Source: Nanobdellota archaeon (lineage in GTDB: Archaea; Nanobdellota; Nanobdellia; Woesearchaeales; JAHWHD01). Taken from it: 17,207 nt of DNA. Shown here one piece after another: positions 1-17,207 of the stretch. The stretch is taken from the NCBI GenBank assembly GCA_034722435.1, contig JAYENX010000012.1, forward strand, positions 1 to 17,207, written 5' to 3'. Made by a program: the position numbers and the translations under genes. The notes below the pieces were generated by a model. That model ran no database searches. It was not told the origin of the DNA and saw only the letters and a list, made by a program, of their open reading frames with translations. Position 1 is the first letter of the stretch. Every line of letters starts with the position of its first letter.

Positions 1-2337
1 ATGAAAAATTCATCTTTAGTAAATGTAACTGATGTTTATGATTTTCCAAGAGTTGAAGCTTATCGTGCGTTAAATGATGCGTGTGATGGGGCGGACTCTA
101 GTTATAGAAATACTACTTATTATTATGATAGTGATTTGGATGCTTATGGTAATTCTTCTGTTACTTTAGATTATTGTTTCCTTCCTTGGAGTTATATTGA
201 TAATTCTAATGATTGTGATGATTTTAATTCGTCTATAAATCCGCTTGGTTCTGAGATTTTATGCGATGGTATTGACCAAGATTGTAGTGGTGCGGATTTA
301 AATGGTACGGATAATGATTTAGATGGTTATATGGTTGAAGGTGGTTATTGTGGTCTTGTAGATTGTAATGATACCAATTCAAGTATTAATCCAGGTGCTT
401 ATGATGTTCCTTGTGATGGTGTTGATCAGGATTGTAGTGGTGCGGATTTAAATGGTACTGATGCTGATTCAGATGGTTATATGGTTGAAGGTGGTCTTTG
501 TGGTGCTGTAGATTGTAATGATATTAATGTTTCAATAAATCCTGATGCAACTGAAATTGCGTGTGATGGTATTGACCAGGATTGTAGTGGTGCGGATTTA
601 AATGGTACTGATAATGATTTAGATGGTTATATGCTTGAAGGTGGTTTTTGTGGTCTTGTAGATTGTAATGATACCAATTCAAGTATTAATCCAGGTGTTG
701 CTGAATCTGTTTGTGATGGTATGGATGATAATTGTGATGGTAATGTTGATGAGAATCTGACTACTATTTATTATTATGATTTTGATAATGATACTTATGG
801 TAATGCTACTGATTATTTAGATGTTTGTTCTATACCTTCTGGTTATGTTTCTGATAATCAAGATTGTAATGATGCTTTGGATTCAGTTGCACCTAACGCG
901 TCTGAAACTTTGAATGGGGTTGACGATAATTGTAATGGTTTTGTTGATGAGGGTCTGGTTTCCGGAAATGCAACTGATATATTCTCAACAACATTTACAG
1001 ATATTAATGTAACTGTTAATGCAACGGATGAACTTAATCAAACATTTGAAGGCGATGTTTCTGTAGTAATTAATGCTGATAATAATACGGCTGTAGAATT
1101 TACTTTTGATTTTGATAATAATTATCTTAATCTTTCTGCGATAGTTATTGAGCGTCAGACAGGGAATGATTCTGGCTCGGTTATAATTTCAGGAGTTAAC
1201 CTTTCGGAACAAGGAGGTACAAAGACTGTTTATTTAGATGACTTGAATAAGTCTGTTTCGGGTGTATGTATAAAAGATGCAGAAATATCTTCAATTACTG
1301 AGATAAGTGATTATTGTAATGGTACTAATGAGTTTTCTATTGATTGTAGTAGCACAGGTTATACTTTGAATGGTTATACTTGCACAGATCTTGGGGGCAG
1401 ACTTAAGATTGAAGGTTTAAATAATTCTGGTGTTAAAGAGTTTGAAGCTTGCACTGATATAGATGGGGATGGTTATGGTGTTGGTTGTGCTTTAGGTGTT
1501 GATTGTGATGATACGGATGAAAGCGTGAATCCTGGAGAGACTGAAGTTTGTGGTGATGGTATTGATAATGATTGTGATGGTTCTGATTCTGCTTGTAGGT
1601 CTAGTAGTTCCGGTGGTGGCGGCGGAGGTGGCGGTGGAGCGTCTTACGCAGGTAATTATTCTGCAACCGGAGGCTCTTCAGAAACAAGGTATTTCGTTAG
1701 TATTGAACCTAATAAAGAGGTTTCTATGGATATTGTAAGAGATGAATTAAGTGTTATAAAGACGAGTTTTAAGTCAAAATCTGCTAAAGAAGTTGTGAAA
1801 TTGAAGGTTGCTAAAAAAGATAGTTTGCCTTCAAATGTTCCTTCAGTTGATGATGTTCATGAGTATATTGAAGTTTTGACTGAAGGTATTGAAGATTCTG
1901 ATATTTCTGAAGCTAAGATTGAGTTTGCAGTTTCTAAATCTTTTGTAAAGGATGGTTATGAAGTTGTATTGAAAAGGTATGAAAGTGAGTGGGTTGATCT
2001 TGAGACTGAACTTATTGATTCGGATTCTGATTATTTTTATTATAGTGCTGTTACTCCTGGTTTTAGTTATTTTGCAATAAGTTTGAAACAAGCTGAAGTT
2101 GTGATTGAAGAGGTTGTAGATGAAGTGGAAGACATTGTAATTGAAATTGGTGACCAAGAAGTGTTTACTACTCAAGAAAGTGTTGAGGATTTAGAACCTG
2201 TTGTTGAACAACCTGTGAATGATAGAAAGTCTTTATGGTTTGGGTTAGTGATTGTATTGATTGCTTTTTTAGTGATATATGAAGTTAGTGGTGGGAATAA
2301 GAAGCTGAAAAAAAAGAATCGTAAATTGTTTACTTAA
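1..2337 (+). CDS. Cell-surface protein: Cys/Asp-rich putative metal-binding (MopE-like) repeats, Ser/Gly linker, PGF-pre-PGF domain and C-terminal membrane anchor; probably 5'-truncated by the window edge
   Basis: Repeated DC(N/D)D...(I/V)NP(G/D)...CDG(I/V)D(Q/N/D)(D/N)C(S/D)G units. SSSSGGGGGGGGG linker. YYYSAVTPGFSYFAI is typical of PGF-pre-PGF domains. Hydrophobic LWFGLVIVLIAFLVIY is followed by a basic tail. Many NxS/T sequons. No signal peptide after the first Met, so the real start is probably upstream. Confidence 0.85.
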   Translation: MKNSSLVNVTDVYDFPRVEAYRALNDACDGADSSYRNTTYYYDSDLDAYGNSSVTLDYCFLPWSYIDNSNDCDDFNSSINPLGSEILCDGIDQDCSGADLNGTDNDLDGYMVEGGYCGLVDCNDTNSSINPGAYDVPCDGVDQDCSGADLNGTDADSDGYMVEGGLCGAVDCNDINVSINPDATEIACDGIDQDCSGADLNGTDNDLDGYMLEGGFCGLVDCNDTNSSINPGVAESVCDGMDDNCDGNVDENLTTIYYYDFDNDTYGNATDYLDVCSIPSGYVSDNQDCNDALDSVAPNASETLNGVDDNCNGFVDEGLVSGNATDIFSTTFTDINVTVNATDELNQTFEGDVSVVINADNNTAVEFTFDFDNNYLNLSAIVIERQTGNDSGSVIISGVNLSEQGGTKTVYLDDLNKSVSGVCIKDAEISSITEISDYCNGTNEFSIDCSSTGYTLNGYTCTDLGGRLKIEGLNNSGVKEFEACTDIDGDGYGVGCALGVDCDDTDESVNPGETEVCGDGIDNDCDGSDSACRSSSSGGGGGGGGGASYAGNYSATGGSSETRYFVSIEPNKEVSMDIVRDELSVIKTSFKSKSAKEVVKLKVAKKDSLPSNVPSVDDVHEYIEVLTEGIEDSDISEAKIEFAVSKSFVKDGYEVVLKRYESEWVDLETELIDSDSDYFYYSAVTPGFSYFAISLKQAEVVIEEVVDEVEDIVIEIGDQEVFTTQESVEDLEPVVEQPVNDRKSLWFGLVIVLIAFLVIYEVSGGNKKLKKKNRKLFT
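214..740 (+). repeat. Intragenic 150-nt (50-aa) tandem repeats
   Basis: gattgtagtggtgcggatttaaatggtac recurs exactly at 280, 430 and 580. Confidence 0.95.
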
Positions 2338-2339
2338 TA

Positions 2340-3314
2340 TTATTGAGACATTTTTTTAAGATAATCTTTAAGAAGATCTTTTGTTTTTTGTTTGGTTTCA
2401 TTATCTATATCTATTTTATCTATTTCTTTATTCCAGTTTATGTTAGGAAGTTTTGTTAATGTTCCTAAGAATTCTCTTCCTTCTTGTTTTATGTATTTTT
2501 CAATTTGTTTTGCTCCGTCTGAATTGAACTTTTTAGTTGCAGGAAATTTTGTTATTGCGTTAGCTCCTGCTTTTATGAGCCACGGAACATCGTCAACTCT
2601 TCTTGCAGTGATTCCTGCAATAATTTCGAGTTTAGGGAATTTAATTCTTGTTTTAGCAACCCATTCTGCATAGTATTTTGTTTCAGGTCCTTCAGTGTAA
2701 GGTGTTCCTGTGATGGGTTTTAAGGCGTAGAAAGTGATTCTTTCTACTTCGTATTTTTCAATGAATTTAAAGAGTAAGTCTATGTGTTCAGGTTTTTCTC
2801 CTAGACCTATAACTATAGTTATTGATTTTTTTAAATTTCCTGAATAATTGAACATGTCAATATATTGTTGAATTGGTTTGTTTGGACAGATATCTTCGTG
2901 TAGTTTTGGTTCGATAGTTTCAATAGATGAGACAATGCCTTCAATATATGGTTTGAACTTTTCAAGGTCTTCTTGTTCTAAAGCGCCAAGGTTGAGCCAA
3001 ATTTTTTCTCCATAAATATCTGAAACTAGTTTAGTTATCTTGATAAGGTCTTTCATAGGGAATATTTTGTATCCTCCTGTTAAGAATTCAATACGCCATC
3101 CGAGATGTTTTGCAAGTAATGCTTCTACGATTATTGAGGGTATGGAACGTCTTGCGTTTTTTGCGTGTTTGATTCTGTCTTTAATGGTTGAACGGTAGCA
3201 GAACTTACAAGTGCCGACATCGCAGTACCAGCTTAAGAAAATGCATCTTCCAAACCATGCAATAGGTTTGAAGTTTTCAGCGTATACTTTTGATGCTTGT
3301 TTAAACATATCCAT
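2340..3314 (-). CDS. Radical SAM protein, biotin-synthase-like archaeal family; substrate unknown
   Basis: N-terminal Cys triad WYCDVGTCKFCY (CX4CX2C), an FLTGG motif, and TIM-barrel-like segments (IETIEPKLHEDICPNK, ITIVIGLGE, FYALKPITGTP, GANAIT). A TATA-like TTTAAAAA on the minus strand (3344-3337) lies about 23 nt before the ATG. Confidence 0.9.
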   Translation of the reverse strand: MDMFKQASKVYAENFKPIAWFGRCIFLSWYCDVGTCKFCYRSTIKDRIKHAKNARRSIPSIIVEALLAKHLGWRIEFLTGGYKIFPMKDLIKITKLVSDIYGEKIWLNLGALEQEDLEKFKPYIEGIVSSIETIEPKLHEDICPNKPIQQYIDMFNYSGNLKKSITIVIGLGEKPEHIDLLFKFIEKYEVERITFYALKPITGTPYTEGPETKYYAEWVAKTRIKFPKLEIIAGITARRVDDVPWLIKAGANAITKFPATKKFNSDGAKQIEKYIKQEGREFLGTLTKLPNINWNKEIDKIDIDNETKQKTKDLLKDYLKKMSQ

Positions 3315-3400
3315 GATGATGAATATGGAAGGGTTGTTTTTAAAGGTTTAGTTAATAATTAATTAGAAAAAAGTTTTGCTTGAAAGCACGATTAGAATAA

Positions 3401-3486
3401 AGCCCCTGGGGAGAGTTGCACTCCCGACCTTCTGCTATCTCTTGATTAATACGAGGCAGACGCAATAGCTACTATGCTACAGGGGC
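3401..3486 (-). tRNA. tRNA-Thr(CGT) with a 13-nt intron at canonical position 37/38 (intron 3437-3449); CCA not encoded
   Basis: Minus strand: acceptor stem GCCCCTG/CAGGGGC with discriminator T. Anticodon stem TCTGC/GCAGA with loop CT-CGT-A[TTAATCAAGAGAT]A. T-arm GGGAG-TGCAACT-CTCCC. The intron forms a relaxed bulge-helix-bulge in which C32/U33/C34 pair with intron GAG. Confidence 0.93.
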
Positions 3487-3501
3487 ATTGTTTTGTGATT
3501 T

Positions 3502-3660
3502 TTATTTTAGATTATCTAGCATTTCTTGTTTAGTTTGGAACTTTTTCTGGCATTCAAAACAAATATTATGTTTTTTACCTTTTTCGTTTTTAACAATAGT
3601 TCCTACTAATTTCTTAAGAAATGTAGTGCTTATTTTTTTGTTGCAAATATCGCATTTCAT
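3502..3660 (-). CDS. Small 52-aa zinc-finger-like protein, absent from the ORF track
   Basis: Manual translation MKCDICNKKISTTFLKKLVGTIVKNEKGKKHNICFECQKKFQTKQEMLDNLK* contains two CxxC pairs. A TATA box TTTATAAA (3690-3683) lies about 23 nt upstream of the ATG. Confidence 0.85.
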   Translation of the reverse strand: MKCDICNKKISTTFLKKLVGTIVKNEKGKKHNICFECQKKFQTKQEMLDNLK

Positions 3661-3683
3661 AATGTAGAAAATAAATTGTGAAT

Positions 3684-3968
3684 TTATAAAGCTTGTTGTT
3701 GTGCAGTTGTTTCAAGTTTACTTGCTACTTCTCTTTTCCTTTCTTCAATTCTTTTTTTATATATCTCGGGGTTGTTTTGATATTCGTTTTGCAAGGTGTC
3801 AAAGAGTACTAGCATGTTAGGATATCCTTGGATAATTTCTAAAGCTAGATGTCCAATTCTAGTTCTTTCTCCAATGAAATAATTCTCGCTATCCATTATT
3901 CCGAAATCTAATTTGTCATTTACAAATGTATACCCTACAGGTTTATTCTGAAATTTAGATAAGTTCAT
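3684..3968 (-). CDS. Hypothetical protein (94 aa)
   Basis: Occupies otherwise empty space and has a TATA-like TTTATAAT about 24 nt upstream. No recognisable motif. Confidence 0.65.
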   Translation of the reverse strand: MNLSKFQNKPVGYTFVNDKLDFGIMDSENYFIGERTRIGHLALEIIQGYPNMLVLFDTLQNEYQNNPEIYKKRIEERKREVASKLETTAQQQAL

Positions 3969-4024
3969 AGTTTAGTAGTGGACTTAGGATAATTATAAAA
4001 CTTTCTAGAATAACTTTTAAATAT

Positions 4025-4312
4025 TTAGAACAATCCTTTAAATTTAGAAGATGATTTACCTGCTTTTGCAAGTTCTAAAGTGTTTAGTTCTCCGCAAAGT
4101 GCTTGGAATACATCATGTACTTTTTTAAGATCTTCTTTTTCTTTCCACGCGACATCGCCACAGTCTATTTCCTCTCTAATACGATGGTTAATTTTGTCAG
4201 CAAGATGTTCGAGAAATGAGATGTGTTCACGTACTTTGGATTTACTTTTATAGCCTTGCTTATGTAGCATAACTTTGATTTCTTTTAGAGAACGGGCTTC
4301 GTAATATTCCAT
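4025..4312 (-). CDS. Hypothetical protein (95 aa, probably helical)
   Basis: Non-overlapping ORF with a TATA-like TATATATA upstream. No recognisable motif. Confidence 0.65.
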   Translation of the reverse strand: MEYYEARSLKEIKVMLHKQGYKSKSKVREHISFLEHLADKINHRIREEIDCGDVAWKEKEDLKKVHDVFQALCGELNTLELAKAGKSSSKFKGLF

Positions 4313-4427
4313 ATTACTTATTAGTATATGGGGCTTATGTATATATATTTTTCCGTTATAATGTATATGTTATATGTATTTTTGAGTTTCTAAAATGATT
4401 TAAATAAAGTTCAGGTTTTGTTTTATT

Positions 4428-4961
4428 ATGAAGCGAAAAATTAGAAGAAGTAAACTGCAGATTAAGGGAAATGCTGAAATAACTAGGTTATTTAGTTTAA
4501 TGGACGGTGTTGAAGATGTGAAACAGTTAAAAAAAGTTAATGGTTTTACTTTACAGGATGCTGTTTTAGATCTTTTGGATGATTATAAAGTTCTTTATGT
4601 TGGTCAGGGTAAATATATTGATTGTCTTTTGATTGCGAAAGATGCAAAAAAAACTAGAATTTATACCGGAGTTGTATTTTCTGTGTTTGATTATAATTAT
4701 TTTGAGGAATTAAAGACTTCGCGAGGTCATGTTTATTTTATGAGGTTTAAACCTGAAGGAGTATCTGTTGCAACATTATTAAGAGATGTTAAGAGAAGAG
4801 TTTCACAGATCGATAATCCTTATGCTAATTGTACTTTTAAAAAGGATAAAAATGCTCTTAAATGTATGTTTGGTCGAAATCTTAGTAATCCTGAGGATAG
4901 GGATAGTTTGACTGAAATTATGGAAGCGGTTGAAAAAACTTATTTATCGCGTAAGAATTGA
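4428..4961 (+). CDS. Hypothetical protein (177 aa)
   Basis: Non-overlapping ORF with a TATA-like TTTAAATA (4399-4406) about 22 nt upstream. No recognisable motif. Confidence 0.75.
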   Translation: MKRKIRRSKLQIKGNAEITRLFSLMDGVEDVKQLKKVNGFTLQDAVLDLLDDYKVLYVGQGKYIDCLLIAKDAKKTRIYTGVVFSVFDYNYFEELKTSRGHVYFMRFKPEGVSVATLLRDVKRRVSQIDNPYANCTFKKDKNALKCMFGRNLSNPEDRDSLTEIMEAVEKTYLSRKN

Positions 4962-4968
4962 TGATTGG

Positions 4969-5086
4969 TATGAAATCCTTTCGCTCATCTGCTGTAATTT
5001 AATATATTGAATACAGCCCCTGTATTGTCTGACGATTGGCATCTTGATTCGCTGGCTGTTCCAAGCGAGGATTTCATATAAGCCAG
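4969..5086. ncRNA. Candidate structured RNA element of unknown family
   Basis: GC-enriched intergenic stretch. 4969-4985 pairs with 5064-5078 (15 bp with a 2-nt bulge). Inner hairpin gctgta/tacagc (4991-4996 with 5012-5017). ctggct (5052-5057) is complementary to agccag (5081-5086). Confidence 0.4.
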
Positions 5087-5099
5087 ATTTGAGGTAAAC

Positions 5100-5107
5100 T
5101 TTAAAAA
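5100..5107 (+). promoter_or_regulatory. Archaeal TATA box for ABCE1 (likely leaderless mRNA)
   Basis: TTTAAAAA preceded by purine-rich gaggtaaa; it ends 23 nt before ATG 5131. Confidence 0.6.
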
Positions 5108-5130
5108 CTGCTGTTTAATCTATTTCTAAT

Positions 5131-6894
5131 ATGGTAAGGATAGCTATTGTTGATAAGGAAAAGTGTCGGAACGGTATTTACTGTGATTTTGTATGTGGCG
5201 GAGTATGTCCTGTGAATCGAACTGGTAAAGAATGTATAGTTCTTGATCCTGATGATAATAAACCTATAATTAATGAAGAACTTTGTATTGGTTGTGGTAT
5301 CTGTCCAAGGAAATGTCCTTTTGGTGCGCTTAAGATTATTAATTTGCCAGAGGCTTTAGATAAAGAGCCTATACATAGATATGGTCGGAACGGGTTTCAT
5401 CTTTATTCGTTGCCAATACCTATATTTGGAAAAGTTGTTGGTGTAGTTGGGAAGAATGGTATTGGTAAATCGACAGCTATAAAGATTCTATCAGGTATTT
5501 TGAAACCTAATCTTGGAAAAGATGGCGATGTAGGGTATGAAAAGGTTATTGAATATTTTAAAGGGACTGAAGCGCAATCATACTTTGAGAAAGTTAAAGA
5601 AGGAAAGATAAAAGTGGCTTATAAGCCTCAAGCTGTAGAACTTATACCTAAACAGTTTGATGGGAAGGTAAAGGATTTACTTAAAAATATTGATGAGAAG
5701 GATGCTTTTGATGAAGTTGTTAGGGAGCTTGAACTTGAAAAGTTTTTGGATACTGATATTAAATCTATCAGTGGTGGTGAGTTACAAAGAGTGGCAATAG
5801 CTGCGACTGTTTTGAAAAAAGCTGATGTTTATTTTTTTGATGAGCCGACTTCGTACCTTGATATAAAGCAAAGGTTGAAAGTTTCTAATTTTATAAGAAG
5901 ACTTGCTACACCTTTTGTTGCCGTTGTTGTGATTGAACACGATTTAATAATACTTGATTATATGACTGATTTAGTGCATCTTATGTACGGTAAAGAGGCT
6001 GCTTATGGTATAGTTTCGTTGACAAAGTCTACGAGAGTTGGTATAAATATTTATCTTTCAGGTTTCTTACGTGAAGAAAATATACGGTTTAGAAGTAAAG
6101 AGATTAAGTTTTTTGCAAGGCCTCCTGAAGAAGCTAAACATAATACTTTGTTGACTTCATGGAAAGGGATAAAAAAGCAGCTAGGTAATTTTAGTTTGGA
6201 AGCTCTTGAAGGTTCAGTTCATAAAAAGGATGTTATTAGTATTGTTGGAGAGAATGGTATAGGTAAAACTTCTTTTGTTAAGATTTTAGCAGATGTGATT
6301 GAACCTGACTCTGGAGAGGTCGGCGAGGGTGTAGTGGTTTCATATAAGCCTCAGTATATTGATATTGGAGATTCTGATGAATTGGTTATGAATGTGTTAA
6401 AAGATGCAGTTGAGAATTATAAAGCTCAATTGATACAGCCGTTAGAGATTGATCATTTATTGTTGAGGGAGGTTAATGAGTTGTCGGGTGGAGAATTACA
6501 AAGAGTTGCTATCGCATTATGTCTTTCGCGTAAAGCAGATTTATATTTATTAGATGAACCATCTGCTTATTTAGATGTAGAGCAGAGGTTAATTGTTTCG
6601 AAGATTGTACGTGATGTAATGGAATTTAGAGGTACAACTGCTTTAGTTGTTGATCATGATCTTTTGTTTGTTGATTATTTGTCGCATAAGATACTTGTCT
6701 TCGATGGTGAACCTGCTGTTAAAGGTAAAGCTCTTGGTCCGTTTGATATGAAACAAGGTATGTCTAAGTTTTTGAAAGATTTAGGTATTACTTTTAGAAG
6801 AGATGATGAGACTTTAAGACCTAGAGCTAATAAACCTGGTTCTGTAAAAGATAGAGAACAAAGAAGTAGTGGAAACTACTACTATGTTAATTAG
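5131..6894 (+). CDS. rli: Ribosome recycling/biogenesis ATPase ABCE1 (RNase L inhibitor homolog, RLI)
   Basis: N-terminal Fe-S Cys motifs (CxxxCxxxCP...CIGCGICPRKCP) and two ABC domains: Walker A GKNGIGKS and GENGIGKT, signature SGGELQRVAIA twice, Walker B FFDEP and LLDEP, and the C-terminal TFRRD...RPRANK motif. Confidence 0.98.
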   Translation: MVRIAIVDKEKCRNGIYCDFVCGGVCPVNRTGKECIVLDPDDNKPIINEELCIGCGICPRKCPFGALKIINLPEALDKEPIHRYGRNGFHLYSLPIPIFGKVVGVVGKNGIGKSTAIKILSGILKPNLGKDGDVGYEKVIEYFKGTEAQSYFEKVKEGKIKVAYKPQAVELIPKQFDGKVKDLLKNIDEKDAFDEVVRELELEKFLDTDIKSISGGELQRVAIAATVLKKADVYFFDEPTSYLDIKQRLKVSNFIRRLATPFVAVVVIEHDLIILDYMTDLVHLMYGKEAAYGIVSLTKSTRVGINIYLSGFLREENIRFRSKEIKFFARPPEEAKHNTLLTSWKGIKKQLGNFSLEALEGSVHKKDVISIVGENGIGKTSFVKILADVIEPDSGEVGEGVVVSYKPQYIDIGDSDELVMNVLKDAVENYKAQLIQPLEIDHLLLREVNELSGGELQRVAIALCLSRKADLYLLDEPSAYLDVEQRLIVSKIVRDVMEFRGTTALVVDHDLLFVDYLSHKILVFDGEPAVKGKALGPFDMKQGMSKFLKDLGITFRRDDETLRPRANKPGSVKDREQRSSGNYYYVN

Positions 6895-7801
6895 GTTTTG
6901 GAGTTACAAAAACTTTCATTCGGTCAATTTGTTTTCCATATTTTGCCAAAAATGTCATATCTCCTTTTGAAATTGCTTCGTTGTATGGAACCCACAAGTT
7001 TCTGTATTTTACAAATGAGTCGTGCATAAATTCTGCTATGTTAAGAAGTTCTGTTTTATCTCCTCTAGCTTCTTGTTGAGCCATATATGCTTCTCTGCTA
7101 ATGGTTCTTTCAAGGTCCATCCAAGGTATGTCTGTACTTTTACCATTAGGTTTTACACCTATAGTGTTGATGTATATAGGGATACCAAATTTTGAAAGGC
7201 ATGCTCTTACAATGAATGGTGATATAACGTCTAAATCTTTTTTGTATACTGGATTAGCGAAGTGTTGTTCGCCTTCGTATGCAAAAGAATTTCTTACATT
7301 TCTTTTACTTTTAAGCGCGTCTATAAGTGATCCTTCTTTATTATTTCCTACTGCGAAATTTCCTACGATTCCTGTTTCGCCATTGTACTGTTCAAGAGCT
7401 GTTCCTATTATTGCTAATCTTCTTGACATTACTGTAGCGGGATATTTTATATTCGGAGAGGCAGTTTTGACATTACCTACTTTTTCGTATATTTTTCCTG
7501 CAAGAATGAAATATATGGATGCTTTTTTAATGGCTCTCATGTTGGATGAACCGTTAGGTTTGAATTGAGCCAAGGTTTGAGCTCTTTCTTCGAGACATTG
7601 TGCTAGATGAAAGTTATCTCTTGCTGATCTTTTTTTTCTAATTAATTCAGATATTACTCCTTCCATTTCCGGATCTTCTATGGCGTCGTCAACTCTATCT
7701 AGTAAAAGTTCTAAATGTAAAGTTCGCGATTCTCTTTCTGCATCTGCATTTCTTATTAAATTTTGGTGATATTCTTCTTTGTTCATTTTTATTGTCCTCA
7801 T
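6887..7801 (-). CDS. Hypothetical protein (304 aa)
   Basis: Long ORF filling the space between ABCE1 and the kinase operon, with an 8-nt convergent overlap with ABCE1. No recognisable motif. Confidence 0.8.
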   Translation of the reverse strand: MRTIKMNKEEYHQNLIRNADAERESRTLHLELLLDRVDDAIEDPEMEGVISELIRKKRSARDNFHLAQCLEERAQTLAQFKPNGSSNMRAIKKASIYFILAGKIYEKVGNVKTASPNIKYPATVMSRRLAIIGTALEQYNGETGIVGNFAVGNNKEGSLIDALKSKRNVRNSFAYEGEQHFANPVYKKDLDVISPFIVRACLSKFGIPIYINTIGVKPNGKSTDIPWMDLERTISREAYMAQQEARGDKTELLNIAEFMHDSFVKYRNLWVPYNEAISKGDMTFLAKYGKQIDRMKVFVTPKPN

Positions 7802-7997
7802 AAACCTTAATGTATATATTTTATATGCTGAAAGTCTTCCGGATTTTTAAAGCTTTTGCAAGTTTCGTATATAAATCTTTAAATATAAACCTCGGTGAAT
7901 TTCTGTTTTATTGGGGTGGGCTGGTTATTTGGTGGTTAAGTTAGTTAGATTCTGGTTTAGGTTATGTTACTTCTGTTAAGGGGTCAAAATAGTTATC

Positions 7998-8005
7998 TTT
8001 ATAAA
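7998..8005 (+). promoter_or_regulatory. TATA box of the RHH-kinase operon
   Basis: TTTATAAA preceded by A-rich caaaatag; it ends about 22 nt before ATG 8027. Confidence 0.7.
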
Positions 8006-8026
8006 TGATTAATAGTTTTTATTAAG

Positions 8027-8170
8027 ATGAAGCATGTGGTTAGCTTTAGTTTGGATGAAGATACAATCTTGAAGATTCGTGAGAAGTTACGTTCTAATAA
8101 AAGTTTACGAAGTAAGAGTCATCTTGTAGAAGAAGCTGTTAAAAAGTTTTTGAAGGGTGATGGTGAATGA
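8027..8170 (+). CDS. Ribbon-helix-helix (CopG/MetJ/Arc-type) DNA-binding protein, 47 aa, absent from the ORF track
   Basis: Manual translation MKHVVSFSLDEDTILKIREKLRSNKSLRSKSHLVEEAVKKFLKGDGE*: alternating beta strand VVSFSL, helix A, then SKSHLVEEAVKKFL helix B. The stop overlaps the next start as ATGA at 8167-8170. Confidence 0.85.
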   Translation: MKHVVSFSLDEDTILKIREKLRSNKSLRSKSHLVEEAVKKFLKGDGE

Positions 8171-9573
8171 GTGATGAACCTTCTAAATCGGACTTAGAGT
8201 ATTATATTAATAAATTGAAGTCTGGTGATATTGAATCTAATCTTACTGAATATGTTTCTCTTTTTGATGATGATTATTGGAATTTAGTTCAGCAGAATGA
8301 GTCTGATGATATTTCAAATTTAGATTGCTGTGAAGAGTATTTTGATCTTAATGAATATTTGTATGAGTTAGAAGAAGATAATTTTTCGGATGGTTTTGAT
8401 GAGTTTGATATTCTTGATGATAGGGTTAAGATGTATCAAAAATTTGGGATTGGTTGCCAAGAAGCTGACATTATTGAGGGTTCGGAAGTTGATCTTTATT
8501 CTCTTGATGATAAACAGTTACAAATAGTTTCGGCATTAGCACATTTTTTTGTTAAACTTTGGCACAGTAGGATTGATGATGTTTATGACGATTATGAAAA
8601 AATTATGGACGATCTTGAAGTTGGTGGTGAAATTGAATGGGATGAAAATGATCTTGATGATTATGTTTATGCAGGAACTAAAGATGTATTTGATTTAATC
8701 GGTTATTTAAATATAAACAAACCATTTTTTGATGTTCTTGGAACTGGTGTTTCAGGTTTAGTTATTTATACTAATAATTCAAACCTGGCCACTCCTTTGT
8801 TGAGTAGACGAGTTCATGAAGAGTATTCTTTTCAGGATATTCGTAATATTTATGATCTTTGTAATTCTGCTTTTAAATATATGGGTGGCGATTCAGAGGG
8901 TTTTAACAAGGAATATGGACTGCTCGAACATCTTCACGCTGTTAATCCAAATACAAAAAATGTTGTTCAGCTTAATCCTTATTCTGGTTCTGTAGAATCT
9001 TATCCTTTTTTTGTTAGGCTAGATTTAGTTGAAGGGGATTCTCTTGAAAAATTAATTTCTGATGAAGGTTATTTTAATTCGGATAAAATACTTAAAATTG
9101 TAGCTGGAATAATGAATGGTTTAATGGAGTTAAGGGAGGCTGGGATATATTTCCACAGAGATTTAAGGCCTGCTAATGTTGTTGTTGTTGATAATGATAA
9201 TCCTGTTATTGTTGATCTTGGTATTGCTTCAGATGATTCTGATGCTCTCGCTAAGGATAATCGACGTTATGGTTCTGAGACTGGTGAAACTGCTAATGAT
9301 TTGGTTTCGTTGGGTCAGATTATGTATAAGATGTATACTGGTGATTTTCTTTTTGCTGAGAGTGATTCGATGGAACGAACTATTTATGCTGATAAATTAA
9401 GAGATTATCGTGATGTTGTGTTGAATGATTTTGAACTACTTGATGAATATCTTAAGAAAGTGGATGGTAAAGTTAAAGATGAACGAGTTAGAGAATTAAT
9501 TAAAACTTGCATTCTTTCACAACCTGAAGATTATTCTATGGTTAGTGCTATGTTTGAGAGGTATAGGGGATGA
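8167..9573 (+). CDS. Protein kinase K1 (eukaryotic-like/Hanks-type fold) with a very acidic N-terminal region
   Basis: Gly-loop LGTGVSG, beta3 Lys AFKY after an insertion, alphaC NKEY, catalytic loop HRDLRPAN (9154-9177), DLG, and subdomain IX NDLVSLG. Confidence 0.92.
   Translation: MSDEPSKSDLEYYINKLKSGDIESNLTEYVSLFDDDYWNLVQQNESDDISNLDCCEEYFDLNEYLYELEEDNFSDGFDEFDILDDRVKMYQKFGIGCQEADIIEGSEVDLYSLDDKQLQIVSALAHFFVKLWHSRIDDVYDDYEKIMDDLEVGGEIEWDENDLDDYVYAGTKDVFDLIGYLNINKPFFDVLGTGVSGLVIYTNNSNLATPLLSRRVHEEYSFQDIRNIYDLCNSAFKYMGGDSEGFNKEYGLLEHLHAVNPNTKNVVQLNPYSGSVESYPFFVRLDLVEGDSLEKLISDEGYFNSDKILKIVAGIMNGLMELREAGIYFHRDLRPANVVVVDNDNPVIVDLGIASDDSDALAKDNRRYGSETGETANDLVSLGQIMYKMYTGDFLFAESDSMERTIYADKLRDYRDVVLNDFELLDEYLKKVDGKVKDERVRELIKTCILSQPEDYSMVSAMFERYRG
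9556..9573 (+). repeat. 18-nt direct repeat at the K1/K2 junction, copy 1
   Basis: gagaggtataggggatga is identical to 10893-10910. Confidence 0.95.
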
Positions 9574-10910
9574 CTGGGCTAATTGATGGAATTAAAGATT
9601 TCATTAGATGGTGTTTTTATGGGAAAGAAATAGACCCTGAAGCATTGGAGGAATTTAAACATTTAATTAACTCTGATATAAGGCATCCTGAAAATTGGGA
9701 AAGAGAGTATGGTCCTGAGTATGATGCCAGATTTTCTTTAGAAGATATTTTTGAATTTTGTTCAGGTGGAATTCTTCCTGATGAGGCAAACTCTTATAAT
9801 TCTCGATTTGGTGCAGAGGATATTAATTTTTTAGTAGGTGCGAAGTGTTCTCCTGAAATAGCTGAACAATACTCTGATGATATAAGTGGAAAAGTTGTTG
9901 CGATTATGCACAAATTTGGGATTCTTTCTAGTTCATTTGAAGATGTTAGACTAAAAAACTTTGCGGAAATATTGGAGTCAGTACATAAAGTAGATATTGG
10001 GGAGTTTTTGTCATATGATTCGGAATTGCTTGGGACGGGATATTCAGGAACTGTTGTTTTATTTAGGGGTACTGCATTAAAATTTTCAAAAGACGCAAAA
10101 AAAGAGGCAGTAATAATATCTCAGATTTATGACGCTAATGCAGATAATTTGGTAAATACAATCAAAATGTATAGGGGGTCTTATCCTGGTTATTTTAAAA
10201 TTGAATCTATTATTGGAGATAGTTTGGAAATAATAATTTCTAATATGGCTCCTCTTGATTCTGAAATTAATCTTAGAATTTCAACAGGAATATTAAACGG
10301 ACTTATAGAAATGCGAAAAGCTGGAGTCTTTTATCATTGTGACCTTCGGCCTGCCAATATTCTATTAGCTGAAAAATTTGATTTTTTGAAACTATTACAT
10401 GAAATACTATGTTCAGGTATGAACGTAGACCCTGATGAAGTTAAGTACATAGAGCCCGAATATATGCGTTTTAAATACAGTGACCCTAAAATAATAGATT
10501 TCGAAATAGCTACAACAGATAGACATTACATGCAGAATGTTTACAAAGGATGTAAGGGGGAAGATTCGGTTCCTGATAAAAATCGTCGTTTTGGTGGTCC
10601 TAATGATTTAGTTTCATTGGGTCAGATGATGTATCTGATGGCTACTGGTGAACATATATTTTTGAATAAAAAAACTGGAGATGAGTCTGAGTCTATGTCA
10701 AGAACTTTTGGTTCAGTTGCTGATAGGATTAATGATTATAGGACTAAAGTTTATTTAGATGAGAGTGGTGAACTTTTGAAAGGTCATCTTAAACAAGTTG
10801 ATGATACTGTTGAAGATGAGGGTGTAGCTTTCTTGATAAAAGAGTGTTTAACTGCCAGGAATTATGATTATGGGAGAGTTAAGAGGGTGTTCGAGAGGTA
10901 TAGGGGATGA
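9570..10910 (+). CDS. Protein kinase K2 with N-terminal 25-aa repeats
   Basis: LGTGYSG, ALKF, KKE, HCDLRPAN (10335-10358), DFE in place of DFG, and NDLVSLG. ATGA overlap with K1. Confidence 0.9.
   Translation: MTGLIDGIKDFIRWCFYGKEIDPEALEEFKHLINSDIRHPENWEREYGPEYDARFSLEDIFEFCSGGILPDEANSYNSRFGAEDINFLVGAKCSPEIAEQYSDDISGKVVAIMHKFGILSSSFEDVRLKNFAEILESVHKVDIGEFLSYDSELLGTGYSGTVVLFRGTALKFSKDAKKEAVIISQIYDANADNLVNTIKMYRGSYPGYFKIESIIGDSLEIIISNMAPLDSEINLRISTGILNGLIEMRKAGVFYHCDLRPANILLAEKFDFLKLLHEILCSGMNVDPDEVKYIEPEYMRFKYSDPKIIDFEIATTDRHYMQNVYKGCKGEDSVPDKNRRFGGPNDLVSLGQMMYLMATGEHIFLNKKTGDESESMSRTFGSVADRINDYRTKVYLDESGELLKGHLKQVDDTVEDEGVAFLIKECLTARNYDYGRVKRVFERYRG
10893..10910 (+). repeat. 18-nt direct repeat at the K2/K3 junction, copy 2
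   Basis: gagaggtataggggatga is identical to 9556-9573. Confidence 0.95.
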
Positions 10911-12487
10911 GTTCAGAACAAAATATTTTGGAATTAGAAATGTTAGTAAAATTAGATTCAATTCTAATAAATATACAAGATTATTATAGAAATGCAAATA
11001 AGATAAAAGATAAACAAATACCTTCAAAAATTGAAATATTAGAAAATATTCAGACTTATAGATCTGAAGTGAAATTAAATGGGACAAAGCAAGAAAATGA
11101 TCATGTTCCGAGGTTATATGGCTGTGTTGGAGATTTAGTTCCAAATGATATGAACGAAACAAAACAAGAAAGAGACGTGAGAGAAGAAGTTTCAAGATTA
11201 TATGGGCGGGCTAGACGATTAGTACCTAATACTATACATGAGACAAAACTAGAAAAAGAAGTGAGAGATATAGTTTCGAGATTATATGGGCGGGTTAGAG
11301 AATTAGTGCCAAATGATCAAATTATAGAAGCAATAAAAATTAAAGATAAAGTTATAAATAGATATCAAGGCAAATTATCTGCAAGAGACAAAATTGTTTT
11401 AATGGTAAACAAAGTAGAACCAACTTTCGCAAACGAGATAAGGGATTTTTACAGAGCTCAGTTTGAAGATTTAAATTTGTATAAAACTTATGAGCCTGTT
11501 TCCGCAGTAGATTTAATATATTTAAAAAACTTAGGAGTTCAAACTAAAGACTTACAAGAAGTTAATAAGCAAAAAGATCTATTTGATTTAAGTATTTTAA
11601 CTCAGTTGACTTTAATCAGGTCTGGGATAAATTTAGAAAAATTATTAAAAAAATTTTCAATTTTAAAAGTTAAACAATTAGTCAATGAGATTAGGATTAG
11701 TTCACGAAGTGATCAGAGAATCAAAGCGTTGTTTGTAGGGAACAAATCTGTTGTGATACGAAAAACTATACGAACACCGACTAACCGAGATGAATGCGCT
11801 TGTGGGTATATTTCCGAATCTATAGTGAAATACTGTGATGATCCTGAACCTGAAAAACAGATTTTAAAAACTATTGAGGGAGTTTGTTTTAATAATGTCA
11901 TAGAAATTCCAATTCAAAGATGGGATCAATCAACAATTATATTAAGATATATTCCGGGAGATTCATTAGAAGAAATTCTATCTCGGAATCCTCTTAGCTT
12001 TGAAAAAACAATTCAATATACAAAAGGAATACTCGCTGGGTTAATTGAACTTCAGAAAAATGGGATTTATTATCATAGAGATATAAGACCCGCAAACATA
12101 ATTATAGATAGCCTGATAGATGCGCCAGTAATAATTGATTTAGGAATTGCTATAATGGAAGAAGATGCGTGTGCAAAAGATAATCGGAGATATGGTCCTT
12201 CAGGACCTCAAGCTAATGACTTAATTTCTTTAGGTCAAGTGATGTATAAAATGGCAACAGGTAAGCACATTTTTGCTAAATCTCAATCAATGGAAAAAAC
12301 AGTTTATGCACAAGATCTCGCAGATCATAGGGATTGGATTTATGCTGACAGAATAAGATTAAATTATTATTTTAAAAAAGTTGATAAAAACTTGCCTATT
12401 AATCTTGCGACCCTTATAAAAGTTTGTTTAACTGCAAATAACGATGATCATGAAAAAATACAACGTTTGTTGGAGGCTTACGAATGA
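10907..12487 (+). CDS. Protein kinase K3 with N-terminal 28-aa repeats and a degenerate Gly-loop
   Basis: LFVGNKSVVI (one Gly retained), IVKY, PEPE, HRDIRPAN (12074-12097), DLG, and NDLISLG. ATGA overlap with K2. Confidence 0.9.
   Translation: MSSEQNILELEMLVKLDSILINIQDYYRNANKIKDKQIPSKIEILENIQTYRSEVKLNGTKQENDHVPRLYGCVGDLVPNDMNETKQERDVREEVSRLYGRARRLVPNTIHETKLEKEVRDIVSRLYGRVRELVPNDQIIEAIKIKDKVINRYQGKLSARDKIVLMVNKVEPTFANEIRDFYRAQFEDLNLYKTYEPVSAVDLIYLKNLGVQTKDLQEVNKQKDLFDLSILTQLTLIRSGINLEKLLKKFSILKVKQLVNEIRISSRSDQRIKALFVGNKSVVIRKTIRTPTNRDECACGYISESIVKYCDDPEPEKQILKTIEGVCFNNVIEIPIQRWDQSTIILRYIPGDSLEEILSRNPLSFEKTIQYTKGILAGLIELQKNGIYYHRDIRPANIIIDSLIDAPVIIDLGIAIMEEDACAKDNRRYGPSGPQANDLISLGQVMYKMATGKHIFAKSQSMEKTVYAQDLADHRDWIYADRIRLNYYFKKVDKNLPINLATLIKVCLTANNDDHEKIQRLLEAYE
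11105..11320 (+). repeat. Intragenic 84-nt (28-aa) tandem repeat in K3, about 2.5 copies
   Basis: Units start at 11105, 11189 and 11273: V(P/S)RLYG....LVPN...ETK.E..VR.. Confidence 0.9.
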
Positions 12488-13800
12488 ATTTTGACGACGA
12501 TCCGTATGATGGATGGTTCGATGCTCTCTATGAAGCTGAATTTGAAGATTTTCCTGAAGAGTTTTGTAAAGATTATGGGATTTCAAAGAGTGTTTTATTA
12601 GAATTATTATCTAAAGGGGATGTTAATTTTTGGGATATAATTCAGATTTCAGAATCTGGAGGGGATTGGGGAATAGTAAGTGATTGGATTCCAAATGATT
12701 CTGATTTGGATATAGTTGAGGTTTATCGGGCTATTAAAGGTTCACCTGAATGGTATAAAGGATATGATGTAACGAAATTTAAGAAACATGAAATGGCAAA
12801 ACTAATTTCTAATAATGTTGGATTAGATGCAAATGATTATAATTCTAGGTTTTCAATTGATGATATAATTAATTTATCAAATTTTGAAGTAAATTCCGAT
12901 CTTGCAGATGAATATCCTGTAGATGCAACAACTCCTGCTATTTGTTTGATGAAACATTTTGCTCAGTTGCCAAATTCAAAAGAAGCAGAAAGATTACATG
13001 AATTATTTAATAAAATTTTTAATTTGTATGGTCTTGGAGGAGATTATCAGTTACTGGGAACTGGTGCAACTGCTGTAGTTTTATTAAGAGATAGAAAAGC
13101 AGTAAAATTTTCATATGGGATAAATAGAGAATATACTTATTTAGATGGAGTACGATTTGCTTGTTCTGGGACGCAAAATAATATTGTTAAATTAAAAGGT
13201 AAGGTTCAACAAAATATTGCATTAGAGATTGAACATATTAAAGGAAAACCATTAGGGGAAATTTTTATAGAAAGAAGGGTAGTTCCAAGGGATACGATAA
13301 GACAATATGCGTCTGGGATTTTAAATGGAATTCTTGAATTGCGAAAGGCAGGAATTTATCACCATGATATTCATGATAGGAATATAATGATTGAACAAGG
13401 GGGACGGGCTGTAATAATTGATTTAGGTGCAGCATCTAAAAATCCAGAACAATATAATCCTTTCAATAGGGCTTATGGCGGTAACAATGATATTATTTCA
13501 TTGGGTCAGTTATTATATCGTATGGCGAGTGGTGAAAATCTTTTTAAAGAAGATGCAAGAAATTTTACTTGTTATTCTGAATGCAAAGATGGAATAAAAA
13601 CTGAGAGGGAACGAGTGTATGAAAATCCTGTTTTATTTAGACAATATATGAATTTGATAAAGAAAACAGTTAGTCCGAAAATTGATAAAGATAATAGGGT
13701 TACAGAATTAATATTAACTTTACTGGATGCTGATTTGTGGAAACAACCTGATTATGAAAGGGTGGTTCAGGTAAAAAAAGAGGTTGAGGAGTGTTTGTAA
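12484..13800 (+). CDS. Protein kinase K4 with N-terminal 25-aa repeats
   Basis: LGTGATA, AVKF, NRE, HHDIHDRN (13360-13383), DLG, and NDIISLG. ATGA overlap with K3, with SD-like GGAGG upstream. Confidence 0.9.
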   Translation: MNFDDDPYDGWFDALYEAEFEDFPEEFCKDYGISKSVLLELLSKGDVNFWDIIQISESGGDWGIVSDWIPNDSDLDIVEVYRAIKGSPEWYKGYDVTKFKKHEMAKLISNNVGLDANDYNSRFSIDDIINLSNFEVNSDLADEYPVDATTPAICLMKHFAQLPNSKEAERLHELFNKIFNLYGLGGDYQLLGTGATAVVLLRDRKAVKFSYGINREYTYLDGVRFACSGTQNNIVKLKGKVQQNIALEIEHIKGKPLGEIFIERRVVPRDTIRQYASGILNGILELRKAGIYHHDIHDRNIMIEQGGRAVIIDLGAASKNPEQYNPFNRAYGGNNDIISLGQLLYRMASGENLFKEDARNFTCYSECKDGIKTERERVYENPVLFRQYMNLIKKTVSPKIDKDNRVTELILTLLDADLWKQPDYERVVQVKKEVEECL

Positions 13801-13822
13801 TGACTAAAGAAGAAGTTCAATC

Positions 13823-13861
13823 TTCGGAAATATTCCGAAAAAATATGAAAATATTTAAAAA
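13823..13861 (+). promoter_or_regulatory. Inverted repeat (possible operator) plus TATA-like box upstream of the phosphatase genes
   Basis: TTCGGAA-ATA-TTCCGAA at 13823-13839. TTTAAAAA at 13854-13861, about 27 nt before ATG 13888. Confidence 0.45.
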
Positions 13862-13887
13862 TGAATTTTGGATACATAATAAAGAAA

Positions 13888-14664
13888 ATGCATTTAATAT
13901 TTGATGTTGATGGAACTCTGTATAATAAATCTAGAGATTACAAAGGTAACGGGACAATCTTAGATTCTCATGAATTTATGAGATATGCTACTTATGTTGC
14001 TGCTTTGAATAGGTGTGTTGCTGATGAAGTTGTGGCTGGTTTAGTGTTGGGGGAATATAATCGACATGTTGAGCAAGGTTCGCTTTTGGAAGCAATTGCT
14101 GGATTTTCTTCAGAGACAAAAGAAGAATACTCTGTTTTAGTAGAAAAGCATGGTTCAAATGGTAATGTTTTTGTGAATGAATTTGGTTCTAATTCAGGAT
14201 ACCTTTCTGAGATGCTTTCCCATATAGATTTTAAAGAAGTTTTAGATGAAGATTATGAACTTCAGAAAACTATTTCTTATTTAAAACAGCATCATACATT
14301 GGGAATTTTTACAAGTGAAGTTTATTCTACTGTGGAATCCGTTTTTGAAGTTCTTGGTTTAGATTTAACTGATTTTAGTATGATTTTGACAGCTGAAGAT
14401 GTAGTACATAAGAAACCTGGCAGGGAGGGTTTCGATAGGGTACTTCAATTAACTGGACAACCTTCTGTAAATGTGAATTATATAGGTGATCATTTAACTA
14501 AAGATGTTAAAGCACCTTTGGCATTAGGTATGCGCGCTATTCATGTAACTTGGAAATCGGGGGATATTAAAGGTAAGCGTGTAGTGCCTAATCTTCATGG
14601 ATGTTATGATTCTAAATCTTATATTGAAATTCCTACTATTTATAATTTAACGGAGATATTTTGA
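13888..14664 (+). CDS. HAD-superfamily hydrolase (phosphatase); the track start is 13861, but 13888 is more likely
   Basis: Motif I LIFDVDGTL, motif II FTS, motif III KKP, motif IV YIGDHLTKD. HAD proteins usually start just before motif I, and the TATA spacing fits 13888. Confidence 0.92.
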   Translation: MHLIFDVDGTLYNKSRDYKGNGTILDSHEFMRYATYVAALNRCVADEVVAGLVLGEYNRHVEQGSLLEAIAGFSSETKEEYSVLVEKHGSNGNVFVNEFGSNSGYLSEMLSHIDFKEVLDEDYELQKTISYLKQHHTLGIFTSEVYSTVESVFEVLGLDLTDFSMILTAEDVVHKKPGREGFDRVLQLTGQPSVNVNYIGDHLTKDVKAPLALGMRAIHVTWKSGDIKGKRVVPNLHGCYDSKSYIEIPTIYNLTEIF

Positions 14665-16034
14665 TGATACAAAAAATAATTCAAATTGCTAGACAAGCAG
14701 GACAAATAATTGAAGAAGCTAAAAATGAGAAACAAATAACTAAAAGTAAAGAAGATGGTACTGTTGTTACAACAACTGATTTAAAAGTTGATAAGTTTAT
14801 AATTGAACAATTAAATAAATTTTTTCCTGATATTGAAGTTTTGACAGAAGAAACTGTTTCTGTGATTACAAAAGATACATTCTTTATTATTGATCCCTTG
14901 GATGGTACTCAGGAATTTTTAAACTCTATAAAAGACCCTTCATTAATTGAATATGCTGTTATGATTGGTTTGGTGAAACAACATATTCCTGTTTTAGGGG
15001 TGGTTTATCTTCCTGCAACAAAAACATTATACTATGCAGAGCAAGGTAAGGGTGCTTTTAAGGAGTGTGGTGATAAAACTGAACAAATTTATACAAAAAA
15101 TTCAAATAAAATTCTTATTGGTAAATATAATGTTGATGAAGACCTCGAATTATATTTGAAAAATAAATATAATTTAACTTCTGAACAAACATTTAAAGGG
15201 GGTTCATTTGGAGTGAAAGTGTGTCAATTAGCAGAAGGACTTTTTCAAGAATTTATACATACAAATTATGATAAAAATAAAATTCATGCTTCTATATGGG
15301 ATTCGTGCGCTTCAGATATTATTTTAAAAGAAGCGGGAGGCTTTTCTCATACAATTAAAACCTTAGAGTCTGTTAATTATAAACAAATAGAATTAACAAA
15401 TGGTTATATTGCTTCTTCAAATAAATTTAATACTTTGTTTATTTTTGATATTGATGGTGTTCTTGGAAATTTTGAAAAATTAAGAAAACTGAGAGATGTT
15501 GCACATTGTAAGGCTATTGCAAACAAACATAACATTACAGAAAAACAAGCAATTAAACTATTAAATGAAACTAGAATTAAATTAAAACAAGAAGGTAAAC
15601 ATTCGACAATAGATGCTATGCGAGCGTTAGGAGTTTCTGAAAAAGAATTTTATGATATTATGAATTCTGTACCTGTTGAAGGTAATATTGTTTTAACTTC
15701 TCACGTTGTTGAATTATTGCAAAAATTAAAATCTGGTAATGCAATAGTTGCTTTAACGAACACCCCTACTAAAGCGATTCTTGCGACTCTTGAATATCTT
15801 GGTCTTTTACATTTTTTTGATGCTGTTTATTGTATTGATAAATATAATTTTGTAAAACCTTCTATTGAAATTTATAAAACCATTATGGGAGATTTTAAAG
15901 CTAAAGAAGTTATTTCAATAGGTGATTCAGAAGAAAAAGATCTTAAACCTGCAAAACAATTAAATTTAAAAACATTTTATTTTAGTACTAAAGATGATTC
16001 TTCAGATATTAGAGCTCTCTTAGACTTTTTCTAA
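14664..16034 (+). CDS. Fusion of an inositol-monophosphatase-family domain (CysQ/PAP-phosphatase-like) and a C-terminal HAD hydrolase
   Basis: N-terminal half: KEDGTVVTTTD, LTEE, IIDPLDGTQEF, GVVYLP, WDSCASDIILKEAGG. C-terminal half: FIFDIDGVL, LTNT, KPS, IGDSEEKD. TGATG overlap with the HAD stop and SD-like GGAGA upstream; the track start 14661 is a TTG. Confidence 0.92.
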   Translation: MIQKIIQIARQAGQIIEEAKNEKQITKSKEDGTVVTTTDLKVDKFIIEQLNKFFPDIEVLTEETVSVITKDTFFIIDPLDGTQEFLNSIKDPSLIEYAVMIGLVKQHIPVLGVVYLPATKTLYYAEQGKGAFKECGDKTEQIYTKNSNKILIGKYNVDEDLELYLKNKYNLTSEQTFKGGSFGVKVCQLAEGLFQEFIHTNYDKNKIHASIWDSCASDIILKEAGGFSHTIKTLESVNYKQIELTNGYIASSNKFNTLFIFDIDGVLGNFEKLRKLRDVAHCKAIANKHNITEKQAIKLLNETRIKLKQEGKHSTIDAMRALGVSEKEFYDIMNSVPVEGNIVLTSHVVELLQKLKSGNAIVALTNTPTKAILATLEYLGLLHFFDAVYCIDKYNFVKPSIEIYKTIMGDFKAKEVISIGDSEEKDLKPAKQLNLKTFYFSTKDDSSDIRALLDFF

Positions 16035-16944
16035 GATAAACGTGCTCTGAGAAATCATTTATTGTATTTAATAGAAGATCTGCTTCCATAATAACGCGTA
16101 ATTCTTTAATGGTAAAATTAGTTTTTTTAACTTTATCAACAATTGAGTATCTTTTTTGAATAAAATCACTGCCTACTTCTTTTTGTTTAATTAATAGCAT
16201 CTGTTCACAAAAGTAATTAAATATTTCTTTTAATAATTTTTTAGCTTTAGGTGTGCATCCGTATGTGAAGATTGCTTCATCAATATGTCTCAATTTATCT
16301 ACAACTTTATCGATGACTTGATATAATGCATAACTTAATTTTTTTTCTTCTTTTTCTTTATCTGAAGCATATAAAGTTCTTAAATAATAATTAATAAATT
16401 TGCTGATGTTGTCGTGGATGTTGTACATTGTATCGTGAAATTCTTTGTAATCTTTACCTATGGAATTGATCATTTCGTTCATTGCTTGTTTCATTAAGAA
16501 ATATATTCTTTGTTCAATCTTTTGAAGATTTAATATTTCGGATGTTACAAAACACTCAATTTCAGTTTTCTTAGTTGATTGAGATACAATTTCTGCTCCT
16601 ATATATCTTTCAATTAATTTTATGATTGATTTATTTAATGACATTTCTTTCTGTTTTTTTGGATGAAGTATTAAATTGTTAGAATAAGTTAATATAATTC
16701 TGTCGAAATCCATTCTATATAATATTGTTAGATGTCTATTAAGTGCAAAATAATTGTAATTATCTATGTTAAAACTAATTTCTTTACATTTTTTTTTAAT
16801 TTCAGATTTGGATAAAGTTATGTTGTTTCCTTCGGTATTTATATTTAGTTCGTTGCCTTTTTCTATTTTATTTTCTTCAACCCATTTACTGGGCAAACTT
16901 ACTGTGAGTGTATTTTGACCTACTCTGTTTACTTTTCTTTTCAT
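16009..16944 (-). CDS. AbrB/MazE-domain plus PhoU-like transcriptional regulator (archaeal phosphate-uptake regulator family)
   Basis: N-terminal RKVNRVGQNTLTVSLPSKWVEENKIEKGNEL is an AbrB swapped-hairpin signature. The helical C-terminal part (HDNISKFINYYLR...DKVVDKLRH) is PhoU-like. A TATA-like TATTTATA lies about 23 nt upstream. Confidence 0.82.
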   Translation of the reverse strand: MKRKVNRVGQNTLTVSLPSKWVEENKIEKGNELNINTEGNNITLSKSEIKKKCKEISFNIDNYNYFALNRHLTILYRMDFDRIILTYSNNLILHPKKQKEMSLNKSIIKLIERYIGAEIVSQSTKKTEIECFVTSEILNLQKIEQRIYFLMKQAMNEMINSIGKDYKEFHDTMYNIHDNISKFINYYLRTLYASDKEKEEKKLSYALYQVIDKVVDKLRHIDEAIFTYGCTPKAKKLLKEIFNYFCEQMLLIKQKEVGSDFIQKRYSIVDKVKKTNFTIKELRVIMEADLLLNTINDFSEHVYLRKSLREL

Positions 16945-17175
16945 GTTATTTAGTAAGTAAGGGTTGTATAAATACTTTTCGAAAAGTAATTATGTAATTA
17001 CTAGTAATAATTATAATTGGGAAAAGTATATATTTATTGTTCGACATATAGAAATATATCCGGGAAAGGGGGATGATTTACATGATGAACCGAACGAAAT
17101 TCGAAAAAACGTGTTTTTTCAAGATAAAGTACAAGTTTCAGTTTAGGGGCGAAAATCCGTATAGGAGGATGCAAT

Positions 17176-17207
17176 ATGAAGAAGTGCCCGTTATGTAATC
17201 GGATATG
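17176..17207 (+). CDS. 5' end of a probable zinc-ribbon protein, truncated by the window edge
   Basis: Strong SD AGGAGG (17163-17168), then ATG encoding MKKCPLCNRI with a CxxC motif. Confidence 0.55.
   Translation, partial: MKKCPLCNRI

Follow-up and report, generated by a model that had tools for sequence, protein, structure and literature searches.

DPANN archaea carry stripped-down genomes, and to our knowledge almost nothing is known of how they sense and respond, or of their dealings with hosts and viruses. One uncultured, Woesearchaeota-type member spends about 8 kb of its genome on a single kinase module, which raises the question of what this module does and whether it belongs to any described system. 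We analysed the window that carries it, a 17,207-nucleotide stretch of contig JAYENX010000012.1. The host genome measures 1.30 Mb at 94.5% completeness and holds 13 Pkinase matches; the reduced archaeal genome proposed in an initial annotation, which was made from the sequence alone, is thus borne out as one of DPANN Woesearchaeota-type.

Organization of the kinase operon

The operon spans positions 8027-13800 of the plus strand and consists of five genes, encoding a 47-aa RHH (CopG/Arc-type) protein (8027-8170) followed by four soluble Hanks-type Ser/Thr kinases, K1 to K4 (8167-9573, 9570-10910, 10907-12487 and 12484-13800). The stop codon of the RHH gene overlaps the start of K1, and each of the four junctions is a 4-nt ATGA overlap; the positions given for these overlaps in the initial annotation (8167, 9570, 10907 and 12484) proved exact on re-reading. 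A TATA-like box, TTTATAAA, lies at 7998-8005 on the plus strand, about 22 nt 5' of the RHH ATG, and its position marks it as a putative promoter; we argue from position and not from frequency because the window-wide count of the motif is not above chance. No other TTTATAWA occurs on the plus strand within 8027-13800, in keeping with the single TATA box that had been described before the operon. The spacing between box and ATG suggests a leaderless or near-leaderless operon transcript. Judged from these sequence features, the RHH gene and the four kinase genes form one transcription unit.

Two HAD-type phosphatase genes that had initially been missed (13861-16034) probably extend the same unit. 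The first (13861-14664, plus strand) encodes a HAD-IA family hydrolase of 267 aa (Pfam HAD_2, E 1.7e-14); a gap of 60 nt that contains no T-run terminator separates it from K4, and it is probably co-transcribed with K4. The second (14661-16034, plus strand) overlaps the first by 4 nt and encodes a 457-aa protein in which a CysQ-like inositol-monophosphatase-family domain (Inositol_P, E 6.6e-42) is fused to a second HAD-IA domain (HAD_2); against the NCBIfam CysQ model it scores 157 bits, below the 228.8 cut-off. Convergent with the operon, on the minus strand, lies the gene for a 311-aa AbrB(SpoVT)-PhoU-like putative transcription regulator (16009-16944). Within the window the kinases have as neighbours ABCE1, an orphan 304-aa protein (p304), the HAD hydrolase, the IMPase-HAD fusion and the AbrB-PhoU regulator, and across the loci the kinases are flanked by housekeeping genes such as those for ABCE1, ribosomal protein L21e and PheRS.

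Four divergent Hanks-type kinases

All four proteins match Pfam Pkinase (PF00069) above its gathering score of 31.7 bits: K1 (468 aa; kinase domain aa 188-468, nt 8728-9573) with 55.2 bits, K2 (446 aa; nt 10002-10910) with 39.0, K3 (526 aa; nt 11702-12487) with 49.6 and K4 (438 aa; nt 13027-13791) with 56.4. The N-terminal regions that precede these domains measure 147-268 aa and can hardly be aligned, which upholds the description of different N-terminal halves joined to C-terminal kinase domains. The motifs reported as shared (GDSL..I, GI..G..E....G, NR.(Y/F)G, ND(L/I)(V/I)SLGQ and M..G...F) are likewise invariant columns of a four-way alignment. The N-terminal region of K1 (aa 1-187) is acidic, with 28% D+E; that of K2 carries 2-3 copies of a 25-aa repeat; that of K3 is basic, with 84 nt (28 aa) recently duplicated in tandem at 11159-11314; and that of K4 is composed of helical-hairpin repeats. 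No signal peptide, hydrophobic leader or transmembrane segment is visible in the four N-termini, and the proteins appear to be soluble.

Family alignments of 60 and 70 members, K1-K4 included, show no variation at the beta3 Lys, alphaC Glu, HxD Asp, Asn, DxG Asp, alphaF Asp and subdomain-XI Arg; the invariant residues of K1 are K237, E249, H330, D332, N337, D350, D378 and R415. Local variants occur around them: K2 has HCD and DFE, the latter separated from the catalytic loop by an insert of ~33 aa, K3 combines a degenerate Gly-loop with intact catalytic residues, and K4 reads H-D at HxD. The AF2 model of K4 (pLDDT 88.6, pTM 0.82) finds its best structural match in M. tuberculosis PknB (1mru_A; Z 20.5, rmsd 2.9 A over 223 residues, model range 177-438), and also matches GRK2 and CLK2 (Z 19-20 for true protein kinases, over 223-256 residues). 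Profile, catalytic residues and modelled fold together point to K1-K4 as Hanks-type Ser/Thr protein kinases that are likely to be active.

The APE motif is absent from K1-K4, with NR(R/A)(Y/F)G in its place, and the distance between the DxG Asp and the alphaF Asp is 23-28 residues in K1, K3 and K4, compared with 36 in K2 and 36 in PKA. With APE replaced, and with a short activation segment in K1, K3 and K4, the kinases may recognise peptide substrates in an unusual way. APE is also missing from some active atypical kinases (PMC5007285).

In a phylogenetic tree K1, K2 and K4 fall into three different supported clades, each with kinases of other genomes, and K3, whose placement is unresolved, groups with none of the three. 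K1-K4 are, on this phylogeny, anciently diverged paralogues, which fits four distinct functions and not recent redundancy.

A recurrent module and its dedicated regulator

Among 22 loci, tandem arrays of 2-7 kinases occur in 15, an AbrB-PhoU gene lies within 3 kb of the kinases in about 17, where it is convergent and closes the array, and an AsnC gene stands beside AbrB-PhoU in 10. HAD phosphatase genes follow the kinases in three loci, all RHH-bearing (this one, L021 and L033), and are absent from most arrays. The HAD-IA homologues in L021 and L033 are 45-46% identical and stand directly after the last kinase, and the HAD half of the fusion protein recurs near kinases in L021, L030, L022 and L025. 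The array is therefore one instance of a recurrent module of the form [RHH]-(kinase)1-7-[HAD]-> <-AbrB-PhoU regulator, AsnC regulator(s)->. Tandem arrays, an upstream RHH gene and variable N-termini, whose recurrence the initial annotation had left as a question, all recur in other genomes.

The presence of HAD genes raises the possibility that the kinases act on metabolites or nucleotides, in which case small molecules phosphorylated by them and dephosphorylated by the HAD-IA and CysQ-like enzymes would make up a metabolic or second-messenger cycle. The HAD-IA gene directly behind the last kinase in the three RHH-bearing loci and the fusion of a CysQ-like domain to HAD here are consistent with this, as is the absence of the APE motif and of some of the activation segment and P+1 region; a PP2C_2-type protein phosphatase and an FHA domain were also not found in the genome. 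However, the C-lobe is that of a complete protein kinase, with both alphaF Asp and subdomain-XI Arg in place, and APH/choline-kinase-type small-molecule kinases lack that subdomain. The best superpositions are those on PknB, GRK2 and CLK2 (Z 19-20), and most arrays do without HAD genes, so that we consider a metabolite cycle very unlikely indeed.

The most constant partner of the kinases, missed in the initial annotation, is the AbrB-PhoU regulator, which by its phylogeny represents a dedicated clade. Its N-terminal domain matches Pfam MazE_antitoxin/SpoVT-AbrB (PF04014) at residues 10-47, with 29.4 bits against a cut-off of 24.7. In a Foldseek search of its AF2 model (pLDDT 87) the C-terminal helical bundle has PhoU structures as top matches (3l39, 1xwm, 1t8b and 2i0m; prob 1.0, TM by target 0.53-0.57), although E does not fall below 0.02-0.1 and Pfam gives no PhoU match at the sequence level. 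The family as a whole is found in 137 of the 151 genomes of the order, in 1-16 copies, and of 20 control copies just 2 lie near any kinase. One clade of 14 members, by contrast, is kinase-associated, with 13 of the 14 adjacent to kinases (SH-like support 1.0, stem 0.82), and AsnC genes usually come after these regulators. In Pyrococcus furiosus, PhoU-type proteins rank among the largest transcription-factor families (PMC6316755).

The RHH protein

Taken alone, the RHH protein matches Pfam RHH_1 (PF01402) weakly (17.9 bits, E 0.003, below the 20.5 cut-off), and a PDB profile search returned nothing significant. Its family comprises 328 clusters, many members of which carry a precomputed PF01402 match and CopG/Arc/MetJ names, and such matches and CopG-family names extend to many homologues that are 50-76% identical to it. 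Homologues 61-74% identical likewise overlap the first kinase gene in six other loci (7/22, this locus included), and about two thirds of the arrays are without an RHH gene, even when all six frames are searched from stop to stop for products as short as 25 aa. The protein measures 45-49 aa across loci, a minimal fold with no extra tail. The kinases directly after it are not orthologous between loci and belong to different clades, and one RHH homologue precedes a non-kinase protein of 963 aa.

A small DNA-binding gene that overlaps the start of a kinase gene recalls HipB-HipA, and a toxin-antitoxin locus, in which the RHH antitoxin would neutralise one or more growth-arresting kinase toxins, had been put forward by analogy. 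Conservation of this arrangement in 7 loci, the further RHH contexts and the patchy distribution would all fit. However, RHH antitoxins are typically 70-90 aa long, whereas the RHH protein here is a bare DNA-binding fold with no toxin-binding extension; it is missing from most arrays in every frame searched, and neither the changing clade of the following kinase nor the homologue before a non-kinase gene suits an antitoxin. HipBA does have its small DNA-binding gene immediately 5' of, and coupled to, the kinase gene, but HipA belongs to a fold and to Pfam families other than PF00069, and HipB is HTH-XRE, not RHH. The Pfam matches of K1-K4 at E<=0.1 are to Pkinase-clan families only, with no HipA family among them; four kinases are present here, the RHH gene is dispensable in most arrays, and we know of no precedent for four toxins per single antitoxin. 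The toxin-antitoxin proposal is thus weak, and we regard it as highly improbable.

Evolution of the kinases and their repeat domain

The kinase subfamily comprises about 216 clusters (216 representatives at E<=1e-30), and all 216 representatives have the kinase domain at the C-terminus, in proteins of 223-1377 aa. Among the genomes searched it is confined to the window's own order (~4% of genomes), in agreement with the lineage-specific kinase cassette array that had been proposed. The module occurred in 11/300 and 16/400 other genomes, patchily and in many families of the order. A search of the two closest genomes did not turn it up, and the same-genus and same-family genomes (unpublished and incomplete), where it was also not found, lack the flanking p304 and IMPase-HAD genes too.

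The N-terminal regions of the family consist of variable numbers of a 25-aa helical repeat that the initial annotation had missed. This two-helix repeat is present in 1-25 copies in 115/153 family proteins, is absent from Pfam, and within the host genome occurs only in these kinases. N-termini share 18-32% identity in proteins whose kinase domains share 43-70%, pointing to fast N-terminal evolution, and a near-orthologue of K1 on a syntenic contig is a mosaic, with 72% identity over the C-lobe only. The kinases evolve by birth and death, with recent in-array duplications.

Hypervariable repeat domains would also be of use to host-directed effectors, with a presumed episymbiont delivering the kinases into its host and rewiring host signalling, each N-terminus aimed at a different host protein. 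The 1.3 Mb reduced DPANN genome and its heavy investment in eukaryote-like kinases (13 Pkinase matches) agree with such a role, DPANN archaea being generally regarded as symbiotic (PMC8204110). Evidence of secretion, however, was not found for this earlier suggestion: the N-termini are acidic (basic in K3), soluble and without a hydrophobic leader, signal peptide or transmembrane segment, and the locus contains no secretion genes. Exported proteins would moreover not be expected to be so closely linked to transcription regulators of the cell itself, and we therefore hold export into a host to be very unlikely.

Comparison with known systems

Sharing a Hanks-type core with the array kinases, PD-T4-6, MADS mad6, BREX PglW and MkoA are the top PADLOC matches, and among these the single-kinase models PD-T4-6 and mad6 come closest. 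By analogy with PD-T4-6 or staphylococcal Stk2, the array might be a conflict system directed against viruses, mobile elements or host/partner cells, in which the repeat N-termini would recognise foreign proteins and mass phosphorylation would set off a protective or abortive response. The patchy spread (~4% of the order's genomes, over many families), the lack of the module, p304 and IMPase-HAD in the same-genus and same-family genomes (unpublished and incomplete), the birth-and-death evolution with recent in-array duplications, the fast-evolving repeats and the mosaic K1 near-orthologue all agree with this, and PP2C_2 and FHA partners were not found in the genome.

However, the PADLOC matches (30-65 bits) cover the catalytic core only and equal the generic Pfam Pkinase score, and across K1-K4 the NCBIfam models fall an order of magnitude short (MAD6 21-42 bits against a cut-off of 460; PglW 14-17.5 against 990). 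No MADS or BREX companion genes lie in the window, and no nuclease, methylase or other defence partner recurs in the loci examined. The constant neighbours are instead transcription factors, with a co-evolving AbrB-PhoU clade, and the flanks are housekeeping genes. We therefore judge a conflict system unlikely.

Bacterial PknB, PrkC and YabT have the same catalytic fold and residues (Z 20.5 for PknB and 18.3 for B. subtilis YabT against the K4 model), and B. subtilis Hanks-type kinases have been reported to phosphorylate transcription regulators including AbrB. Unlike these, the array kinases are without membrane anchor or PASTA-type sensor, carry the kinase domain at the C-terminus behind 25-aa repeats not in Pfam, have NR(R/A)(Y/F)G for APE and, in K1, K3 and K4, a short activation segment, and are encoded as translationally coupled paralogues; the NCBIfam PknB_PASTA_kin model gives 22-40 bits against a cut-off of 450. 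In archaea, Hanks-type kinases act in transcription-linked networks such as the Sulfolobus archaellum network (PMC5007285), and Sulfolobus ArnC, ArnD and other ePKs are likewise cytoplasmic Ser/Thr kinases that cross-phosphorylate (PMC5007285; PMC5682000). Those kinases are, however, encoded by scattered genes with FHA/vWA partners and PP2A/PTP phosphatases, whereas here an operonic array is combined with RHH, AbrB-PhoU and AsnC genes in a genome where FHA and PP2C_2 were not found; the word 'tandem' does not occur in the review of the archaeal kinases, which describes no such arrays.

The initial annotation had known of no described system with this layout, and this view holds: PADLOC matches the generic core, and scores against the NCBIfam MAD6, PglW and PknB models come nowhere near the cut-offs. 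No defence, toxin-antitoxin or other named system fits the module, which looks like a previously undescribed cell-signalling unit.

Discussion

The interpretation that we favour, and to which we give about an even chance, is that the array serves phospho-signalling in the cytoplasm and is coupled to transcription factors dedicated to it; gene neighbourhood and co-phylogeny are what link the kinases to the neighbouring regulators. The kinases would act inside the cell, with the repeat arrays as recognition or sensor surfaces for differing ligands or protein partners and phosphorylation of cellular proteins as the catalytic output. The prime candidate targets or modulators would be the neighbouring AbrB-PhoU regulator and possibly the Lrp/AsnC regulators, and by phosphorylating these the kinases would convert signals into transcriptional change. 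The RHH protein, encoded first and translationally coupled, may set the expression of the operon by binding the promoter region at 7802-8026. Since no PP2C_2-type (PF13672) phosphatase was detected, we propose that the opposing activity may come from the HAD phosphatases, whose genes are probably co-transcribed.

Some observations count against the signalling interpretation. Neither a PP2C_2 phosphatase nor an FHA reader domain was found in the host genome (94.5% complete), so that the usual toolkit of reversible signalling is not apparent. The HADs at the locus are capped IA enzymes, whose normal substrates are small molecules, and the patchy spread, hypervariable repeats and birth-and-death evolution also resemble those of conflict systems.

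A bolder version, which we think decidedly unlikely, is that the module constitutes a self-contained and previously unrecognised 'Hanks-kinase one-step system'. Interchangeable repeat-array sensor kinases would write onto one dedicated AbrB-PhoU factor, with the RHH protein as built-in regulator and the HAD phosphatases as eraser, and the arrays would expand and contract by duplication and N-terminal swapping, tracking changing partners, for instance host or viral proteins. If true, the module would play a part comparable to that of two-component systems, or of innate-immune receptor-kinase arrays, in cells that have hardly any other genes for signalling.

Both the 25-aa repeat and the kinase subfamily are new and await description. 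The evolving kinase array with its new repeat domain, its tie to one AbrB-PhoU clade and its recurrence in unrelated families of the order make the module testable, and for the DPANN archaea it offers a candidate signalling pathway that may comprise a kinase, a candidate substrate, a candidate eraser and a candidate operator.

Organization of the kinase operon

The initial annotation had described five genes chained by ATGA overlaps, and the ORF table agrees: on the plus strand, a gene for a 47-aa ribbon-helix-helix protein (RHH, 8027-8170) is followed by those for four Hanks-type kinases, K1 (8167-9573, 468 aa), K2 (9570-10910, 446 aa), K3 (10907-12487, 526 aa) and K4 (12484-13800, 438 aa), with every gene overlapping the next. 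A TTTATAAA box lies at 7998-8005, ~22 nt upstream of the first ATG (that of RHH), and there is no second box of this type on the plus strand within the five genes (8027-13800). Since the motif shows no enrichment across the window as a whole, only the position of the box counts. No Rfam families were found in the window. It is the whole of contig C12, and the genome to which it belongs (G000) measures 1.30 Mb and is 94.5% complete.

Divergent from the RHH promoter region, the minus strand encodes a 304-aa protein (p304, 6887-7801) with no match in Pfam, NCBIfam or PADLOC; a search of the other kinase loci found no homologue. A 321-aa gene occupies the corresponding position on a syntenic contig bearing a near-orthologue of K1. 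The window opens with a 778-aa protein containing a PGF-pre-PGF domain (1-2337), probably a surface protein, adjoined by a radical-SAM protein (2340-3314) that narrowly misses the PRK06267 equivalog cut-off (298 bits vs 305).

Catalytic domains of the four kinases

Each of the four proteins carries a complete kinase domain in its C-terminal half, as had been proposed, scoring above the Pfam Pkinase gathering threshold, and the motifs initially read as shared correspond to invariant columns in the K1-K4 alignment. Across alignments of 60-70 family members that include K1-K4, the beta3 Lys, the alphaC Glu, the catalytic Asp of HxD and the Asn that follows it, the DxG Asp, the alphaF Asp and the subdomain-XI Arg are all invariant. 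AlphaFold models K4 with confidence (pLDDT 88.6, pTM 0.82), and a fold search with the whole model, which effectively covers residues 166-438 only, gave the best superposition of residues 177-438 on Mycobacterium tuberculosis PknB (Z 20.5, rmsd 2.9 Å over 223 residues), with numerous eukaryotic kinases next in rank.

In place of the APE motif these kinases have NR(R/A)(Y/F)G. DxG and alphaF lie 23-28 residues apart in K1, K3 and K4 and 36 apart in K2, which has an insert there; the textbook figure for PKA is 36. In K2 (window 10300-10560), ~33 additional residues separate the catalytic loop from DFE, its DFG equivalent, a second insert follows DFE, and HCD replaces HRD. K2 is the most derived of the four, with its catalytic residues retained. 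The Gly-loop of K3 is degenerate.

We saw no hydrophobic leader in the N-termini of K1-K4; that of K3 is basic, and the other three are acidic. In our reading the four are probably active, soluble, cytoplasmic protein kinases, and we regard it as improbable that they would serve as exported effectors. The G000 genome has 13 Pkinase matches in total. On another of its contigs, a single minus-strand open frame of ~2987 aa (G000:C5:10409-19357) holds three Pkinase domains (E 8e-50, 4e-46 and 2e-45), a giant triple-kinase protein in a 1.3-Mb genome.

A kinase subfamily with fast-evolving N-termini

A profile built from the kinase domains of K1-K4 and searched against 1.84 billion representatives retrieved 216 proteins at E<=1e-30, which range from 223 to 1377 aa and all carry the kinase domain at the C-terminus. 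Among 70 subfamily members, no Pfam families other than those of the kinase clan were present. A periodic motif in the family consensus was developed into an iterated HMM, built in this analysis, that defines a 25-aa repeat (consensus NKYDKRFSGEDIIELVKAGISPEEA) found in 115 of 153 family proteins, in up to 25 copies. Repeat-rich family members matched no known repeat family in Pfam even at E<=10, and an ESM Atlas feature search with a repeat region gave no usable match. Within G000 the repeat is restricted to K2 and K4, and in the K4 model each unit folds into a 9-residue helix and a short helix.

The N-termini change far more rapidly than the catalytic domains: for the most similar kinase pairs, identity is 43-70% in the kinase domains vs 18-32% in the N-termini, whose lengths differ by 50-250 aa. 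The near-orthologue of K1 is 72% identical to it over the C-lobe only, on a contig syntenic with the window (ABCE1, the 321-aa minus-strand gene, a 47-aa RHH gene and the kinase gene). The N-terminal region of K3 contains an 84-nt tandem repeat (11159-11314; 1.9 copies, 83% match) encoding the repeated peptide ...SRLYGR.R.LVPN..., which looks like a recent internal duplication.

A maximum-likelihood tree of 43 kinase domains places K1, K2 and K4 in three separate supported clades, each among kinases from elsewhere (K1 with L013; K2 with L024/L022; K4 with L033/L023/L014), while K3 has no supported grouping; several other genomes show recent in-array duplications. These separate clades and the duplications elsewhere show that the array is old and subject to birth-and-death evolution; K1-K4 are not recent copies of one another. 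An alternation of two subtypes (A-B-A'-B') was rejected: the tree pairs neither K1 with K3 nor K2 with K4, and the kinase-domain identities (K1-K2 45%, K1-K3 39%, K2-K4 33%, K3-K4 30%) also argue against it.

Recurrence and distribution of the layout

The suggestion that tandem arrays, an upstream RHH gene and variable N-termini might recur elsewhere was borne out by the four-domain profile and by a comparison of 22 distinct loci from public assemblies using HMMs built in this analysis. Two to seven tandem subfamily kinases, often with overlapping stops and starts, occur in 15 of these loci, and an RHH gene overlaps the first kinase in seven (the window, L013, L021, L023, L027, L030 and L033; 47-74% identical). 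In ~17 loci a ~310-aa homologue of the AbrB-PhoU protein encoded at 16009-16944 lies within 3 kb of the array, mostly convergent, with one to three AsnC-family genes next to it in 10 loci. A homologue (45-46% identical) of the 267-aa HAD protein (13861-14664) stands directly 3' of the last kinase in L021 and L033, and the second HAD recurs in four loci. The latter, in the window, is a 457-aa fusion (14661-16034) of a CysQ-like domain, of the 3'(2'),5'-bisphosphate nucleotidase / inositol monophosphatase family, with a HAD-IA domain.

The subfamily (E<=1e-25) is present in 11 of 300 other genomes and in 16 of 400 in a second sample. All positive genomes belong to the window's own order, across many families, and in every multi-copy genome but one the copies share a contig. 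We did not find the subfamily in a same-genus genome (G001, 89% complete) or a same-family genome (G002, 76% complete), nor p304 or the 457-aa fusion; both genomes are unpublished, as is one of the 11 positives (G133). Such a patchy distribution, together with the hypervariable sensor-like domains, would also fit a conflict system, a reading that we consider rather unlikely. PADLOC and NCBIfam searches gave no full-family match, in keeping with the earlier impression that no described system has this layout: PD-T4-6, mad6, MkoA and PglW matched in the core only, no more strongly than generic Pkinase, and NCBIfam equivalog cut-offs were missed by an order of magnitude.

Several source MAGs (those with L020, L022, L024, L026, L028 and L031) are titled 'uncultured Methanosarcinales archaeon' and carry the Woesearchaeota-type kinase/AbrB-PhoU module. 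The four that were checked (holding L020, L022, L024 and L026) are 1.1-1.8 Mb in size and have no McrA match; size, McrA result and module together suggest that the label is wrong, and it was disregarded here.

The RHH protein as a putative regulator

The window RHH, which scores just under the Pfam RHH_1 cut-off, comes from a family of 328 clusters in Woesearchaeota/Nanoarchaeota records, many with PF01402; it and its aligned homologues, 45-49 aa long, consist of the bare fold. A PDB sequence-profile search with the RHH alignment returned noise only. We sampled the contexts of three further members. One overlaps the gene of a 589-aa protein with a faint APH match, followed by a convergent AbrB-like gene. 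Another (L102:1-14144, from a 71-kb contig of JGI 3300033991 that carries a second RHH of the family) lies mid-row and overlaps both neighbours in a co-directional series: an 862-aa kinase, a 515-aa kinase with eight 25-aa repeats, a 701-aa TPR protein, a 983-aa protein, the RHH, a 989-aa kinase and a 1164-aa HEAT-kinase. The third (L100:7001-10029) precedes a 963-aa Methyltransf_33 protein without kinase match and then a convergent double AsnC-type regulator, so the RHH is not exclusive to kinases. In this lineage, then, the family recurs beside large signalling-type genes, to which it is coupled in translation.

A small DNA-binding gene ahead of a kinase could also denote a toxin-antitoxin pair. 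However, RHH is missing from most arrays and, where present, precedes non-orthologous kinases, and Pfam detects no HipA-type domain in the window; we hold this the least probable of the readings considered. We take the RHH for a putative regulator of the unit's transcription rather than an antitoxin.

Co-inheritance with an AbrB-PhoU regulator

The protein encoded on the minus strand at 16009-16944 carries a SpoVT/AbrB domain at its N-terminus that clears the Pfam cut-off. It was modelled with confidence (pLDDT 87), and the C-terminal helical bundle best matches PhoU structures, with weak E-values; a PDB sequence-profile search with the alignment returned designed helical bundles only. This architecture defines a populous archaeal transcription-factor family (PMC6316755). 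The contig ends 263 nt past this gene. Another contig opens (G000:C9:1-626) with an AsnC-family gene at 195-626, the next gene expected by synteny; joining the two was rejected, the terminal overlap (window 17088-17207 with the C9 start) being only 7 nt (GGATATG), too weak.

Within the order, 137 of 151 genomes encode this family, each with 1-16 copies, so chance adjacency to kinases would be rare. The adjacency is not symmetrical, and only 2 of 20 control copies from other genomes have any kinase nearby. In a FastTree phylogeny of 42 family members, 13 of 17 kinase-adjacent copies and one short-contig copy form a single clade (SH-like support 1.0, long stem of 0.82), which also takes in the two control copies flanked by more divergent kinases. 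The kinases and this clade belong together, and no other clue to function is as strong as their co-inheritance.

Each component is of a familiar type (a Hanks kinase with repeat domains, RHH, AbrB-PhoU and AsnC regulators, HAD enzymes). The databases and papers that could be searched contain neither the kinase subfamily nor the 25-aa repeat, nor the conserved module and the regulator clade dedicated to it, and the literature covered by our partial search held nothing relevant on tandem kinase arrays in DPANN or Woesearchaeota.

We give about an even chance to the array being a cytoplasmic phospho-signalling module with AbrB-PhoU as its prime candidate target or modulator. No PP2C_2 or FHA domain was found in the G000 genome and the HADs are of the small-molecule type, both of which count against signalling or leave room for other readings; one such, that these are metabolite kinases, seems to us a shade less probable even than export. 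The analysis shows the anatomy, the fold, the conservation of the catalytic residues, the recurrence and the co-phylogeny; for the phospho-signalling module, we infer the substrates and signal flow in every part. RHH would autoregulate the operon, HAD enzymes may serve as erasers, the repeat arrays would recognise different partners or ligands, and cellular proteins would be the substrates of the kinases, the foremost candidate target or modulator being the dedicated AbrB-PhoU regulator and perhaps also those of the AsnC family.
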